Source: an uncultured Bacilli bacterium (GTDB lineage Bacteria; Bacillota_I; Bacilli_A; RF39; UBA660). From it: a DNA stretch of 64,000 nt. Location: contig CAKONC010000001.1 in the NCBI GenBank assembly GCA_934096985.1, positions 494-64,493 on the forward strand, written 5' to 3'. The notes beneath the pieces are model-generated. The model did no database searches, was not told the DNA's origin, and saw only the letters and a program-made list of their open reading frames with translations. The translations under genes were made by a program, and so were the position numbers. Position 1 is the stretch's first letter, and every line of letters starts with the position of its first letter. Below are positions 1-64,000 of this stretch, in pieces.

Positions 1-1
1 T

Positions 2-643
2 GACAGTAATACAAATATAACCATTAATAAAACTATTTTTAGTAACCTTAAATATAATGAAAATAATATATCTTTTGAAGTTACAAATGGTGATAATAAT
101 GAATTAAATTTATCTGATGAAGGATATTTTTTAAGATTATATGATGATAACAATATAATAAAAACTATTAAAATTAATGGCAAAATTAGTGCTGAAGCAA
201 GTAAATCTTTTGGTTATTTAATTGATGTACAGCCCAAAAGATATAGTATAGTTAAATTAACCGAGAAGGATTATGATTTAATTATGTTAAACGTTGATAG
301 TGAAAATAAATCTAGTTTAACATGTACAAATTCTAATGAGACGATAGTTTATTATTTTCAAGATGATTTACTTTATAAAATCGATGATGTTGTGGTTTAT
401 GAAACATCAAATATTAATTATAGTGAAATGTATAGTAAATATACGTCTTATGTAAATTCGTATAGTGGCAAACCGGGCATTGATGCTTCATTATCAAGTA
501 ATAGTTTGAGGCTTAATTTTACATTTTCTATAGACTATTTGCAATTTTTTCAAAAAATTGATAACATATATTATTATGCAAAGGATACAAGTCCAATTAA
601 AGTTAATTATGAAATGAATGCAATGTTTTTTGATTGCAAATAG
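2..643 (+). CDS. hypothetical protein, 5' end outside window
   Basis: Frame 2 is open from the window edge to TAG 641-643; track ORF 284..643 is only its Met-initiated tail. Asn/Ser-rich, no motif recognised. Confidence 0.5.
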   Translation, partial: DSNTNITINKTIFSNLKYNENNISFEVTNGDNNELNLSDEGYFLRLYDDNNIIKTIKINGKISAEASKSFGYLIDVQPKRYSIVKLTEKDYDLIMLNVDSENKSSLTCTNSNETIVYYFQDDLLYKIDDVVVYETSNINYSEMYSKYTSYVNSYSGKPGIDASLSSNSLRLNFTFSIDYLQFFQKIDNIYYYAKDTSPIKVNYEMNAMFFDCK

Positions 644-651
644 GGAGTTAT

Positions 652-1365
652 ATGAATTTTAACATTAAAGATTTTACAGGACCACTTGATTTATTACTTC
701 ATATGGTAAAAAAGCATGAACTTAATATATATGAAGTAGATTTAAAAGAAATAATAGATGAATATATAGATTTTATAAATACATTAGATAAAAATGATTT
801 AGATAATAAAAGTGAATATTTGGTAATGGCTTCAGAATTAATTCATTTAAAAAGTAAAATCATACTTGGGTTTGATGATGATGAAGATGATAGTAATTAT
901 GAAATAAATAGTGAAGAAGACTTACGAAATAGACTAATTGAATATGAAAAATATCAAACAATAACAAATGATTTTAGAGATTTAGAAAAAAATAGGCAAT
1001 CATATTATACTAAGTTACCGGAAAGCTTAAAAGAATATGCTAAGGAAGATGAAATGCCGTTTGGTTCTTGTAGTCTTGACGATTTAGTTAATGCTATGTT
1101 GGAAATTAGTGAAAGAATTGAGTACAAAAGACCAAAGGTTACTAAAATAACTAGAAAAGAATACAGTGTTAAGGATAAAATATCATATATAAAAAATATT
1201 TTAGGCAAGAAACAAAAGGTTGAATTTACAAAACTTTTTTCTGAGTTTAGCAAAGAAGAAGTTGTTGTAACTTTTTTAAGTGTTTTAGAAATGTGCAAAG
1301 ATAATTTAATTACCTTGTCTCAAAATAGAAACTTTAGTAAAATATATGTAGAGGTAAAAAGATGA
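652..1365 (+). CDS. scpA: segregation and condensation protein A (kleisin)
   Basis: N-terminus MNFNIKDFTGPLDLLLHMVKKHELNIYEV is typical ScpA. AGGGAG RBS precedes ATG 652. Overlaps scpB start. Confidence 0.85.
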   Translation: MNFNIKDFTGPLDLLLHMVKKHELNIYEVDLKEIIDEYIDFINTLDKNDLDNKSEYLVMASELIHLKSKIILGFDDDEDDSNYEINSEEDLRNRLIEYEKYQTITNDFRDLEKNRQSYYTKLPESLKEYAKEDEMPFGSCSLDDLVNAMLEISERIEYKRPKVTKITRKEYSVKDKISYIKNILGKKQKVEFTKLFSEFSKEEVVVTFLSVLEMCKDNLITLSQNRNFSKIYVEVKR

Positions 1366-1925
1366 ATAAATTAGCAATTTTAGAGGGACTTCTTTTTGTC
1401 GTGGGTGATGATGGCATTACGATTGAAGAGATATGTAATGTTATGAATATTAATGAAAAAGAAGCACAAAAATTATTAAAAGAATTACAAACGGAATATG
1501 AAAGTGAAACTAGAGGAATTAGAATTAGTTATTTATCTAATTCTTTTAAACTTACTTCGAAAAAAGAGCATATTGAGTATTATCAAAAATTATTGAAAGA
1601 TAACACTTCTTCAAATATTTTAAGCCAAGCAGCACTTGAAACACTTGCAATTATTGCTTATAATGAACCTATAACAAGAGCTGGTGTGGATAGTTTAAGA
1701 GGAATTTCTTCATCTTTTATGATAAAAAAATTAATGGCTAAAGATTTAATTAAAGTATGTGGAAAAAGTGAGCTTCCTGGACATCCTAATTTATATAGAA
1801 CTACTAGAGAGTTTTTAGACTATTTTGGCCTTGCTTCAATAAATGATTTGCCAGAAATAAAAATTGATAAAGTTGCTGATAATGAAGAAGTAGATTTATA
1901 TAAAAGTAATTATAAAGAAAGCTAA
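1362..1925 (+). CDS. scpB: segregation and condensation protein B
   Basis: LEGLLFVVGDDGITIEE and AALETLAIIAYNEPITRAGVDSLRG motifs; ATGA overlap with scpA. Confidence 0.85.
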   Translation: MNKLAILEGLLFVVGDDGITIEEICNVMNINEKEAQKLLKELQTEYESETRGIRISYLSNSFKLTSKKEHIEYYQKLLKDNTSSNILSQAALETLAIIAYNEPITRAGVDSLRGISSSFMIKKLMAKDLIKVCGKSELPGHPNLYRTTREFLDYFGLASINDLPEIKIDKVADNEEVDLYKSNYKES

Positions 1926-1939
1926 GTGAAGGTGAACTT

Positions 1940-3763
1940 ATGTGTGGAATAGTTGGTTTTATAAATAGTAAGCCAGAAAAAGAAACAATTATTAAAGATA
2001 TGTCAAAGAAAATTGAACATAGAGGTCCTGATGGTGAGGGAATTTATATAGATGATAATTGTGCTTTAGCACATCGAAGACTTGCAATAATTGATTTAAA
2101 TACTGGCAAACAACCGATTTATAACGAAGATGAATCTTTAGTAATTGTTTATAATGGTGAAGTATATAATTTTCAAGAATTACGTGATGCTTTGGAAAAG
2201 AAAAATCATATATTTAAAACAAAAACAGACACAGAAGTTATTATACACGGTTATGAAGAATGGGGCTGTGATGTAACAAAGTATTTAAGAGGTATGTTTA
2301 GTTTTGCAATATGGGATAAAAACAAAAAAGAATTATTTTTAGCACGTGACGGATTTGGTATTAAACCACTTTATTATGGACTTTTTAATGATACATTTAT
2401 GTTTGCTTCAGAGTCTAAAGCTTTCTTGGCTAATCCAGATTTTGATAAGAAACTGAATGAAAGTATTTTATCCGCGTATTTATGTTTTAATTCAGTTCCA
2501 ACAGCAGAAACTTTTTTTAAGGGAGTCTATAAATTAGAACCAGGATCATATTTATTATATAAAGATGGAAAAACAAAAATTAAAAGTTTCTTTAGACTTA
2601 CTTTTGATGAAAAAAATAATTCTATGGAAGATATTACTGAAGATATTTCAAAAGCAATGGAAAATTCAGTTAAATATCACCAAATAAGTGATGTTGAAGT
2701 AGGGTCTTTTTTATCAAGTGGAATAGATTCTTCTTATATCGTTTCTCTTGCAAAACCTGATAAAACATTTACCGTTGGGTATGATAATCCTAAATTTGAT
2801 GAAATTACATATGCCAAAGATTTATCGGATAAATTAAATATTAAAAATTATTCAAAAAAAATAAGCATGGATGAGTATATTGAAGTATTTCCAAAAATAC
2901 AGTATTATATGGATCAACCACTTGCAGATCCATCTGCTATAGCATTATATTTTGTATCTGAAATTGCTTCCAAAAAAGTTAAAGTTGTACTTTCTGGAGA
3001 GGGTGCGGATGAATTATTTGCGGGGTATAATTCATATCAACAAGAACTTTCAATGCATTGGTATATGCGTATTCCATATTTTATAAGACATGGCATAGCC
3101 AGTGTTGCAGGATTATTTCCAGATGCTAAAGGATTTAATTTCCTTTACCGAAGAGGACAAAAATTAGAAAATTATAATATTGGGCTTGGTAGAGTATTTT
3201 GGGATAAAGAGGCAAATCACATTGTTAAATTAAAAGACCAAGTAAAAACTAAAGACATCGTAAAAAATGTTTATAAAGATTATGAAAATAATTCGACTTT
3301 AGTACAAAGACAAGCAATTGATTTTTATTACTGGCTTGTAAATGATTTTTTACATGCTGTAGATAGAAATACAATGATGTTTGGTCTTGAGGCAAGAACA
3401 CCATTTTTAGACAAAAAAGTTTATGATGTAGCAAGAAAATTACCTGATTATGCTAAAATTAGTAAAACTACCACAAAGGTTGCCTTAAGAAAAGCAGCTC
3501 AAAAAGTAATTCCTACTGAAGCTTATAAAAAGAAAAAATTAGGATTTCCAGTACCTTTAAAAGAATGGATTAAAACAGACAAACTTTATAATTTAATAAA
3601 GAAAAAATTTGAAAGTGATGATGCTAAGAAATTTTTTGATACAAAAAGGATATTAAAACTTTTAGATAATCATAAAAATGGTAAAAAAGATAATTATAAA
3701 AAAATATGGACTATATATACTTTTTTAGTTTGGTATGACATATATTTTAATCAATACGATTAG
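1940..3763 (+). CDS. asnB: asparagine synthase (glutamine-hydrolysing)
   Basis: N-terminal MCGI nucleophile, PP-loop-like FLSSGIDSS, 607 aa. Confidence 0.85.
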   Translation: MCGIVGFINSKPEKETIIKDMSKKIEHRGPDGEGIYIDDNCALAHRRLAIIDLNTGKQPIYNEDESLVIVYNGEVYNFQELRDALEKKNHIFKTKTDTEVIIHGYEEWGCDVTKYLRGMFSFAIWDKNKKELFLARDGFGIKPLYYGLFNDTFMFASESKAFLANPDFDKKLNESILSAYLCFNSVPTAETFFKGVYKLEPGSYLLYKDGKTKIKSFFRLTFDEKNNSMEDITEDISKAMENSVKYHQISDVEVGSFLSSGIDSSYIVSLAKPDKTFTVGYDNPKFDEITYAKDLSDKLNIKNYSKKISMDEYIEVFPKIQYYMDQPLADPSAIALYFVSEIASKKVKVVLSGEGADELFAGYNSYQQELSMHWYMRIPYFIRHGIASVAGLFPDAKGFNFLYRRGQKLENYNIGLGRVFWDKEANHIVKLKDQVKTKDIVKNVYKDYENNSTLVQRQAIDFYYWLVNDFLHAVDRNTMMFGLEARTPFLDKKVYDVARKLPDYAKISKTTTKVALRKAAQKVIPTEAYKKKKLGFPVPLKEWIKTDKLYNLIKKKFESDDAKKFFDTKRILKLLDNHKNGKKDNYKKIWTIYTFLVWYDIYFNQYD

Positions 3764-3777
3764 AAAGGAAAATACAA

Positions 3778-5139
3778 ATGATAAATATAAAAACTGATTC
3801 AAGAAAAGTACAAAAAGGGGATACTTTTGTAGCAATAAAGGGCGCTACTGTTGATGGCCATGATTATATTGAAAGTGCTATTAAAAATGGTGCTACGAAA
3901 ATAATTTGTGAACATGGAAATTATGATGTTGACACTTTGATAGTGTCTGATACAAAAGAGTATTTGCAAAACTATATAGTAAGTAATTTTAAAGAAGAAG
4001 TAAATAAACTAGATATAATAGGTATTACGGGTACAAATGGTAAAACTACTACGAGTTATTTAACATATCAAATGCTTAACAAACTTGGTGTAAAAACAGC
4101 ATATATAGGAACAATTGGCTTTTACATTGATGATGATATAAAGGAACTTCCAAATACAACTCCAGAAATACTTGAGGTATATTCAATGCTTATCGAAGCA
4201 CTAGAAAAAGGTTGTAAAGTAGTTGTCATGGAAGTTTCATCCCATGCTCTAGCATTAAAAAGAGTAGAGGGTTTGAATTTTAAAATCGAAGCATTTACAA
4301 ATCTTACTGAGGACCACTTAGATTACCATAAAACCATGGAAAATTACTTAAATGCTAAACTTAAAATATTAGAACAATTAAAAAATGATGGAACTATAAT
4401 TGTAAATAATGATGATGAATATGGTAAATACTTTAAGCAAAAGAATTTTCAAACAATTGGATTTAATGAGTCAAATTATCAGATATTAAATTATGAAAGT
4501 AATACGGATGGTACAAATATTAATTTTCAGTATAACGATAATGTTTATTCTGTTAAAACAAATTTAAGGGGAAGATTTAATGTATATAATTACATGACAA
4601 CTCTTGCAATAGTTAATATATATAAATTTGAGCTTGATGAAATAATATCTATTACAAAAGATATTTATCCTCCGAAAGGAAGATGTGAGCAAGTAACTAT
4701 TCGTGATGCCGCAGCAATAATTGATTATGCACATACGCCAGATGCTGTTGAAAAAATTATAAATTCATTTTTAGAAAATAAAAAAGGAAGAATAATCACT
4801 ATAGTAGGCTGTGGTGGAGATAGGGATCCGATGAAAAGACCTATTATGGGAAAAATAGCCACTGAAAAAAGTGATTACGTAATATTTACAAATGATAATC
4901 CTCGTACTGAAGATCCAAATGCTATTATGAATGATATTATTACTGGCGTATCAAAAAATAATTATGAAGTTATTTTTGATAGAAAAAGTGCAATTAACAA
5001 AGGCCTTAGTTTACTCAAAACAAATGATACATTATTAATTTTAGGCAAAGGTCATGAAGACTACCAAATAATCGGTCATGAGAAGCATCATTTAGATGAT
5101 AAAGAAATTGTATTAGAATATTTAAAAAGCCTAGATTAA
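3778..5139 (+). CDS. murE: UDP-MurNAc-L-Ala-D-Glu:diamino-acid ligase (DNPR motif suggests meso-DAP type)
   Basis: GITGTNGKTTT P-loop; TNDNPRTEDP motif; Mur ligase length. Confidence 0.85.
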   Translation: MINIKTDSRKVQKGDTFVAIKGATVDGHDYIESAIKNGATKIICEHGNYDVDTLIVSDTKEYLQNYIVSNFKEEVNKLDIIGITGTNGKTTTSYLTYQMLNKLGVKTAYIGTIGFYIDDDIKELPNTTPEILEVYSMLIEALEKGCKVVVMEVSSHALALKRVEGLNFKIEAFTNLTEDHLDYHKTMENYLNAKLKILEQLKNDGTIIVNNDDEYGKYFKQKNFQTIGFNESNYQILNYESNTDGTNINFQYNDNVYSVKTNLRGRFNVYNYMTTLAIVNIYKFELDEIISITKDIYPPKGRCEQVTIRDAAAIIDYAHTPDAVEKIINSFLENKKGRIITIVGCGGDRDPMKRPIMGKIATEKSDYVIFTNDNPRTEDPNAIMNDIITGVSKNNYEVIFDRKSAINKGLSLLKTNDTLLILGKGHEDYQIIGHEKHHLDDKEIVLEYLKSLD

Positions 5140-5173
5140 AATATAGGAACATGATATAATATAGTTGTTGTTT

Positions 5174-5261
5174 GCTCGTATGGCGGAATTGGTAGACGCG
5201 ATAGACTCAAAATCTATTTTTCCAAAAGAAAGTATCGGTTCGACCCCGATTACGAGCACCA
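5174..5261 (+). tRNA. tRNA-Leu(CAA), long variable arm, CCA encoded
   Basis: Acceptor GCTCGTA/TACGAGC, anticodon loop CTCAAAA, T-loop GGTTCGA, 88 nt. Confidence 0.85.
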
Positions 5262-5273
5262 ATATGTTATATG

Positions 5274-5299
5274 AAAGGACAACAACATGTCCTTTTTTT
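5274..5299 (+). terminator. rho-independent terminator after tRNA-Leu
   Basis: AAAGGACA...TGTCCTTT hairpin followed by a T-run. Confidence 0.5.
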
Positions 5300-5335
5300 A
5301 AACTGTAAATCATACTGAAATATTGGTGGAGGATT

Positions 5336-6427
5336 ATGGATAAACTTATCAAGAATATTCTTAAGAAAATAGAAAGTGAAGGGTATGAAGCCTACATAGT
5401 AGGTGGTTTTGTCCGTGATTATTTACTTAAAAAAAATTCATTTGATGTTGATATCTGTACTAATGCAAAACCAAAAGATTTAGTTAATTTTTTAAATATT
5501 AAGCAAAGTATAAATAATTATGGTGGTTTTAATATTAAGATTAAAAATTATAATATTGATATTACAACGTATAGAAAAGAAAAAAAATATGATAAACGCC
5601 ATCCCGTAGAAATTGAATATGTGAATAATTTATTCGAAGACATAAAACGTAGAGATTTTACTATTAATTCTATTTGCATGGATAAAAATGATAAATTAAT
5701 AGATTTGTTAAACGGTAGAGATGATATAAAAAATAAAGTAATACGTTCTATAGGCAGCGCTAATGATAAATTTTCTGAGGACCCTTTAAGAATGCTTAGA
5801 GCAATTAGATTTGCTTCAATACTAAATTTTAAAATCGAAGAAAATACTTATGAAGCAATTAAAAGTAATGCACAATTAGTCGTAACATTAAGTCCTTTAC
5901 GTATTAAGGAAGAACTTACGAAGATATTAAGCAATAAAACTTTTTCAAGTGGTTTAAAACTTCTTGATGAAACTAAAATAAGTTCATACATTGGCCTTAA
6001 ATATGATGATGTAGTTTTTACAATGGATATATTGGGAATGTGGTCACAAATTGATATTAAAATGGCTGAATTTACCAAAGAAGAAAAAGAAAATATATCA
6101 AAGGTCAAAGAAATTATTTTATCAAGAAGAATAAATAATTTTACACTGTTTAATTATGGATTATATTTATCATACGTTGCTGGTGAAGTTTTGGGTGTAA
6201 ATAAACAAACAATTAACAAAATGTACAAATCAATGCCTATAAAAAGCATGAAAGATATTGATATAACAGGCAAAGATGTAATGCAAATCTTGAATATTGA
6301 GCCGTGTAAACTTATTAGTGAAATTATGAATGACCTAAAAATTAAAATATTAAAAAATGAACTAAAAAACAAAAAAGGTGAACTGAAAAAATATATTATA
6401 GGGAAGTACAAAAATGAACAAAGATAA
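5336..6427 (+). CDS. cca: CCA-adding tRNA nucleotidyltransferase / poly(A) polymerase family
   Basis: GGFVRDYLL...DVDI class II nucleotidyltransferase head; RRDFTIN motif; GGTGGAGGA RBS. Confidence 0.7.
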   Translation: MDKLIKNILKKIESEGYEAYIVGGFVRDYLLKKNSFDVDICTNAKPKDLVNFLNIKQSINNYGGFNIKIKNYNIDITTYRKEKKYDKRHPVEIEYVNNLFEDIKRRDFTINSICMDKNDKLIDLLNGRDDIKNKVIRSIGSANDKFSEDPLRMLRAIRFASILNFKIEENTYEAIKSNAQLVVTLSPLRIKEELTKILSNKTFSSGLKLLDETKISSYIGLKYDDVVFTMDILGMWSQIDIKMAEFTKEEKENISKVKEIILSRRINNFTLFNYGLYLSYVAGEVLGVNKQTINKMYKSMPIKSMKDIDITGKDVMQILNIEPCKLISEIMNDLKIKILKNELKNKKGELKKYIIGKYKNEQR

Positions 6428-7052
6428 TAAAAAATTTGTAGTTGAAACTTTATTTTTAAAAGAAGCTTTAAAGTATAATTTAACATTAAAAGAATTTTTG
6501 ATTTTAATGTATTTTGATAATGATTACGATTTAGTATTTGATGTAAAAAAAGTATCTAAAGCAATTTGTCTTTCTGAAGAAGAAACACTTAAAGCATTTG
6601 AGAGTTTATTAACAAAAAGATTAATTAAATTAAATTCAGTTAAAAATGAAAATGGAAAATTAATTGACAAAATATCTTTAGATAATTTTTATAATAGTTT
6701 AAAAGAATCAATAAATTTAGAGAATGAAGAAAAAGATGAAAATAGTATTTTTTATAAATTTCAAGAAATATTTGGTAAAAGTTTATCTGGAATGGATTAT
6801 GAAATTATTAATGCTTGGTTATCAAAAGGATTTAGCAAAGAGCTTATTTTAGAGGCTTTAAACGAAGCAATAAAAAATAATGCTCCATCTCTAAGATATA
6901 TTGATAAAATATTATTTGATTGGAATAAAAAAGGCTATAAATCTATAAATGATATAAAAAAATATAATAAATCAGAGGATAATTATTATACTGAAGAACA
7001 AAAGTTTGAAAGTAGTGTATTTGATTATAATTGGTTGGATGATGAAAATTAA
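6414..7052 (+). CDS. dnaD: DnaD-domain replication initiation/membrane attachment protein
   Basis: C-terminal DnaD/DnaB_2-like repeat (FGKSLSGMDYEIINAWL...SLRYIDKILFDWNKKG). Sits upstream of nth as in Bacillus. Confidence 0.65.
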   Translation: MNKDNKKFVVETLFLKEALKYNLTLKEFLILMYFDNDYDLVFDVKKVSKAICLSEEETLKAFESLLTKRLIKLNSVKNENGKLIDKISLDNFYNSLKESINLENEEKDENSIFYKFQEIFGKSLSGMDYEIINAWLSKGFSKELILEALNEAIKNNAPSLRYIDKILFDWNKKGYKSINDIKKYNKSEDNYYTEEQKFESSVFDYNWLDDEN

Positions 7053-7662
7053 TGATTTAAGAAAAAATTTGGATTTTTATATTCCTAATCCTAAATGTGA
7101 ATTAAATTATACTAAAGATTATGAATTATTAATTGCAGTAATGCTATCTGCTCAATGTACTGATAAAAGGGTTAATGAAGTAACTCCGAATCTTTTTAAA
7201 TATACTTTAATGGAAATTGCAAATTTAGATATTAAAGTTTTGGAAAAGCTTATTAGACCATTAGGTTCTTATCATAAAAAATCAGTATTTATAAAAGATG
7301 ATGCTAAAATTCTTTTAGAAAAGTATAATGGCATTGTACCAAATGATCGAAAAAAATTGGAAAGTATGCCTGGTATTGGTAGAAAATGTTCCAATGTAAT
7401 TTTATCAGAACTTTTTAACATACCCACGATTGCTGTGGATACACATGTGGAAAGAGTTTCCAAAAGACTTGGCTTGGTTAGTCAAAAAGATACTGTGTAT
7501 GGCGTAGAACAAAAATTAGTAAAAACTTTTAAGAAAGATGAATATAATAAAATTAATCATCAATTACTTTTATTTGGTAGATACTATTGTAAAGCAAAAA
7601 ATCCATTATGTGATAATTGTAAAATGAATTGTAAATTTAAACAACTAAAAAAAATGCCTTAA
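7039..7662 (+). CDS. nth: endonuclease III
   Basis: HhH-GPD fold (MPGIGRKCSNVIL, VDTHVERV) and C-terminal 4Fe-4S cysteines CKAKNPLCDNCKMNC. Start at ATG 7039/7042 preferred over 7006. Confidence 0.85.
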   Translation: MMKINDLRKNLDFYIPNPKCELNYTKDYELLIAVMLSAQCTDKRVNEVTPNLFKYTLMEIANLDIKVLEKLIRPLGSYHKKSVFIKDDAKILLEKYNGIVPNDRKKLESMPGIGRKCSNVILSELFNIPTIAVDTHVERVSKRLGLVSQKDTVYGVEQKLVKTFKKDEYNKINHQLLLFGRYYCKAKNPLCDNCKMNCKFKQLKKMP

Positions 7663-7676
7663 AGCATTTTTTTTTA
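7648..7676. terminator. bidirectional terminator between convergent nth and ponA
   Basis: A-run, ATGC/GCAT hairpin, T-run, spanning both stop codons. Confidence 0.45.
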
Positions 7677-10226
7677 GTTTAGCCCAGTATCTTTATTATC
7701 ATTTGTTTTATCATCTTCGATAATATTTGGAATATTACTATCTGTATTAGTATTGACAGTAATTATTAGACTATCTGAGGAATTATTCTTAAATATAGAA
7801 TAAGAAGATTTAATAATAAATTTATAAGTTTTGCCTGACTCTATAGTTTGCTTATATGTGGTTCCTTCAGTCCAAGTAAGACTTTTTAATGTACCATCAT
7901 CATTTTGAACATAAACATCATAACCGATTTTACCAATATAAGATTCATTATATTTTATTCTTTCCTCATAATATTTTGTGGCAAATGTACCATAATTATC
8001 ATTGAAATAATTTTGTAAGTAACTACTATTTATTGCGTCGGGAGTGGATATTCCCGTCCAACTAAGAGCCACTTCACTTCCATTATAAATTGCTTTACCA
8101 TTACTTGGAGATGCAAGTTTTGCATATCTATTTGATACTTCTGTAGGCTCTGTACCTTCCTTAAATAATTCTGTAACTTTCATATCCTCTGGAGTATTTT
8201 CTGAAGCAAGCATTAATGGAATTGTATATTTTTCAACCTCAACAGAAATAACACTACTTGGTTTTTTAAATGTTTTATTTGTACTATAAATATTTTTAGA
8301 AAGAGCTTCCATAATCCTACTTCTTGCAGCCCAACCAGTTGTAGTATTCATATAATGTTCTGCACTATGTTCATCGTAACCATACCAAAGTGCTATAGCA
8401 TATTCTGGATTGTACGTAATATTCCATGAATCTGGAATTAAATCTGCTGGTAAGTTTTTAGCCTTTAATGTAGCAGCATCAATATTTGTAGTACCGGTTT
8501 TACCAGCAACTTCAGTACCACTTATTTTTATGTTACCACTCCATGTATCATTAACAGCATTTACAAGTACGTTAGTAATCATGTAGGAAGTTTCTTCACT
8601 TAAAACTTTTTCTTTAGTATATTTATTTTCATATGTTGTACCATCTTCATAAATAACTTTTGTAAATGAATATGGCTCAATATAGTATCCACCACGTCCA
8701 AACACAGCATAAGCAGCACTCATTTCAAGTGGGTTAGTACCATTAAATCCACCGATAGATGCTGACTCATATAAAGTGGAACCATAGTTAATACCAACGC
8801 TATGGACAAAATTTTCTATTAAGGAAATATCTTTAGCTGCAACTTTTTGAAATGCTTGTAAAGCAGTAATATTTCTTGAACCAACTAAAGCTTGCCTTAA
8901 AGAAATCATTCCTTGGTATTTTCTATCTGCATCATTAATTGCTTGACCAGTAGAGTATGAGTAAGGTTCATCGAAGAAATAATCTCCAGGAGAACCATTT
9001 AAGTATTCGATATATGGTGCGTAGTCAAATAGTGGTTTAGCAGTTGAACCTGGTTGACGATTTAATGCAGTTGCACGATTTAATCCTCTTGCTTTATAGT
9101 TTCTTCCACCTGATAAGGCAACAATTGAACCATCTGCTATAGAGGTTATTGCAGTTCCTTCTTGGTCATAATCATTATAGTATTTAAATAATTCACCTTT
9201 TTCAAGTTTTACAAGAACATCTTGAACTTTTAAATCAAAAGTTGTGTAGATTTTCATTGCTTCAACTCTAGGATTCTTTTTAGTTTTTTCTAAAACTTCG
9301 TTAATAACATAGTCAATTATTACTTGATAGTTGTTACTTGACACAACTTCTTCTTTATCAACAATCATACTTTCAATAGGAATAGCAAGTACAGCTTCTT
9401 TTTCTTCTTCAGTAATATACCCATGATTTACCATCAAAGTTAAAACTGTTTTTTGTCTAGCTTTACAGCCTTCTGGATTAGAGTATGGATTATACCAACT
9501 AGGATTTTGATACATTCCAACAAGTAGGGTAGCTTCCGCTAAATTTATATCCCTAACACTTTTTCCAAAGAAATATTGGCTTGCTTGTTCTATACCATAA
9601 ATACCACCAGTATTAATATTTCCAGTAGCATACCATAGAGAATTTGAATAAAATTCTAGTATTTCTTCTTTTGTATATGAACTTTCAATTTTAAATACAG
9701 CCATATATATATCAGTAAATTTACGAATAATACCTTTGATACCTTCAGATTTATCATTGGTATAAGTCTTTTTTACAAGCTGCATTGTGATAGTAGAAGC
9801 ACCACCCGCTTTAGAGGAAACAAGTTGTCCTAAAGAGGCTTTTAAAAATCTTGCTATATCAAGTCCATTATGCTGAAAAAATCTTGAATCTTCGGTAGCA
9901 ATTAATGCATCAATGTATACTTGAGGCAAATCTTTATATTCGACAAGTTCTCGGTTTTCTTGGCCAACTCTTGCAAATTCTACACCATTTTTATCATAAA
10001 TAATAGTGGCTTCTTTTTTGTAAAGTAAATTTTTATCGAAATTCGGAGCACTTATAATAATATATAGAACAAATATTAATACAGCACTTGCACAAAATAT
10101 TAGAAAGCCAAAAATGATTTCCCAAATAAATCCTTTTTTTCCTTTCTTTTTTATTTCTCCATTAATTTTACTTTTCATATTTGTATTAAAACTTTTAAGC
10201 TTTTTTTGAATTTTTAATTTCTTCAT
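7674..10226 (-). CDS. ponA: class A penicillin-binding protein (PBP1A-like transglycosylase/transpeptidase)
   Basis: GT51 motifs EDSRFFQHNG, GASTITMQL; transpeptidase motifs STAKP, SRN, KTGT. Operon with recU as in Bacillus. Confidence 0.85.
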   Translation of the reverse strand: MKKLKIQKKLKSFNTNMKSKINGEIKKKGKKGFIWEIIFGFLIFCASAVLIFVLYIIISAPNFDKNLLYKKEATIIYDKNGVEFARVGQENRELVEYKDLPQVYIDALIATEDSRFFQHNGLDIARFLKASLGQLVSSKAGGASTITMQLVKKTYTNDKSEGIKGIIRKFTDIYMAVFKIESSYTKEEILEFYSNSLWYATGNINTGGIYGIEQASQYFFGKSVRDINLAEATLLVGMYQNPSWYNPYSNPEGCKARQKTVLTLMVNHGYITEEEKEAVLAIPIESMIVDKEEVVSSNNYQVIIDYVINEVLEKTKKNPRVEAMKIYTTFDLKVQDVLVKLEKGELFKYYNDYDQEGTAITSIADGSIVALSGGRNYKARGLNRATALNRQPGSTAKPLFDYAPYIEYLNGSPGDYFFDEPYSYSTGQAINDADRKYQGMISLRQALVGSRNITALQAFQKVAAKDISLIENFVHSVGINYGSTLYESASIGGFNGTNPLEMSAAYAVFGRGGYYIEPYSFTKVIYEDGTTYENKYTKEKVLSEETSYMITNVLVNAVNDTWSGNIKISGTEVAGKTGTTNIDAATLKAKNLPADLIPDSWNITYNPEYAIALWYGYDEHSAEHYMNTTTGWAARSRIMEALSKNIYSTNKTFKKPSSVISVEVEKYTIPLMLASENTPEDMKVTELFKEGTEPTEVSNRYAKLASPSNGKAIYNGSEVALSWTGISTPDAINSSYLQNYFNDNYGTFATKYYEERIKYNESYIGKIGYDVYVQNDDGTLKSLTWTEGTTYKQTIESGKTYKFIIKSSYSIFKNNSSDSLIITVNTNTDSNIPNIIEDDKTNDNKDTGLN

Positions 10227-10774
10227 ATATTCTCCTTTATCATACAGTCAACAGCTTTTATGTAATCAATCCCTTTTAAATAATTATAGTTTAGTTTATA
10301 ACCATTTTCATTTATATAATCATAAGGTATGCTTTTTCTTTCTGCATTATTTATAAATTCGATTATTTTTGCTCCTGGTAATGCAAAAAATTCATTGTTG
10401 ATACCTATTAATAAAAAGCAAATTCCTTTATGATTTAAAATATTTTTCATATGTTTTATTTGATGAACAGCTATATTTGATAATGGTAAATAGTTTTTAT
10501 TTGTATTTTTAGCATCAAATTCAATATAGTATCCTTTATAAAGCCCATTATAATCAAGTGTTGACTCAGTTTTATAAAATGCATCAGTAATTCTTTTCGT
10601 ATTATAATCATATCTTACAACTTGGATTGGTGTAGGCTTTTTATATATAATTGCAATATCATTATCAATATAATAATCATTAATTTGGTTAATTAAACTT
10701 TCTAAATCCATTCCTCTGTTGGCATAGTTTATAGTTTTTTTATAAACCTTATTAATGCTTTTTGGATAATTCAT
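10223..10774 (-). CDS. recU: Holliday junction resolvase RecU
   Basis: 183 aa immediately upstream of and overlapping ponA; RecU-like sequence (GMDLESLIN..., YYIEFDAK). Confidence 0.75.
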   Translation of the reverse strand: MNYPKSINKVYKKTINYANRGMDLESLINQINDYYIDNDIAIIYKKPTPIQVVRYDYNTKRITDAFYKTESTLDYNGLYKGYYIEFDAKNTNKNYLPLSNIAVHQIKHMKNILNHKGICFLLIGINNEFFALPGAKIIEFINNAERKSIPYDYINENGYKLNYNYLKGIDYIKAVDCMIKENI

Positions 10775-10886
10775 TTATATTCACCATTATCAGTATAACA
10801 TATATTTGAAATAAAATAAATGATAGGTTTTGTCGAAACTATTGAAATACTAAAATAGTTTATCATATTATTAAGTAGGTGATAAA

Positions 10887-10982
10887 ATGAATATGGATTA
10901 TTTAATTTCAAAACTACTTGAAGAAACTAATTATGCAAAAATTCTAGTCAGTCTTGATAACCTTACCGATGTTGACAAATAA
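10887..10982 (+). CDS. possible small protein (31 aa), below ORF-track cutoff
   Basis: AGGTGA RBS 6 nt upstream of ATG; MNMDYLISKLLEETNYAKILVSLDNLTDVDK. Confidence 0.25.
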   Translation: MNMDYLISKLLEETNYAKILVSLDNLTDVDK

Positions 10983-11023
10983 GAACAATTTTTGCTATAA
11001 TTTTCTTGTTAGAAGGTGTAAAA

Positions 11024-11356
11024 ATGTATAATGAAAAGATTTATTTAACACCAGGGGAGATATTGGAACATGATTTCAAAATTGATGCAAGAGGTTATCG
11101 TCCACAAGAAGTCGATAAATATCTTGACATGATTATAAGAGATTATACAGAATATAATAACATTATTAAAAATCTAAAGAAACAAATTAATGATTTAACT
11201 TCTGATAATTATACATTAAAACAAGAAATTCGTTCACTTAGGGAAAAGCTTGAAGCACAAAGTGAGGATTCTAACACAACAAAGTCAGTAACGAATATTG
11301 ACTTGCTTCGAAGAATTAGCAACCTTGAAAAAATAGTATATGGGAAAAACGAATAA
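11024..11356 (+). CDS. gpsB: cell-cycle protein GpsB (DivIVA domain)
   Basis: DivIVA-like N-terminus (EHDFKIDARGYRPQEVDKYLD) and GpsB C-terminal NIDLLRRISNLEKIVYG. GAAGGTG RBS before ATG 11024. Confidence 0.8.
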   Translation: MYNEKIYLTPGEILEHDFKIDARGYRPQEVDKYLDMIIRDYTEYNNIIKNLKKQINDLTSDNYTLKQEIRSLREKLEAQSEDSNTTKSVTNIDLLRRISNLEKIVYGKNE

Positions 11357-11708
11357 TATCTTTAGACAAACGCTATAAATTAGTTTTTATAGAGGAAAGT
11401 CCATGCTCACTTATCCTGTGATGGATAAAAATGTTCGTGTTTAAGGAAAAAATAACTTAAAGTAGTAATTTATTACTAACGGCTCTGAAAATTTCTGAAA
11501 ATGAAATGATTAAGTATAAAAGTGCCAAAGAGACGAGTCTTTTAGAAATAAAAGAAGTGGAACGTGGTAAACCCCGCGAGTGAGAAACCCAAATTTTGGT
11601 AGGGGAGCTAGTCAAAGGAAACTGAACTAATGACTGGATGTAGCTTGCTACATAGATAAATGTTTGTCACCATTTTATGGTACAGAACATGGCTTATTAA
11701 GATATTAT
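11354..11708 (+). ncRNA. rnpB: RNase P RNA (type B, Firmicutes-like)
   Basis: Conserved GAGGAAAGTCCATGC and ACAGAACATGGCTTA blocks. P1 pairing TAATATCTT (11354-62) with AAGATATTA (11699-707). Same gpsB-rnpB neighbourhood as Bacillus. Confidence 0.8.
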
Positions 11709-11739
11709 TTTTTTTATTTTAAATTAAGGAGAGATTTTT

Positions 11740-12210
11740 TTGAAAGATATTGGAAGCCTCTTGCTATCAACAAGAGAAGCTGCCGGACTTTCTCTTGATG
11801 AAGTTAGCAGTGATCTTAGTATAGAAAAGGCAGTACTTGAAAATATCGAAGATGGGAAAACTGGAGCATTTTCGGATATATTTTTATTAAAAAAGTATAT
11901 TAGTAATTATTCTAAATATTTAGGATTAGATGCAGACAAAATTGTTGATGAATTTAATGAATATGTATTTGAATCAACTTCAAAGATTCCTGTAAAAGAT
12001 ATTGTTAAAAAGATAGAACAAAATAATAAAGAGTCAAATGATGATAAAATAATGTCACCTTATACAAGACTTGAAAAAAAGCCAAATAATGCATTATATT
12101 TATTTATATATATTCTCATTGTATTATTAGTAATTATAGCGGCATTTTGGGCTGTTAAACAAATAACAATTAATACGCAAGTTGCAAAAGATATAAGTTA
12201 TAAGGAGTAA
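11740..12210 (+). CDS. rodZ: RodZ-like HTH membrane protein (TTG start)
   Basis: N-terminal XRE-type HTH (LLSTREAAGLSLDEVSSDL), one C-terminal TM helix, upstream of pgsA as ymfM/rodZ in Bacillus. Confidence 0.5.
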   Translation: MKDIGSLLLSTREAAGLSLDEVSSDLSIEKAVLENIEDGKTGAFSDIFLLKKYISNYSKYLGLDADKIVDEFNEYVFESTSKIPVKDIVKKIEQNNKESNDDKIMSPYTRLEKKPNNALYLFIYILIVLLVIIAAFWAVKQITINTQVAKDISYKE

Positions 12211-12213
12211 AAA

Positions 12214-12819
12214 ATGAATTTACCAAATAAATTAACTATTTCAAGAATAGTGTTAGCTTTTATAATATTAGTTATGTTATGCTTGCCTTGGCATGCAATG
12301 GGCTTTAACTGGCCAGTATATTTATTTCATGGAGTGACTTTTAATCTAAAATACATTATAGCAGGAGTACTTTTCTTAATTGCTTCAGTAACAGATAAAC
12401 TTGATGGTTACATTGCAAGAAAATATAACATGGTTACCGATTTTGGAAAAATGGCTGATGCAATAGCAGATAAAATATTAGTTAATGGAGTACTTATTAT
12501 TTTAGCTTATGATAGAATTATTCCTTTAGTAATACCAGTGGTAATTATTACACGCGATATAATCACTGATACTTGCAAAATGATTTCAGGAAATAAAGGA
12601 AAAGTTGTAGCAGCATCTAGTATGGGAAAAATTAAAACTGCTTTTATGATGGTTGGCTTATCACTTACTTTCTTTAATAATTTTCCTTGTGAATTCTTTC
12701 ATTTTCCACTTTCAAAATTATGTTTGATTATTGCTACAATATTTAGCGTAATAAGTGGATGCCAATATTATTATAAAACAAGAGAATTTGTTATACCAAA
12801 AGATGAAAAGAAAAAATAA
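12214..12819 (+). CDS. pgsA: CDP-diacylglycerol-glycerol-3-phosphate 3-phosphatidyltransferase
   Basis: CDP-alcohol phosphatidyltransferase motif DKLDGYIARK...G...ADAIADK; multiple TM helices. Confidence 0.85.
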   Translation: MNLPNKLTISRIVLAFIILVMLCLPWHAMGFNWPVYLFHGVTFNLKYIIAGVLFLIASVTDKLDGYIARKYNMVTDFGKMADAIADKILVNGVLIILAYDRIIPLVIPVVIITRDIITDTCKMISGNKGKVVAASSMGKIKTAFMMVGLSLTFFNNFPCEFFHFPLSKLCLIIATIFSVISGCQYYYKTREFVIPKDEKKK

Positions 12820-12895
12820 AGTATTTTCATTTTTTTTGTGCCCAAACATCATATTTTATTTCGAATAATATAAAGTAAAAGGAGGATTACCTATA

Positions 12896-13150
12896 ATGAA
12901 TTGTGAAAAAAGACCTGCAATGGAAGAAATGGGTAAAGTAGAAAATATGATGGGACAAATGTGTGAACCTATTTATGAATGTCCTGAAGAAAGGGTTTGC
13001 CATAGATATATATGTTATGAAGTTCCACATATTAAACCATGCAATACAAGAATAATTAATCATCATATTTATAAACATACATTTACTCCATGCAATACTT
13101 GTTGTGAAGAAAATGTAGTTGAAAATATTTACGATAGAAAATGTTGTTAA
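12896..13150 (+). CDS. Cys/His-rich spore coat protein CotD-like
   Basis: AAGGAGG RBS. VPHIKPCNTRIINHHIYKHTF resembles the CotD-family VPHIHP...HH..H pattern; 11 Cys. Confidence 0.5.
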   Translation: MNCEKRPAMEEMGKVENMMGQMCEPIYECPEERVCHRYICYEVPHIKPCNTRIINHHIYKHTFTPCNTCCEENVVENIYDRKCC

Positions 13151-13151
13151 T

Positions 13152-13177
13152 AAAAGTTCTTAATTGAACTTTTTTAT
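13152..13177 (+). terminator. rho-independent terminator
   Basis: AAAAGTTC-TTAATT-GAACTTTT plus T-run. Confidence 0.5.
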
Positions 13178-13209
13178 TTGCGTTGTTATAATGATTTCAA
13201 GGAGTAGTT

Positions 13210-13617
13210 ATGATAGAGGAGTATGTTATATATTTAAATAAAGATAAGTTTATTGTAAGTTTTGATACCCAGTATGTTATAAAAGAAAATGTCTATATTG
13301 TATTCAGCAAAAGTAAAAAGATTTTTGAGGTTAGTCAAATTAGAAGGCTTTGCAAATTTATTGAAGATACTTTTAATGTTGAGGCTTTTAATGATTTACT
13401 TAAAAAAACTCATGATATATATGAGCTTTCTGGTATACTATATATTTATTCATATTTTAATGAAATAAATTCAATTGCAGCTTGCTATAATGATACAAAA
13501 ACAATTTATAAAAAAGAATATATTGATAGTATTATAGAAAAACTTGATATTAAAGTTAAAAATTTATATCCAGAAAATATCAACGATGAAACTACTTGGA
13601 AAAAAATCGAGGTTTAA
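13210..13617 (+). CDS. hypothetical protein
   Basis: 135-aa ORF with AAGGAG RBS; no motif recognised. Confidence 0.4.
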   Translation: MIEEYVIYLNKDKFIVSFDTQYVIKENVYIVFSKSKKIFEVSQIRRLCKFIEDTFNVEAFNDLLKKTHDIYELSGILYIYSYFNEINSIAACYNDTKTIYKKEYIDSIIEKLDIKVKNLYPENINDETTWKKIEV

Positions 13618-13618
13618 T

Positions 13619-14959
13619 GTGGAAATAACAGAAAAGGCAAAAAAATTTGCAATAATGGCTCATTTTGGACAAGTTAGAAAAAGTGAAAAAGATAAGCCAA
13701 TGATTATTCATCCAATAGATGTAGCATACATATTAAAAAAATATGGGTTTGATGATAATGTTGTTGCGGCAGGATACTTACATGATGTTATCGAAGATAC
13801 CAAATATACAAAAGAAGACATTTATAATAATTTTGGTGAAGATATACTATCTTTGGTTATGGGAGATACAGAAAAAGATAAAAGTTTAAGCTGGGAAGAA
13901 CGAAAAGAAGCTACTATTGAAGAAGTGAAAAAACTGGATTTAAGACATAAAGCTATTGTTTGTGCTGATAAAATAAGTAATCTTGAAGATTTAATTATTT
14001 ATTTTGCAAAATTTGGTAAAAAGGATTTTTCTTGCTTTAAAAGAAACTATGAAAAACAAAAATGGTATTATGAAAGTATATACGAAAGCTTAATTTATAA
14101 TGAAGATGAAAATATACCAATGTTTGTATTTTTAAAAGATTTAATTGATGAGGCTTTTACTTTAGAGGAAAATAATTTTGTTAAAGATGAAATATTCAAG
14201 GGAAAACAAAGAGAATATAAAAAATTAAAAAATTTACATTTTAGAAAAGTTGAATTAATGAAATTAAAAAGATTATTTGATTTACCTACGTACGTAATAG
14301 AGTTTACTGGTACTCCGCGTACAGGCAAAACAACTCTTATTAATAATTTAAAAGACTTTTTTAAAAAAGGTGGTTTTAAAATTTCTGTTTTAGAAGAGTT
14401 TACTACATCTGAAAAATACAAAAAAGAAATATTTCCACTTTTAAAAGATAAATATAAAAATATTGTAAATATCGAAATACCCAAATATGTAAGATGTCAA
14501 CTTGAAGATTCTTTAAAGGAGAATAATGATATCATTATTGTTGATAGGAGCCTTTTTGATAGGCTTATTTGGGTAGAAAGATTACATATTAAAAATGGTA
14601 TGGATGACCAAGAATATAATGATTTTTTCGAAGAATACACGGAAGTAATTAAAAGTGAAATAAATTCTATAATTGCTACATATACAGATAGTTTAACATC
14701 ATTAAAAAGGGATTATAATGCAAATTTATCACTTGAAAAAAGAAATTTTTTAAGTATAGAAAATGTTAATGAATATAACGAAGCTTTATTAAATGTGAAA
14801 ACTATAGCAGAAAATAAGAATATTAACGTAGATTTATTTGATACAACCTCTAAAAGTGAAAGAACTATTTCAATGGAAGTTGCTGATAAATTATTAACAC
14901 AAATGAGAGAATTTTATTTAAATAAAATAAAAATATATTTAGAAAGTAATAAGGAGTAA
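13619..14959 (+). CDS. fusion protein: RelA/SpoT-type HD hydrolase domain + P-loop nucleoside/nucleotide-kinase-like domain
   Basis: N-terminus AHFGQVRK...IIHPIDVA...AAGYLHDVIEDT (HD_4). C-terminus GTPRTGKTT Walker A and DRSLFDRLIW. Start GTG 13619 or ATG 13586 uncertain. Confidence 0.6.
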   Translation: MEITEKAKKFAIMAHFGQVRKSEKDKPMIIHPIDVAYILKKYGFDDNVVAAGYLHDVIEDTKYTKEDIYNNFGEDILSLVMGDTEKDKSLSWEERKEATIEEVKKLDLRHKAIVCADKISNLEDLIIYFAKFGKKDFSCFKRNYEKQKWYYESIYESLIYNEDENIPMFVFLKDLIDEAFTLEENNFVKDEIFKGKQREYKKLKNLHFRKVELMKLKRLFDLPTYVIEFTGTPRTGKTTLINNLKDFFKKGGFKISVLEEFTTSEKYKKEIFPLLKDKYKNIVNIEIPKYVRCQLEDSLKENNDIIIVDRSLFDRLIWVERLHIKNGMDDQEYNDFFEEYTEVIKSEINSIIATYTDSLTSLKRDYNANLSLEKRNFLSIENVNEYNEALLNVKTIAENKNINVDLFDTTSKSERTISMEVADKLLTQMREFYLNKIKIYLESNKE

Positions 14960-14962
14960 AAT

Positions 14963-15628
14963 ATGATAAAATCTAAAGGTTGGAATTGGAAAATTGTTGA
15001 TAATGATGAAAATAATATTTGGAAAATACCTAGCATTGAATCATACTATTTGGTAAATAGATGGTTAAATAAAGGATTTAAGGATTTTCTTGATTTAGGT
15101 TGTGGCTTAGGAAGACATACTGTTTTATTTGCCTCAAATGAATTTAATGTATATGCATTTGATATAAGTGAAAATGCCATTGAAAGAACAAAAAACTGGA
15201 TTGATGAGCTTAATTTAAAAGCTAGTTATAAACATGGTGATATGGTTTGTTTACCTTATGAAAATGATAGCTTTGATTGTATTTTGTGTAGAAATGTTAT
15301 ATCCCATCAAGATACTGAAGGGGTAAAAAAAATAATTTTAGAGTTAAAAAGGGTTTTAAGAAAAGACGGAGAATGTTATTTAACTTTAGGTTCAAAAGAC
15401 ACTTGGGGTTTTAAACAAGAAGATTGGCCTTTGATAGATGAAAATACCAGACTTAGAATGGAAGAAGGACCAGAGTATAAAGTGCCTCATTTTTATGCGG
15501 ATTATAATTTAATAAAAGAGTTATTTAAAGATTTTAAAATTGAATTTATCAATCATATCGAAGACTTTTATGACTCAAATGGAAAAACATACTCTTCATT
15601 TCATTATCATGTTTTAGTAAAAAAGTAA
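14963..15628 (+). CDS. class I SAM-dependent methyltransferase
   Basis: Motif I FLDLGCGLGRHT; ~220 aa. Confidence 0.7.
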   Translation: MIKSKGWNWKIVDNDENNIWKIPSIESYYLVNRWLNKGFKDFLDLGCGLGRHTVLFASNEFNVYAFDISENAIERTKNWIDELNLKASYKHGDMVCLPYENDSFDCILCRNVISHQDTEGVKKIILELKRVLRKDGECYLTLGSKDTWGFKQEDWPLIDENTRLRMEEGPEYKVPHFYADYNLIKELFKDFKIEFINHIEDFYDSNGKTYSSFHYHVLVKK

Positions 15629-15698
15629 ATTTGAATGAGATTTTCTTATTCTTTTTTTAAATAATAAAAATAATGATATAATATAGAGGGTGGAAATT

Positions 15699-16097
15699 AT
15701 GAAAAAAGAAATAAATGTAGTAGCTGCTTTAATAATAAAAGATAATAAAGCTTTAATTGCAAAAAGATCAACTCATAAGGATGGATTTAATCAATGGGAA
15801 TTTCCTGGTGGAAAAGTCGAAGATAATGAAACTGAATATGAAGCTATTGAAAGAGAAATGCGAGAAGAATTTAACGTAGAAGTTAAAACAATTTCTTTTG
15901 TGACAAATAGTTTTTATAAATATACACATAATGATGTAAATTTGAAACTATATGAGTGTAAATATATTTCTGGTACATTTACACTTAATGTGCATAGTGC
16001 ATTTGCTTGGGTAGATATTAAAGATTTATTAAATTATGATTTTGCTCCTGCAGATAAGATTTTAGCAAAATATGTTGTAAACAAATATAATAAATAA
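15699..16097 (+). CDS. NUDIX hydrolase (MutT-like)
   Basis: Nudix box GGKVEDNETEYEAIEREMREEFNV; AGAGGG RBS before ATG 15699. Confidence 0.7.
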   Translation: MKKEINVVAALIIKDNKALIAKRSTHKDGFNQWEFPGGKVEDNETEYEAIEREMREEFNVEVKTISFVTNSFYKYTHNDVNLKLYECKYISGTFTLNVHSAFAWVDIKDLLNYDFAPADKILAKYVVNKYNK

Positions 16098-16105
16098 GGA
16101 GGCAT

Positions 16106-16984
16106 ATGAATAATAAGATAGAAAATAGTAAAAAAGTTAGTTTGGTAGGGCTAATTGGTAACATCTTTCTTTTATTAATAAAATCTTTGGTGGCATTTAC
16201 AAGTAATAGTCAATCTCTTATTGCGGATACATTTAATAGTGCTGGTGACATATTGTCGTCTTTTATGACTTATGTTGGAAGCAAAATTAGTTCGAAGAAT
16301 CCTGATGAAGATCATAATTTAGGTCATGGAAAAGCAGAGTATATATATAGTCTTTTGGTAAGTATTATTATGTTATTATTTTGTATAAATGTTATAAAAG
16401 GCTCTGTTTTATCAATTATTTATAATGAAAAATTAAATTATTCTTTTAAATTGATTATTATTTGTATTATTACTATTTTAGTTAAATTTATACTATTTAT
16501 ATATTCACGTTTATTTTATAAAAAAGATAATAATATATTAATTAAAACTTCATACATAGATCATAGAAATGACATATTAATAACGTTTACAACATTAATA
16601 TCAATAATACTTTCACGCAATAATGTTATGTATATTGATTCAATTGTGGGTATTTTAATAAGTCTATGGATAATGTATGTAGCAGTAAAACTATTTGTTG
16701 AAAGTTATAACGTTCTTATGGATAAAAGCTTAAATGATGAAACTAAAGATAAAGTAATTAACATAGTTCATAAATATGAAGATATCAAGGGTATAAGGCA
16801 CTTTAACTCTACTCCAGTAGGATACAAATATCAAATATCATTTACAATATTTGTCGATGGAAATATGTCAACGTTTAAAAGCCATGAAATTGCAAACAAA
16901 TTAGAAAAAGATATTATTGCAAATGTTCCAGAAATATATTTGACGGTAATACATGTTAATCCAATAAAGGAGGAAAGAAAATGA
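16106..16984 (+). CDS. cation diffusion facilitator family transporter
   Basis: Six TM helices, HNLGHGKAEY, and a C-terminal cytoplasmic domain typical of CDF. Confidence 0.75.
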   Translation: MNNKIENSKKVSLVGLIGNIFLLLIKSLVAFTSNSQSLIADTFNSAGDILSSFMTYVGSKISSKNPDEDHNLGHGKAEYIYSLLVSIIMLLFCINVIKGSVLSIIYNEKLNYSFKLIIICIITILVKFILFIYSRLFYKKDNNILIKTSYIDHRNDILITFTTLISIILSRNNVMYIDSIVGILISLWIMYVAVKLFVESYNVLMDKSLNDETKDKVINIVHKYEDIKGIRHFNSTPVGYKYQISFTIFVDGNMSTFKSHEIANKLEKDIIANVPEIYLTVIHVNPIKEERK

Positions 16985-17208
16985 AACTAATTCATATTAT
17001 TCATGCATTATTAAAAGAAATTAATTCAAAAATACCAGACAATAATAAAAAAAATTACTTGGATGATGAAATGGATATGTATAATCTTGATGAAGAAGAA
17101 AGAGAACTAGTGAAAAATGGTAATTATGATTCATGGGATTTTGATACTGAAGGTCCATTTGATGAAAATGATTATTATGATGATGACTATGACTATGATG
17201 ATGATTAA
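16981..17208 (+). CDS. small highly acidic protein
   Basis: 75 aa ending DDDYDYDDD; overlaps the CDF stop. Confidence 0.35.
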   Translation: MKLIHIIHALLKEINSKIPDNNKKNYLDDEMDMYNLDEEERELVKNGNYDSWDFDTEGPFDENDYYDDDYDYDDD

Positions 17209-17234
17209 GTTTAACAATTTGTTAAACTTTTTTT
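17209..17234 (+). terminator. rho-independent terminator
   Basis: GTTTAAC-AATTT-GTTAAAC plus T7. Confidence 0.55.
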
Positions 17235-17512
17235 ACAAATAAAAAATTTGTCGACAACAAGTAAAATATTTAGTACAATTAAGTTGTAATTTAAAGGCAT
17301 AAAAAAGCTGCCTAAGCAGCATCTCATCACATAATGAGTATTTAGGTAATCCTTTATTTTAACTCTCTATGTCATCTTAAATGGTATTAAAACTGGCTAT
17401 TGGTAATTACTGGTATTTTCAGGGGTTTAGTTCTATGTCATTTTAAATTTTTAAATATGATTCTATTTTATTTAATGTTATAATACTTTTATAAATGTTA
17501 TTGGAGAGTATT

Positions 17513-18349
17513 ATGATACACAGAATGAAATTAGATAATGAACCATTTGTAAACATTAAAAGTGGTATAAAAAAAATTGAAATTAGATTGAATGATGAAA
17601 AAAGACAGAAAATAAAAGTCAGTGATTATATAGAATTTACAAATGTGAAAACTCTAGAAATAATTTATGTTAAAGTAACGAACTTATATAAATTTTCTAC
17701 ATTTGAAGAACTATTTAAAAATTTTGATGCGTTAACTTTTGGTGATTACCAAGCAAAAGATATGTATTTATATTATTCGGTTACAGATGAAGTAAAATAT
17801 GGAGCGTTAGCTCTAGAGTTAAAGTATATCAAATCTGCTAAACAAATTATACATAATGATTATAATTTAACACTAAATGAAGTAACTAAAACTATTAGAA
17901 GAGCAAAATTAATTGTAGAAAATAATAAAGGTGAAATTCTTTTATGTCATTTGAATAACAATTATTTTCTTGTTGGTGGACATGTGGAAAATGATGAAAC
18001 AGATGAAAATACTTTAATTCGAGAAGTAAAAGAGGAAACCGGGGTATTAGTTGATGTTAAAAATTTATATCCCATTGCTAATGTAAGTTATATAAATAAA
18101 GATTATCCAGAAAAAAATATGAATACATATACTAGTTCTAATTATTATTATATTAAGTGTGATTTAATTCCTAATAAAAAAAATATGGATTTAACTAAAG
18201 ATGAGTTATCTGGAAATTTTCAATTAATTTATATTCAAAAAAATGGCATTATTGATTTTTTAGAAGAATCTTTAGAAACTTGCTCTCGAAAAGGAACTTT
18301 GCAAGATACAATTTTTGCTTTAAAAGTATATTTTGATATCCAAAAATAG
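17513..18349 (+). CDS. ASCH-domain + NUDIX hydrolase fusion protein
   Basis: N-terminus LDNEPFVNIKSGIKKIEIRLNDEKR (ASCH-like). C-terminal Nudix box GGHVENDETDENTLIREVKEETGV. GGAGAG RBS. Confidence 0.55.
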   Translation: MIHRMKLDNEPFVNIKSGIKKIEIRLNDEKRQKIKVSDYIEFTNVKTLEIIYVKVTNLYKFSTFEELFKNFDALTFGDYQAKDMYLYYSVTDEVKYGALALELKYIKSAKQIIHNDYNLTLNEVTKTIRRAKLIVENNKGEILLCHLNNNYFLVGGHVENDETDENTLIREVKEETGVLVDVKNLYPIANVSYINKDYPEKNMNTYTSSNYYYIKCDLIPNKKNMDLTKDELSGNFQLIYIQKNGIIDFLEESLETCSRKGTLQDTIFALKVYFDIQK

Positions 18350-18396
18350 TTTTACATAAGCGTTTATATCGTGTTATAATTAGCATGGGTGTATTT

Positions 18397-19386
18397 ATGA
18401 AAAAAATAAGCATAATGTATGAAGATTTTTTGAAAGAAAAAACAAAGCAAGATATTATTGATTATCTTAATTTTTTTAATATAAAATTTAGACATAATAG
18501 TTCTAAAGATAATTTAGAAAGAATATTATCTCATAGTCTTGAGGAAATCGTAAGATATTCATTTAATTTATTTCAAAATGATGAACTTGCAAATATAAAA
18601 TTAGTTATTAAAAATTTAGGTTATGTTAAGATTAGGGCAAATTATTTATTACAATATTTTTTAAATAATTTATCACGCTTTGGTCTTGTTAAAGTTATTA
18701 ATGAAAAAGAATATCTAATGCCTCAGGAAGTGGTAAAGTATTTTAAAATGTGTTTAAAAGATAGACAAATTTTAAAAAATGTAAAGCAAAATACAAAAGA
18801 ATATAATTTGCTTTTGGGTATTGTAAATACGTATGGAGTTTTAACATTTGAAAAATTTTATACAATTTATAATAAATCTTTTGAATATAATGAAAGTGAT
18901 TTATATGATAAATTATTAATTTTGCAAAAATTTTATTTAGAATTTAATATTTTATCAGACAAAAATAATAAATATATTTGCAATAAATATTTTGATAAAT
19001 TAAAAGACGTAAAAAAATATATTAAAAAGAAGGCTGAATATAAAGAGTTTTCACAAAAAGATTTAGTGAATATATATAGTTTTAAATATATGTCTAAATT
19101 TAAACCGTATAAAAAACTTTTATCATTTGTAAAAAAGAATTATTACTTGAATGAAAAAGATATTAAGGTTTTCCACAAATATGTTGTTCTTTCATATTTG
19201 AATGATATTCAAGTTGATTGTGCTGGAGCTGACGAAAATTTATCAAATAATATTGATAAATATTTTGAATATAAAAATGAGAAGCATAAAAGTAAATTTG
19301 TAGAATTAATTAAAGAAATTATAGACTATTATCCTATGTGGAAATTTTATGGATTTAGTCAAATGGAGGTAAAATGCAAAAAATAA
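18397..19386 (+). CDS. hypothetical protein
   Basis: Long ORF, no motif recognised. Confidence 0.4.
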   Translation: MKKISIMYEDFLKEKTKQDIIDYLNFFNIKFRHNSSKDNLERILSHSLEEIVRYSFNLFQNDELANIKLVIKNLGYVKIRANYLLQYFLNNLSRFGLVKVINEKEYLMPQEVVKYFKMCLKDRQILKNVKQNTKEYNLLLGIVNTYGVLTFEKFYTIYNKSFEYNESDLYDKLLILQKFYLEFNILSDKNNKYICNKYFDKLKDVKKYIKKKAEYKEFSQKDLVNIYSFKYMSKFKPYKKLLSFVKKNYYLNEKDIKVFHKYVVLSYLNDIQVDCAGADENLSNNIDKYFEYKNEKHKSKFVELIKEIIDYYPMWKFYGFSQMEVKCKK

Positions 19387-19742
19387 AAAATTGGCAATTA
19401 TATGTATCATTAATAATAATTTTTGTTTTTTCAATTTTCTATTTTATAACAATGAATAAATATAGTTATGCATTTGCCTATGATAAAGAAAAGGAGCAAA
19501 AAGTAAATCAATTAGTGTTAATAAACAAATGTGCTGAAGTTTATGCTGAGAACAACTCTAATTTATTTTCTGATAAAGATACAATATATATTACTGTTAA
19601 TGACTTAATAAATAGTGGCATTTTACCATCTGAAGAAGGTAAAGTATATGAAGCGGGCAGCAATGTTAAATTACTTAATGATAATAAAATAAGAATAACA
19701 TTAACTGATGGCAAGTATACGATTAAAATGTTAAATGAATAA
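19374..19742 (+). CDS. hypothetical membrane-anchored protein
   Basis: N-terminal TM helix; overlaps the preceding gene. Confidence 0.4.
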   Translation: MQKIKNWQLYVSLIIIFVFSIFYFITMNKYSYAFAYDKEKEQKVNQLVLINKCAEVYAENNSNLFSDKDTIYITVNDLINSGILPSEEGKVYEAGSNVKLLNDNKIRITLTDGKYTIKMLNE

Positions 19743-19830
19743 TATGTAAAGTATTTGTAAAAAATAACCAAAAATATTGAAACCATTTAGCAAAATTGGG
19801 TAAGATATTATTGTAAGGAGCTGGTACAAT

Positions 19831-20043
19831 ATGATTTACCCATCAATTGATAAATTATTAAATATAGTTGATTCAAAATACATGCTTGTTCATGTGGCTG
19901 CAAAAAGGGCTAAACAAATGCTCGAATATGGACATTATCAAATGGACAAAAAGGAGTATGTTAATAAAAAACCTTTAGGCAGAAGTTTGGAAGAAGTTGA
20001 AAAAGGATTAATAACTGTAATAAGAAAAGAAAAAAAATCTTGA
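19831..20043 (+). CDS. rpoZ: DNA-directed RNA polymerase subunit omega
   Basis: PSIDKLLNIVDSKYMLVHVAAKRAKQM is the typical RpoZ N-terminus; 70 aa. Confidence 0.75.
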   Translation: MIYPSIDKLLNIVDSKYMLVHVAAKRAKQMLEYGHYQMDKKEYVNKKPLGRSLEEVEKGLITVIRKEKKS

Positions 20044-20081
20044 TTATCTTAAAAAAGTGTGATAAGATAATCTAGTCTTAT

Positions 20082-20158
20082 GGGGAATTAGCTCAGCTGG
20101 CTAGAGCACCTGCCCTGCACGCAGGGGGTCGCGGGTTCGAATCCCACATTCTCCACCA
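20082..20158 (+). tRNA. tRNA-Ala(TGC), CCA encoded, atypical C33
   Basis: G3:U70 in acceptor GGGGAAT/ATTCTCC. Anticodon loop CCTGCAC. T-loop TTCGAAT with a C50-A64 mismatch. Confidence 0.75.
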
Positions 20159-20169
20159 ATAAGAATTTG

Positions 20170-20193
20170 AAAGCCAATGAATGGCTTTTTTTA
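20170..20193 (+). terminator. rho-independent terminator
   Basis: AAGCCA-ATGAA-TGGCTT plus T-run. Confidence 0.55.
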
Positions 20194-20268
20194 TTTGTAA
20201 AATTGTATATTAAACATTGTAAAAAAAACATTTTTTTGCTATTCTTATATTAGAATAGGTGATGAAAA

Positions 20269-20745
20269 ATGAGAAATTCATTAGTTATAAAATTAGTAAT
20301 AATATTTGTTTCATGTATAGCTGCAATAATACTTGCATCATATGTTGTAAAGCTTGCTAGAAACAGTAATTCTTTAACGTATAATTTAGGTAAAAATGTT
20401 GTTGAATATGAGGACACTTATATTAAAAGTTATGATGATTATTTAGCATTGGTAAAAAAATATAATATAAAAAAAGACTTAACTTCTACAAATTTTTCAT
20501 CACATTACTTCATTGCTTCATTTCAAGATTATGATTCATGCTCAGAGAAAAAATTTAAATTAGTAAAATCTGTAAAAAAAGAAAATGGAGAATATAATAT
20601 TAATTTCGAAGTGTATAATAAATGTGGTTGGTGTAAAAAAAATATTGTATTATATTTAATTGAAGTCGATAAATTTAATTCTGATGATCCAAAAATAAAT
20701 TATAATTATACATTTGTAAATGATTTAAATTGCGGGAATGTTTAA
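20269..20745 (+). CDS. hypothetical membrane-anchored protein
   Basis: N-terminal TM helix; AGGTGA RBS. Confidence 0.4.
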   Translation: MRNSLVIKLVIIFVSCIAAIILASYVVKLARNSNSLTYNLGKNVVEYEDTYIKSYDDYLALVKKYNIKKDLTSTNFSSHYFIASFQDYDSCSEKKFKLVKSVKKENGEYNINFEVYNKCGWCKKNIVLYLIEVDKFNSDDPKINYNYTFVNDLNCGNV

Positions 20746-20833
20746 CGCATCCCTTGTGTAAGTTTACAAATAATGATAGTATAGATTTGTAAATGTTATT
20801 ATTCATGTAAAAACATAAAAGAAAGGAAATAAA

Positions 20834-21154
20834 ATGAATTCACAAATAGCAAATGAATTAATAAAGGGAATTAGTGTTTTATCTGATTTAAAAGGTAGCA
20901 ATGATAGTCAGGCTTTAGATTATGTAATAACAATTATGAAAAGTGAGCTTAAAGATATGGCTCCGAGTGCAGACTATGTAAATGATAATTATTTTTATAA
21001 TTTGAATAGAACTAGAGTTATGGTAATGCTTTTACTTGATGTATATAGGCAAAAAAATGATCTTGAATTTAATAAAAATCTAAATGAAGTTTTAGACATT
21101 TTAAATATGGAAATTGAAAAAGAAAAGAAAAAGCAAGACAATATTGGAAGATAA
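20834..21154 (+). CDS. hypothetical protein
   Basis: 106-aa ORF with AAGGAAA RBS. Confidence 0.4.
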   Translation: MNSQIANELIKGISVLSDLKGSNDSQALDYVITIMKSELKDMAPSADYVNDNYFYNLNRTRVMVMLLLDVYRQKNDLEFNKNLNEVLDILNMEIEKEKKKQDNIGR

Positions 21155-21163
21155 GGTGATTTT

Positions 21164-21931
21164 ATGAAAAATATTGCAATTGTTACTGGAGCATCGTCTG
21201 GCATTGGAAAAAAATTTGCTACAACTGTAACAGATAATGTCAAAGTTGATGAAATTTGGGTTATTGCACGTAGCTATGAGAATCTTGAAAAATTATCAAT
21301 TGAAATTGATACTACAATAAGACCGATTGCACTTGATTTAAGCAATGAAAAAAGTTACGAAAAATTCAAAAAAATTTTAGAAGATGAAAAGCCAAATGTT
21401 AAATTACTTATAAATGCTTCAGGATACGGAAAGTTTGAAAAGAGCACTAAAATTAGTCTTGATGATTCAATAGGAATGATAAAACTAAATGATATTGGTC
21501 TTACTGCTATGTGCTTAATGGTAATTCCGTATATGAAAAAAGACTCAAATATTATTAACATTGCTTCAGTAGCAGCATTTCAACCAGTTCCATATATAAA
21601 CATTTATTCTGCTACTAAGGCTTATGTTCTATCATTTTCACGCAGTTTAAATGCCGAATTAAAAAATGATGAAATTCATGTTATGGCAGTATGTCCATTC
21701 TGGACAAAAACAAAATTTTTCGATAGAGCAGTATCAAAAAATGAAGTTATAAAAAAATATGTTGTAATGTATGAACCAGATGATATTGTTAGAACTGCAT
21801 GGTTAGATTTAAAAAAGAAAAAAGATATTAGTATTTATGGATTTGTTGCTAAATCACAAAGAATACTTAGTAAATTATTACCAAATAAATTAATTGCAAG
21901 TATTTGGTTAAATCAACAAAAATTAAAATAA
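21164..21931 (+). CDS. short-chain dehydrogenase/reductase
   Basis: TGASSGIG cofactor motif and YSATK catalytic motif. Confidence 0.75.
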   Translation: MKNIAIVTGASSGIGKKFATTVTDNVKVDEIWVIARSYENLEKLSIEIDTTIRPIALDLSNEKSYEKFKKILEDEKPNVKLLINASGYGKFEKSTKISLDDSIGMIKLNDIGLTAMCLMVIPYMKKDSNIINIASVAAFQPVPYINIYSATKAYVLSFSRSLNAELKNDEIHVMAVCPFWTKTKFFDRAVSKNEVIKKYVVMYEPDDIVRTAWLDLKKKKDISIYGFVAKSQRILSKLLPNKLIASIWLNQQKLK

Positions 21932-21945
21932 TATGGAGGTAATTT

Positions 21946-22713
21946 ATGGAAGGTTTGTTAATTATTTTAGGAATTATTGTTGTTATTAATTTAGCTTCAT
22001 TAAAACAAATTAATGAATATGAAAGGGGAGTAAAATTTACAGCGGGAAGATTTACAAAAATTATGCAACCAGGATGGAGAGTAGTACTACCAATTTTTCA
22101 AAGTTATAAAAAAGTAGATATTAGAACAAAAGTAGATGATGTTCCAGAACAAGAAGCTATTACTAAAGATAATGTTTCTGTTAAAATAAATGCCGTTATA
22201 TATTATAAAGTTTTTGATGCATCTTTAGCAGTTTTAGAAGTTGAAGACTTTTATTACGCAACAGCACAACTTGCTCAAACAACTATGAGAAATATCGTTG
22301 GTAGTGTAACTTTGGATGAACTTTTATGTGAAAGAGAAAAAGTTAGTGAAAAAATAAAAGAAATAATTGATAAAGAAACTGATCCTTGGGGAATTAAAGT
22401 TGAAAATGTTGAGCTTAAAGACATATCTTTAACAGATGAAATGAAAAGGGTTATTGCAAGAGCTGCAGAAGCTGAAAGAGAAAAACAAGCTGTTATAACA
22501 AAATCAATAGGTGAAGCTCAAGCTGCTGAAAACTTAGCAAAAGCCGCTAAAATGTTAGCAGAAAGTCCAGGAGCACTTCATTTAAGAACTCTTGAAACAA
22601 TTAATGATGTTTCTTCAGATCAATCAAATACAATTTTCTTTCCAATACCAATGGAATTACTTGAGGCTGTAAAAGGGTATGCTGATAAAACAAAACAAGA
22701 AAATAAAAAATAG
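21946..22713 (+). CDS. SPFH/band-7 (stomatin/prohibitin-like) membrane protein
   Basis: N-terminal TM plus band-7 core (EQEAITKDNVSVKINAVIYYKV...) and an Ala/Glu-rich C-terminal helix. Confidence 0.75.
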   Translation: MEGLLIILGIIVVINLASLKQINEYERGVKFTAGRFTKIMQPGWRVVLPIFQSYKKVDIRTKVDDVPEQEAITKDNVSVKINAVIYYKVFDASLAVLEVEDFYYATAQLAQTTMRNIVGSVTLDELLCEREKVSEKIKEIIDKETDPWGIKVENVELKDISLTDEMKRVIARAAEAEREKQAVITKSIGEAQAAENLAKAAKMLAESPGALHLRTLETINDVSSDQSNTIFFPIPMELLEAVKGYADKTKQENKK

Positions 22714-22727
22714 TTAATTTATAAATT

Positions 22728-23642
22728 TTAACTATTTTTTTTGCCTTGATAAGTATTTCTCTTAACCATTTCTTTATCAATATCATTAAGTAAGCAAAAC
22801 TTTTTTATTAACCATTTTGGTTCTATTAAATCTTCTTTAATAGGATCACCAGTAATTCTTTCAATTACAGTAGTGTCCTTTAATAATTCAAGCTGTGATA
22901 TAACAATATCAATATATTCTTCTTTTATTAATATGTGAAAATTTTGTTTTTCATACATACTTGCAAGTTTAGTATCTTTTAAAATATGTAACATATGAAT
23001 TTTTACTGCGTCTATATCTAAACTATTTAAAAATCTTATGGTATTTAGCATATCTTCCTTAGTTTCATACGGAAGACCATTTATTATATGTGCTACAACA
23101 AAAATACCAAGTTCATGAAGTTTTTTAACCATTATTTCAAAATTTTTACTATCGTGTCCTCTGTTAATTAATTTTAATGTACTATCATTACTACTTTGAA
23201 GTCCGAGTTCAATTGTTAAAAAAGTCCTTTTATTAAGCTTTTCAAAATAGTTTAAATATTCATCAGAAATAACATCACTTCTTGTAGCAATAGATAAACC
23301 TATAACATTTTCTTTCTTTAAAAGAGACTCAACATTATTTTTAAATTCATTTATGTTTATAAAAGTATTGCTTCCTGTTTGAAAGTAAATAATATGTTTG
23401 GCATTTGGCCATTTTTTATTTAATAATAAAACTTCCTGTTCATATTGTTTATCAAGTGAAAGTGAACTATCTGTTATATTAGATTTACTACTATTTTTAC
23501 AAAATATACATCCACCATTTTTAATATTTGGACAGCTTGCATGAGCATCAAGTGGTACTTTAAAAACTTTACATCCAAATTTGTTTTTTAAAAAGTAGTT
23601 AAATGTATGATATCTTTTGTTATCCAAAGTGTATTTAAACAT
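22728..23642 (-). CDS. radical SAM protein, TIGR01212/YhcC-like
   Basis: CPNIKNGGCIFC cluster motif near the N-terminus; ~300 aa. Confidence 0.65.
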   Translation of the reverse strand: MFKYTLDNKRYHTFNYFLKNKFGCKVFKVPLDAHASCPNIKNGGCIFCKNSSKSNITDSSLSLDKQYEQEVLLLNKKWPNAKHIIYFQTGSNTFININEFKNNVESLLKKENVIGLSIATRSDVISDEYLNYFEKLNKRTFLTIELGLQSSNDSTLKLINRGHDSKNFEIMVKKLHELGIFVVAHIINGLPYETKEDMLNTIRFLNSLDIDAVKIHMLHILKDTKLASMYEKQNFHILIKEEYIDIVISQLELLKDTTVIERITGDPIKEDLIEPKWLIKKFCLLNDIDKEMVKRNTYQGKKNS

Positions 23643-23717
23643 ATTTTCTCACCTATAAATATTTTATCAAAAAATCTTGTATAAAAAAATAAAATAGTGT
23701 ATACTATTAATAGATTT

Positions 23718-23793
23718 GCTGGAGTAGCTCAGTTGGTAGAGCAATGCACTCGTAACGCATAGGTCATAAGTTCGATCCTTGTCTCCAGCACCA
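23718..23793 (+). tRNA. tRNA-Thr(CGT), CCA encoded
   Basis: Acceptor GCTGGAG/CTCCAGC, anticodon loop CTCGTAA, T-loop TTCGATC. Confidence 0.85.
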
Positions 23794-23802
23794 GTAAAAA
23801 TT

Positions 23803-23833
23803 AAACTTGAAATTAATTATTTCGAGTTTTTTA
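23803..23833 (+). terminator. rho-independent terminator
   Basis: 11-bp stem AAACTTGAAAT/ATTTCGAGTTT plus T-run. Confidence 0.55.
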
Positions 23834-23905
23834 TTTGTTTAATAATAATCTTCACAATAAAATTATGTCATGGTATAATTATTTTGCAAAAAGGAGACTT
23901 TGATT

Positions 23906-24562
23906 ATGTTAGTTTATGGGAAAAATATTCTATACGAAGTAGATAAAAAGAAAATTAAAAAAGCATATATTTCAAGAAATGATTATATAGGGTATCTAAA
24001 GGAAAATAATATCAAATATGAAATGGTTGATAAATCTAGACTTGATAAAATGGTTAAAGGTGTTCATCAGGGTTTAGTGTTAGATATTTTTGATTATAAC
24101 TATTATAAAATGGACGATTTAGAAGGCAATTTTGTTGTAATTTTAGATCATCTTACAGATCCTCACAATTTTGGTGCTATAATTAGAACATGTGAAAGTA
24201 AGGGTATTAAATCAATAATTATTCCTAAGGACAGAAGTGTTTTAGTAAATGATACAGTTTACAAAACTAGTGAGGGAGCTATTGATAATGTAAAAATAAT
24301 AATGGTTACTAATATAATTAATGCTATTAATAAGTTAAAAGAAATGAATTATTTTGTATATTGTGCAGATATGGATGGACAAGATTATAGAAACGTTGAT
24401 TATGCTCCAAAAAAAGTTTTAATTATTGGTAATGAAGGAATGGGTATAAGTTCTGCAGTGAAGAAAAATAGTGATGTTGTAGTAGCAATTCCAATGAAAG
24501 GAAAAATAAATAGTCTAAATGCATCAGTAAGCGCTGGCATTATTATTTATAGAATGGATTAA
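23906..24562 (+). CDS. rlmB: TrmH/SpoU-family 23S rRNA 2'-O-methyltransferase
   Basis: LDHLTDPHNFGAIIRT, IGNEGMGIS, SLNASVSAGI SPOUT motifs. Upstream of the sigH-like gene as in Bacillus. Confidence 0.7.
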   Translation: MLVYGKNILYEVDKKKIKKAYISRNDYIGYLKENNIKYEMVDKSRLDKMVKGVHQGLVLDIFDYNYYKMDDLEGNFVVILDHLTDPHNFGAIIRTCESKGIKSIIIPKDRSVLVNDTVYKTSEGAIDNVKIIMVTNIINAINKLKEMNYFVYCADMDGQDYRNVDYAPKKVLIIGNEGMGISSAVKKNSDVVVAIPMKGKINSLNASVSAGIIIYRMD

Positions 24563-24563
24563 T

Positions 24564-25190
24564 ATGAATTATAGTGAAATTGATGAGCAAGAATTAATTT
24601 CTTTATTATCAGAAAATGATGAACATATTCGTAATATTGTTTATGAGAAATATTCTTATTTAGTAGATATACTTATTAGAAAATATCAACCGGCAATAAG
24701 ATATTTCAAAATAAGCAATGAGGATATTCGTTGTGAAGCATTATATGGATTTAGTGATGGTATAAATTCATTTTCAAATGAAAAATCAACATCATTAAAA
24801 ACGTTTTTGTATATATGTATAGAAAGACGTTTATTAAAATATATTAGAAAGTTTATGTCTGAAAAAATTCAACTACTAAATGAATCTTTATCTTTAGAAT
24901 ATTCATCAGATACTGATAAAGCTTCTTTAGCAGAACTTCTTGGGGACGACAACAAATTTAATCCACTAAATAATATAGTGGATGAAGAAACATATAAAGA
25001 AGTATATGCTTTAGCAAAGAATAATTTATCAAACTTTGAGTATACGGTGTTTAATTATATGGTTAATAGTTTTTCATATAATGAAATAGCCACTATTCTT
25101 GGAAAAACTCCAAAACAAATTGATAATGCTATGCAAAGAATAAAGACTAAGATGAAAGATTTAATGGAAAAAGAGGGAATAATACAATAA
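24564..25190 (+). CDS. sigH: sigma-70 family sigma factor, SigH-like
   Basis: Regions 2 and 4 recognisable (YNEIATILGKTPKQIDNAMQRIKTK). Conserved position after rlmB. Confidence 0.6.
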   Translation: MNYSEIDEQELISLLSENDEHIRNIVYEKYSYLVDILIRKYQPAIRYFKISNEDIRCEALYGFSDGINSFSNEKSTSLKTFLYICIERRLLKYIRKFMSEKIQLLNESLSLEYSSDTDKASLAELLGDDNKFNPLNNIVDEETYKEVYALAKNNLSNFEYTVFNYMVNSFSYNEIATILGKTPKQIDNAMQRIKTKMKDLMEKEGIIQ

Positions 25191-25215
25191 CTACTTGCAA
25201 AGTAGTTATTTTTTT
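25189..25215 (+). terminator. rho-independent terminator
   Basis: AACTACT-TGCAA-AGTAGTT plus T-run. Confidence 0.55.
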
Positions 25216-25236
25216 GATATTCTATTTATGTCTTAT

Positions 25237-25313
25237 GGCGGAATTGGTGAAGTGGTTAACACGGTAGATTGTGGCTCTATTATGCAAGGGTTCGACTCCC
25301 TTATTTCGCCCCA
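25237..25313 (+). tRNA. tRNA-His(GTG) with encoded G-1 and CCA
   Basis: G-1 opposite C73, acceptor GCGGAAT/ATTTCGC, anticodon loop TTGTGGC, T-loop TTCGACT. Confidence 0.85.
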
Positions 25314-25323
25314 TAGATAATAT

Positions 25324-25349
25324 AAACTCTCTTTTTAGAGAGTTTTTTT
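25324..25349 (+). terminator. rho-independent terminator
   Basis: AAACTCTC-loop-GAGAGTTT plus T-run. Confidence 0.55.
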
Positions 25350-25433
25350 CAACTAAAAATTTAGCTAATTCAACTACTAGTTTATTGTCATAAAGGCAAT
25401 ATAAAAGTATAATTTTCTTTGAAGAGGTGAATT

Positions 25434-26552
25434 ATGATTTATTTAGATTATGCAGCTAATACTCCTGTTGATAAAAGAGTTTTAGATAAATATAATGAAG
25501 TTACATTAAAGTACTTTGGTAATCCAAATAGTTTGCATGATTACGGAATAGAAGCCAAAAAAGAAATAGAAAAATCAAGTGATGTTATAGCAAAATATTT
25601 TAATACAGAGAGTAAAAATATTATTTATACAAGTGGTTCAAGTGAATCAAATAATTTAGTTATAAAGGGAATTGCAGATAGATATCAATCTAGAGGGAAA
25701 CATATAATTATATCTGAAGTTGAACATTCATCAATTATAGCCCCATGTAATTATCTTTCTACAAAAGGATTTGACATAACAGTTATTTCTTTAGATAAAA
25801 ATGGAAAACTTAATTTAGAACAATTAAAAAATTCGTTAAGAGATGATACTATTTTAGTTAGTGTTTGTACTGTCGATTCGGAACTTGGTACAATTCAGCC
25901 AATAAAGGAAATTGCAAAGATTGTTAAAGAAAATTCTAATGCGTATTTTCATACTGATGCTACTCAAGCAATAGGAAAGATTACTATGGACTATACTGGC
26001 ATAGATTTTTTAACATTTGCTCCACATAAATTTTCAGGTATTAATGGCGTTGGCGTATTGATTAATTTTAATGATGTAAAAATTACTCCTTTAATTCATG
26101 GTGGGAAATCAACTACAATTTATAGGAGTGGTACACCAGTTACCGCTAATGCGGTTTCTACTGCTTTGGCACTAGAACTTGCAACAAAAGACTTAGATAA
26201 AAAAATTGAGTATTTACTAGGTTTAAAGAATTATTTAATTGAAAATTTGATTAGTATTAATGATGTAAGCATTAATAGCCCTAAGAATTCAATTCCAAGT
26301 ACCATAAACTTTAGTATAAAAAATGCTAAAAATATAGTTAATAAACTTTATAAAAAGGGTGTTTATGTTTCAATGCAATCAGCATGTTCACTTGGAACAA
26401 GTCCATCAAAGTCAGTATATGCCATCACTCAAAGTGATGATAAGGCAAATAATTCTATAAGAGTTAGTATAACGGATAAAACGACTAAAGAAGAGATAAC
26501 TGAATTTATTAAAATATTAAAGGAGATTATTAATGAAGATAATAATTATTAA
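25434..26552 (+). CDS. cysteine desulfurase (class V aminotransferase, NifS/IscS-like)
   Basis: MIYLDYAANTP start, PLP-lysine context FAPHKFSG, C-terminal SACS active-site Cys region. Confidence 0.75.
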   Translation: MIYLDYAANTPVDKRVLDKYNEVTLKYFGNPNSLHDYGIEAKKEIEKSSDVIAKYFNTESKNIIYTSGSSESNNLVIKGIADRYQSRGKHIIISEVEHSSIIAPCNYLSTKGFDITVISLDKNGKLNLEQLKNSLRDDTILVSVCTVDSELGTIQPIKEIAKIVKENSNAYFHTDATQAIGKITMDYTGIDFLTFAPHKFSGINGVGVLINFNDVKITPLIHGGKSTTIYRSGTPVTANAVSTALALELATKDLDKKIEYLLGLKNYLIENLISINDVSINSPKNSIPSTINFSIKNAKNIVNKLYKKGVYVSMQSACSLGTSPSKSVYAITQSDDKANNSIRVSITDKTTKEEITEFIKILKEIINEDNNY

Positions 26553-26793
26553 TGCAATGTGGTGTCCAGGATGTTTAGTATCCAAAAGTATATGGAATGA
26601 AATAAAAAAAATGTATCCAAATATTGAGTATATTAATTATGATTATGATTTAGATGAAGATGAGGTTTCAAAATATAATGTTGGAAATATTGTTCCAGTT
26701 GTTATAATTGAAAAAAATAATGTTGAGATTAAAAGAATAATTGGAGAAAAAAGTAAAAAAGAAATTTTAATTGAATTAGGAGAAGTGTTATGA
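26533..26793 (+). CDS. thioredoxin/glutaredoxin-like small protein
   Basis: WCPGC redox motif; 86 aa. Confidence 0.6.
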   Translation: MKIIIINAMWCPGCLVSKSIWNEIKKMYPNIEYINYDYDLDEDEVSKYNVGNIVPVVIIEKNNVEIKRIIGEKSKKEILIELGEVL

Positions 26794-27965
26794 AAAACAA
26801 ATTAAAACTTTTACTATTATTGCTGGTTTTAATACCATTTAATATTTTTGCTATCAGTAAAGATTATAAAGATGTTGTTTATAATATAACTAAAGAAAAA
26901 GTGGATAAAGAGAAAATTAACTTATACTTTTTTAGAATGGATGGATGTCCCCATTGTGCTGAAGAAGAAAAGTGGCTTGAAAATATAAAAGATAAATATG
27001 GTGACTACTTAAATATATATGATTATGAAATTAAAAATAGTAATAAAAATAGAGAATATTATTATAACGTTAAGAAAGTATTAAATGATGAAATTACAAA
27101 AAGCGTTCCATATACAGTTATTGGTGAAACTTATTTTGTAGGATTTTCTGAAACTGTTAGTGAACAGATTGAAAATAAAATAAAAGAGTTAATTGATGAA
27201 AATGTCAAAAGTAGTAATGATGTTAAAATTCCTTTATTAGGAAAAGTTAACATGAAAAAAGTTTCTATCCCGTTAGTTGCCACTATTTTAGGAGCAGTGG
27301 ATGGTTTTAATCCATGTGCTATGTGGATACTTTTATTACTTATAAATATGTGTATTTCCATTAAAGACAAGAAAAAAATGAAAGTTGTTGGATTTACATT
27401 TGTATTATCATCCGGATTAGTTTATTTTCTTTCAATGTTAGGGATCGGAGTAATATTGGATTTTACAACCGTTATATACATAAGAAATATTATTGCTATT
27501 TTAGCTATTATTTTAGGAATATATAACTTATATGTTTATATTAAAACACGTAAAGACACTGGTTGTCATGTAATGAAAAAAGAAAAAAGAAAAACAGTTA
27601 TTACTAAAATAAATAAAATTTTATCTAATAAAAGTTTTATATTGATGATACTAGGAACAGTACTTTTATCTGTTTCAGTTAACTTAGTTGAACTTGCATG
27701 TTCACTTGGATTTCCAACAATATTTTTAGAAATTTTATCATTAAATAAGATTCATGGTTTTGGTAAAATTATATATTTATTAATATATATATTTTTTTAT
27801 ATAATTGATGATTTAATAATTCTTATTTTGTCACTTAAAGCATTTGAAACCAAAGGAATAAGTACAAAGTATAATAAATATGTTAATTTGATAGGCGGAA
27901 TACTACTTTTACTTATGGGAATATTACTTATTTTTAAACCAGATTGGGTAATGCTTAATTTTTAA
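26790..27965 (+). CDS. secreted thioredoxin-fold domain fused to DsbD/CcdA-like membrane domain
   Basis: Signal peptide, CPHC motif, then a polytopic region with GFNPCAMW. Confidence 0.55.
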   Translation: MKNKLKLLLLLLVLIPFNIFAISKDYKDVVYNITKEKVDKEKINLYFFRMDGCPHCAEEEKWLENIKDKYGDYLNIYDYEIKNSNKNREYYYNVKKVLNDEITKSVPYTVIGETYFVGFSETVSEQIENKIKELIDENVKSSNDVKIPLLGKVNMKKVSIPLVATILGAVDGFNPCAMWILLLLINMCISIKDKKKMKVVGFTFVLSSGLVYFLSMLGIGVILDFTTVIYIRNIIAILAIILGIYNLYVYIKTRKDTGCHVMKKEKRKTVITKINKILSNKSFILMILGTVLLSVSVNLVELACSLGFPTIFLEILSLNKIHGFGKIIYLLIYIFFYIIDDLIILILSLKAFETKGISTKYNKYVNLIGGILLLLMGILLIFKPDWVMLNF

Positions 27966-28079
27966 AGAAGTTCAACACTTCTTTTTATTTGTAATTTATT
28001 TTATTGTATTTTTATACTATAATATATGTAACTGGCACATACATTTTTCATGTGTTGTAAATAATAATAAGGAATCTAT

Positions 28080-28568
28080 ATGAAATATGATAAAGAGTTT
28101 TTAAGTATTATTAATCCAATTATTATAAATGATGAATTTTTAAAAAGAAAAAAGTTTCATCATCATGAAAATGAATCAGTTTATGATCATAGTATGGCTG
28201 TATCATACTTAGCTTATAAATATGCAAAAAAACACAAACTTGATTATAAAAGTGTTGCAATTGGAGGTTTACTTCATGATTTCTATTATAAAGATTGGCA
28301 GATAAATAAAGAACATAAAAGTTTTTTCAAAATGCATGGCTTTGTTCATGCACGTGAAGCTTTAGAGAATTCAAAAAAACATTTTCCACAGTTAATGAAT
28401 GCTAAAGTTGAGGATATAATTGTTAAACATATGTTTCCACTTAATATAAAACTTCCTAAATATAAAGAAAGTTGGGTTGTAAGTTTAATGGATAAAAAAT
28501 GTTCCTTAAAAGTATTAAGACATCCCAAAAGCTATTTAAAGTATTTAGGAATTAGGAAGAAAGGTTAG
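28080..28568 (+). CDS. HD-domain phosphohydrolase
   Basis: H...HD signature (VYDHSMAV...GGLLHDFYY). Confidence 0.6.
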   Translation: MKYDKEFLSIINPIIINDEFLKRKKFHHHENESVYDHSMAVSYLAYKYAKKHKLDYKSVAIGGLLHDFYYKDWQINKEHKSFFKMHGFVHAREALENSKKHFPQLMNAKVEDIIVKHMFPLNIKLPKYKESWVVSLMDKKCSLKVLRHPKSYLKYLGIRKKG

Positions 28569-28570
28569 TT

Positions 28571-29332
28571 ATGAAAATAAAAATATATTTTATACTATTT
28601 ATGCTTTATTCAATCTTCGGTTGGATTTGTGAAGAAATTGTTACTTATGATCCAAAGAAAGGTTTTATTAATAGAGGTTTCTTATTAGGACCATATTGTC
28701 CAATATATGGATATTCCGCAATATTTATGACTCTTTTATTAAATAAATTTTCTAATGAGTTAGTCATTTTTTCTTTAGCACTTATTATATGCTCAACAGT
28801 GGAATATTTATCTAGTTATGTAATGGAAAAACTATTTAATGCTAGATGGTGGGATTATTCAAAAAAACCTTTTAATATAAATGGCAGAGTATGTCTTAAA
28901 AATGCATTATGTTTTGGAGTTATGGGGTTGATTTTAATTAAGATTGTAGATCCTTATTTAAGGACTATGATACTTAGATTTTCACCCTCTAAAATTAATT
29001 TAGCATTTTATGTAATGTTAATAACATTTATTTTAGATAATGTGCTTTCTTATATGTTGATATTTAAAATTAAAGCAGAGAATACTTTTAAAAAACGTGA
29101 TAATACAAGAGAAATATCTCAAAAAGGTAAAGAAATATTGAGTAAGTCTTTATTGGGTAATAAATTTGTTATAATTTTCCCAGAAAAAATTAAAGAAGGA
29201 AAAGAAAAAATAAAAAGAGAAAGAGAAAAAATCAAAAAGAAACAAGAAAAATTTAAAAATGAAATAAAAAAAGAAAAAGAAAAACTAAAGGATAGCATTA
29301 AAAATGAAAGAAGTAAAAAGCACAAAAAATAA
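28571..29332 (+). CDS. polytopic membrane protein (DUF1113/'ABC-transporter type IV'-like) with Lys/Glu-rich tail
   Basis: GWICEE...NRGFLLGPYCPIYG...ARWWDYSKKPFNINGRVCL; C-terminal KEKxK low-complexity tail. Confidence 0.5.
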   Translation: MKIKIYFILFMLYSIFGWICEEIVTYDPKKGFINRGFLLGPYCPIYGYSAIFMTLLLNKFSNELVIFSLALIICSTVEYLSSYVMEKLFNARWWDYSKKPFNINGRVCLKNALCFGVMGLILIKIVDPYLRTMILRFSPSKINLAFYVMLITFILDNVLSYMLIFKIKAENTFKKRDNTREISQKGKEILSKSLLGNKFVIIFPEKIKEGKEKIKREREKIKKKQEKFKNEIKKEKEKLKDSIKNERSKKHKK

Positions 29333-29858
29333 ATTATTTATATATGTAATGTTATTTTTTGTATTAGCATTTATAGGATGGTGTTTCGAGGTATTAAATG
29401 AAATAAGAAAGGGACATGGTTTTATTAATAGAGGTGTTTTACATGGGCCTTGGCTTCCAATTTATGGTTGTGGAGGATTATTAATTTACTTGCTTTTAAA
29501 AAAGTATAGAGATAAACCGGTTATTGTATTTGTTTTTTCATTTTTAATTAGCGCTACAGTAGAATATTTAACATCATTTTATCTTGAATTAACAAAAGGC
29601 ATGGTATGGTGGGATTATTCAAAAAAACCATTTAACATAAATGGCAGAATATGTCTTGGTTATACATTAGTTTTTGCTATATTTGCAACACTTCTTTATT
29701 ATTTTGTAATTCCTAAAATACTGGAGTTATTAAAGAAAATAAATTACAAATATCTTTCTATATTTAGTATCATATTACTTTGCTTATATTTAACTGATAA
29801 TATTTATTCGATTAAAAATCCTAATATCGTAAGAGGGGCACACATAGTAAAAAAGTAG
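29304..29858 (+). CDS. paralogous polytopic membrane protein (same family)
   Basis: GWCFEV...NRGVLHGPWLPIYG...VWWDYSKKPFNINGRICL; tandem paralogue of the previous gene. Confidence 0.5.
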   Translation: MKEVKSTKNKLFIYVMLFFVLAFIGWCFEVLNEIRKGHGFINRGVLHGPWLPIYGCGGLLIYLLLKKYRDKPVIVFVFSFLISATVEYLTSFYLELTKGMVWWDYSKKPFNINGRICLGYTLVFAIFATLLYYFVIPKILELLKKINYKYLSIFSIILLCLYLTDNIYSIKNPNIVRGAHIVKK

Positions 29859-29874
29859 AAAATTTTATGGTTTT

Positions 29875-31005
29875 CTACTTTTTATAATATACATCAATGT
29901 CAACATAATTATTTATTCCATCAACTTTACCATTACTTGCAAGTTGCCACATAACATAAGGTCCTTTGTAACTTGTTTTTTCCGTGTAATGTGCAAGCCA
30001 AATATCATGCTTTACGGGTAACCAAATATACTCTAAATATGATTTTGAACCATAATGTACTGTTTCATAGCCAGCATTATTTAATATATCTAAATATGTA
30101 TTTGAAATTTCTCTTAAGTCGAATAAGTTAATCTGTGCAGCATTAAAATATTTAAAGTTTTCCCAGTCAAATGCAATTGGTAAGTCAATATTATATCCTT
30201 TTATATTATCAAGTACAAAATTTGCTTCCTCTTTAGCATCTTCGATGCTTTTTGCATACGAATAAAAATATATGCCAACTTTAATACCATTTTCAGTGGC
30301 ACCTTTGATATTTTCTAAATAATAGGGGTCTAGGTTTAATGGTTCATCATAATAGTACCTATATCCAAGTCTAATAATAGCAAATTCTACGCCAGCATCT
30401 TTTACTTTTTGCCAATCAATTTTTCCTTGGTACTTTGATACATCAATACCTATTAATGTATCATCAGTTTTATGTTTTTGATATACGTCATTAAACTCTA
30501 AGTAATTTGTTAAAACACCATTTGTGTAACCGCCTGTGCTTTTACTTTTTTCTTTTATAATTAGCTTAAAATCTTTACTGGCTTTATTACCACTTTGATC
30601 TTTAGCAATATATTTTAAGTTATAGGTTCCTAAAGTATTAACATCATAATCACCTTCAATATAACAATTTGGAGTTCTATCAGCATTATCCATACAACTA
30701 ATTTCATTTGCTATGTCATTTTCATAACCAATATCACGTGTTATTGAATTTGAGACCCAAATTATTGGAGCAGTTGTATCAACAACATTATATTTAATTT
30801 TATAATTTTTATTCTGGCATTTTATAGTTTCTTCATGATTTCCAATAAATGATGTATCAAGTAACTTGCTTTCACATTTAATATTATTAACTATATTTTT
30901 AACATCAACTTTAGAAAAGTATTCAAAAGTATTCTCACTTAGCGTAATATCTTTATTACATCCACATAATAGTAGCAAACTTATTAAAATAATTATCTTT
31001 TTCAT
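29875..31005 (-). CDS. GH25 muramidase lipoprotein with Ig-like domain
   Basis: MKKIIILISLLLLCGC lipobox. DTTAPII Ig-like segment. C-terminal GH25 (GIDVSKYQGKIDWQKVKDAGVEFAIIRLGYR). Confidence 0.7.
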   Translation of the reverse strand: MKKIIILISLLLLCGCNKDITLSENTFEYFSKVDVKNIVNNIKCESKLLDTSFIGNHEETIKCQNKNYKIKYNVVDTTAPIIWVSNSITRDIGYENDIANEISCMDNADRTPNCYIEGDYDVNTLGTYNLKYIAKDQSGNKASKDFKLIIKEKSKSTGGYTNGVLTNYLEFNDVYQKHKTDDTLIGIDVSKYQGKIDWQKVKDAGVEFAIIRLGYRYYYDEPLNLDPYYLENIKGATENGIKVGIYFYSYAKSIEDAKEEANFVLDNIKGYNIDLPIAFDWENFKYFNAAQINLFDLREISNTYLDILNNAGYETVHYGSKSYLEYIWLPVKHDIWLAHYTEKTSYKGPYVMWQLASNGKVDGINNYVDIDVYYKK

Positions 31006-31132
31006 ATACATAAATTTTATCAATAATTATTTGTTAATACAATAATTTTATGGTATAAAAATTAAATAGTTATTTTTCCCTTTATTTATGTGCTTTTTCT
31101 AATTTTTAGGTACTAATTTAGGTACTTATATT

Positions 31133-32263
31133 CTATAAATTATTTAATAAATCAACGATTTTATCTTGTGCAGTAGGGAATAAGTGCATATATACTTCTT
31201 GCATAACTCTTAAACTATGTCCCATTCTTTGTGACATCATTAAGAAGAACTTTGTTGAATCGTTAGCTCCGGATTTTAAATATTCATTTATACATAAACT
31301 GACGTGTGAATGCCTAAACTCGTGAATAGTTATAGCTTTACTTTTAAGATTTGCCAACTCAAAATATTCATCTTTCTTTTTATCAATCCAGTAATCAGTT
31401 AATACGTCACCATTTCCAAAAACAAACCAATCTTCACTAAAATCACTATATTTTTTTACTATTTCTTTATAATGTGATAATTCATCAAATAGAATATTAG
31501 ACATTGTGATTTCCCTATTTAAACAATTCTTTGTTGCAGTAATTTTATATTTGCTATTTTTGGTAATAAAAGAGATGGTTTTATCAACTTTAATGGTTCT
31601 TCTATATAAATCTATATCTTTCCAAGTAAGAGCTTGTATTTCGCCTTTTCTCATGCCTGTAAAGTATAATGTTAAAAAGAAGCAATGATATAGATCATCA
31701 TTTATTACATTTATAAATTTACAATAATCTTCATAAACAATATATCTTAATTTATTTTTATTTTCAACAACTTCATCATTTCTCTTTTTAAAGCGTCCTG
31801 ATAAAGCAACTGGATTATAATTTAATTCAAACTTTCTATTAGCATAAGTAAATATTTCTTTAAAAACAACATAATATTGATTGCAAGTTGAAATTTTAAT
31901 ATTTTTACTTATGAGTTTATTTTTCCATTTTTCAATATCTACTACTTGTATTTCATCAATAAATTTATTTTTGAAATAGGGTAAGATATTGTTTTTATAT
32001 TGTGAATAGTAAGTCAATAGAGTAGATTCTCTTATTCTTTCTTTTGCGTCTTTAAAATAATCATCAGCTACAATATCAAACTTTTTCTTTACGGGTGTAT
32101 TTCTATTTAATAAAAATACTCTTTCTTCGGCTTTTGCTTCTTTCTCTAATAAAAATCTTTTAGAAGTATAAGGGACAAGTTTTCCATCAGCGTTGTGATA
32201 ATATACTTTAAATCTCCATTGACGACCATCTTTAGTCTTTTCTTTATCTTTAAATACTGACAT
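31133..32263 (-). CDS. int: tyrosine-type site-specific integrase
   Basis: C-terminal catalytic pattern GMRKGE...HEFRHSHVS...GHS...YMHL; SAM-like N-terminal domain. Confidence 0.85.
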   Translation of the reverse strand: MSVFKDKEKTKDGRQWRFKVYYHNADGKLVPYTSKRFLLEKEAKAEERVFLLNRNTPVKKKFDIVADDYFKDAKERIRESTLLTYYSQYKNNILPYFKNKFIDEIQVVDIEKWKNKLISKNIKISTCNQYYVVFKEIFTYANRKFELNYNPVALSGRFKKRNDEVVENKNKLRYIVYEDYCKFINVINDDLYHCFFLTLYFTGMRKGEIQALTWKDIDLYRRTIKVDKTISFITKNSKYKITATKNCLNREITMSNILFDELSHYKEIVKKYSDFSEDWFVFGNGDVLTDYWIDKKKDEYFELANLKSKAITIHEFRHSHVSLCINEYLKSGANDSTKFFLMMSQRMGHSLRVMQEVYMHLFPTAQDKIVDLLNNL

Positions 32264-32426
32264 TTTAGCACTTCCTTTATTGTTTTATTTTTTAATAAGT
32301 GCTATAATGTAAAAGGAAACCTAATTACAATTATAGCCTTGTGTTATTTTTGTTTAAGATTGCTAGTCTTAGGGTTTTCATTAAACGCTTGGAGTTGCAC
32401 CTCTAGGCGTCTTTTTTTATTTTATT

Positions 32427-32852
32427 TTATTTATTCATAGCTTTAGCTATTTTTTGGGCTTGCATATCCATTTTATTTTCTTCATAAGCTTCAATTTGAT
32501 TATTTAAAATTGTTTTAAATTCGTTAGGGTTAGTTACATAATCAAACTCAAACATAGAAGAAGCTGTTGTTATCATAATAGTTCCATAATTAAATATCTT
32601 TCCACATAGACCTTGTTTAACTTGAACACTATTTATTTTGTTTAATGGACTATCAAGTTCGTTAGTTTTTATTAAACCAACTTTACCTTTGATTCTACGA
32701 TTAGTTATTTCTAATTTAGTTGTGAAATAATTGATTAAATCTCTTGGAAACCAAACTAAACCAATTAAAATACAACAAGCAAATAGATCAATAAATAACT
32801 TAAAAACCAATGCTACAACTGAAAGCTTAGCTTTTTTAATTGTTTCTTCCAT
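32427..32852 (-). CDS. bPH_2 (YdbS/YdbT-like bacterial PH domain) membrane protein, lysogeny-module moron
   Basis: Two N-terminal TM helices plus EITNRRIKGKVGLIKTNELDSPLNKINSVQVKQGLCGKIFNYGTIMI. Confidence 0.6.
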   Translation of the reverse strand: MEETIKKAKLSVVALVFKLFIDLFACCILIGLVWFPRDLINYFTTKLEITNRRIKGKVGLIKTNELDSPLNKINSVQVKQGLCGKIFNYGTIMITTASSMFEFDYVTNPNEFKTILNNQIEAYEENKMDMQAQKIAKAMNK

Positions 32853-33125
32853 TGCATTTACTCCTTTCTTTTTATATCTAAAAATACCTGTACAAGCATA
32901 TTTTTATTCAATTTTTACAATTCACGCCTAAAAACTGACATTTTAGACACTTTTTATAATTTATACTTATTTTTTTGATATAATCAAATGTTAATTTTAT
33001 AATAGAGCCCCGAGAGGGGGTTAAGTGTGAGTAAGCTAAAGAGTTATTATGAATATCTTGAAAAAGATAACATTGATATTAAAACTTTAATTTTTTTTAT
33101 AGAATATTTCTTATAAGAGATATTC

Positions 33126-33530
33126 TTATTTATTGTCATCTTCGTTTTTCATAATAAAAGGTTTATTAGCTTTAGCAAAATCAATTAAACGATTATAATT
33201 TTCCTCACTTAAATCCTCATTTTCATTTAAAAAACCTTTTTTCTTTAATATTTCTTTTAACAATTCAAACTCCTCTTCCTTGGTTATTTCTTGTTTTGAA
33301 TAGCCATTATTTAAGGGTGGAAAAAATTCATCTATTTTAACATTAAAGATAGAAGCTAATTGAAATAATAAATCTTGATTTACTCCACGATCACCATTTT
33401 CATATCTTGAAATAGCTTGACGGGTTATATTTAGCTGTTCTGCTAGTTCATCTTGTGACATATTTTTTCTTTCTCTTAATTTTTTAATAATGCTACCAGC
33501 ATATTTTCTTAAATCATTTTCATTCTTCAT
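33126..33530 (-). CDS. cI-like XRE-family repressor (no S24 peptidase domain)
   Basis: HTH KNMSQDELAEQLNITRQAISRYENG; divergent from the cro-like gene. Confidence 0.75.
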   Translation of the reverse strand: MKNENDLRKYAGSIIKKLRERKNMSQDELAEQLNITRQAISRYENGDRGVNQDLLFQLASIFNVKIDEFFPPLNNGYSKQEITKEEEFELLKEILKKKGFLNENEDLSEENYNRLIDFAKANKPFIMKNEDDNK

Positions 33531-33555
33531 ATATAGCCTCCTTATTTACTTGTTA

Positions 33556-33575
33556 TTTGTTATTTAAATAACAAA
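33556..33575. promoter_or_regulatory. 20-bp perfect palindrome in switch region
   Basis: TTTGTTATTTAAATAACAAA, overlapped by the direct repeat TTGTTATTT x2 (33550-33565). Confidence 0.4.
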
Positions 33576-33646
33576 CTAATTATAGCATTTATATAAATAA
33601 AAAGCAACAAAATGGAACTTTTTTTCAAAAAATTAAATAAAAGTTA

Positions 33647-33676
33647 TTGACATAAGCACCGATATGGTGCTATCAT
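33647..33676 (+). promoter_or_regulatory. early rightward promoter with embedded operator
   Basis: TTGACA, 18 nt, TATCAT. The spacer contains the palindrome GCACCGATATGGTGC (33656-33670). Confidence 0.5.
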
Positions 33677-33711
33677 TAAGATGTCAAAACAAAAACTAAG
33701 GAGGTGAAACA

Positions 33712-33942
33712 ATGCAAGAAAAATTGATTTTACTAAAAGAACAAAAGAGTTTGACAAATAAGGAAATGGCTGAAATGCTAGGAATTACACCGATTCAATA
33801 CCGAAAAAAAGAAAAAGGTGAAGTTCAATTTAAACTTAATGAAATGGTAAAATTAAGTGAATATTTTGGAAAAACGATGGACGAAATTTTTTTACCATCA
33901 AAGCACCAAAATGGTGCGTTAAATAAAATTGAGGAGGTGTAA
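33712..33942 (+). CDS. Cro/XRE-like HTH regulator
   Basis: KSLTNKEMAEMLGITPIQYRKKEKG HTH; AAGGAGGTG RBS. Confidence 0.7.
   Translation: MQEKLILLKEQKSLTNKEMAEMLGITPIQYRKKEKGEVQFKLNEMVKLSEYFGKTMDEIFLPSKHQNGALNKIEEV
33903..33917. promoter_or_regulatory. second copy of operator-like palindrome
   Basis: GCACCAAAATGGTGC, same half-sites as 33656-33670. Confidence 0.35.
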
Positions 33943-33944
33943 AT

Positions 33945-34052
33945 ATGAGTACAGGCGTACAAATAACTTTAATTATTTGTGTCACTTTGATAGCTCTTAT
34001 CTATATATTAGCTAAATATGGTAGTGATATAAATAACAATAAGAAAAAATAA
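33945..34052 (+). CDS. small single-TM protein (35 aa), below track cutoff
   Basis: GAGGAGGTG RBS; MSTGVQITLIICVTLIALIYILAKYGSDINNNKKK. Confidence 0.35.
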   Translation: MSTGVQITLIICVTLIALIYILAKYGSDINNNKKK

Positions 34053-34080
34053 CTAAGACTAGCAAAGAAGAGGTGGAAAT

Positions 34081-34305
34081 ATGGAAAAGCCTTACTTAAA
34101 CATTACTGAGTTATCAATTCTTTTAGGACAAGGTAGGCGTCAAGCTGAAAGAGTTATGAATCATCTTTTGGAGATTGCTAAGGAACAAAATTATTATATT
34201 CCTGAAAGTAAAAGAGATATTTTGATACCTACACATTTAGTAAAAAAGGAATTGAAAATCAAAGAAGTAATTTTAAACAAAAATAGAAATGAGGTTAAAG
34301 AATGA
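34081..34305 (+). CDS. small DNA-binding protein (excisionase/HTH-like, tentative)
   Basis: LNITELSILLGQGRRQAERVMNHL resembles HTH; GAGGTGG RBS. Confidence 0.35.
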   Translation: MEKPYLNITELSILLGQGRRQAERVMNHLLEIAKEQNYYIPESKRDILIPTHLVKKELKIKEVILNKNRNEVKE

Positions 34306-34610
34306 AAAGGACAAATAAAAAAATAAAAATTAAATGGAAAAATATAGCATTACTAGGAGTTTTACTATTATGTGCATATATAGTAGCTCACGATTTATTT
34401 ATGCTAACAATCTATTCTTGGATTACAGGAAAGTATATAGGGTGGACTTGGTTTGGATTTTTAACATTTTTAACAGCCTTTGCTGTAGGAGGAGAGATTG
34501 TTGATTATTTTGTTGAAGAAATTAATAAAAAAAAAAGATTTATGAATTGGTTGAGAACTCATAAATCAAATGTAAAACAAAACATTTTACTATTAGATTA
34601 TAGCATTTAA
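34302..34610 (+). CDS. hypothetical membrane protein
   Basis: Two or three TM helices. Confidence 0.4.
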   Translation: MKRTNKKIKIKWKNIALLGVLLLCAYIVAHDLFMLTIYSWITGKYIGWTWFGFLTFLTAFAVGGEIVDYFVEEINKKKRFMNWLRTHKSNVKQNILLLDYSI

Positions 34611-34643
34611 TGGTTAAAAAAGCAAAAGGATTGGAGGTAAAAG

Positions 34644-35354
34644 ATGAACGGATTCACTATATATAAAGAATACTACGAACTGATTACCTTACTAACCGAA
34701 AGAGAACAACAAGAGTTATTACTAGCAATAACAAAGTTTATGTTTGAAGATATTGAACCAACATTAAATGATAAGCAAACAAAGATATTTAATAACTTAC
34801 GCAGACCTTTAGAAAAAAGCAAAAAAAGAAGTAAGTGTGGTTCAATTACAAAATCAAACGAAAATCAAGAAGAAAACGAAACAAAAACAAAAGAAAATCA
34901 AAAAGAAATCAAAACAAAATTAAATGAAAATCAAAAAGAGAATGAAAACAAAACACATCAAGATGTTAATGTTATTGTTAATGTTAATGATAATGTAGAT
35001 GTTAATGTTAAAAAAATATCTTTAGAAGAAATAAAAGGAATTATTGAATATCTAAATATTAAAAGTAATTCACATTATAAGTATTCTACTGATAAAACGC
35101 AAACTCTTATAAAAGCTAGAATTAAAGATGGATTTACTTTAGATGATTTTAAAATTGTTATTGATAAAAAATGCGAAGAATGGTTAGGAACTGATTTTGA
35201 AAAGTTTTTAAGACCTGAAACATTGTTTAGTAATAAATTCGAGGGCTACCTAAATCAAAAAATTACAGCTAAGAAGAAAACACTAAAAGATATTTCTATG
35301 AGTGACATAGATAGAGCTATTGAAATTGAAAGAAAGGGTAGTGGATTATTTTGA
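34644..35354 (+). CDS. phage replisome organizer (DnaD-like N-terminus, conserved phage C-terminus)
   Basis: C-terminus IIEYLNIKSNSHYKYS...LIKARIKDGFTLDDFKIVIDKKCEEWLGTDFEKFLRPETLF matches the Phg_2220_C type. Central low-complexity region carries DNA repeats. Confidence 0.65.
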   Translation: MNGFTIYKEYYELITLLTEREQQELLLAITKFMFEDIEPTLNDKQTKIFNNLRRPLEKSKKRSKCGSITKSNENQEENETKTKENQKEIKTKLNENQKENENKTHQDVNVIVNVNDNVDVNVKKISLEEIKGIIEYLNIKSNSHYKYSTDKTQTLIKARIKDGFTLDDFKIVIDKKCEEWLGTDFEKFLRPETLFSNKFEGYLNQKITAKKKTLKDISMSDIDRAIEIERKGSGLF

Positions 35355-35743
35355 CAAAATTAGAATTTTTGAAAGGAATGAAAAAGTTAGCTAATTACTT
35401 TTTAAAAGATTTAAGTGATGAAGAATTAACAAGTTGGTATGAAATTTTTAAGGATATAGAAGTTGAAACTTTTTATATGTCAATTCAAGAAATAGGAAAA
35501 ACTAATAAATATTTTCCGGTGTTGAGTGAGCTATATGAGGAATGTAGAAAACAACGAAAAGAGTTTTTTCTATCAATATTAGAAAACAATAAGTCAGTCC
35601 CTGAAAATAGACTTGGATACTTAAAAAGTATGGTTGATTGGTATTCGATACAAAAAGAATATCCAAAAGAAATAATAAAAGAAGTTCTTAGCTATAAAAA
35701 ATCTAATTTAATTGAAAAAAAGGAAACTCCACTTATAGGTTAA
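35351..35743 (+). CDS. putative replication accessory protein (G39P-like helicase loader, tentative)
   Basis: Position after the replisome organizer; pattern ...W..F.D.....F..........KYFPVLSELYEE. Confidence 0.35.
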   Translation: MTKLEFLKGMKKLANYFLKDLSDEELTSWYEIFKDIEVETFYMSIQEIGKTNKYFPVLSELYEECRKQRKEFFLSILENNKSVPENRLGYLKSMVDWYSIQKEYPKEIIKEVLSYKKSNLIEKKETPLIG

Positions 35744-35748
35744 AAGTA

Positions 35749-35982
35749 ATGGAAGAAGAAAAATTAAGTAGATATTGGAAGTTAAGAAGAGCTTATAACA
35801 CTTTAAATCTAAATTATGATGTTTTGAAAACTGAAAGTGAATATAAAGATCGAGTTATTACTCGTCAAAAAAATGAAATAGCAAAATTAAAGGAGGAGAT
35901 TAAAAAATGGCAACAGCCAAAACAAAAAAAGTTGAAGAGAAGAAAACATATAACTTCGGTGAAAAAAAGACCGAAAATATAA
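35749..35982 (+). CDS. small basic coiled-coil protein
   Basis: 77-aa ORF; overlaps the next gene by 76 nt, so the true end or next start is uncertain. Confidence 0.3.
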   Translation: MEEEKLSRYWKLRRAYNTLNLNYDVLKTESEYKDRVITRQKNEIAKLKEEIKKWQQPKQKKLKRRKHITSVKKRPKI

Positions 35983-36752
35983 ATGGAAAAACTTTACCAG
36001 TAGAATTTATAACACCAAAGTATAAAGAAGCTAGAAATAAAGCTATTGAATTATTGGAAAGTGATAAATATAAAGGAATATTGGAAACAAGTGATTTTTG
36101 GATATTAGTTAATACTTACGCTAACAAAACTAAGGCTATGTATAGCGGATTAATTATAAGCCACGATGGTTGCTTAAAAATAAATGATGTTTTAGATAAA
36201 GAATTAAAATTTAAACCTGAATGTATGACACTTGATAAAGAGGGTTATAATGGCTCTTTAGTATTTACTTATAATTGTCCTGAACAAGGAATCTATGAAG
36301 TTGGAGAGGTAAGTAAAGATAATTGTAAAAATGATTATCCTTATGCTATGGCTTTAAAAAGATGTATGGATAGAGTAATTTTAAAAAATAGTAAAATAGC
36401 TTACTCAGGAATTTATAGTGATAGTGAAGCTGATGAATTTACAAAAAGAATTGATGAAGATGTTGTAGAAGAAAAACCTAAAACTACTAAAACAGCAACT
36501 ACAAAAAAAGCACCGGTAAAAACTGAAACTAAACAAAAAGGTGGAGATTTACCAATTCAAAAAACTCAAGTAGAACTAATTAAGAAATTATATACAGCAG
36601 AGGAGTTAATTCCTTTAATGAAAAAAATTGGAAAAGTAAAAATTGTTGAACTTACTTTATTAGAAGCAAGTAATTTAATTAAATTAAAAGAAAATGCAAA
36701 AGTGGAACAAGCAGTAGAAGTACCACAAGACGATGATAATTATTTAGATTAG
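35907..36752 (+). CDS. putative single-strand annealing/recombination protein (tentative)
   Basis: GGAGGAG RBS; DYPYAMALKRCMDRVILK motif. Lies in the recombination module with the nuclease and SSB. Confidence 0.35.
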   Translation: MATAKTKKVEEKKTYNFGEKKTENINGKTLPVEFITPKYKEARNKAIELLESDKYKGILETSDFWILVNTYANKTKAMYSGLIISHDGCLKINDVLDKELKFKPECMTLDKEGYNGSLVFTYNCPEQGIYEVGEVSKDNCKNDYPYAMALKRCMDRVILKNSKIAYSGIYSDSEADEFTKRIDEDVVEEKPKTTKTATTKKAPVKTETKQKGGDLPIQKTQVELIKKLYTAEELIPLMKKIGKVKIVELTLLEASNLIKLKENAKVEQAVEVPQDDDNYLD

Positions 36753-36764
36753 GAGGAATAGAAA

Positions 36765-37085
36765 ATGGAAGAAAATAAATTAGTAATCGTAAAAGATAAT
36801 GAAATAGTAATTGATAATGATTTTATAGAAAGATATAGAAACTTTAAGAAAGTTCAATTAGAAATGGATTTAATGGAAAAAGATTTTAAAGCTCAATTAA
36901 AAAGTGCTATGGAATTAGTAGGAAAAGATAAATTGATATTAGATGGTTTTTCAGCAAAGATTAAAGCTGGATATACAACAAAGAGATTTGATTCTACAAG
37001 ATTTAAAAAAGAATGCCCTGAAATTTATGAAGAATATTCTAAAGATTCAAGTGTATCAAGTTCAATATCAATAGAAGTTGAGTAA
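36765..37085 (+). CDS. hypothetical phage protein
   Basis: AGGAGGA RBS; coiled-coil. Confidence 0.35.
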   Translation: MEENKLVIVKDNEIVIDNDFIERYRNFKKVQLEMDLMEKDFKAQLKSAMELVGKDKLILDGFSAKIKAGYTTKRFDSTRFKKECPEIYEEYSKDSSVSSSISIEVE

Positions 37086-37693
37086 TGATTGAGTTTATTG
37101 ATGAACCACACATCTATCTAGTAAATGGAGTTATTACTCCTAGTGTTAGTGAAATATTACATTTTATATTTCCTAATAAATATAAAGGAGTTAATAGAAA
37201 AATTTTAAATAAAAAAGCTGAATATGGAACTACGATACACGAATCAATAGAAATGTATGAAGCTAACATTAAAACAATGTCTATAGAAGAAGCGTTTAAT
37301 GTCACGATACAAGCTAAAGAATTAAGTTATATTCAAGAAGCAAGTTTAAGACAATATTTAAAGCTTAAAAATAGATATGAAATAGATGTAATAGAACAAG
37401 AAACAATGATTCAATTTGAACAAAAATACGCTGGTCGTTTCGATATGATAGCAAAGATTAAAGGATCACTATGTTTATGTGATATTAAGACAACAGCTGA
37501 ATTAGATGAAGAATATTTAAGTTGGCAATTAAGTTATTATGAAATGGCTATGGGAAAGAAATTTGATAAATTATATGCTATTTGGCTACCTAAGAAAGAT
37601 ATAGGACAAGTAGTAGAAGTTAAAAGAAAGCCTAAAGAGGTTTTAATAAAAAAATTAAATGAATTTATGGAGGTATATGAAAATGGAAAATAA
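37085..37693 (+). CDS. PD-(D/E)XK family nuclease
   Basis: PHIYLVNGVITPSVSEIL N-terminus; GRFDM...LCDIKT catalytic D/E-x-K. Confidence 0.6.
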   Translation: MIEFIDEPHIYLVNGVITPSVSEILHFIFPNKYKGVNRKILNKKAEYGTTIHESIEMYEANIKTMSIEEAFNVTIQAKELSYIQEASLRQYLKLKNRYEIDVIEQETMIQFEQKYAGRFDMIAKIKGSLCLCDIKTTAELDEEYLSWQLSYYEMAMGKKFDKLYAIWLPKKDIGQVVEVKRKPKEVLIKKLNEFMEVYENGK

Positions 37694-38033
37694 AATTGAT
37701 GAAAAGGTATTAAATAAATTATTAAAAGGAGCTAAAACAAAAATTATAGCAACCGATAATGGAATAGGAATAGAGGGTAAATTACCTGAAATGTTAAGTT
37801 TGCTAGGATTTTTAATCCGTCAAATAAAAGATAGTGGTGTTGATAAAAACTTGTTGAAAGAAACTATAAGAATTGGCTTAGGTGAAAAAGTTAATAAAAC
37901 AAAAGAAAGTAAAGATGATGAAAAACTAAAACATCAAAAAGCATTAAAAGAATTACTAAAAGGATTAAATGAAGCCTTAGCAAAAGATTTAAAAGATTTA
38001 GAAGAAATGTTAGGAGATGAAGAAGATGAATAA
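37677..38033 (+). CDS. hypothetical phage protein
   Basis: ORF after GGAGG; start 37677 or 37683. Confidence 0.35.
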   Translation: MKMENKIDEKVLNKLLKGAKTKIIATDNGIGIEGKLPEMLSLLGFLIRQIKDSGVDKNLLKETIRIGLGEKVNKTKESKDDEKLKHQKALKELLKGLNEALAKDLKDLEEMLGDEEDE

Positions 38034-38466
38034 TGTAAGTATTATTGGAAGAATAACTAAAGATATAGAATTAAGAGCTACAACAAGTGGATTACCAGCT
38101 GTAAGTATGTTTATAGCTATAAATAATGGAAAAGACAAGGACGGAAATGAAAGACCAGCCGATTTTCCAAAGATATATGTTTACGACAAACAGGCTGAAA
38201 ATGTAAACGAATATTGTCATAAAGGTAGCCTAGTAGGAATTACAGGAAGAATTAAAACTAGAACTTGGGACAAAGAAGATGGAACTAAAGGATATGAAAC
38301 TTATATTTTAGCAAGTAGAGTACAATTTTTGGATACTAAAGCTAGTGAGGGAGCTGGAATACCTGAACCTGATTATGTACCATCAAAAGAAGAAAAAGAA
38401 GAAAATGATCCATTCGCCGATTTTGGAGAATCAGTAGAAATTAGTGACGATGATTTACCTTTCTAG
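38017..38466 (+). CDS. ssb: single-stranded DNA-binding protein
   Basis: OB-fold NNVSIIGRITKDIELR...; acidic tail ending DDDLPF. Confidence 0.85.
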   Translation: MKKMNNVSIIGRITKDIELRATTSGLPAVSMFIAINNGKDKDGNERPADFPKIYVYDKQAENVNEYCHKGSLVGITGRIKTRTWDKEDGTKGYETYILASRVQFLDTKASEGAGIPEPDYVPSKEEKEENDPFADFGESVEISDDDLPF

Positions 38467-38473
38467 GTGATAT

Positions 38474-38995
38474 ATGAAGCTTGTAGGTAATTATTCTCGT
38501 AGTGGAAAAAATGAAAACTTTGAAACTGAAATTACACTTACTATACGAGAAAACTATAAACATTTAATTCAAGACCTAGATAAGAACGAATTATATTCAA
38601 TAGTAATATCTAAAGCTAAAGATAAAAGAACTGAACAGCAAAATAAATATATGTGGGCTCTAATAGGTGAGATAGATAAAGCTCGTAATGGTGATAGGTC
38701 AAATGAGGACTATGATATTTACCTTGAGGCTTTGGTAAGAGCTGGAGCTAAATATACTCATCTATTAGTTGAGCCACAGGCTGAATCAATGTTAAGAGAA
38801 AGTTTTAGAGCAATACAGCTAGTTAGAAAAATACAAGTTAAGGATAAAGTCTTTAATGATTATAAATGTTTTTATGGAAGTTCAAAAATGGATAAAAAAG
38901 AAATGCACGACTTAATAGAAACAATATTAGATATGGCTAGTGAATGTGGATTAGATATTGTCTATTGGAAAGATGTATTAGATTTTGAGGATTAG
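38474..38995 (+). CDS. hypothetical phage protein (NinB/Orf-like motif, tentative)
   Basis: KRTEQQNKYMWALIGEI resembles the R-x-x-x-Q-N-x-x-x-W NinB pattern. Confidence 0.3.
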   Translation: MKLVGNYSRSGKNENFETEITLTIRENYKHLIQDLDKNELYSIVISKAKDKRTEQQNKYMWALIGEIDKARNGDRSNEDYDIYLEALVRAGAKYTHLLVEPQAESMLRESFRAIQLVRKIQVKDKVFNDYKCFYGSSKMDKKEMHDLIETILDMASECGLDIVYWKDVLDFED

Positions 38996-38997
38996 AA

Positions 38998-39219
38998 ATG
39001 GGAAAGATAAGTCAAAAAGATATTGTGTTAAATCATTTAAAGAAATATGGAAGTATATCTACTATGGAATGTTATGAAATATATAGAATAACTGATTTAC
39101 AACACGCAATATATCTTTTAAGAAAAGAAAATTACAATATTATTGATGAATGGATTAGTAGCAAAAATAAATTAGGTTGGGCTAATAAATATAAAAAATA
39201 TACTTTAGTTGAAAGTTGA
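38998..39219 (+). CDS. small winged-helix-like protein
   Basis: 73-aa ORF, tightly packed. Confidence 0.3.
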   Translation: MGKISQKDIVLNHLKKYGSISTMECYEIYRITDLQHAIYLLRKENYNIIDEWISSKNKLGWANKYKKYTLVES

Positions 39220-39229
39220 GGTTGATAAT

Positions 39230-39559
39230 ATGAACGAAGAAAAAGAATTAATAAATACACTTAAAAAAAATATAGAAATTGTCAATCACTATGGAGTAAA
39301 AAAACAAATGCCTATATGGATTGAAGAAATGAGTGAACTTATAAAAGTAATTTGTAAGTGGGCTAGAAAATATGACGAATTAGAGGGTGATATAACACCT
39401 CAATTAAAAGCTGATTTTTATGAAGAAATAACTGATGTTTCAATTTGTTTAGATCAATTAAAATATATTTTAAATTTTAAAGAAGATGATTTGATGAATG
39501 AATATAAGTTTAAGGTTGAAAGACAGCTAAAAAGAATAGCTGGTGAAAATAATGAGTGA
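39230..39559 (+). CDS. MazG-like nucleotide pyrophosphohydrolase
   Basis: WIEEMSELIK...EEITDVSICLDQL (EExxE...ExxD). Confidence 0.5.
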   Translation: MNEEKELINTLKKNIEIVNHYGVKKQMPIWIEEMSELIKVICKWARKYDELEGDITPQLKADFYEEITDVSICLDQLKYILNFKEDDLMNEYKFKVERQLKRIAGENNE

Positions 39560-39791
39560 AGAAGAAATTATTAAATTAAGAACAAGATTACAATTAGCGG
39601 AAGATAGTAATAAAATTCTAGTTCAAAAATTAAAAAATAAGGATAAAGATTTAAAAACAATAAATAATCTTTATCTAAATGAAAAGAAAAAAGTGAATAC
39701 CATTTATACAGCTTTAACTACACGAAATGTAGATGAGAATAATTATAAAAAAGCTATTGAATGGATAATAAAAATTATTGAGGAGGGATAA
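39543..39791 (+). CDS. hypothetical coiled-coil protein
   Basis: 82-aa ORF. Confidence 0.3.
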   Translation: MKIMSEEEIIKLRTRLQLAEDSNKILVQKLKNKDKDLKTINNLYLNEKKKVNTIYTALTTRNVDENNYKKAIEWIIKIIEEG

Positions 39792-39794
39792 GAT

Positions 39795-40202
39795 ATGAGA
39801 ACAATGATTTTAATTATTAATTTAGTATGTCTTGCGTTTATGATTTTTAATATGATAAATATTGCAAAAACTGATAAAGAAATGGATAAAATGTTTAAGA
39901 AATTAGATGAGGATTTTATAAGAAAAATGAAAGCTTTAACTTTACATTTAACACCTGATGAGGCTTTAGAATTAATACACGAAGTGGTAGATATACCTGA
40001 TGGATTTTATCTAGGTGTAAATAATGAAGATATATTAGAAGTTACGTTATTTGAATGTGATAACAATGTTCACAATAAAATGGGAAAAGCAATAGAGGGA
40101 TTTTATTTAGAAAGTTATAGACCTAGTGAGTTAATAAGTTTTGGAATTGAATTATTAAAATATATTAATGAATTAGAATATAAAAGCAAAATAAAATTTT
40201 AG
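39795..40202 (+). CDS. hypothetical membrane-anchored protein
   Basis: N-terminal TM helix. Confidence 0.3.
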   Translation: MRTMILIINLVCLAFMIFNMINIAKTDKEMDKMFKKLDEDFIRKMKALTLHLTPDEALELIHEVVDIPDGFYLGVNNEDILEVTLFECDNNVHNKMGKAIEGFYLESYRPSELISFGIELLKYINELEYKSKIKF

Positions 40203-40211
40203 GTGTTGAAA

Positions 40212-40766
40212 ATGAAAATAGATATTTTTAACACGAATAAAAAATATAATATCATTTATGCTGACCCACCTTGGAGATATAAAGTTTGGCCAAGAGCAAC
40301 AGGCTTAGGAAGAAGTGCTGAATCTCATTATAATACTATGGAGAAAGAAGATATACAATCTTTACCAATCCAAAATATTTGTGAAAAAGATTGCGTGTTA
40401 TTGTTATGGGTCACAGCACCTTGTCTATTAGAGGGAATAGAATTGATAAAAAAATGGGGTTTTGAATATAAAACATTTGGCTTTACTTGGATTAAACAAA
40501 ATAAAAAAAGTGATAGTTTATTTTGGGGTATGGGATATTATACTAGAGCTAATACTGAAATATGTTTGTTAGCAACAAAAGGTAAACCATTACCTAGATT
40601 AAGTAAATCAGTTCATCAAGTTGTTATATCAAAAGTAAGAGAACATAGCAGAAAACCTGATGAAGTTAGGAATAGAATTGTAGATTTATTTGGTGATATT
40701 CCACGAATAGAATTATTTGCAAGGCAACAATTTAATGGTTGGGATTGCTGGGGAAATGAAGTTTAA
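40212..40766 (+). CDS. MT-A70 family N6-adenine DNA methyltransferase (orphan)
   Basis: IIYADPPWRY catalytic DPPW motif; AGGTG RBS before ATG 40212. Confidence 0.75.
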   Translation: MKIDIFNTNKKYNIIYADPPWRYKVWPRATGLGRSAESHYNTMEKEDIQSLPIQNICEKDCVLLLWVTAPCLLEGIELIKKWGFEYKTFGFTWIKQNKKSDSLFWGMGYYTRANTEICLLATKGKPLPRLSKSVHQVVISKVREHSRKPDEVRNRIVDLFGDIPRIELFARQQFNGWDCWGNEV

Positions 40767-40768
40767 AA

Positions 40769-40936
40769 ATGTTAGAAGAAACAATAGATTTATTAACAAG
40801 ACAAATGTTAGAAAATGTTTTTAATGACAAGAAAAATAAACAAAAACAAATGATAACTATGAGCAAGGCTGATTTATACAAGTTTTGTATTAAATTAGTT
40901 AAACTTATACAACAAATAGAAAATATGGAGGAATAA
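40769..40936 (+). CDS. small phage protein (55 aa), below track cutoff
   Basis: ATG 2 nt after the methylase stop; the stop lies 1 nt before the next ATG. Confidence 0.3.
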   Translation: MLEETIDLLTRQMLENVFNDKKNKQKQMITMSKADLYKFCIKLVKLIQQIENMEE

Positions 40937-40937
40937 G

Positions 40938-43109
40938 ATGAGAAGTTTAGTTATATTAAGGGGAAGTCCTGCAAGTGGTAAATCTACTTGGGTTAAAAAA
41001 ATGGGCTTAGAAAATTATACTTTATGTGCAGACACAATTAGGTTATTAGTTGAAAGTCCTATAATTGTACCTGATAAAAATCATAGAGTAATTAGTCAAA
41101 AAAATGATAATTATGTATGGCAATTATTGTTTGAATTATTGGAGAAAAGAATGAGTAGAGGGGAGTTTGTGGTAATAGACGCTACACATAGTAGATCGAG
41201 TGATTTTAGTAGATACAATAAACTTTGTGAAAGATATAGATATAGACGCTACTATGTTGACTTTAGTGATGTGTCTATTGAAGAATGTAAAAAAAGAAAT
41301 GCTTTAAGAGAAGATTATAAGAGAGTACCAGAAAATGTTATTGATAAAATATATTCACGATTAAAAACACAATCTAAAACGAGTGGTTGGATAGAGGTAG
41401 ATAAAAATAATTTTTGGAATGAAATAGGAATGAAATTATTTGATTTAAGCCATTATTCTAAGATTCATATTTTTGGCGATATTCACGGGTGCTACAATCC
41501 GTTAAAAGAGTATTTTGATAATAACCCTTATAATCTTGACGAGATGTATATTTTTTGCGGAGATTATACGGATAGAGGATTGCAAAATAAAGAAACTTTG
41601 CTATTCTTAATGGAATTAGCTAAAAATAAAAATGTATTATTTTTAGAGGGAAATCACGAAAAATGGTTAAATTATTATTCCCTAGATGAATATGAAAATA
41701 TAAAAAGTAAAACATTCTTAAATAAGACTATGCCTGAGATTATTGACATTGATAAAAGTGAGTTAAGAAGTTTTTATAGAAGAATCGGTCAAGTTGCATA
41801 TTTTGACTATGACGGAAAGAAATATTTAGTATCTCACGGAGGAATCAGCTATGTTCCTGATGAATTACAATTAGTTGCTACTGAACAATTTATCAATGGT
41901 GTTGGTGACTATAATGTACAAATAGATGAAATATTTTTAGAGAATGAAAAAGATAAAAATATTATGCAAGTACACGGACATAGAAATATTTTTGAAATAG
42001 ACGGAAATCAATATTCAGTTAATCTTGAGGGAAAGGTTGAATTTGGAGGATTCTTAAAAGTAATGATACTAGAAAAAGGAAAACTTCCATCTATAGCTAA
42101 AATAAAAAATAATTATTTTGGTAAGCCTGAGGAAATTAATGAATTTAATGAGTGCCGAGCTAAAATAACAAATATACCGATGGTAGAACAATTAAGAATG
42201 TCAAAGGACATAAGAGAAGTAGCTTTAGGAAATAATATTAGTTCATTCAATTTTACAAGAAACGCTTTTTACAATAAAAAATGGAATGAATTAACTTGTA
42301 AAGCTAGGGGATTATTTGTGGATACTGAAAAAGATAAAGTGGTAGCTAGAGGCTATGAAAAATTCTTTAATATAAATGAAAAAAAGGAAACTGAGTTAGA
42401 ACATCTATTAGTTAAATTTAAAGATAAAATAACTTGCTATAAAAAAGAAAATGGTTTTTTAGGTATATTATCTTTAATAAATGGAGAATTATTTTTTGCT
42501 AGTAAATCAACTAACAAAGGCGTCTTTGCTGATTATTTTAAGAAAATATTTGACGAAAGTTGTATTGATAAAATTAAATTAATTAATTATTTAAAGAATC
42601 ACGATGTGTCTTTAGCTTTTGAAGTAATTGATATTGAGAACGATCCACATATTATAAAATATGATAAATCAAAAATAGTATTATTAGATATTATTTATAA
42701 TGACTATGAATTTAAAAAAGAACCTTATGAAAAAGTAGTAGAATTAGCAAAATTATTGTGCTGTGAATGTAAAACTATTTATAAAGAGTTTGATGATGTT
42801 AGAGAATTTCATAAATGGTATTTAGATAACACTGATGAAGAAGATTTGTCTAAAGAAGATATAGAGGGAGTAGTTATTGAATCATCAGGAATTATGACTA
42901 AATTAAAATTCCCATACTATAATTTTTGGAAATTTATGAGGAGAGTAAAAGAACAAGTAGCTCATAAAGGAACTCCTAAGTTATCTAGTCTATTTAATCC
43001 TACAGCTAACTATTTCTACGCTTGGCTAAAGAAACAAGATGAAGAAACTTTAAGTAAAGATATTATCACTTTAAGAGAAAAATTTTACAATGAGGATTTC
43101 AATGAATAG
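40938..43109 (+). CDS. trifunctional RNA-repair enzyme: polynucleotide kinase + metallophosphatase + RNA ligase (Pnkp-like)
   Basis: GSPASGKST P-loop. Phosphoesterase motifs GDIHGC, GDYTDRG, GNHE, SHGG, VHGHRN. Ligase motif I KKENGF plus EGVVIES...TKLKFPYY. Confidence 0.7.
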   Translation: MRSLVILRGSPASGKSTWVKKMGLENYTLCADTIRLLVESPIIVPDKNHRVISQKNDNYVWQLLFELLEKRMSRGEFVVIDATHSRSSDFSRYNKLCERYRYRRYYVDFSDVSIEECKKRNALREDYKRVPENVIDKIYSRLKTQSKTSGWIEVDKNNFWNEIGMKLFDLSHYSKIHIFGDIHGCYNPLKEYFDNNPYNLDEMYIFCGDYTDRGLQNKETLLFLMELAKNKNVLFLEGNHEKWLNYYSLDEYENIKSKTFLNKTMPEIIDIDKSELRSFYRRIGQVAYFDYDGKKYLVSHGGISYVPDELQLVATEQFINGVGDYNVQIDEIFLENEKDKNIMQVHGHRNIFEIDGNQYSVNLEGKVEFGGFLKVMILEKGKLPSIAKIKNNYFGKPEEINEFNECRAKITNIPMVEQLRMSKDIREVALGNNISSFNFTRNAFYNKKWNELTCKARGLFVDTEKDKVVARGYEKFFNINEKKETELEHLLVKFKDKITCYKKENGFLGILSLINGELFFASKSTNKGVFADYFKKIFDESCIDKIKLINYLKNHDVSLAFEVIDIENDPHIIKYDKSKIVLLDIIYNDYEFKKEPYEKVVELAKLLCCECKTIYKEFDDVREFHKWYLDNTDEEDLSKEDIEGVVIESSGIMTKLKFPYYNFWKFMRRVKEQVAHKGTPKLSSLFNPTANYFYAWLKKQDEETLSKDIITLREKFYNEDFNE

Positions 43110-43938
43110 AGAAAAGTATATTATGAATAATTTAAAAGATAAGTATGATTATCTTTTGGAAAAAGGATATAAAGTGATAGCTTTATTTTTACAAGGAAGT
43201 CAAAATTACAACTTAGATATATATGATGATGATTATAAGAGTGATATAGACGCAAAAGCTATAATATTACCTACATTACAGGATATTATTTTAAATAAAA
43301 CACCTATATCAACAACTTTGATACTTGATAATAATGAGCATATTGAAGTTAAAGACATAAGAATAATGAAAGATATGTTTATAAAACAAAATATTTCATA
43401 TATTGAATTATTATATACTGATTTTAAAATAGTAAATGAAGAATATAAAAATTACATAGACCAGCTTATAGCTATGAGAGATTCTATAGCTACAATAAAT
43501 AAAAATCAATTTTTAAGATGTATTAAAGGTATGTCAATGGAAAAAGTAAAAGCTATGGAACACCCTTATCCCACTTTAATAGATAAGATAAATAAATACG
43601 GATACGATCCAAAACAATTACATCATATAGTAAGATTATATGAATTTATATATAGATATTTATATAATCAAGAACCTTTAGAAAAATGTTATAGAAGTAT
43701 TCAAAAAGATTTATTGATAGATATAAAAAAAGGAAAATACAACTTAGAACAAGCTCGAGAAATATCTAAAGAATATGATTCTAAGACTAAAGGATTATGT
43801 GATAACTTTATGAATGTAGAAGATGAAATTAATAATGAAACTATTAATATATTAAATACATTAATAGCTAAAATTTTAAAATATTCATTTGTAAAAGAAT
43901 TAAAAGAGGAGGAAAAAGAATGTATTATTATGGATTAA
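43102..43938 (+). CDS. pol-beta superfamily nucleotidyltransferase (RlaP-like RNA-repair-associated)
   Basis: LQGSQNYNL...KSDIDAKAI (GS...DxD). Start overlaps the Pnkp stop; GAGGA RBS. Confidence 0.5.
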   Translation: MNREKYIMNNLKDKYDYLLEKGYKVIALFLQGSQNYNLDIYDDDYKSDIDAKAIILPTLQDIILNKTPISTTLILDNNEHIEVKDIRIMKDMFIKQNISYIELLYTDFKIVNEEYKNYIDQLIAMRDSIATINKNQFLRCIKGMSMEKVKAMEHPYPTLIDKINKYGYDPKQLHHIVRLYEFIYRYLYNQEPLEKCYRSIQKDLLIDIKKGKYNLEQAREISKEYDSKTKGLCDNFMNVEDEINNETINILNTLIAKILKYSFVKELKEEEKECIIMD

Positions 43939-44081
43939 CTAAAGATGAGTATATTAGATTGCTAAAAGAATGTGGAATGTGTACTAAAAAATGGACTTTA
44001 TCTAAGATTAAACAATTCAATAAAAGAAAATTAGAAGTCATAAGGTCAAGAAATAATAAAAATAAAAAGAGGTGGAGATAG
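43920..44081 (+). CDS. small basic protein (53 aa), below track cutoff
   Basis: Strong GAGGAGG RBS; MYYYGLTKDEYIRLLKECGMCTKKW... Confidence 0.3.
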   Translation: MYYYGLTKDEYIRLLKECGMCTKKWTLSKIKQFNKRKLEVIRSRNNKNKKRWR

Positions 44082-44644
44082 TGAAAGAAGAGAATAAAAC
44101 TAATGTATATCTTAATGTAGATGAAGAAGATAAAAATGAAATAGTAAAAAAAGTATTGGAAGAATTGAAGAATAAAAAGTTATTAAAAAATCCTAAATCG
44201 TCTTATAAAAGTACCGAAAAAATATTATATAGTTTAAATGTATTACCTGAGGCTATTAAATTAATAGATGAAGAAGTAAAGAAACTTGAAGAAGAAGCAA
44301 AAGGTATAGCAATACCAACAGCTAAATCTAATTCACTTATACTTAATGAAAGAAATAACACCTATGTTTATGGAGATGAAACACTTGAAACAAGAATAAG
44401 TGAGTTAAAACAAATATCAGTTAAGGCTAAATCACAGGTAAGATTAGTTAAAAGTGCTTTAAAGAAAATTGAAGAGGATAAGTGGTATGATATTATTCAA
44501 ATGTATTACTTTGATGGTATGAAAATAGAAGCAATAGCCGAAGAATTAGATTGCTCAGTAAGTACCATAAGTGACAATAAAAAAAGACTTATGAATGAAT
44601 TAAAAGTATATATTTTTCCTGATACTTTTATAGAGGAATTATAA
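44081..44644 (+). CDS. ArpU/RinA-like late transcriptional regulator (sigma region-4-like)
   Basis: C-terminus MKIEAIAEELDCSVSTISDNKKRLMNELK; lies just upstream of the late operon. GTG start 44072 or 44081. Confidence 0.5.
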   Translation: MKEENKTNVYLNVDEEDKNEIVKKVLEELKNKKLLKNPKSSYKSTEKILYSLNVLPEAIKLIDEEVKKLEEEAKGIAIPTAKSNSLILNERNNTYVYGDETLETRISELKQISVKAKSQVRLVKSALKKIEEDKWYDIIQMYYFDGMKIEAIAEELDCSVSTISDNKKRLMNELKVYIFPDTFIEEL

Positions 44645-44650
44645 CTTGTT

Positions 44651-44896
44651 ATGAAAGTAAAAAGGTTAAAAGAATTGCTAAATAACTTAGATGATGATTT
44701 AGATATATTTATTAGAAATTCATACAATATTTGTGGAACAATAGGAGAATTAGAACAAGTAGAAAAAAGTTTTTATGGATTTTTTGGAAATGACATTCCC
44801 TGTGTAATTTTAAATACACAATATAGTAAAGAAATGGAATTTGTGGAAGATGAGGAAACTTTTATTGATTATATTGAAACTGACGGAAAAAAATAA
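44651..44896 (+). CDS. hypothetical phage protein
   Basis: 81-aa ORF. Confidence 0.35.
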   Translation: MKVKRLKELLNNLDDDLDIFIRNSYNICGTIGELEQVEKSFYGFFGNDIPCVILNTQYSKEMEFVEDEETFIDYIETDGKK

Positions 44897-44900
44897 AAAA

Positions 44901-44955
44901 CCGAAAAAGTGCCGAAAAAGTGCCCTATTGAATAACGAAAAATAACTGATATAAT
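44901..44955 (+). promoter_or_regulatory. candidate late promoter with upstream tandem 11-mers
   Basis: CCGAAAAAGTG x2 (44901-44922), then TTGAAT (44928-33), 16 nt, TATAAT (44950-55). Confidence 0.4.
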
Positions 44956-44966
44956 ATAGTAAAATG

Positions 44967-45009
44967 AAATAATTATGATAGATGAATGAATCACTAATCA
45001 TAATTATTT
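44967..45009 (+). terminator. 13-bp AT-rich hairpin + T-run in late leader
   Basis: AAATAATTATGAT / ATCATAATTATTT with a 17-nt loop, followed by TTATTTT. Confidence 0.3.
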
Positions 45010-45026
45010 TTATTTTGATTAAATAT

Positions 45027-45100
45027 GGGTGATATTTTAATGGAAAAATACATTGAGAGTAATTGATTTGAGATATAAAGTTCGATTCTTTATTCACCCG
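45027..45100 (+). other. tRNA-like element (degenerate; possible pseudo-tRNA)
   Basis: Acceptor GGGTGA(T)/(T)TCACCC. Canonical T-arm TAAAG-TTCGATT-CTTTA. GG in the D-loop. The anticodon stem is only G-U/A-U pairs and the loop is GTAATTG. Confidence 0.25.
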
Positions 45101-45146
45101 TCCTTTTTATTCTTTTTATTCGTTGATGTTATCAACAAAAAAGAGC

Positions 45147-45171
45147 GGAACTAGAAATAGTTCCTTTTATT
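45147..45171 (+). terminator. rho-independent terminator in late leader
   Basis: GGAACTA-GAAA-TAGTTCC plus TTTTATT. Confidence 0.5.
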
Positions 45172-45196
45172 ATGTTTAAAAAGTGGGTGATAAGAT

Positions 45197-45331
45197 ATGT
45201 TAAATACAATAGTTGCAATAGTATTGGTAGTGTTAGAAATGTTATTTTTAGCGGTGGTTCTTATCCTCAATAATATAGATGAGTTCATAGAATGGCTTGA
45301 AAAAAGATTAGAAAAGAAGAATAAGAGGTAA
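45197..45331 (+). CDS. small single-TM protein (44 aa), below track cutoff
   Basis: GTGGGTGA RBS; MLNTIVAIVLVVLEMLFLAVVLILNN... Confidence 0.35.
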   Translation: MLNTIVAIVLVVLEMLFLAVVLILNNIDEFIEWLEKRLEKKNKR

Positions 45332-45335
45332 TTCT

Positions 45336-45533
45336 ATGAAAGAAAAGAATTATTTGGGGTTGTGTATGAGATATAGTGAATCCTGTAAGCTATGTCCTAG
45401 AAATAAAAAGTGTGAGGAAGAATTAGCACTAGAGAAAAGAGGTGTTAGATATGAAAGTAAAAATACTTGGAACGGAATACGAAGTAATAAAAGACGCAGA
45501 AGAAAAAGATTATCCACAATTAAAAAAGTGTGA
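45336..45533 (+). CDS. small Cys-rich/basic protein
   Basis: AAGAGG RBS; C-x7-C-x2-C-x6-C then an Arg/Lys tail. The 3' 83 nt overlap the next gene. Confidence 0.3.
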   Translation: MKEKNYLGLCMRYSESCKLCPRNKKCEEELALEKRGVRYESKNTWNGIRSNKRRRRKRLSTIKKV

Positions 45534-45987
45534 TGGTTTTACCGATTTTAGTATTAAAAGAATTGTAGTAGCCAACTTTGACAAAGATGAAAGTAGTGTA
45601 GATGATATAGACTGGTATAAAAAGAAAGTCCTTAGACACGAATTAGTACACGCATTTATTCACGAGAGTGGACTAGCCGAGAATTGTGACTGGGCTAGAA
45701 ATGAGGAACTTACTGATTGGATAGCTATACAATTTGAAAAGATATTAGGCGTGTTTATAGAATTACAATGTATTGATTCTATAGGTGTAGATGTAAATAT
45801 ATTTGATAGACAATCTAACGATCCAATAAATGATCCTATTAATTCTCCTAAAGTAAAAGTAGCTAAAGCTAGTATTAAAGATACTACTGAGATAATAAAT
45901 GAAATAGGTAAATCAATAAATAAAATACCTATAAACATAAATCTAAATAATTTAGCTAAAGGTGGAATAATTGGAGGTGATGGGTAA
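45451..45987 (+). CDS. putative zinc metallopeptidase (HExxH)
   Basis: VLRHELVHAFIHESG; AAGAGGTG RBS before ATG 45451. Confidence 0.5.
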   Translation: MKVKILGTEYEVIKDAEEKDYPQLKKCDGFTDFSIKRIVVANFDKDESSVDDIDWYKKKVLRHELVHAFIHESGLAENCDWARNEELTDWIAIQFEKILGVFIELQCIDSIGVDVNIFDRQSNDPINDPINSPKVKVAKASIKDTTEIINEIGKSINKIPININLNNLAKGGIIGGDG

Positions 45988-46559
45988 TGACCTCGTTAAG
46001 TAATAATCAAAAGTTATTTTGCCAAGAATATTTAAAATTAGGTATGAATGGAACACAGGCTTATCTAAATGTATATAAGACCTGTAAGAAAGAAGAAACA
46101 GCTAGAACTAATGCTAGTAGATTGCTAACAAATGCTAACATAAAAAACTATATTAGTGAACTACAAGACAAAGTAGAAGAAAAAGCTATAGTTAAGATAG
46201 AAGATATAGTTAATGAATTATTTACAATAGCTTTTACTGATAGAACTAAGATAAGCAAAAATGTTAGAAATAAGATATTAGAACGAAAAGAAGATGGTAC
46301 TGAGGTAGAATATTATGAAGATAATGTTATTTTTGCTGAAACTGATGAATTAGATGATAAAACAAAAAAGATAATATCAGGATATAAGAAAACTCAGTCC
46401 GGTTTTGCTGTTGAAACATACGACAAAATGAAAGCTCTTGAATTATTAGGTAAGTATTTAGGAATGTTCAAAGATGAAGCTCCTACAATAAATAATAATA
46501 TAGTTAATCCATACGCCAATTTAAGTGAGGAAGAATTACGAAAATTGGTTGGTGATTAA
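45987..46559 (+). CDS. terS: terminase small subunit (Terminase_2/SPP1 G1P-like)
   Basis: NQKLFCQEYLKLGMNGTQAYLNVY...ARTNASRLLTNANI. Confidence 0.7.
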   Translation: MTSLSNNQKLFCQEYLKLGMNGTQAYLNVYKTCKKEETARTNASRLLTNANIKNYISELQDKVEEKAIVKIEDIVNELFTIAFTDRTKISKNVRNKILERKEDGTEVEYYEDNVIFAETDELDDKTKKIISGYKKTQSGFAVETYDKMKALELLGKYLGMFKDEAPTINNNIVNPYANLSEEELRKLVGD

Positions 46560-46561
46560 AA

Positions 46562-47941
46562 GTGGTAATACCTGAATATGTAAGAGAACAAGCAAGATAT
46601 GAATTAGCTAGGCGTAGCTTTTGGGAATATTGTAAAATAAAAGCTCCTGACTTTTATATGGAGGGTAGGAAGTATTTAAAAGAGTTTTGTAATGAATTAC
46701 AAGACTTTTTATTATCTCCTAAAAAGGTATTAGTAGTTAATATGCCACCTAGACACGGAAAGAGTAGAACTCTTACATTATTTGTTCAATGGTGTTTAGG
46801 TAGAGATATACACTATAAGATAATGACCGGTAGTTATAATGAAATACTATCCGGAACTTTTGCTAAAGCTGTAAGGGACGCTATACAAGAAGAGGACGGA
46901 ATATTTAATAAAATATTTCCTAATGTAAAAGTTAAGTATGGTGAAGCTTCGATGAAAAAATGGGCTTTAGAGGGAAGTGAAGAAGCTAACTATTTAGCAA
47001 CATCTCCAAAGGGTACAGCTACTGGTTTTGGTTGTAAGCTAATGATAATAGATGACTTAATAAGAGAAGTACAAGAAGCTTATAACGAAGAACTATTAGA
47101 AAAGCACCAACGCTGGTTTACTGATACTATGTTATCAAGAACTGAAACAGGCTTTAAGATAATAATAGTTATGACTAGATGGGCTACAAATGACTTAGCT
47201 GGATTTGTATTAGATAAATATAAAGATGATTGTATTCACATTAATTATAGAGCTATTCAAGATGATGGATCTATGTTATGTGAAGAAGTATTAAATAGAG
47301 CTGACTTTGATTTCAAAACTCAAGAGATGAGTGAAGAAATAGTAGAAGCCAACTATAATCAAAAATGTATTGATGAAAAAGGTCGTCTATACAAGAACTT
47401 AAAGACATACGATGTTAGTCCCGGATTTGGAACAATATACGCTTATGTTGATACAGCTGATACTGGAGATGACTTCTTATGTTGTGCTGTATATGGATTA
47501 CTTAATAAAGAACCATATATTTTAGATGTTTTATTTACTGATGAGGGTATGGAAATAACCGAGGAGGAATGTGCTGATATTCTCTATAGAAACAATGTTA
47601 ATTTAGCATATATTGAATCCAACAATGGTGGACGAGGTTTTGCTAGAAATGTTAAGAGAATATTAAAAGAAAAATATAAATCAAATAAATGTGTTATTAA
47701 ACCATTTACTCAATCAGCCAATAAGCAATCAAGGATATTATCATCTAGTTATTGGGTTATGGAACATATATATTTTCCATTTAATTGGAATAAAAGATGG
47801 GAAGCGTTTTATAAACACATTACTAGGTATCAAAAGAAAGGTAAAAATGCTCACGATGATGGAGCTGATGTATTAGCTGGTATTTACGATAAGACGGTAG
47901 GAGAAAGAGGAGCGTCTTTTGGTAGCACTAAGCCAGCATAA
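46562..47941 (+). CDS. terL: terminase large subunit
   Basis: Walker A-like PPRHGKSRT, Walker B LMIIDDL, C-terminal nuclease HDDGADVL. GTG start. Confidence 0.8.
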   Translation: MVIPEYVREQARYELARRSFWEYCKIKAPDFYMEGRKYLKEFCNELQDFLLSPKKVLVVNMPPRHGKSRTLTLFVQWCLGRDIHYKIMTGSYNEILSGTFAKAVRDAIQEEDGIFNKIFPNVKVKYGEASMKKWALEGSEEANYLATSPKGTATGFGCKLMIIDDLIREVQEAYNEELLEKHQRWFTDTMLSRTETGFKIIIVMTRWATNDLAGFVLDKYKDDCIHINYRAIQDDGSMLCEEVLNRADFDFKTQEMSEEIVEANYNQKCIDEKGRLYKNLKTYDVSPGFGTIYAYVDTADTGDDFLCCAVYGLLNKEPYILDVLFTDEGMEITEEECADILYRNNVNLAYIESNNGGRGFARNVKRILKEKYKSNKCVIKPFTQSANKQSRILSSSYWVMEHIYFPFNWNKRWEAFYKHITRYQKKGKNAHDDGADVLAGIYDKTVGERGASFGSTKPA

Positions 47942-47956
47942 AAGGAGGTATAATAT

Positions 47957-49537
47957 ATGCTACAATATAATAAAGAATATATAACTAAAGCTGAAAATAT
48001 AGCTACAATATTAGAATCAGCTAAGCCTGAATGGAATAAAAGAAAAAAGTTATATAGAATGAAAGTAAGAAAAAATAGTCCATCAGGTTTGGTAGCTGAA
48101 AATGATAAAGAAACTAAAGTGGCGTTTGAATTTGCTATATCAAATATGATAAATGGATATGCCGGAGGTAAAGCTCCTATATATCAAGTAGAAGAAATGC
48201 CAACGAAAGAAAAACAAGCTATTCTAACTAAATTATTTAATAAATTATTTAATGCCAAAGACAATGATAGAAAAGAATATCAAACATTTATTGATTATAT
48301 AAGGAATTACAATGATGATTCCTTTTTTTATTATAATTTAATACAAAGTTATAATGATTTGTCGGCTGGTTATGGTATTTGGTATGAAAATGAAGATAAT
48401 GAAATAGTATATGCAAATGTTGACGCAAGACAAACAATAGCTATTTATGATTATTCTACACCAGTTAAAAAGATAGGTTTATTAAGAACTTGGGAAGAAA
48501 CTAATGAAAAAGGTGAAAAGTTTGATATGGTTGTAGTCACTACCGAAGATTGTAAATACTATTTTAAAAATAGTAAATTAAAAGGTGATGACTTTAGAGA
48601 AGATGAAGAAGCAAGAGAAACGATCAACTGGGGTTGTGTTCCTTGTATAGCAATAGAAAATCCTGATGGATTAGCTTGTTTTGAATTAGCAAAACCTAGT
48701 ATTGCTAAATATGAAAGAGTTATGAAGAACTCAGGTAATACTTTCCAATACAATGATGACGCAAAACTAATGGTGACTGGTTATGAACCTAGAGAAGATA
48801 CTTTAATTGAAAAAAGAGATGATAACGGAGAAATAGAACACGATGAAGAGGGTAATATTATATGGATACCTAATGAAAAGAGAAAAAAGGAAGATGAAGT
48901 AGTATTACAAGCTCCTGTATTCTATGCTGGTGAGGGTGGAAGTATTGAATGGGTAGAAAAAAATATCAATGATGGTGCTTTAGAAAACTATAAGAAAACA
49001 CTTATAGATTTAATATTTATGGTTAGTTGTTGTCCTAATGTTAATGATTTAGGGTTTACTAATGCCGATAATAGCTCAGCACTAGAAAAGAAATTCTTTC
49101 CACTAGAACAATCTATCACTTACTTAGATAAATCAGTTAGAAAAGAATTACTAGCTATGTGGGAAGCCTTTACTACTAGAATTAATCTAAAAAAAGGTAC
49201 AAAATATGACTTTAGAAACTTAAAAATAAAGCTTCAAAGAAATATGCCTACTGATAAGAAAGCCGAAACTGATAGAGCTTTATCATTAAGAGGATTAGTA
49301 TGTGATGAAACTGTCATCAACTTATTACCTGATGAGTTAGACGCTTCAAGTGAAATAGAAAAAATGAAAACACAAAGTGAAGAAAATCTTGAAGCAAATA
49401 TGAAAAAGATTGAATCTTTCGGTAAAGATGGAGCTGACGCTCAAGCAGAAGAAAACAATAATCAAGACGCAAAAGAAACAAAAAATGCGTCTAATACTAA
49501 TCAAGACGCAAGTGTGCAAAGTAGCCGAGAAAAGTAG
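47957..49537 (+). CDS. portal protein (SPP1 gp6-like)
   Basis: 526 aa directly after terL; acidic C-terminal tail. Confidence 0.75.
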   Translation: MLQYNKEYITKAENIATILESAKPEWNKRKKLYRMKVRKNSPSGLVAENDKETKVAFEFAISNMINGYAGGKAPIYQVEEMPTKEKQAILTKLFNKLFNAKDNDRKEYQTFIDYIRNYNDDSFFYYNLIQSYNDLSAGYGIWYENEDNEIVYANVDARQTIAIYDYSTPVKKIGLLRTWEETNEKGEKFDMVVVTTEDCKYYFKNSKLKGDDFREDEEARETINWGCVPCIAIENPDGLACFELAKPSIAKYERVMKNSGNTFQYNDDAKLMVTGYEPREDTLIEKRDDNGEIEHDEEGNIIWIPNEKRKKEDEVVLQAPVFYAGEGGSIEWVEKNINDGALENYKKTLIDLIFMVSCCPNVNDLGFTNADNSSALEKKFFPLEQSITYLDKSVRKELLAMWEAFTTRINLKKGTKYDFRNLKIKLQRNMPTDKKAETDRALSLRGLVCDETVINLLPDELDASSEIEKMKTQSEENLEANMKKIESFGKDGADAQAEENNNQDAKETKNASNTNQDASVQSSREK

Positions 49538-49547
49538 GTGATATATA

Positions 49548-51005
49548 ATGGATAATAAAACTATCCTGAATAACCGATGGAATTACACTGATTTAAAATT
49601 AAAAGATTATCTTAGAATTTATAAAAAAACTAACTTAAAAACTCAAGATAATATACAAGATATATTTAATGGTATTGATTTTAATTATATGGATCTAAAT
49701 AAGCCTATTTCTAATAACCAAAGGAAAAAATTATCTAGGGTTGTTGATGAATGGAAACAACTTGAATTATTAAAAGGATATTTTGAATATAAAGTTATAG
49801 AAATTCTAAATAAGAGATATATTACTAATCAAGAAATGTTAAGTATATTATTGTGGGGTGCTTTTGTAAAAGAAAGAAGTCAGTTAGACGAATATGAGGA
49901 AGTCTTATTTACTGAAATAGGACAAGATTTATATAAACAAGGTATTGATGAAATAAAACCTACTAAAAAGAAAAAATGGAGTTTAACTTGGGAATATATA
50001 TGGTCTATGTTATGTTTACCTAATGTAAAAGGTAGTAGTTGGATAACATATATTGAAGCTTTAGCACTAACTAACGCTCAAGAAATAGAAAGACAAACTA
50101 TTATCCAATTACAGCAAAATAAAAAGCCTAATATAGAAGATGATGTGTTTAAAAACATCTTAAAAAAGCAACAAAATAGATATATTTCTATAAATGATGA
50201 TAAAATAAGCGGTGCTTTAGATAGTCAAGTTGTAGAAATAGCCAATAAATCATTATTAAAAGCTGGTGAAGATGTAGGACAAAAGAAATTAAGAGCTAGA
50301 TTTATTGCTGAAATTGATGATAGAACAACTAAGATGTGTGATGGTATGAATGGTATGTTATTCTATGTTAATGATTGGAATAGATTTTATAGATATAGTG
50401 ATGATGATAAAAGAGATGTTCTTTATACAATTAAAGGACTAGAAGTTGGGGCTAATTTGCCACCGATTAATAATCATTTTCATTATTGTAGAAGTACAAT
50501 TACTTATCTTACTGAAATGAAGTATAATGAGCTTATAGCCGAGTATAATCAGTTAAAAAGGATAATACCTAGTGAAGTACCTGAAAGCCTTGAAGAATAC
50601 GCTAAATTAAGGTATAATAATAGCAATTATTATGAAGAAATAAAACTCAAAGAGGAAATAGGAAAACATTATAAAAAAGACCTAGAAATAGGTGAAAAAA
50701 AGAAAACTTTATCATTTAATAGTTATTATGAAAAAGTAAATGATACAAGAGAGTATTTAAGAAATGTTCAAGCTAAAGACTTTGGAACTATTGGTGAAAT
50801 AAAACTACATACCATTGATAGAATGATAGATAGAAATATCACTAAGGAAGATATAAAAAATATATTAGAAGATCCAACTAATCACTGGTATAGTCCTATA
50901 AATAATAGTGAGGTTTTCTTCAAAGATAAAAAAATGGTTGCTATTGATATAGAAGAATTAAGTGTCAAGACAGCATATAAGGGAAGAGGTAAGAAAAATG
51001 AATAA
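49548..51005 (+). CDS. MuF/SPP1 gp7-like minor head protein with C-terminal DUF4258-like toxin-type extension
   Basis: The MuF core is TTKMCDGMNG...PPINNHFHYCRSTITY. A ~165-aa extension follows, ending HTIDRMIDRNITKEDIKNILEDP...VKTAY. Confidence 0.7.
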   Translation: MDNKTILNNRWNYTDLKLKDYLRIYKKTNLKTQDNIQDIFNGIDFNYMDLNKPISNNQRKKLSRVVDEWKQLELLKGYFEYKVIEILNKRYITNQEMLSILLWGAFVKERSQLDEYEEVLFTEIGQDLYKQGIDEIKPTKKKKWSLTWEYIWSMLCLPNVKGSSWITYIEALALTNAQEIERQTIIQLQQNKKPNIEDDVFKNILKKQQNRYISINDDKISGALDSQVVEIANKSLLKAGEDVGQKKLRARFIAEIDDRTTKMCDGMNGMLFYVNDWNRFYRYSDDDKRDVLYTIKGLEVGANLPPINNHFHYCRSTITYLTEMKYNELIAEYNQLKRIIPSEVPESLEEYAKLRYNNSNYYEEIKLKEEIGKHYKKDLEIGEKKKTLSFNSYYEKVNDTREYLRNVQAKDFGTIGEIKLHTIDRMIDRNITKEDIKNILEDPTNHWYSPINNSEVFFKDKKMVAIDIEELSVKTAYKGRGKKNE

Positions 51006-51183
51006 TCCTAGAAAGATTTTATCTATAAAAGATATAGAATTATTAGAATCAAAAAATATTGATATTCCTGATAAAGAATTGAATGATAGTGAATGGGATA
51101 ATTTAATAGTTCAAATAGCAATCAATTTGAAACAGGAAGAAGCCGAAAGGTTAATAGATATACTAGATGACAGCACTAAATAA
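50998..51183 (+). CDS. small acidic protein, candidate immunity/antitoxin partner
   Basis: 61 aa, GAAGAGG RBS, 8-nt overlap with the MuF stop. Confidence 0.35.
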   Translation: MNNPRKILSIKDIELLESKNIDIPDKELNDSEWDNLIVQIAINLKQEEAERLIDILDDSTK

Positions 51184-51196
51184 GGTGCTGTTTTTC
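51170..51196 (+). terminator. rho-independent terminator
   Basis: ACAGCAC-TAAATAAG-GTGCTGT plus T5. Confidence 0.55.
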
Positions 51197-51289
51197 TATA
51201 CTACTTTTATAGGTAGTATATCAATAGTAAAGAAATACTTTATTGTTGATATAGTGCTTATAAAATAGCACTAAATAATGATTATTAAG

Positions 51290-51316
51290 AGGAATGATAG
51301 CTACATTCCTTTTTTT
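51290..51316 (+). terminator. rho-independent terminator
   Basis: AGGAATG-ATAGCTA-CATTCCT plus T6. Confidence 0.55.
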
Positions 51317-51414
51317 AATGCCTTTCTATTGTGGCTCAACAATGGAGTTTTGTGTAAATGTAATGAGCTGGGGACTTAAAAAAGTAAATGGCTTGGGACA
51401 AAGGAGGAATAAGA

Positions 51415-51963
51415 ATGGACACAAATAATTCAAATGGTGTTGTTGATAACAATGTTCAACAAAACCAAAATGCAGGTGCTAATGTACCTAAAACTTTTGA
51501 CGAAATGTTGAAAGAATCTAATTATCAAAGTGAATTTGATAGGAAAGTTCAAAAATCTTTAGAAACAGCTAAGGCTAAATGGGAAGCTGAACAAGAAGCT
51601 AAACAAAGTGAAGCCGAAAAATTAGCAAAGATGAAAGATGATGAGCGTAGAAATTATGAGCTAGAACAAGCTCGAAAAAAACAGGAAGAAGCTGAATTAA
51701 GATTAAGTGCTTATGAATTAAAAGAAGAAGCAATTAAGATGGCTAATATTCCTGAAACTCAGGTAGATGTTTCTTTATTGAATCTTATAGACTTTAGAAG
51801 CATTAAGGCTGAACAAGTAGAGCCTACTATTAAAAACATAAAGAAAGTATTTGATAGTGCTGTTGAAAATGAAGTGAATAAGAGATTAAAAGAAACTACT
51901 CCTAAGACAGTAAACGCTAATATTTCTTCAAATAGTGAAAGAGTATCAAGATTTAGCGTTTAG
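51415..51963 (+). CDS. capsid scaffolding protein
   Basis: AAGGAGGA RBS; Glu/Lys/Ala-rich coiled coil upstream of the capsid gene. Confidence 0.55.
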   Translation: MDTNNSNGVVDNNVQQNQNAGANVPKTFDEMLKESNYQSEFDRKVQKSLETAKAKWEAEQEAKQSEAEKLAKMKDDERRNYELEQARKKQEEAELRLSAYELKEEAIKMANIPETQVDVSLLNLIDFRSIKAEQVEPTIKNIKKVFDSAVENEVNKRLKETTPKTVNANISSNSERVSRFSV

Positions 51964-51998
51964 TTATTGCCAAAAAAGGAAGAGGAGAGTGATTTAAT

Positions 51999-52970
51999 AT
52001 GGCAAAACAAAATTCATTAAATATTCAAGACTATTTAAACGATGATGTTATGGATAGTCTAGCTGAAACACTTGACGGAGTTATTGAAAATATCCAATCA
52101 GGTTGTGTCAGTGAAGCTTTAAAAGCTAAAAATGGTAGTGGAGATCCTACTACAGGAAATGTAGAGTATAAGAGATTTGCAAATGCAGTAATCCAAGAAA
52201 AAGGAACAGCAAGAGCAAACGGAAAGGGTAATAAAGTAAAAGCTAAACCAGTCACTGTAAATATTGATGATGATAAAGAAATCATTGAAGAATTACAAGA
52301 AAAAGACCTTAAATTATATGGTGTTGATGGTATGGCTAAAAAGAGAAGCAAAAACGCTCAAGATGTCATCAAGACTTACTATGATAGAAAGTTCTTTAGA
52401 ATTGGTCGTGACGCTGGTATCCAAGTTGAAAGAGTTAGTGGAGATACAACTAAGAAAATCGTTGATAGATTAATTAGTACAGCTAAAGTGACTAAAAATG
52501 ATTTTGTTGATGGTGTAGATGAAGAGTTAATAGCTTTAGTAGTAAATACTAAATATAAAGGTGAATTAAAAGATTATTTAGATAGCCTACCTAACGGAAC
52601 AACTCCATCAAATGGAGCTATTGGTATGTATCAATCAGTTATCACTTATGAATCTAATCGTATGCCAAGTGATGTTCCAGCTATGGTTATGTTAAAAGAA
52701 GCTATAGCATTGCCAAACTATACAAGTGAGTATGGGGCTGAAAAAGTACCATTCGATGACGCTATAGCACTTGAATTATTCGCATACTCAGGTGGAGAAG
52801 CTTTAGTACCTGAAATTATCTTATACGATTGTGATTATACTTATACAGAAGCTAAAATTACACAATTTGCTAGTGGTACAACTTATTACACTTATAATAA
52901 AGGTGAATATACAGCTGTTCCATCAAGTGCTACATTCGATAGTGAAGAAACATATTACACTAGAGCGTAG
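51999..52970 (+). CDS. major capsid protein (by position and size)
   Basis: 323 aa after the scaffold; GAGGAGAG RBS. Confidence 0.55.
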   Translation: MAKQNSLNIQDYLNDDVMDSLAETLDGVIENIQSGCVSEALKAKNGSGDPTTGNVEYKRFANAVIQEKGTARANGKGNKVKAKPVTVNIDDDKEIIEELQEKDLKLYGVDGMAKKRSKNAQDVIKTYYDRKFFRIGRDAGIQVERVSGDTTKKIVDRLISTAKVTKNDFVDGVDEELIALVVNTKYKGELKDYLDSLPNGTTPSNGAIGMYQSVITYESNRMPSDVPAMVMLKEAIALPNYTSEYGAEKVPFDDAIALELFAYSGGEALVPEIILYDCDYTYTEAKITQFASGTTYYTYNKGEYTAVPSSATFDSEETYYTRA

Positions 52971-53007
52971 TTAAATAAAAAAATAAAGAGAAGAAAGGAA
53001 TTAAATT

Positions 53008-53247
53008 ATGAGAAAGTTTTTATGTAAAGAATCAGGAGCTGTTTTATTAGTTAATAGTAAGGAAGTTGCTAAGCAATTTGCAAGAAGTGACGCTTACGAA
53101 GAATTAAAAGAAGTAGAAGCTCCTAAAGAAAAAGCTATTAAGGATTATACTAAAAAAGAATTAGTAGCTTATCTTAAAACTCTTGATATTGAAGCTAGTG
53201 AAGATATGAAAAAAGATGATTTATTAGCTTTAATTCCTGAGGAATAA
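53008..53247 (+). CDS. small head-associated protein with Rho_N/SAP-like C-terminus
   Basis: KKELVAYLKTLDIEASEDMKKDDLLALI. Confidence 0.35.
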   Translation: MRKFLCKESGAVLLVNSKEVAKQFARSDAYEELKEVEAPKEKAIKDYTKKELVAYLKTLDIEASEDMKKDDLLALIPEE

Positions 53248-53273
53248 AATAATTAGAATTGGAGGGTAATAGA

Positions 53274-53585
53274 ATGAAAGAAGAAGCTAAAAGTAAAATG
53301 CTAAAAAGGTTAAAAGATGACCTTAGCGTGAACTTTAAAACTGGGGACGATAGTATATTGTCGGATTTTATTGATGATTATATTTCTATTGCCTCCAACA
53401 ATTCTAATCGTTCAAAAGACGATGAAAAATTATATCCGTATGTTTATAAGGCTGTTAAATCAGCATATCTTTTACGAGGAGATGAGGGTAGTTCTAGTTC
53501 TACTGAGGGAAGTTTATCTACATCTTATGAAGATATAGAAGAAAAACTAGCTCAAAAAGTTAGATCTATTAGGGTGATGAAATGA
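53274..53585 (+). CDS. head-tail connector protein (gp6/gp15-like)
   Basis: Position; GGAGGG RBS before ATG 53274. Confidence 0.45.
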   Translation: MKEEAKSKMLKRLKDDLSVNFKTGDDSILSDFIDDYISIASNNSNRSKDDEKLYPYVYKAVKSAYLLRGDEGSSSSTEGSLSTSYEDIEEKLAQKVRSIRVMK

Positions 53586-53932
53586 GGATAAAGAACTTAT
53601 CCAAAATATACATTTACAAACCTGAAAAAAAACTGATAAAGGGTGATTATACTACTGATTGGTATTATAAAGGTGAAGAAATGTTAAATCCACAGCAAGA
53701 CATAGACGAATTAAACCGCAATAGTGCTGGTGAAATAGACTATGAAATTGTTAAACTTCGTATTGATAGAAAAGTCGATATAGATAAAGGTGATGGAATA
53801 TCTTTTAGTCCTTTAGAAGTAGATGATGATAAAAAGGTTAAAAATGATAAAAAACCTTATTATTTAGTTGAAAATAAGCCACAAATAGGTAAAACAACAC
53901 TTTATACTTTAATTACTAATAACGGAGAATAG
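53582..53932 (+). CDS. head closure/head-tail adaptor
   Basis: Position in the connector block; overlapping start. Confidence 0.4.
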   Translation: MRIKNLSKIYIYKPEKKLIKGDYTTDWYYKGEEMLNPQQDIDELNRNSAGEIDYEIVKLRIDRKVDIDKGDGISFSPLEVDDDKKVKNDKKPYYLVENKPQIGKTTLYTLITNNGE

Positions 53933-53934
53933 TT

Positions 53935-54468
53935 ATGATTGATATAAGTTGGAATAAAAATAATCTTAAAAGTTTTGAAAAGAAGATGGAAACTATAATT
54001 AAAAAGCTTCCTGAAACAGCTAAATTAGGTGTTGAAGATTCTTTAAAAAATACTCAAGAAAAAGCTTTGAAAAATAAGCGTGGAAATAAAGATGAGAAAC
54101 TTATTCCTATTGAAATATTGGATTTTGACAAAGGTAAAGTTGTTGGTAGAGTTTATACTAACAAAGATTTATTTTCTCACGCACCATTTTTGGAATATGG
54201 TACAGGAACTAAAGCTGAATTACCACACATAGGACAAACTAAGACCTTTATTCAAAGTGGATATAGATATTGGTTCTTGCCTGTAGAAAAGGTAGATAGA
54301 CAATTTAGTCCTGAAAGAATAATAGTAATAGATGGGAAACAATTCTATTTAATGTTTGCTACTAAACCATATCCATTTATGCGTCCGGCTTCTTTTTCCT
54401 CTCGTCAGGAAAATGCTGATTTAGTAAATGAGAGAATAGGAAAAATGTTGATGGAGGTATTAAAGTGA
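53935..54468 (+). CDS. HK97 gp10-family tail-head joining protein
   Basis: KPYPFMRPA motif. Confidence 0.5.
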   Translation: MIDISWNKNNLKSFEKKMETIIKKLPETAKLGVEDSLKNTQEKALKNKRGNKDEKLIPIEILDFDKGKVVGRVYTNKDLFSHAPFLEYGTGTKAELPHIGQTKTFIQSGYRYWFLPVEKVDRQFSPERIIVIDGKQFYLMFATKPYPFMRPASFSSRQENADLVNERIGKMLMEVLK

Positions 54469-54851
54469 AAGAATTTAAAGTAAGTGAGTTTTACGATATG
54501 GTAATAACTATATTAGAAACTATTATGAAACAAGTAGTAGGAGAAAATCCTAATGGAGATAGTAAATTTCCTTGTATAGTAGTACAAGCTCCAATGAGAT
54601 TAGACGAAGTAAACGGAGAGGAACTACCAATATTATCAAGATTCTCAATTACTTGTGAGGCTTGGACTAAAAAGAAAGCCACCAGTATTGAACTTGCTGA
54701 TGAAATAGATAGTAAATTAAGAGGATATAATTTTACGAGAACAGGAACACCTATAAACCTTTATGACGAGAACACTAAATGTCATCGTTACGGAGGAAAT
54801 TATGAGGTGTTTTATAATGCTCTCACAAATAGTTTAGAAAAAGTAAAATAG
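54465..54851 (+). CDS. tail completion protein (by position)
   Basis: Overlapping start; precedes the major tail gene. Confidence 0.4.
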   Translation: MKEFKVSEFYDMVITILETIMKQVVGENPNGDSKFPCIVVQAPMRLDEVNGEELPILSRFSITCEAWTKKKATSIELADEIDSKLRGYNFTRTGTPINLYDENTKCHRYGGNYEVFYNALTNSLEKVK

Positions 54852-54868
54852 GTAAAGGAGGAATATAT

Positions 54869-55336
54869 ATGACACCTAAAACAGGTACTTTAACTAAAAT
54901 TTATATAAGTGAAAAGGAATATCCAAGTGAATCCGATTTAACTTTAATTATGTATACTGAGGAAATTCCAGCAATAGAAGATCCAGCAGAAGCTGTGACA
55001 TATCAAACTACTGATATGGACGGAGAAGAACAAAGTAAAGGTAGTAAAAAAGCAACTACTCCAGCTATCCCAGTTCTTTATAAGAGTGAACAACACGATG
55101 AATTAAAGACTAAAGCTGATAGCAATAAAAGTTATTATTTCTTCATTCGTTATCCTGAATCTACTTGTGCTAGTGGAGAAAGTCCTTTAGTTAAATCTTT
55201 CTCAGCTCAAATGGATTTAACTGGTGATACTATTACAGCTGGAGATATTATTAAAGATACTTTAACTTTATATAGAAATTCTAGTGTAAAAGAAAGTCAC
55301 GGATTACCAGTAGCTCCAACTCAATCAGGTAGCTAA
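54869..55336 (+). CDS. major tail protein (by position)
   Basis: AAGGAGGA RBS; lies upstream of the chaperone pair and tape measure. Confidence 0.5.
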   Translation: MTPKTGTLTKIYISEKEYPSESDLTLIMYTEEIPAIEDPAEAVTYQTTDMDGEEQSKGSKKATTPAIPVLYKSEQHDELKTKADSNKSYYFFIRYPESTCASGESPLVKSFSAQMDLTGDTITAGDIIKDTLTLYRNSSVKESHGLPVAPTQSGS

Positions 55337-55349
55337 TAGGTGATAAATA

Positions 55350-55508
55350 ATGGCTAAATTTAAAAATAAGGAAACTGGTCGTGTTTGGGATATTACCAAT
55401 GCGGAACATCTTAAACACTTCCGTTCTAATCCTAGATTTGAAGAAATAAAAGAAAAAACAAGTAGTAAGGAAACTAAAAAGGTAGAAAAAGCTACTAATA
55501 AAAAATAA
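55350..55508 (+). CDS. small protein (52 aa), below track cutoff
   Basis: AGGTGA RBS; MAKFKNKETGRVWDITNAEHLKHFRSNPRFEEIK... Confidence 0.3.
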   Translation: MAKFKNKETGRVWDITNAEHLKHFRSNPRFEEIKEKTSSKETKKVEKATNKK

Positions 55509-55531
55509 AAATAAAGGAAAGAGGTTTTATT

Positions 55532-55981
55532 ATGATTTTAAAAGTAAAAGATAAAGAATATTCATTTACAGCAACTATGAAAAAAATAGTTTCTATGAAT
55601 AAAAAATTAAAGGTTAAAAATTTAAGGGACGCTTTTTTTAAGGCTCTAAACGATGTAGATTTTGAGTTCTTAGCTGACGCTCTTTTAAGCTTTGCTGATG
55701 ACGAAACAAAGAAAGAATTAAATAACGATTCTAACAAAGTTTATGATATGATGGAAGCTTATGTTAATGAGAATGAAACTGATTATGAAGCTATATATAA
55801 ATTACTAGCTGAGGAGATAAATGATAAAAGTTTTTTCGGCAAAAAGATGACGGAGGAAGAAATAAAGGCTCAAATGGACAATCCGCTAGCCAGCTTCGAC
55901 ATCAATCAAGTAATTACCAATACAGCGGAAAAAGTAATGGGAGAAGTAGTAGCGGAAGAGTTCAAAGGATACAAAGGCTAG
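55532..55981 (+). CDS. tail assembly chaperone (gpG-like)
   Basis: Lies between the major tail and tape-measure genes; contains the slippery T TTT TTC. Confidence 0.55.
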   Translation: MILKVKDKEYSFTATMKKIVSMNKKLKVKNLRDAFFKALNDVDFEFLADALLSFADDETKKELNNDSNKVYDMMEAYVNENETDYEAIYKLLAEEINDKSFFGKKMTEEEIKAQMDNPLASFDINQVITNTAEKVMGEVVAEEFKGYKG

Positions 55982-56352
55982 ATTATATAGATCTAATATA
56001 TGATTTAGAACCTTTAGCTTATAGATTTGGAATGAAACCTCACGAGTTTTGGGATTCTATTTATAGAGAAGTAGCTTTGTATGTAGAATCTCGTTCTCTC
56101 CAATATGAGCAAGAAATTAAATCACGAATCTTGTTAGCTGAAAATTTGGGTAATAAAATGATAGGCTCAGGTATGACAGCTAAAAATCCTAAAAATGTAA
56201 ATCTTATTAAAGAAATTTATCCGGATTTATTTAAAGAAGAATTAGCAAGACAAAGTGTATTTGAAAGAAAAGCAAGTGAGGGAGAGGAATTAGTCAATTT
56301 AATGTTAGAATTGACGGAAGAGTTGAGGCAAGAAACGAAAGGAAAAGAATAA
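55831..56352 (+). CDS. -1 frame extension giving gpGT-like fusion chaperone
   Basis: The -1 frame is open from 55828 to 56352. Track ORF 56032..56352 is its Met-initiated tail. The slippery heptamer is at 55831-55837. Confidence 0.5.
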   Translation, partial: FFRQKDDGGRNKGSNGQSASQLRHQSSNYQYSGKSNGRSSSGRVQRIQRLDYIDLIYDLEPLAYRFGMKPHEFWDSIYREVALYVESRSLQYEQEIKSRILLAENLGNKMIGSGMTAKNPKNVNLIKEIYPDLFKEELARQSVFERKASEGEELVNLMLELTEELRQETKGKE

Positions 56353-56438
56353 TAAGGAATCACACAAAGGAATGGTGGTGATGACTTATTACAATAGAAG
56401 AATTAGAAATAATTATAAGGGCTAATATTACTGACGCT

Positions 56439-58856
56439 ATGAGCGGTATTAAAAAAATAACCGATGAAGTTAAATCGGCTGTAGCTAAGAGTGTTGAGCC
56501 TATGAAAAATCTAACTACTCAAGCAAAAGATATGGCTAGTAAAAGTGCTTCTAGCGTATCACAAATGAAAGCTCAAATGAAAGGATATAGTAATTCTATT
56601 CAAGAAACAGCTAAACAACAAGAATATTTAAAATCAAAAATAGAAGATTTAAAATATTTGTTATCTCAAGCTGATATGGGGTTTGAAGTTGGTGATACTT
56701 TAAAGATTGAAGCTGATATTGAAAAACTTGAAAATAGATTAAAAAAACTACAAAATCAAGGAAGAAACACTGGAGAAGAAATTTCTAGTGCTTTTGATAA
56801 AATAAAAGCTAAAATAAAAAGTGCTGGAACACATATAGCTAGTTTAGGAAGTAAATTTAAAGCCACTTTATCAAGTAGCAAAGGCTTAGGTAAAAGTTTT
56901 ACTTCAACATTTAATAATGGAATAAAATCCATAAAAAGATTTGCTATGGGATTACTAAGCGTTAGAACAGCGGTTAGTATGGTTAGTAAAGCTATGCAAT
57001 CATATTTAAGTTATGATACACAATTAAGCAATTCTATTCAAAATTGTTGGAATGTTCTAGGAAGTCTATTAGCACCAATATTAGAGTTTGTTATTAGTTT
57101 ATTTTCAAAAGCTGTAAGCTATGTAAATGCTTTTGTTGAAGCTCTTACAGGAATAAATCTTGTTGCAAGAGCTAATAAAAAAGCCTTGGATAGTCAAGCT
57201 AAATCAACTAAAAAATTAAGTGATACTCAATCTAGTTTAGATGAGTTCCATACTGTCAGCACCGATACTGGATCAGGTAATGACAACAAGCCTATAACTG
57301 TAGAGCCTGTAGATATGGATAAACTTGATTTTCTTTTTGATTGGATTGATAAAGCTAAAAAATTATTAGCTACTTTATTTGATCCAATAAAAGAAGCTTG
57401 GGATAACAAAGGTAAAGCTTTTATAGATAGTTTAAAAAATGCTTTTGAGGGTATAAAAAGTCTAGGAATAGCTGTATTTAGTTCTATATTTGAAGTATGG
57501 ACTAATGGTACAGGACAAAAAATAGTCGAAAATATCTTAGAAATGTGGACTAATGTATTCAATATTGTTGGAGCTTTATCTCAGGCTCTAGCTAATGCTT
57601 GGAATAACGCTGGAAATGGAACAGCAATAATTCAAGCTATAGCTGATATATTTATAGGCATACAAGATATTGTTAATAGTATAGCTAATTCTTTATTGAA
57701 TTGGGTTATGAGTGATAATTTCCAAAGTGCTTTAAATGTAGTATTAGGTATTTTAGCTGATTTATTTGGATATGCTCAAGAAATTATGGCTTGGGCAGTG
57801 ACAATGTATGAAACTTATTTAGCTCCAGTAGTTGATAAAGTTTTAGATTGTATATCAAGAATAATTATAGCTATTGGCTCAGTATGGGAGTTCTTAAAAC
57901 CAATAATAGATACAATTATCGATGTAATTATGAATGTACTAGAACCTGTTATTGATGGTTTGTGCGGAATAATAGGTGGTATCATTGACGCACTAAGTGG
58001 CGTAATGGACTTTATTACAGGAGTATTTACTGGTGATTGGAGTAAAGCTTGGGAGGGTTTAAAAACTTTCTTAGGTGGAATAATAGACGCTGTAGCTTCT
58101 TTATTCACTGGTTTATTTAATACTATAAGAGCAATATTTAAAGGTGCTTGGGATATTATAGTGTCCATATGGTCAGTAGTAAGCACTTGGTTTAATAATG
58201 CTGTTATTAAGCCTTTAGCTAATCTATTTAATGGTATATGGAATACTATGAAGAATGGAGCTCAAAACGCTTGGAATGGTATTAAAAATATCTTCTCATC
58301 AGTGGCAACATTCTTTAAAAACATATTTAGTAATGCTTGGAATGGTGTAAAAAATATATTCTCTAGTGGTGGAAGAATCTTTAGTGGTATTAAAGATGGT
58401 ATATTCAATGCGTTTAGGTCAGTAGTTAATACTTTAATAGCTGGTATAAACAAAGTTGTTTCTATACCATTTAATGCAATAAATGGAGCTTTAAAGACTG
58501 TCAGGGATATATCATTCTTGGGAATAGAACCATTTAAAGGATTGATAAAACTTGTAAATGTTCCACAAATACCTAGCCTAGAAACCGGAGGCGTACTAGA
58601 TAAAGAAACTATAGTAAGGGTTGCTGAATATTCTAATGCAAGATCCAATCCGGAAATTGTATCTCCAAGAGATATGATGAAAGAAACTATGAAAGAAGCT
58701 CTTGAAGAATCTAATATGAATAATACTTCTCAAAAGGTAGATGTAAATATTACTGGAAAACTAACCGCTGATGGTGATGATTTAGTATATGTTTATGATA
58801 AAAATAAGAAAGACAAAGGTTATGATGGTGGAAAAAATCCATCATTTGCTTATTAA
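56439..58856 (+). CDS. tail tape measure protein
   Basis: 805 aa, coiled-coil N-terminus, Gly/Ala/Ile-rich hydrophobic repeats. The frame is open from 56385 with no canonical start there. Confidence 0.8.
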   Translation: MSGIKKITDEVKSAVAKSVEPMKNLTTQAKDMASKSASSVSQMKAQMKGYSNSIQETAKQQEYLKSKIEDLKYLLSQADMGFEVGDTLKIEADIEKLENRLKKLQNQGRNTGEEISSAFDKIKAKIKSAGTHIASLGSKFKATLSSSKGLGKSFTSTFNNGIKSIKRFAMGLLSVRTAVSMVSKAMQSYLSYDTQLSNSIQNCWNVLGSLLAPILEFVISLFSKAVSYVNAFVEALTGINLVARANKKALDSQAKSTKKLSDTQSSLDEFHTVSTDTGSGNDNKPITVEPVDMDKLDFLFDWIDKAKKLLATLFDPIKEAWDNKGKAFIDSLKNAFEGIKSLGIAVFSSIFEVWTNGTGQKIVENILEMWTNVFNIVGALSQALANAWNNAGNGTAIIQAIADIFIGIQDIVNSIANSLLNWVMSDNFQSALNVVLGILADLFGYAQEIMAWAVTMYETYLAPVVDKVLDCISRIIIAIGSVWEFLKPIIDTIIDVIMNVLEPVIDGLCGIIGGIIDALSGVMDFITGVFTGDWSKAWEGLKTFLGGIIDAVASLFTGLFNTIRAIFKGAWDIIVSIWSVVSTWFNNAVIKPLANLFNGIWNTMKNGAQNAWNGIKNIFSSVATFFKNIFSNAWNGVKNIFSSGGRIFSGIKDGIFNAFRSVVNTLIAGINKVVSIPFNAINGALKTVRDISFLGIEPFKGLIKLVNVPQIPSLETGGVLDKETIVRVAEYSNARSNPEIVSPRDMMKETMKEALEESNMNNTSQKVDVNITGKLTADGDDLVYVYDKNKKDKGYDGGKNPSFAY

Positions 58857-58869
58857 GGAGGGATAACTA

Positions 58870-59271
58870 ATGATAAAAAAAGGTAAAAATCCATTGTTTT
58901 TATTTAATGGTGAAGCTCTTCCTAGTAATCCTCAAGTAGGATATTTAGAAGAAAATGAACAATTAGTAAAAGGTACTCGTAATACTAGAGGACAAACAAT
59001 AGCTCAACCTATAAATAGGAGAATAAATAAGTTTAATAACATAGTCTTTCCTATTTTAACTTTAGAAGATTATAATTGGTTGAAAAAGAAAGTAGCTAAT
59101 TTTGAAGTTCTTTTAACTTATTATGATAGTGATGAACTTGATGTTGTTATTCGTAGGTTTTACTTTGGAAATTTGAGTGGTGAACCTAGTAAATGGGAAA
59201 ACTATCAGTCAGTACAAAAACCTATTGAATATAAAAATGTTAAAGTAAACATTATTGATATGGGGTATTAG
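58870..59271 (+). CDS. tail component (distal-tail region, by position)
   Basis: 133 aa directly after the tape measure. Confidence 0.4.
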   Translation: MIKKGKNPLFLFNGEALPSNPQVGYLEENEQLVKGTRNTRGQTIAQPINRRINKFNNIVFPILTLEDYNWLKKKVANFEVLLTYYDSDELDVVIRRFYFGNLSGEPSKWENYQSVQKPIEYKNVKVNIIDMGY

Positions 59272-59274
59272 ATT

Positions 59275-61056
59275 ATGGCAAGTAAAAATATGATTGAACA
59301 ACTTAAAAAACCTAAGAGAAATCTTGGGTTTTTGAAAGTTAAATTTAATATAGTGGATCCGGAAACTAATCCGGACTTATCAAGTAATAGTGAAGAGATA
59401 TTTAGTGACTTAGATAATATCAAAGAAACAACAATACCTCAATCTAAAAATTATGCTACACTTGAAAAAAACTTTTGGCTTCTTAATGATAGTCAGCCAA
59501 TATATGGTAGTGAAGAACTTGAACAAACTTATGTGAGTTCTTATATGAGTGATAAAAATTGTTTGTTTAGTGATAAAGCTTGTATAACTCTTACATCAAG
59601 CGTTTACTTAACTACTTTAGGACTTACAATGGTTTTTGATAGTATTGATAAAAACTATGCAAAAAAACTAAAGGTAAAAGCATATAGAGATAGCACTATG
59701 ATTATGGATAAAGATTATACTTTGAGTAGTTATAGTGATAGATTAATTTTTGCTGATAATGAAGAGTTAGTTAGATGGAATAAAATTGAAATATATTTTA
59801 TAGAATCTAGTTTACCTTATAGGAGAATAAGAGTAAATCAATTACTATTTGGTATTATGGAAACATATACCGATGAGAACTTAATTAGTGCTGAAAGTAA
59901 AGAAAAAACAACAATGATAAACTCGGAGCTTCCTACTCATACATTTAAGTTTACTATTGATAATATGAATAAATTGTTTAATCCTGATAATCCACAAGGC
60001 TGGTATAGATATATATTACAGCAACAACCTATTTCTTATGAATGGGGCTATCAATTAGACGATGGAACTATTGAATGGATATTAGGTGGAAAAATGCTTC
60101 TTACTGGTTCGGTAGAGGTTGGAGAAAATCAAGTATCATTTAGTACGACTTCACTTATCAATTATCTTACTAAAGTATATAAAAAAGGAGTGTATAATTC
60201 TAGTGGTAGAAGTTTGTATGATTTGGCGGTAGATGTATTAGAAGATAGTAATATAGATAGTAGCCAATATAATTTATGGAGTGGCTTAAAGTCGATTAAG
60301 ACTGACGCACCTTTACCTAAATTAGAAGCTAGACAATTACTTCAAATAATAGCAACTACTGGAAATTGTATTTTATTTACTAATAGAGAGAATGTTATAA
60401 ATATTCAACCTTTTAACTATGTATTAAATCCTGATGGAATGAGTTATGATTTTATTACTAGCAATCCTGTAGTTAAAGTACAAAGTGAGTTACATAATAC
60501 TATCATATATATAAATCATTATTCTAAGGAAGATAATGTAAGTGAATTGTTTAAAAATGAATCTTTAGAGATAACAGGAACAAAGACTATTGAAATAGAA
60601 TATGACTTAGCAACTGACATATCAGCTACTATAACAGGCGGAACTATTGTTAGTGCTAATTATTATGGTAGATATGCAATGTTAAAAATTACTAATACTG
60701 GTGAAGATACAATATCTTTAAAAGTATCAGGTAAGAAAATAAATAATAGTCAAACAATAGATTCAAAAAAATTTAATGATGATGGTGAGAATATTGAATA
60801 TAAAAACGATTTGATTACTCAAATGGTTGAAAGCTCAAAAGAAACTAAATTAAAAGACTTTATAGGAAACTGGTACAACAATAGAAATATTTACTCTTTT
60901 GAAAATAGAGGAGATATTGTAAAAGATACTAGAGAGATTATTCCTATAGAAACTGACTTTAGTAATAGTTTAATTGGTTATTTAGTAGAAAACAATATAA
61001 ACTATGATGGAGCTTGGTCTGGTAATAGTGTAGTAGTAAAAGTAGGTGATAACTAA
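59275..61056 (+). CDS. tail/baseplate structural protein
   Basis: 593 aa, by position. Confidence 0.45.
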   Translation: MASKNMIEQLKKPKRNLGFLKVKFNIVDPETNPDLSSNSEEIFSDLDNIKETTIPQSKNYATLEKNFWLLNDSQPIYGSEELEQTYVSSYMSDKNCLFSDKACITLTSSVYLTTLGLTMVFDSIDKNYAKKLKVKAYRDSTMIMDKDYTLSSYSDRLIFADNEELVRWNKIEIYFIESSLPYRRIRVNQLLFGIMETYTDENLISAESKEKTTMINSELPTHTFKFTIDNMNKLFNPDNPQGWYRYILQQQPISYEWGYQLDDGTIEWILGGKMLLTGSVEVGENQVSFSTTSLINYLTKVYKKGVYNSSGRSLYDLAVDVLEDSNIDSSQYNLWSGLKSIKTDAPLPKLEARQLLQIIATTGNCILFTNRENVINIQPFNYVLNPDGMSYDFITSNPVVKVQSELHNTIIYINHYSKEDNVSELFKNESLEITGTKTIEIEYDLATDISATITGGTIVSANYYGRYAMLKITNTGEDTISLKVSGKKINNSQTIDSKKFNDDGENIEYKNDLITQMVESSKETKLKDFIGNWYNNRNIYSFENRGDIVKDTREIIPIETDFSNSLIGYLVENNINYDGAWSGNSVVVKVGDN

Positions 61057-61595
61057 TGGCGTGGATAGATCCTATATATGATAGAACACAAGCTGATGTT
61101 GATTTAATAAAATTAGATCCAACTAATAGCAATAATAAAGGTGCTTATAATTATACTGACTTAAATAGAATAGAAAGTAATTGTGAATATATAATGAATC
61201 TACTAAATAATAGTGATTTATTTTATTATCCAATCAATATAGAAGTAAAAACTGATTGGAATGTTAAAGACATACCTCACATTAAAGATATAAATAGAAT
61301 AAGACAAAATATTCTAACTTTAAAAAATGGTATGAATCTAGGTGAAGAATATAAAGAAATAGAATTTAGTAAAACAATGGATTATATTAAAGCTAATATT
61401 CTTGAAAAAGATTTAACTTTAATAAAAGGTATTATTGATTCTTGTATGAGAGAATTAAGAAAGTGTAATACTTTCTATTGTGGAGCTAATGGTATTGGTT
61501 TGTATGCTAAGCCTGATAATCAAGAGCCTGTCGGCTTTGTAAAAATAAAACAATATGCAGGTTTGATATATTGTGGAGAGGAGTTTAGTTTATGA
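61056..61595 (+). CDS. tail-associated protein
   Basis: ATGA-type overlaps on both sides. Confidence 0.35.
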   Translation: MAWIDPIYDRTQADVDLIKLDPTNSNNKGAYNYTDLNRIESNCEYIMNLLNNSDLFYYPINIEVKTDWNVKDIPHIKDINRIRQNILTLKNGMNLGEEYKEIEFSKTMDYIKANILEKDLTLIKGIIDSCMRELRKCNTFYCGANGIGLYAKPDNQEPVGFVKIKQYAGLIYCGEEFSL

Positions 61596-63136
61596 AACAA
61601 TATAATAAAACGAATTGGAAAGATAGAATAGTTCAATTTCCTAATAGATATAAAGACCAAGATAACAATATTATAACTTTAACTCAAGATCCGGGCGAAG
61701 TTGCTCAAGATGGAACTCTTGTAGAAGCTGAGAAGATGAATAATATTGAAAATGGAATTGAAGAATCATTTAAAAATAGAGATTTTGGATATTCTACTAC
61801 TTTACTCGTGGCTAACTGGACTAAAAACACTAATACAGGATACTACGAATATGATATAATAAATGAGGACATTACAGCTCAAACTATTGTTGATGGAATG
61901 TTGGATATTGAAAATCAAGCTAAACTAAATATTGCTTATACTTTATCTTATACAGGTGGATTTAAAGTAATAACTACTGAATTACCTAATGAAGATATAG
62001 ATATAACTTTCAAATATTCATTGTTGAATAGTGATGATGAAAATTTAGTAGCAAGAGGAACAATAAATGTTAGTGCTATTGATACTAAAAATATAAATAA
62101 AATATATGGTATTAAAAGGTCATTAACTACATCGTCATCAGCTTGGGAGAGAATAAAAGACGCTGTGGGACTTGTAGCTAACGCTCAAGTAGGAACAACG
62201 CCTGTAAGAAATGATTTTGATGAAATTTATCCGTGGAGTGATATAATTTCGTACAATTATGATATAACAGCTAAGCAAATAACCGCCTATTATGGTGATC
62301 CAACCTTTAAATTTGATGGTTCAAATGGTGATGTATTTACCAAGATACCTGAATTTTATTGGAAAAGATATAGAGATGAAAATTATGAATATATTTTAAT
62401 CTCAAAAAATAAATTAGCTGGTTATATTAAAAGTGAAGAGTTTTCGGTTGGTAGATATACTATGTCAGGTAGTGAATCAAGAGTTTATAGTAGAAGTGGA
62501 TACGCACCATTCACAAATAAAACTATTACAAACTTTAGAAGTTATGCAAGAAGTTTAGGAGCCGGATTCGGTCAAATGGACTGGCACTATTTTATCTTAC
62601 AAATGCTTTACTTAGTAGAATATGCTGACTATAATAGTCAATCTAAACTTGGTTTAGGTTATACTAATGGCTCTCACACAGCACCAATAAATAGTGGTGG
62701 TTGTGATGTACTGGGTATGAAGTCAGGAAGCAAAGACGGAACTGATAATACTTCTATGATTTATAGAGGTATTGAAGATATATTCGGTAATATATGGCAA
62801 TTTGTTGATGGAATCAATATTAAAGATAGAAAAGCTTATATTTGCTATGATTCTAATAAATATGCTGTAGATACATTTAGTGGTAGTTATAAAGCTTTAG
62901 GTTATACTAATGCAACCGCTAATGGATTTGCTTCTAAGCTAGGATATGATTCCGCTAATCCTATGGTAGCGTTAGCTACTGAATCAGCTGGAAGTAGTGA
63001 TACTAATATGTGTGATTATTATTACCAAGCTGAGGGAGATAGGATTGCTCTTGTCGGCTTGTGGTTTTGGTGGTTTGCTGGTACTTCCTCTTATTTTGGT
63101 ATTGCGACCGGTGCTCGACTTCTTAGAAACCAGTAA
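61592..63136 (+). CDS. receptor-binding tail fibre with FGE-sulfatase/C-type-lectin-like C-terminal domain
   Basis: YRGIEDIFGNIWQFVDG resembles the FGE-family GNVWEW motif. C-terminus ALVG..LWFWW....SS.....GARLL is the first unit of the downstream cassette array. Confidence 0.6.
   Translation: MKQYNKTNWKDRIVQFPNRYKDQDNNIITLTQDPGEVAQDGTLVEAEKMNNIENGIEESFKNRDFGYSTTLLVANWTKNTNTGYYEYDIINEDITAQTIVDGMLDIENQAKLNIAYTLSYTGGFKVITTELPNEDIDITFKYSLLNSDDENLVARGTINVSAIDTKNINKIYGIKRSLTTSSSAWERIKDAVGLVANAQVGTTPVRNDFDEIYPWSDIISYNYDITAKQITAYYGDPTFKFDGSNGDVFTKIPEFYWKRYRDENYEYILISKNKLAGYIKSEEFSVGRYTMSGSESRVYSRSGYAPFTNKTITNFRSYARSLGAGFGQMDWHYFILQMLYLVEYADYNSQSKLGLGYTNGSHTAPINSGGCDVLGMKSGSKDGTDNTSMIYRGIEDIFGNIWQFVDGINIKDRKAYICYDSNKYAVDTFSGSYKALGYTNATANGFASKLGYDSANPMVALATESAGSSDTNMCDYYYQAEGDRIALVGLWFWWFAGTSSYFGIATGARLLRNQ
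63050..63125 (+). repeat. cassette copy 0 (expressed, VR-like), 60 nt between anchors
   Basis: CTTGTCGGC at 63050 and GGTGCTCGACTTCTTA at 63110. Encodes LVGLWFWWFAGTSSYFGIATGARLL. Confidence 0.8.
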
Positions 63137-63137
63137 A

Positions 63138-63191
63138 GTGGGGGTTTGGGGGCGACCAGCCTCCCATAAAAAGAATCGACTTTAGTCGATT
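63138..63191 (+). promoter_or_regulatory. GC-rich element + 7-bp/4-nt-loop hairpin just after the fibre stop (IMH/cruciform-like)
   Basis: GTGGGGGTTTGGGGGCGACCAGCCTCCC (63138-65), then AATCGAC-TTTA-GTCGATT (63174-91). Absent after copies 1-4. Confidence 0.4.
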
Positions 63192-63259
63192 ATAAAAATA
63201 AAATTACCTTATTGGGAATGATGTGTAGTTGAGTAGATGTCCTTTGTTTTGCTGATTTT

Positions 63260-63365
63260 CTTGTCGGCGGTCAGTGGAGAAGTGATTTTGAAGATGGGTT
63301 GTTTGCTTCTAGTTGGAGTGCTACTTCCGGTCTTACCACTACCGACATCGGTGCTCGACTTCTTA
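63260..63365 (+). repeat. silent cassette copy 1
   Basis: Anchors at 63260 and 63350 (90 nt apart). In-frame LVGGQWRSDFEDGLFASSWSATSGLTTTDIGARLL. Confidence 0.8.
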
Positions 63366-63426
63366 TAAGGGATTTGATGTGTTTTGTACCGGTTTGTAGT
63401 TCTAGCTACTTGTTGGTTTCTTTGCT

Positions 63427-63532
63427 CTTGTCGGCGGTAATTGGAACAACACTTCCAAGGCTGGCTTGTGGTATTGGAATTTCAATAACGCTTCCTCTAA
63501 TATGTGGACTACCATCGGTGCTCGACTACTTA
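63427..63532 (+). repeat. silent cassette copy 2 (Asn-codon rich)
   Basis: Anchors at 63427 and 63517 (90 nt apart). LVGGNWNNTSKAGLWYWNFNNASSNMWTTIGARLL. Confidence 0.8.
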
Positions 63533-63585
63533 GTTTAATAATGGGACTTGATGTGTAAGAGTACTGGCTTGCTATGAGCTTTGCT

Positions 63586-63691
63586 CTTGTCGGCGGTATG
63601 TATTGGGACACTTTGACTTGTGGCTTGTGGTATTGGGCTTTAGATCATACTTCGTCCTATGTTTATTCCGATACCGGTGCTCGACTTCTTA
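63586..63691 (+). repeat. silent cassette copy 3
   Basis: Anchors at 63586 and 63676 (90 nt apart). LVGGMYWDTLTCGLWYWALDHTSSYVYSDTGARLL. Confidence 0.8.
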
Positions 63692-63740
63692 TTTATAGGG
63701 AAATGATGTGTATGAGAGTGCCTGTCATACTTCCAATCAT

Positions 63741-63846
63741 CTTGTCGGCGGTAGATATGGTCTTGGTTTACCGGCTGGCTTGTGGTGTTGGACTATGAAC
63801 AATACTTCGTCTAATGTTGCTGTCAATATCGGTGCTCGACTTATTA
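63741..63846 (+). repeat. silent cassette copy 4
   Basis: Anchors at 63741 and 63831 (90 nt apart). LVGGRYGLGLPAGLWCWTMNNTSSNVAVNIGARLI. Confidence 0.8.
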
Positions 63847-63916
63847 TATTAAGATACTCATTATGGGATTTGATGTGTTTTGTGCTGGTGTTTTTCTCTT
63901 TGTATATACTTTTGCT

Positions 63917-64000
63917 CTTGTCGGCGGTGCTTTTGATGGTACACTTTCTTATGTCGGCTTGTGGTATTGGTGGTTTGCTGAAACTTCCTCTTATTATGGT
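63917..64000 (+). repeat. cassette copy 5 (TR-like relative to copy 0), truncated by window end
   Basis: LVGGAFDGTLSYVGLWYWWFAETSSYYG... Identical to copy 0 over 48 nt except at 4 positions, all A in copy 5. Confidence 0.75.

Follow-up and report, generated by a model that had tools for sequence, protein, structure and literature searches.

The stretch analysed here, a 64-kb window of DNA, ends in a fibre gene followed by five cassettes, all on the same strand, with anchor spacings of 90, 90, 90, 90 and 93 nt. The original prediction had described repeats of the fibre gene end in the same orientation, which was confirmed, and had left their number open because the array seemed to run on. Reading the continuation on the same contig (L001, 21.5-kb) closes this point, as cassette 5 is the last unit: it ends 19 nt beyond the window and is followed by a structured spacer RNA and then by a reverse transcriptase (RT) gene that starts at +165 nt. 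The interval on L001 that separates the RT gene from the fibre gene contains no ORF, and the neighbouring genes encode the RT, a tail-chaperone-like protein and a lysin. The 179-aa and 593-aa proteins encoded upstream matched no family in Pfam or NCBIfam, a promoter and terminator scan of the array returned sites no more numerous than in shuffles, and a blastn search of positions 61000-64000 against 50,697 GenBank phage records gave zero matches. The evidence is comparative throughout and is drawn from metagenome assemblies, which are prone to mis-joined repeats. The features of the locus are listed below.

61592..63136, + strand: ORF, target gene of the diversity-generating retroelement (DGR); its 514-aa product is a tail-fibre or receptor-binding protein whose C-terminus holds the variable region (VR)
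63050..63119, + strand: VR, shortened by a 33-nt in-frame deletion (from the alignment with cassette 5)
63120..63191, + strand: IMH-like, recipient-specific VR 3' flank consisting of TTCTTAGAAACC, the stop codon and the G/C-rich GGGGGTTTGGGGGCGACCAGCCTCCCAT
63147-63166, + strand: hairpin of the IMH-like flank in the GGGGGTTTGGGGGCGACCAGCCTCCCAT element
63174-63191, + strand: second hairpin of the IMH-like flank
63214..63226, + strand: box 1 (GGGAATGATGTGT), putative upstream selector of cassette 1; predicted anti-box duplex -17.2 kcal/mol
63260..63359, + strand: cassette 1 (T01; LVGGQWRSDFEDGLFASSWSATSGLTTTDIGAR), 90-nt anchor spacing, stop-free in the VR frame
63369..63382, + strand: box 2 (GGGATTTGATGTGT), predicted anti-box duplex -17.9 kcal/mol
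63427..63526, + strand: cassette 2 (T02; NWNNTSKAGLWYWNFNNASSNMWTTIGAR), VR source in L054
63543..63556, + strand: box 3 (GGGACTTGATGTGT), predicted anti-box duplex -16.9 kcal/mol
63586..63685, + strand: cassette 3 (T03; MYWDTLTCGLWYWALDHTSSYVYSDTGAR), identical to the L053 and P0130 VRs
63698..63711, + strand: box 4 (GGGAAATGATGTGT), predicted anti-box duplex -22.2 kcal/mol
63741..63840, + strand: cassette 4 (T04; RYGLGLPAGLWCWTMNNTSSNVAVNIGAR), source of the 3' part of the L002/P0001 VR
63865..63878, + strand: box 5 (GGGATTTGATGTGT), predicted anti-box duplex -16.8 kcal/mol
63917..64000, continuing to window-equivalent 64019, + strand: cassette 5 (T05), the last template (L001 12326-12428)
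L001 12448-12461, beyond the window: anti-box ACACATCATTTTCC
L001 12463-12556, beyond the window: RT-18 spacer RNA
L001 12574-13644, beyond the window: RT gene, 356-aa ORF

The cassettes are framed by short anchor sequences that are confined to this locus. Within the whole 64-kb window, CTTGTCGGC occurs six times, all at 63050-63917, GGTGCTCGACT five times, all at 63110-63831, and GGCTTGTGG five times, all at 63056-63956; a separate repeat search found the same anchor families. Tandem Repeats Finder, run on 62000-64000, called nothing, since the cassette bodies are too divergent. From 5' anchor to 3' anchor the distance is exactly 90 nt in cassettes 1-4, as had been predicted, and 93 nt in cassette 5, whose 3' anchor lies at window-equivalent 64010-64019. 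All window cassettes are stop-free in the gene frame, as are 123/123 unique cassettes from relatives, while the corresponding numbers for the other two frames are 60/123 and 4/123. Cassette lengths across relatives are 87, 90 or 93 nt, with no others. These figures bear out the idea that in-frame modules are under selection, and the random decay that had been named as the contrary outcome is not what related genomes show: their arrays, of 2 to 10 cassettes, are maintained, with anchors and boxes kept down to phages that are ~60% related. Cassette 1 carries 0-3 changes among phages at least 95% related, and cassettes are near-identical across genomes whose VRs all differ. Adenines are distributed over codon positions 1, 2 and 3 of the cassettes in the ratio 940 : 829 : 197, and cassette 2 is the adenine-richest template (22 A). 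The cassette types T08, T16 and possibly T27, which occupy the VR position on contigs that break off or collapse at that point, are probably VRs rather than cassettes and were excluded from the evidence on cassette evolution.

The 356-aa ORF downstream of the array carries the motifs IGNYTSQ and YMDD, in line with the DGR-clade patterns [LIV]GxxxSQ (motif 4) and YxDD, and belongs to Pfam RVT_1. Its best full-length PDB relative is 8ub7_A (328 aa, 'Reverse transcriptase'; E = 1.2e-34), which we take to be bRT, the enzyme of Bordetella phage BPP-1. NCBIfam placed it only weakly, close to the models for group II, retron and Drt enzymes, each time under the cut-off. The spacer between array and RT gene matched Rfam RT-18 with 54.5 bits, the gathering score being 41.3. 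An Avd-like accessory family was found in none of the ORFs flanking the element; an Avd/HRDC accessory protein is common, but not universal, among DGRs. The canonical DGR layout with a single template repeat (TR) is likewise absent, as there are five cassettes here and VRs derive from any of them.

The VR ends 17 nt before the stop codon of the fibre gene. Compared with cassette 5, it differs by substitution at five positions, 5/5 of which are cassette adenines (A>T, A>G, A>T, A>T, A>G), with 0 non-A differences up to GGTGCTCGAC, and it lacks 33 nt (11 codons) in frame between two TGTCGGC repeats. The alignment shows cassette 5 to be the source from which the window VR was last written, the 5' junction having been resolved at the wrong TGTCGGC repeat, with an in-frame loss of 11 codons. 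It is this deletion that makes the gene copy seem degenerate. A full-length allele derived from cassette 5 exists elsewhere (P0129, 525 aa). The window VR allele is identical on 7 contigs, so that ongoing activity is not visible in this lysogen.

Among relatives, the 3' flank of the VR stays invariant even where protein identity falls to ~60%, and its DNA folds with z = -2.35. Pairing in its second hairpin is kept by compensatory changes (ATCGAC/GTCGAT, ACCGAC/GTCGGT, ATCAAC/GTTGAT). Both the invariant GGGGGTTTGGGGGCGnnCAGCCTCCCAT and this covarying hairpin are found 3' of the VR only, the G/C-rich element being missing after every cassette. This distribution indicates that the G/C-rich element and the hairpins mark the VR as the recipient.

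No Pfam or NCBIfam family and no PDB sequence match was found for the fibre protein, which, at 90% identity, is part of a cluster with 1320 member sequences. Among the members listed, differences from the window protein lie mainly in the last ~35 residues, and the VRs within this cluster match cassettes 2, 3, 4 and 5 as well as chimeras of these; P0134 matches cassette 2 at the protein level and P0128 matches it in the 5' half. For the cluster representative P0001, 95% identical to the window protein, the AF2 model is of moderate confidence (pLDDT 64), with the VR below 50. A Foldseek search with this moderate model returned one pair of significant PDB matches, both to the DGR variable protein TaqVP (E = 3.6e-5, TM 0.28-0.37). 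DGRs display the VR on variable proteins of C-type-lectin or Ig-like fold, and any fold assignment for the fibre tip would depend on this pair.

VRs were assigned to cassettes at 30 distinct loci using base-blind costs; adenine-favouring costs were avoided as circular. Mismatches occurred at 211/575 template adenines (36.7%) in comparison to 3.4-4.2% of C, G and T, with a spectrum of 132 A>G, 50 A>T and 29 A>C. At the 24 loci with complete arrays, each VR corresponds to one cassette or to a chimera of two, with 163 mismatches at A sites and 8 at others, and in 19/24 a non-terminal cassette, i.e., one other than that nearest to the RT gene, was the source of the 3' VR part. The L054 VR, for example, derives from cassette 2 with 11-12 A-only changes, and the VRs of L053 and P0130 are identical to cassette 3. 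Chimeric VRs consist of two cassettes joined at the shared central anchor GGCTTGTGG. Such joints are compatible with DGR homing, whose 5' limit is known to vary, or alternatively with an enzyme that switches templates. This comparison shows that any cassette, whatever its position in the array, can evidently be copied into the VR by the adjacent DGR RT with adenine-specific errors. The VRs of L053, L056, L073 and L062 carry 0-1 adenine changes relative to a cassette, which is unlikely given ~37% change per adenine and suggests a non-mutagenic second route (recombination), selection, or assembly artefacts.

We consider it very probable that the locus is a temperate-phage DGR in which alternative TRs in tandem, five in the window and 2 to 10 in relatives, supply a single fibre-tip VR. 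Of the two readings that the original prediction had offered, the one invoking multiple DGR templates stands, given the RT gene at +165 nt and VR changes that lie almost exclusively at cassette adenines, and plain gene conversion falls as the main route. The functional idea behind its expression-site reading is right, too, in that a promoterless in-frame store serves to rewrite a single expressed copy, and chimeric alleles exist.

An account that retains the reverse transcriptase would let only the RT-nearest cassette be active, with unequal recombination at the anchors rotating units and VRs that match internal cassettes being relics of former array orders. Arrays of phages at least 95% related do gain and lose units (5 to 8 cassettes; the window array is without T06 and T07, the junction lying at the 5' anchor), and the window VR does come from the last cassette. 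Yet T05 or a variant of it is the last unit in nearly all of these arrays, and the VRs of the same phages derive from positions 2, 4, 5 and 6. Moreover, L031, L073, L074 and L086, four near-identical phages (genes 96-99.8% identical) with the same four cassettes in the same order, have VRs from C1, C1, C2 and C4, respectively, and internal cassettes all keep box, frame and length, a strictness that an inactive store does not need; we regard this account as improbable. Somewhat less probable still is a store of silent cassettes of the pilE/pilS or vlsE kind, used by gene conversion without reverse transcription next to a separate or idle retroelement. The cassettes are indeed promoterless, in-frame and provided with common flanking anchors, chimeric VRs join at the central anchor, and the (near-)identical VRs of L053, L056, L073 and L062 are what faithful conversion predicts. 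However, conversion cannot yield mismatches that are adenine-specific (36.7% of A versus about 4% of the others), and an intact DGR RT and spacer RNA lie directly 3' of the array. As a minor second route, gene conversion may well operate.

Paired layouts of TR1-VR1 and TR2-VR2 have been reported (PMC12386605, PMC6642488), and with multiple TR-VR pairs per genome being known, each cassette could be the dedicated template of a different remote VR in the host or phage genome, all the more as the same MAGs hold many paralogues of the fibre C-terminal domain. We rejected this reading, which is very unlikely in light of anchors that occur nowhere else in the 64-kb window or in the 21.5-kb L001 and of an adjacent VR that carries sequence from every cassette type; extra remote targets may still exist. 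High divergence of the cassette bodies and the blank result of the tandem repeat search would agree with inert fossils left by duplication of a single template or of the gene 3' end, with VR matches that reflect nothing but common ancestry. The comparative data refute this idea, to which we assign next to no probability: stop-free frames in every one of the 123 cassettes at just three lengths, anchors and boxes conserved down to ~60% related phages, near-identical cassettes in genomes with differing VRs, and VRs that equal a co-resident cassette except at adenine sites all speak against it. A shufflon or invertible segment was rejected as well, because all cassettes are direct, the sole inverted pair is weak (16 nt, 81% complementarity) and no recombinase is adjacent.

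How a template is picked from the array is suggested by the sequences between the cassettes. The true inter-cassette box, GGGAnnTGRTGTGT, precedes cassettes only and is found upstream of 107/111 unique cassettes. The ATGTGT at 63008, initially counted as one of the repeat boxes, has to be removed from the list: it encodes Met-Cys in the gene, and relatives have ATGAGT, GTATGC or TACACT there. The single variable position in the box core is A or G, both of which pair with U. The anti-box ACACATCATTTTCC is present in a single copy per locus, 3' of the array, and is invariant across 16 spacer variants, hence the pairing of box and anti-box shows no two-sided covariation. Predicted duplexes range from -16.8 to -22.2 kcal/mol versus a background of -4.5 +/- 3.9, with box 4 matching the anti-box continuously, including one G-U pair, and box 5 pairing with it in the MFE structure of box5-TR5-spacer and again in the centroid structure. 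The hairpin 3' of the anti-box contains three compensatory pairs and is followed by AAAA. Taken as a whole, the box5-TR5-spacer RNA is no more stable than shuffled sequence (z = +0.94), which limits the support to the specific duplex and the hairpins. A by-eye comparison of cassette 3' ends (GGTGCTCGAC...) with the spacer for a template:primer duplex gave candidates of 4-6 bp only, none of them convincing.

In the Bordetella DGR, a duplex, a short stem-loop and adenosines are essential, and the "cPRT Stop" duplex is needed for cis-primed reverse transcription in this phage system (bioRxiv 10.1101/2023.10.23.563531). In the model that we propose, array and spacer would be transcribed as one RNA, in which each cassette would have its own upstream strand (GGGAnnTGRTGTGT) of such a duplex, and the lone downstream strand (ACACATCATTTTCC), a short hairpin and an A run would open the spacer. 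One box at a time would pair with the anti-box, selecting and delimiting the template. Competing RNA pairings may thus choose the template, as the predicted duplexes suggest.

A more speculative extension, which we find conceivable yet doubtful, is that the array forms a heritable, updatable library shaped by write-back of VR or cDNA, by recombination at the anchors and by competition of the boxes for the docking site. Mutagenised cDNA or VR would be written back, giving adenine-poor 'frozen' cassettes and chimeric ones that archive successful variants, unequal recombination at anchors would add or remove units, and the choice of what is replayed would be tuned by pairing strengths and by a decoy hairpin masking the box of the last cassette. 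Several observations hint in this direction: cassette-to-cassette differences are directional at adenines (T19>T29 7/7, T10>T21 9/11), A<>G versus C<>T differences amount to 43:27 in cassette bodies and 20:38 in flanks, cassette T20 is chimeric, with T05 and one other type as its parts, and an ACACATYA decoy occurs before the last cassette in 22/39 cases and before others in 0/159.

No description of a single VR combined with a tandem multi-TR array was found in the searchable literature outside subscription-only papers; the main DGR surveys and the full texts searched give numbers of multi-TR loci and report TRs paired 1:1 with VRs, but nothing beyond this. The lack of an established precedent, stated at the outset, agrees with this. 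An ordinary DGR varies only the adenine-containing codons of a single template, and the rest of the binding site is fixed. With divergent tandem templates, a phage may switch whole binding-site scaffolds and then hypermutate each of them at adenines, so that the array would join targeted hypermutation to the principle behind antigenic variation from silent cassettes. In terms of DGR biology, the locus raises the question of how one spacer RNA and one enzyme pick among templates, with the per-cassette boxes as a handle. These phages are common in human-gut assemblies, as seen from the fibre cluster alone (1320 member sequences), and a multi-template DGR would help to explain a broad or shifting phage host range. 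For engineering, it offers a natural design in which several templates are multiplexed on one DGR RNA, of relevance to directed evolution. Such arrays may be overlooked by some DGR detection pipelines, in which loci that have at least two TRs are dropped or merged.

Among known systems, the BPP-1 DGR (mtd VR, TR, bRT, Avd) is similar to the locus described here in having a homologous RT (8ub7_A, E = 1.2e-34), adenine-specific transfer from TR to VR, a C-terminal VR in a phage receptor-binding protein, a G/C-rich element with hairpin 3' of the VR only, and a structured spacer RNA that separates TR and RT gene. Its cPRT Stop layout, a duplex of a TR-upstream segment with the spacer start followed by a short hairpin and adenosines, is predicted here as well. 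In contrast to BPP-1 with its one template, a single VR here faces 5 (2-10) tandem, mutually divergent templates, the upstream strand of the duplex is repeated per template, and no Avd gene was recognised. The templates also differ at many non-adenine positions, so that switching alters framework residues which are fixed in BPP-1. The DGRs of Treponema, Stenotrophomonas and the Zeta crAss-like phage Lera share with this locus more than one TR/VR-type repeat per element. In those elements, however, TRs and VRs are paired one to one, or many VRs depend on a common TR, whereas the present locus has numerous TRs in competition for a single VR, arranged as a conserved tandem array with RNA boxes for the individual cassettes. 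Where surveys counted 'two or more TRs', the loci were excluded or not characterised further.

Neisseria pilE/pilS and Borrelia vlsE likewise combine one expressed locus with adjacent promoterless in-frame cassettes, conserved flanks and mosaics, and vary a surface recognition protein. They differ in relying on RecA-type conversion, whereas the adenine signature here points to RNA and an error-prone RT, acting on a phage receptor-binding protein. Mu Gin, P1 Cin and the R64 shufflon also store alternative C-terminal ends of a host-recognition protein beside the gene; unlike these, the present cassettes are direct, with no DNA inversion and no adjacent recombinase gene. As an analogy only, Drosophila Dscam exon 6 employs a single docking sequence together with a selector for each tandem unit, allowing one choice per RNA, the difference being that, in place of splicing, the process selected here would be reverse transcription.

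The array of same-orientation repeats put forward for the 3' flank of the fibre gene in the original prediction was recovered as five units, with anchors (short sequences common to gene and cassettes) in 63050-63956. Throughout the 64-kb window, CTTGTCGGC occurs in six copies, all within 63050-63917, GGTGCTCGACT in five copies within 63110-63831 and GGCTTGTGG in five copies within 63056-63956. The distance from the 5' to the 3' anchor is, as claimed, exactly 90 nt in cassettes 1-4. Tandem Repeats Finder reported no repeat across the array because the bodies between the anchors are too divergent, in agreement with the predicted inter-anchor divergence. The ATGTGT at 63008, taken as a further repeat element, turned out to be coding sequence of the gene that is not conserved in relatives.

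The copy number had been left open as the array runs off the window. Extension past 64000 on L001, a region taken with flanks from the 265-kb ENA scaffold that encodes the exact fibre protein (window coordinate = L001 coordinate + 51591), settled this point. Cassette 5 is the final unit, with an anchor distance of 93 nt and its 3' anchor at window-equivalent 64010-64019, and is followed by a non-coding spacer of about 145 nt and a reverse transcriptase (RT) gene. Four tRNA genes precede the prophage structural genes, all of them within the window's first 26 kb.

Features of the window and of L001
61592..63136, + strand: fibre gene, 514 aa, with five same-strand units 3' of it
start 165 nt beyond the window end (L001): RT gene, 356 aa, adjacent to the spacer
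L001 13598-14110: ORF after the RT gene, overlapping it by 47 nt, 170 aa, Phage_tail_APC domain
L001 14873-15718: CHAP + CW_7 lysin, preceded by small membrane-protein-like ORFs
5174-5261: tRNA Leu-CAA
20082-20158: tRNA Ala-TGC
23718-23793: tRNA Thr-CGT
25238-25313: tRNA His-GTG

The RT contains the motifs IGNYTSQ and YMDD, and its closest solved full-length relative is chain 8ub7_A (328 aa, E = 1.2e-34), which we take to be the Bordetella phage enzyme bRT. The spacer matches Rfam family RT-18, which is counted among the structured motifs known to precede RT genes, with 54.5 bits (gathering score 41.3). Given this RT and the RT-18 spacer beyond the window, the locus is a diversity-generating retroelement (DGR) in the order target gene with variable region (VR), cassettes, spacer RNA and RT. 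The features found comprise the RT clade, an adenine-specific relation between template repeat (TR) and VR, a C-terminal VR, a 3' element confined to the recipient and the spacer RNA. No Avd was recognised at the locus, and in a lectin-fold test matches to TaqVP were obtained on a moderate model and are suggestive only. The Phage_tail_APC ORF and the lysin downstream place the DGR between the tail-fibre and the lysis module.

When aligned to cassette 5 up to the end of GGTGCTCGAC, the window VR shows five differences, all five at cassette adenines (TAT>TTT, two changes in GAA>GGT, TAT>TTT and ACG>GCG) and none at other bases. Judged from this alignment, the window VR bears the signature of a DGR and was templated by cassette 5. 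In addition, 33 nt (11 codons) have been lost in frame from the VR, precisely the stretch that separates two TGTCGGC repeats in cassette 5 (63050-63064 vs L001 12326-12373), which is why the gene copy had appeared degenerate. The identical allele was seen on 7 contigs of differing origin, and the fibre-type protein P0129 from another sample represents a full-length cassette-5-derived allele of 525 aa. The deletion looks like a mis-resolved 5' homing junction or enzyme slippage.

In known DGRs, an IMH (the signal 3' of the VR) and a hairpin mark the recipient. Here, the VR anchor leads into an element found after none of the cassettes, made up of the stop codon, GGGGGTTTGGGGGCGACCAGCCTCCCAT with its hairpin, and a further (second) hairpin. 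In relatives, its G/C-rich part is invariant down to about 60% protein identity and pairing in the second hairpin is kept by compensatory changes. In position and character, the element corresponds to this IMH and hairpin, and by analogy it would mark the recipient here.

At 90% identity, the fibre protein clusters with others in a group of 1320 member sequences. Among the cluster members listed, the final ~35 residues account for most differences from the window protein, and the tips match different cassettes.

Cassette matches of fibre protein tips
P0130: cassette 3, exact
P0134: cassette 2, with changes at Asn, Lys, Tyr and Met codons
P0129: cassette 5
P0128: cassette 2 (5' half) and cassette 5 (3' half)
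P0001: cassette 4 (3' half of the tip)

The comparison covered 106 related loci drawn from collections of viruses, genomes and metagenomes. Between 2 and 10 cassettes make up each array with these anchors, and such arrays extend to phages whose fibre protein is only about 60% identical. For 30 distinct loci, VRs were assigned to their best source as base-blind mosaics, in which any mismatch carries equal cost. Template adenines differed at 211/575 positions (36.7%), compared to 24/568 for C, 30/877 for G and 34/958 for T; the non-adenine mismatches came mostly from contigs with cut-off arrays or a few poorly explained loci. In the tally for the 24 complete-array loci, 163 adenine-site mismatches stood against 8 others, and in 19 of these loci the 3' part of the VR derived from a cassette other than the RT-adjacent one. 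Four loci (L031, L073, L074 and L086) have genes 96-99.8% identical, spacer and RT 98-100% identical, and four cassettes in common in unchanged order. Their VRs nonetheless stem from cassettes 1, 1, 2 and 4, with 4, 0, 13 and 9 adenine-only changes, respectively. It is very probable that the locus is a multi-template DGR in which internal cassettes are used. With the RT, the RT-18 spacer and VR changes that fall almost exclusively at cassette adenines, the predicted alternative of multiple DGR templates is borne out.

Several VRs are chimeras of two cassettes with mismatches at adenine sites only (L014, L022, L023 with one exception, L071, L062 and L101), and L002 counted as chimeric only under adenine-weighted assignment. 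The crossover lies at the shared central anchor. In the Bordetella element, homing always ends at one fixed point 3', whereas its 5' limit depends on homology, from which such a crossover position is expected; template switching is an alternative origin of the chimeras. In L053, L056, L073 and L062, the VR departs from a cassette of its own locus by 0-1 adenine changes, although that cassette has 15-23 adenines, which is unlikely given ~37% change per adenine elsewhere. These near-identical VRs hint at an extra faithful route (recombination), selection for archived sequence, or assembly collapse.

In L003, L055, L061 and L064 (VR position ~5459), the gene is fused directly to a cassette (T05 or T01, the types of window cassettes 5 and 1), with loss of the VR 3' element and of some or all of the array; P0127 (586 aa) is the read-through product of such a junction. 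These fusions are either real deletions by recombination between VR and cassette or assembly collapse where VR and cassette are almost identical. Many contigs of this phage from metagenomes (L004, L008-L011, L059 and L060) stop at or close to the VR, with breaks falling right at the VR or first anchor, as expected for a hypervariable and repeated region. As a consequence, automated surveys can be expected to overlook the array often.

Across 123 unique cassettes, anchor distances are 87, 90 or 93 nt only. The VR frame, as claimed for window cassettes 1-4, is stop-free in 123/123, compared to 60 and 4 for the other two frames, and adenines number 940, 829 and 197 at codon positions 1, 2 and 3. 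On this sequence evidence, the cassettes are maintained. Among relatives, anchors are the same down to about 60% fibre identity, and related genomes with VRs that are all different have nearly identical cassettes. The cassettes keep their order along the array (T01-T02-...-T04-T07-T05), and units are gained or lost at anchors; the window lacks T06 and T07, both present in L002. The homologous cassette pairs T19/T29, T10/T21 and T27/T03 differ mostly at one partner's adenines (7/7, 9/11 and 5/7), with a similar bias in cassette 1 of L031 vs L074 and L086. The ratio of A<>G to C<>T differences is 43:27 in bodies and 20:38 in box and linker flanks. This adenine directionality and A<>G excess suggest that templates may themselves occasionally be mutagenised or overwritten.

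A box, GGGAnnTGRTGTGT, lies upstream of 107/111 unique cassettes (<=1 mismatch), and the sole variable position of its core is A (75) or G (32), both of which pair with U. Each locus has a single copy of its reverse complement, the anti-box ACACATCAT(T/C)TTCC, at 20-27 nt past the last cassette, and 16 spacer variants all keep it unchanged. For the five window boxes, predicted duplexes with the anti-box range from -16.8 to -22.2 kcal/mol, compared to -4.5 +/- 3.9 for other array 17-mers, and the pairing appears in both MFE and centroid folds of box5-TR5-spacer. Directly 3' of the anti-box follow a 5-bp hairpin (three compensatory pairs), AAAA and a covarying long-range stem. The box:anti-box duplex showed no two-sided covariation, and inspection by eye of cassette 3' ends against the spacer gave only 4-6 bp candidates for a template:primer duplex.

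The Bordetella element forms a duplex between sequence upstream of its TR and the part of the spacer beside the template:primer duplex, followed by a short stem-loop and adenosines; this "cPRT Stop" is needed for cis-primed reverse transcription and fixes its end point, and similar duplexes are predicted in 207 other DGRs (bioRxiv 10.1101/2023.10.23.563531). Likened to the cPRT Stop, an array of n cassettes thus has n boxes that could each serve as the upstream strand, and a single anti-box as the spacer strand. Mutually exclusive box:anti-box pairing would then select and delimit the template, an RNA-selection step to which we give even chances. A decoy, i.e., a local anti-box copy (ACACATYA), is located 3-12 nt upstream of the last cassette's box only (22/39 last vs 0/159 others), as in L006 (~6775-6800), L012, L014 (~6880-6905), L022, L023 and L067, and in degenerate form at window 63849-63878. 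This copy can fold into a hairpin, which would then hide the last box; alternatively, it may be a relic of spacer-start duplication.

Other genomes join the C-terminal variable domain to a different N-terminus, either of prepilin type (PF07963) or from another module (PF18454, PF10651 and PF12571), e.g., in P0031, P0043, P0051, P0055, P0056, P0059 and P0061 (loci L036-L044 and L030-L049), and the MAGs CAOJDP01 and CAZEAD01 have 7-8 paralogous loci each. These gut Bacillota-like lineages therefore make wide use of the domain as a module for diversification.

In the full texts searched and the main DGR surveys, multi-TR cases appear only as numbers of loci that have at least two TRs, as TRs and VRs paired 1:1, and in one remark that some VRs are matched by more than one TR; all of these were set aside or not characterised further. 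Within these sources, searchable without subscription, we found no account of a conserved tandem array in which alternative templates serve a single VR. The canonical DGR has one TR per VR, an architecture from which the present element departs, and we rate the tandem multi-template array on one VR as a new form of a known element type. As for the silent-cassette systems pilE/pilS and vlsE, the other reading in the original prediction, the likeness holds in logic, but not in chemistry.

Follow-up and report, generated by a model that had tools for sequence, protein, structure and literature searches.

A probable Avd-less diversity-generating retroelement with a five-module template array in a Bacilli prophage, and its proposed template choice by alternative RNA pairing

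Diversity-generating retroelements (DGRs) are usually viewed as having one invariant template, with diversity confined to the adenine positions of this template. The locus described here, at the right end of the window (the whole stretch of 64,000 nucleotides analyzed, from contig CAKONC010000001.1 of the uncultured Bacilli assembly GCA_934096985.1), has one expressed variable repeat (VR) followed by several related cassettes, and this raises the question which of the cassettes are templates and how one of them would be selected. From the data, all of which are assemblies of uncultured material, we consider it highly probable that a prophage carries here a DGR of the Avd-less kind, which diversifies the C-terminal end of its tail-fibre protein from an array of five template modules, the template presumably being chosen by alternative pairing.

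Target gene, variable repeat and reverse transcriptase

The target gene (61592..63136, forward strand), located downstream of the tape-measure and tail genes, encodes a phage tail protein (receptor-binding; 514 aa), which matches PHROG phrog_5302 ('tail protein') with E 1e-45. The protein belongs to a 90% cluster of 1,320 distinct sequences, mostly of 524 aa, in which 23 of the 34 positions in the VR are variable vs. 33 of the 482 outside the VR; the exact protein of the window is present on seven contigs. A previous reading of this DNA from the sequence alone (the sequence-only reading) had placed the VR at the C-terminus of a receptor-binding protein with a C-type-lectin/FGE fold. The C-terminal position in a tail protein is borne out, but the fold is only suggested: Pfam and NCBIfam searches of the C-terminal domain found no domain, the match to 5vf4, which covers the GNxWxW and GG.W..G..AGL...VGAR stretches, was below threshold (E 0.24 with the single sequence, 0.09 with a profile), and an AlphaFold single-sequence model of the domain had a pLDDT of 32 and was unusable.

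The sequence-only reading had interpreted the locus as a DGR because positions 63053-63100 of the expressed copy and 63953-64000 of cassette 5 differ in 4 of 48 nt, every difference being on one of the six A's of cassette 5. This count was re-confirmed, the arithmetic of its chance figure (15/194580) is correct, and the adenine specificity was kept when the alignment was completed: from a TGTCGGC heptamer to GGTGCTCGAC there are 51 nt with five mismatches, all five on the nine A's of cassette 5 (P = 5.4e-5). The 14 nt TTGCTCTTGTCGGC, given as identical upstream, are indeed present in cassette 5 (63912-63925), but they are not contiguous there, lying 27 nt upstream of 63953; the VR (63045..63125, forward strand) therefore lacks 33 nt (11 codons) relative to cassette 5, an in-frame deletion that had been overlooked. 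TGTCGGC occurs twice in cassette 5 only (63919 and 63952), the two copies are exactly 33 nt apart, and the deletion lies between them. At the 3′ edge cassette 5 has CGACCACTTA and the expressed copy CGACTTCTTA, the two differing once at a non-A position (C to T) and once at an A. Since in none of the related loci the tail of the VR is replaced by that of a donor, the 3′ tail lies outside the transferred segment. Within the window the VR matches cassette 5 only and, by this alignment, it is an adenine-mutagenized copy of module 5.

Contig L001, which is identical to the window (0 mismatches over 12,409 overlapping nt), was used to extend the sequence past the window end. The downstream search for a DGR-type reverse transcriptase (RT) revealed an RT gene beginning 165 nt beyond this end (64165-65235 in window-equivalent coordinates; 12574-13644 of L001). 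Its product belongs to Pfam RVT_1 (E 1e-16) and PHROG phrog_1423, has as best PDB match the Bordetella phage DGR RT 8ub7 (E 1.2e-34, residues 6-322), and carries the motifs IGNYTSQ (aligned to IGSLTSQ of 8ub7) and YMDD; the nearest RT of a cultured phage is that of Lactobacillus phage LBR48 (53% identity). Megablast of positions 61000-64000 against the phage collection gave no match. An Avd or HRDC accessory gene, which had also been looked for near the locus, was not found among the flanking genes or the 33 small prophage ORFs, and there was no match to PF05635 or TIGR02436. Judged by its gene content the locus belongs to the Avd-less class of DGRs, and the missing Avd does not exclude DGR membership; avd is absent from 26% of the curated DGRs and from one whole RT lineage (PMC5758913). 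With the RT downstream, the adenine specificity kept and the VR hypervariable in the target cluster, the core DGR assignment is supported.

Two candidate target-site signals follow the VR. The first is a GC-rich element, GTGGGGGTTTGGGGGCGACCAGCCTCCCA (63138..63166), which may have a target-recognition role analogous to that of the IMH and which, unlike the IMH in BPP-1, is outside the VR/TR homology. The second, 3′ of it, is the hairpin ATCGAC-TTTA-GTCGAT (63175..63190), a candidate equivalent of the DGR target-site hairpin/cruciform, the arms of which co-vary between loci (CCGAC..GTCGG, ATCGCC..GGCGAT). Both are found after every VR and after no cassette, and both are lost from deletion genotypes.

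The template array and its donors in related loci

Between the VR and the RT gene five template modules are arranged in tandem. In each, a 5′ arm of 13-14 nt (GGGAnnTGATGTGT) is separated by some 35 nt of spacer from the template, which measures 104-107 nt and is conserved at its ends; a single spacer RNA (Sp) and the single RT gene come after the last module. All arms and cassettes are on the forward strand. Arm 1, GGGAATGATGTGT (63214..63226), the putative upstream strand of a template-closing 'Stop' duplex (−17.8 kcal/mol with the 3′ arm described below), precedes cassette 1, ..GGQWRSDFEDGLFASSWSATSGLTTTDIGARLL (63260..63365), which is A-poor and degenerate. Arm 2, GGGATTTGATGTGT (63369..63382; −15.8 kcal/mol), is followed by the AAY-rich cassette 2, GGNWNNTSKAGLWYWNFNNASSNMWTTIGARLL (63427..63532), arm 3, GGGACTTGATGTGT (63543..63556; −16.3 kcal/mol), by cassette 3, GGMYWDTLTCGLWYWALDHTSSYVYSDTGARLL (63586..63691), and arm 4, GGGAAATGATGTGT (63698..63711), which pairs best with the 3′ arm (−20.7 kcal/mol), by cassette 4, GGRYGLGLPAGLWCWTMNNTSSNVAVNIGARLI (63741..63846). 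Arm 5, again GGGATTTGATGTGT (63865..63878; −15.6 kcal/mol), belongs to cassette 5, the RT-proximal template repeat and donor of this VR (63917..64000, extending to 64025 in window-equivalent coordinates); it alone ends in CGACCACTTA and abuts the Sp and the RT gene. The AAY codons that abound in copies 2 and 4 had been noticed correctly (NWNN..NFNN..N and MNN..N..N). The sequence-only reading was right in calling a DGR and left cassettes 1-4, which are template modules, as an unexplained caveat.

That cassettes 1-4 are further VRs of cassette 5 was considered and rejected: they have many non-A differences from cassette 5 and 15-27 non-A mismatches against the VR, and neither the GC-rich element nor the hairpin follows them. 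A promoter/terminator scan of the array gave counts no higher than in shuffled sequence and is therefore uninformative on transcription units.

Across 195 related loci, arrays of 2-10 cassettes are found between VR and RT in the phage lineage, and many relatives show the ordinary arrangement, a single VR with a single TR. In most complete loci the VR was copied from an internal cassette, with adenine mutagenesis, or combines two cassettes as a chimera; most donors are internal. Pooled over the 24 distinct complete loci, 187 of 503 A sites were changed (37%) vs. 36 of 2070 non-A sites (1.7%), the donor being taken as the best-fitting cassette, which inflates the fit somewhat; unselected counts, in which the VR was compared with each cassette of its own locus, give the same contrast. 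Examples are the VRs of L009 (cassette 6 of 7; 12/25 A sites, 1/84 non-A), L024 (cassette 1 of 4; 9/19 and 1/90), L060 (cassette 2 of 4; 6/21 and 0/88) and L026 (cassette 2 of 4; 14/24 and 1/85), and species-representative MAGs show the same pattern of internal donors and A specificity. The seven cassettes of L009 are identical to those of L010, and the VRs of the two loci differ only where cassette 6 has an adenine; L024 and L060 agree in all four cassettes, and their VRs come from different donors. Chimeric VRs were found in L013 (cassettes 10 and 3, 0/84 non-A), L020, L117 and L118, with the junctions in the conserved central GLW(Y)W segment. These counts show that the genomes of relatives copy internal modules into the VR, with the changes specific to adenines.

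Some of the relatives share cassettes with the window. Cassette 2 is the VR donor in L083 (12/24 A sites and 0/83 non-A changed), and the VRs of L084 and P0015 look cassette-2-derived at the protein level. Cassette 3 is the donor in L008, is found as an exact copy at the expression site of L082 and is identical to the C-terminus of P0011. The VR of L005 derives from cassette 4 (6/20 A sites, 2/88 non-A), which P0002 also resembles. Cassette 1 occurs at the expression site only in the deletion fusions L090, L093 and P0008 and in L088 (a truncated contig); among the loci no cassette-1-type unit was seen as mutagenic donor, despite having the best cis elements. In the window's own genome cassette 5 only is a demonstrable donor, and from the relatives sharing them we infer the use of cassettes 2-4.

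Arms, spacer RNA and choice of the template

Downstream of cassette 5 are located, in window-equivalent coordinates, the 3′ arm, ACACATCATTTTCC (64039-64052), present as a single copy, a hairpin directly after it (64053-64066), and the Rfam RT-18 RNA (64054-64147), the Sp region matching this family (RF03021) from end to end with 54.5 bits, above the gathering score of 41.3. The helices are 88.7% paired vs. 36-46% in slid controls, and compensatory changes were found in 19 of 26 pairs overall; in the closing duplex they affect 10 of its 15 pairs, in the hairpin 3 of 5. Each of the 57 cassettes in 10 arrays is provided with an arm able to pair with the single 3′ arm, at −10.7 to −20.7 kcal/mol vs. 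a control average of −5.2 kcal/mol, the region upstream of the VR being at control level; the spacers beside the arms have diverged to about 37-39% identity, a comparison of arm with spacer conservation that is partly circular because the segments were anchored on the arm core, the unanchored duplex energies being preferred. The TR 3′ end pairs with the 3′ segment of the Sp better in cognate than in swapped combinations (0/5000 permutations), and the 3′ ends of internal cassettes retain complementarity to this segment. The layout of 3′ arm, hairpin and adenosines matches that of the cPRT Stop element (bioRxiv 10.1101/2023.10.23.563531). The covariation supports that the 5′ arm and the unique 3′ arm form a helix, and every module of the array keeps its 5′ arm.

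Two other readings of the arm motif were dropped. An invertase/shufflon, prompted by five direct copies and one inverted copy of the motif, was rejected: the cassettes all have the orientation of the expressed copy, G-U pairing is kept in the arm variants, and throughout the RT family the covariation of the two arms is that of an RNA helix. In a 'bridge' model the arm downstream of cassette k would pair with the 3′ arm, later cassettes being looped out; the structure of the Bordetella phage RNP puts the Stop strand upstream of the template.

We propose that at any one time the single Sp is paired with one module only, so that alternative RNA pairing would choose the template. The 3′ arm of the Sp would pair with the 5′ arm of the chosen module, forming the equivalent of the Bordetella phage 'cPRT Stop' duplex, and the conserved A(A/T)ATAAGAA segment would form with the CTTAT-type 3′ end of the module the template:primer duplex. 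The adenine-mutagenized cDNA would then replace the VR, entirely or in its 3′ part only, and the GC-rich element and the hairpin would mark the VR. The 33-nt deletion in the VR could be due to a 5′ junction resolved at the wrong copy of TGTCGGC, the heptamer being duplicated only in module 5.

We infer this choice by pairing from the arms, and the same products would be obtained by copy-choice, if the RT always started on the RT-proximal cassette and the nascent cDNA jumped at the shared GGTGCTCGAC or the central GGCTTGTGGTATTGG. There is one Sp only, the conserved 10-nt 3′ block and the 15-nt central block are the jump sites to be expected, with the chimera junctions found there, and the last cassette is used somewhat more often than under uniform choice. 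However, jumping would give no role to the 5′ arms of the internal cassettes, which are retained in 57/57 cassettes amid diverged spacers, and it does not sit well with the complementarity to the Sp segment kept by the internal 3′ ends or with the Bordetella phage Stop duplex being required for cis-priming and termination. We regard copy-choice as rather unlikely.

Homologous recombination among the direct repeats, as the loci compared here show, deletes parts of the array and can copy cassettes unmutated: deletion fusions lacking the GC-rich element are frequent, exact or near-exact copies of cassettes are found as VRs in L082 (0/15 A, 0/92 non-A), L102 and L085, and the phage encodes SSB and NinB. 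Could gene conversion from silent cassettes, of the pilS/pilE or vls kind, move all of the cassettes, the RT not being involved in the choice? This is very unlikely: recombination cannot confine changes to donor adenines (37% of the A sites vs. 1.7% of the others), and the differences between L009 and L010 are restricted to cassette-6 adenines. Since adenine-confined changes are beyond its reach, recombination is a second process rather than the main one.

A canonical DGR with cassette 5 as sole template, cassettes 1-4 being inert relics of TR or VR duplications, would fit the match of the window VR to cassette 5 alone, the CGACCACTTA end and position of this cassette next to Sp and RT, and the one-VR/one-TR layout of many relatives. 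It is hardly credible in view of A-mutagenized donors that are internal in most complete loci, of different donors drawn from identical arrays, of 57/57 cassettes with a functional-looking 5′ arm between adjacent spacers of only about 37-39% identity, and of cassettes that recur in independent samples with their relative order kept. Finally, that an assembler concatenated VR haplotypes of a mixed population can practically be dismissed, for although all sequences are from metagenome assemblies and VRs are hypervariable within populations, unique spacers separate the cassettes, each preceded by a 5′ arm, the tails of the cassettes differ systematically from that of the VR, the same cassettes in the same relative order were obtained in dozens of assemblies made independently, in different projects and from different hosts, and the exact target protein is on seven contigs.

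Comparison with known systems and significance

With the DGR of Bordetella phage BPP-1 (mtd-avd-TR-brt) the locus shares the adenine-specific transfer from TR to VR into the C-terminus of a phage receptor-binding protein, a homologous RT with the IGxxxSQ motif, the cPRT Stop layout (a segment upstream of the TR in an RNA helix with the spacer, then a short stem-loop and adenosines), a TR 3′ end that pairs with Sp, a GC-rich element with a hairpin beside the VR (here candidate signals), and a 5′ junction that is imprecise and homology-dependent. It differs in that BPP-1 has one invariant TR, whereas the array has five here and as many as ten in relatives, each with its own 5′ arm and all with one shared Sp. 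BPP-1 has avd, whereas here no Avd gene was found and a stem-loop binding Avd would not fit into the 13 nt between TR and 3′ arm. Here the candidate primer strand lies at the Sp 3′ end; that of the Bordetella phage is found 2 nt before the Stop strand.

The order target, TR, RT on one strand, with no avd, HRDC, MSL or CH1 gene recognized, is that of the Avd-less 'Architecture A' DGRs (Wu et al. 2018, PMC5758913), in which the TRs are single units next to the RT, unlike the array here. Tandem arrays of alternative TRs feeding one VR are not described in PMC5758913 or in the other DGR surveys searched; the nearest mention is of a DGR of Stenotrophomonas, in which two TRs are combined with six VRs in different genes (PMC6642488). 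RF03021 RT-18, matched by the Sp, is a structured RNA motif upstream of RT genes, the model of which begins at the hairpin after the 3′ arm and is without the template-closing duplex, the templates and the array.

In logic, not in homology, the array resembles the silent-cassette systems. As in Neisseria pilE/pilS, Borrelia vlsE/vls and chicken immunoglobulin gene conversion with hypermutation, one expression site stands beside an array of unexpressed partial cassettes with conserved flanks, the expressed copies are mosaic and cassette choice is combined with point mutation. Here the transfer is mainly RNA-templated and adenine-mutagenic, by way of an RT, vs. RecA- or AID-dependent DNA gene conversion there, and the cassettes are in direct orientation, co-linear with the RT.

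On the evidence of the related loci, a multi-template array goes beyond the usual adenine mutagenesis by the choice and mixing of cassettes. Because the cassettes vary in length, differ from each other outside the adenine positions as well and can be combined in halves, the reachable sequence space is far larger, with several starting points. If Sp selects by alternative pairing, the cPRT Stop duplex would double as selector, which would give a simple design rule for engineered DGR mutagenesis with several templates and one RT. The lineage is common in prophages of human and animal gut Bacilli, and thus provides an accessible natural model, though one without a known cultured host.

Tentatively, and with less than even confidence, we extend the proposal to an array that is a writable, heritable store: useful A-mutagenized variants would be copied back into cassettes, via gene conversion or retrohoming into a cassette, and could later be redeployed through selection by Sp pairing, recombined in halves and mutated again. 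If so, diversification would be two-tiered, cassette choice and mosaicism being combined with targeted hypermutation, in logic much like immunoglobulin gene conversion plus somatic hypermutation. The possibility of such a genetic archive of past solutions is raised by A-mutagenized sequence in stored cassettes: in a comparison of true array cassettes only, from which unflagged VRs were left out, some cassettes differed between genomes by A-only changes, and in the window the 5′ half of cassette 4 is an A-only derivative of the RYDNGLPAG cassette.

The variable repeat, its closest cassette and the reverse transcriptase

The sequence-only reading had noticed that the expressed copy (VR) at the C-terminus of a tail gene differs from cassette 5, the last of five downstream repeats, only at cassette-5 adenines. 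This observation is real: positions 63053-63100 and 63953-64000 align over 48 nt with four differences, and cassette 5 has A at each. The public contig ENA ERZ28614341 scaffold_45 (265 kb; here L001) is identical to the window in 12,409 of 12,409 overlapping bases and encodes an identical target protein, and was therefore taken as the continuation of the window. In the completed core, from the heptamer TGTCGGC to GGTGCTCGAC (51 nt), adenine specificity is kept, with 5/5 mismatches on template A (9 A's; P = 5.4e-5).

Two differences had been overlooked. The expressed copy is 33 nt (11 codons) shorter than cassette 5 owing to an in-frame deletion; TGTCGGC is duplicated in cassette 5 only, the two copies lying exactly 33 nt apart, and the loss fits a 5' junction that may have been resolved at the wrong one of the two. 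The tails at the very 3' end are also unlike (CGACCACTTA in cassette 5, CGACTTCTTA in the expressed copy). Whatever the donor, the tail of the expressed copy is retained in all related loci, and it therefore lies outside the transferred segment.

The reverse transcriptase (RT) that the same reading had suggested looking for downstream starts 165 nt past the window end (L001 12574-13644; 356 aa; Pfam RVT_1). Its best solved-structure match is the RT of the Bordetella phage diversity-generating retroelement (DGR) (8ub7; E 1.2e-34, nearly full length); its motif IGNYTSQ aligns with IGSLTSQ of 8ub7, and YMDD is present. With a DGR-type RT and adenine-only mismatches between VR and cassette 5, we consider it virtually certain that the element is a DGR, as had been proposed. 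An accessory gene (Avd, HRDC or similar), for which a search had likewise been suggested, was found neither in the flanks nor among 33 small prophage ORFs. The element belongs to the Avd-less class of DGRs, which according to PMC5758913 makes up 26% of the curated DGRs, with "Architecture A" and one RT lineage devoid of avd throughout.

The target gene (61592-63136) encodes a phage tail protein (phrog_5302) and lies downstream of a tape-measure gene and upstream of a tail-fibre assembly gene and the lysis genes. Clustered at 90% identity, the target protein is represented by 1,320 distinct sequences and the RT by 172; among the cluster members listed, 23 of 34 positions in the VR vary as against 33 of 482 elsewhere. 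The target protein matches 5vf4 only below threshold, on two collinear stretches, which no more than hints at a C-type-lectin fold.

Internal cassettes as mutagenic donors

All five cassettes are direct repeats downstream of the VR: cassette 1 at 63260-63365, cassette 2 at 63427-63532, cassette 3 at 63586-63691, cassette 4 at 63741-63846 and cassette 5 at 63917-64025, of which the window includes only the part up to 64000. Their ends are conserved (CTTGTCGGCGG ... GGTGCTCGAC) and their middle is variable. Each is preceded by the motif GGGAnnTGATGTGT (5' arm), of which a single inverted copy, ACACATCATTTTCC (3' arm), follows cassette 5.

For comparison, 195 related loci were collected from IMG/VR by RT (n = 80), from metagenomes by target protein (n = 35) and from species-representative genomes by RT (n = 80), and their cassettes were located with a cassette HMM. 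In more distant relatives, with RTs roughly 50-79% identical, the order is the ordinary one of VR, one template repeat (TR) and RT. Arrays of 2-10 cassettes are carried by a subclade with RTs at least about 77% identical, plus one locus (L058) at 67%; for many cassettes the same relative order recurs across independent samples.

In loci with a complete VR and array, the VR was compared with every cassette of its own genome, and mismatches were divided into those at A sites and those at other sites. The best cassette was cassette 6 of 7 in L009 (A sites 12/25, non-A 1/84) and in L010 (10/25, 1/84), 6 of 8 in L005 (6/20, 2/88), 1 of 4 in L024 (9/19, 1/90), and 2 of 4 in L060 (6/21, 0/88) and in L026 (14/24, 1/85). 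The non-best cassettes of these six loci show 15-43 non-A mismatches to the VR. A two-state path model resolves some VRs into chimeras of two cassettes with the junction in the conserved central segment, that of L013 being composed of cassettes 10 and 3 (A sites 8/25, non-A 0/84) and that of L020 of cassettes 4 and 3. Pooled over 24 distinct complete loci, 187 of 503 A sites were changed vs 36 of 2070 non-A sites, the donors being mostly internal. Species-representative metagenome-assembled genomes (MAGs) follow the same pattern, with 0 non-A mismatches in each of L117, L118, L119, L123, L126 and L134.

The cleanest cases are two pairs of loci. All seven cassettes are identical between L009 and L010, and the VRs of these two loci differ from one another at adenines of the internal cassette 6. 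L024 and L060 share four identical cassettes, the VR donor being cassette 1 in the former and cassette 2 in the latter. Of the cassette types in the window, 2, 3, 4 and 5 are each a donor in close relatives and cassette 1 is not. Copies 1-4, which the sequence-only reading had left as a caveat, prove to be the main result. That several cassettes act as templates in this lineage is in our view highly probable.

The canonical DGR architecture has a single template, and it is in this feature that the element departs from it. Full-text searches of the literature outside subscription journals, together with the leading surveys and the latest work on mechanism, gave no description of a natural tandem array whose alternative templates serve one VR; the nearest mention concerns a DGR that has two TRs alongside six VRs in different genes (PMC6642488). 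A multi-template array feeding one VR would be new within the DGR family, an earlier description being possible.

RNA pairing and its proposed role in the choice of template

The 5' and 3' arms form a helix enclosing the template and vary jointly across the RT family (TGGTGTGTG/TACACACCA, TAGTGTGTG/TACACATTA, AGGGATATAACGCGC/GCGCGTTATATTCCT, AGGGTGTAGCCGCGG/CCGCGGCTACATCCT). In a 27-locus alignment three named helices are 88.7% paired vs 36-46% with slid partners, values reached by 0 of 500 shuffles; compensatory changes occur in 19 of 26 helix pairs (closing duplex 10/15). In the spacer RNA between last cassette and RT (Sp), the 3' arm is followed by a hairpin NNNGC-NCTT-GCNNN and then by adenosines, the same layout as in the "cPRT Stop" of the Bordetella phage DGR RNA (bioRxiv 10.1101/2023.10.23.563531). 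This spacer matches Rfam RF03021 (RT-18 RNA) at L001 12463-12556 (window-equivalent 64054-64147) with 54.5 bits (gathering score 41.3), and RT-17 matches the region below threshold; the 'RT-n' motifs of this catalogue seem to represent scaffolds of DGR spacers.

Duplexes between the single 3' arm and the upstream arms of 57/57 cassettes in 10 arrays have energies of -10.7 to -20.7 kcal/mol, as against a mean of -5.2 kcal/mol for control windows, the region upstream of the VR being at control level. The arm-adjacent spacers have diverged (37-39% identity, the segment anchoring being partly circular). A conserved segment of Sp, A(A/T)ATAAGAA, is complementary to the CTTAT-type 3' ends of the cassettes, and cognate pairs of 3' end and Sp were more stable than swapped ones in 5,000 of 5,000 permutations.

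We propose that each cassette would be a template module complete in itself and that Sp, of which there is one copy, would engage one module at a time through alternative base-pairing. From the pairing of arms and 3' ends we lean, by a modest degree, towards template choice by this route. Its main rival is copy-choice, a jumping from the last cassette to the others, which leaves the retention of every internal 5' arm unexplained and which we hold to be rather improbable.

Two observations concern particular arrays. The VR-proximal cassette (63260-63365 and the first cassettes of L006, L008, L009 and L013) contains few adenines, no longer has the GLWYW core and is very divergent between genomes; its 5' arm and its 3' end pair the most strongly, yet it is nowhere seen as a mutagenic donor. 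L013 harbors at 3692 (-), between cassettes 9 and 10, a second inverted arm core (ACACATCA), the other following cassette 10; it may be a 3'-arm-like site within the array.

Recombination, stored variants and the prophage

A GC-rich element (63138-63166) and a hairpin with co-varying arms (63175-63190) are present after the VR only and are likely candidates for target-site signals. Recombination also acts on the cassettes, since these are direct repeats. In six loci (L003, L004, L084, L090, L093, L095) the gene is fused straight to a cassette with loss of both GC-rich element and hairpin; the same fusion is seen in L088 (a truncated contig) and in the protein P0008. The fused ORF often continues into spacer sequence, and prophages of this deletion genotype would be locked. 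The VR is frameshifted in L087 and L091. Exact or near-exact cassette copies serve as VR in L082 (A sites 0/15, non-A 0/92), L102 and L085; these are unlikely to stem from mutagenic homing.

Among 129 distinct array cassettes, half-segments that differ from their putative parent at one kind of parental base only numbered 11 for A (≤8 substitutions) as against 3 for C, none for G and 4 for T; from this adenine excess it follows that adenine-mutagenised sequence has entered the array. The last cassette of L085 and cassettes 3 of L024 and L095 are chimeras, or else their differences from another cassette are confined to the adenines of the latter (≤8 substitutions), and diversified sequence has therefore been written into the array. 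That the array is a writable variant archive combined with RNA-pairing-based template selection is a tentative idea.

Host chromosome from an organism of Bacillota or Mycoplasmatota type occupies the left half of the window; it carries four tRNA genes (Leu-CAA at 5174, Ala-TGC at 20082, Thr-CGT at 23718, His-GTG at 25238) and a class B RNase P RNA (11358-11701; 270 bits). The latter is consistent with the Bacilli host assignment; the hosts are uncultured gut Bacilli known from MAGs only and labelled "Tenericutes" or Mollicutes. A tyrosine integrase (31133-32263, -) marks the left prophage end, a GH25 muramidase with an Ig-like surface domain (29875-31023, -) lies just outside, and the prophage extends beyond the window end to an endolysin (L001 14873-15718). 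At 40938-43109 (+) it encodes a 723-aa protein with AAA_33 kinase, calcineurin-like phosphoesterase and T4-type RNA ligase 1 domains, by its domains a predicted single-chain Pnkp plus Rnl1-like RNA repair enzyme, which presumably counters host anticodon nucleases.
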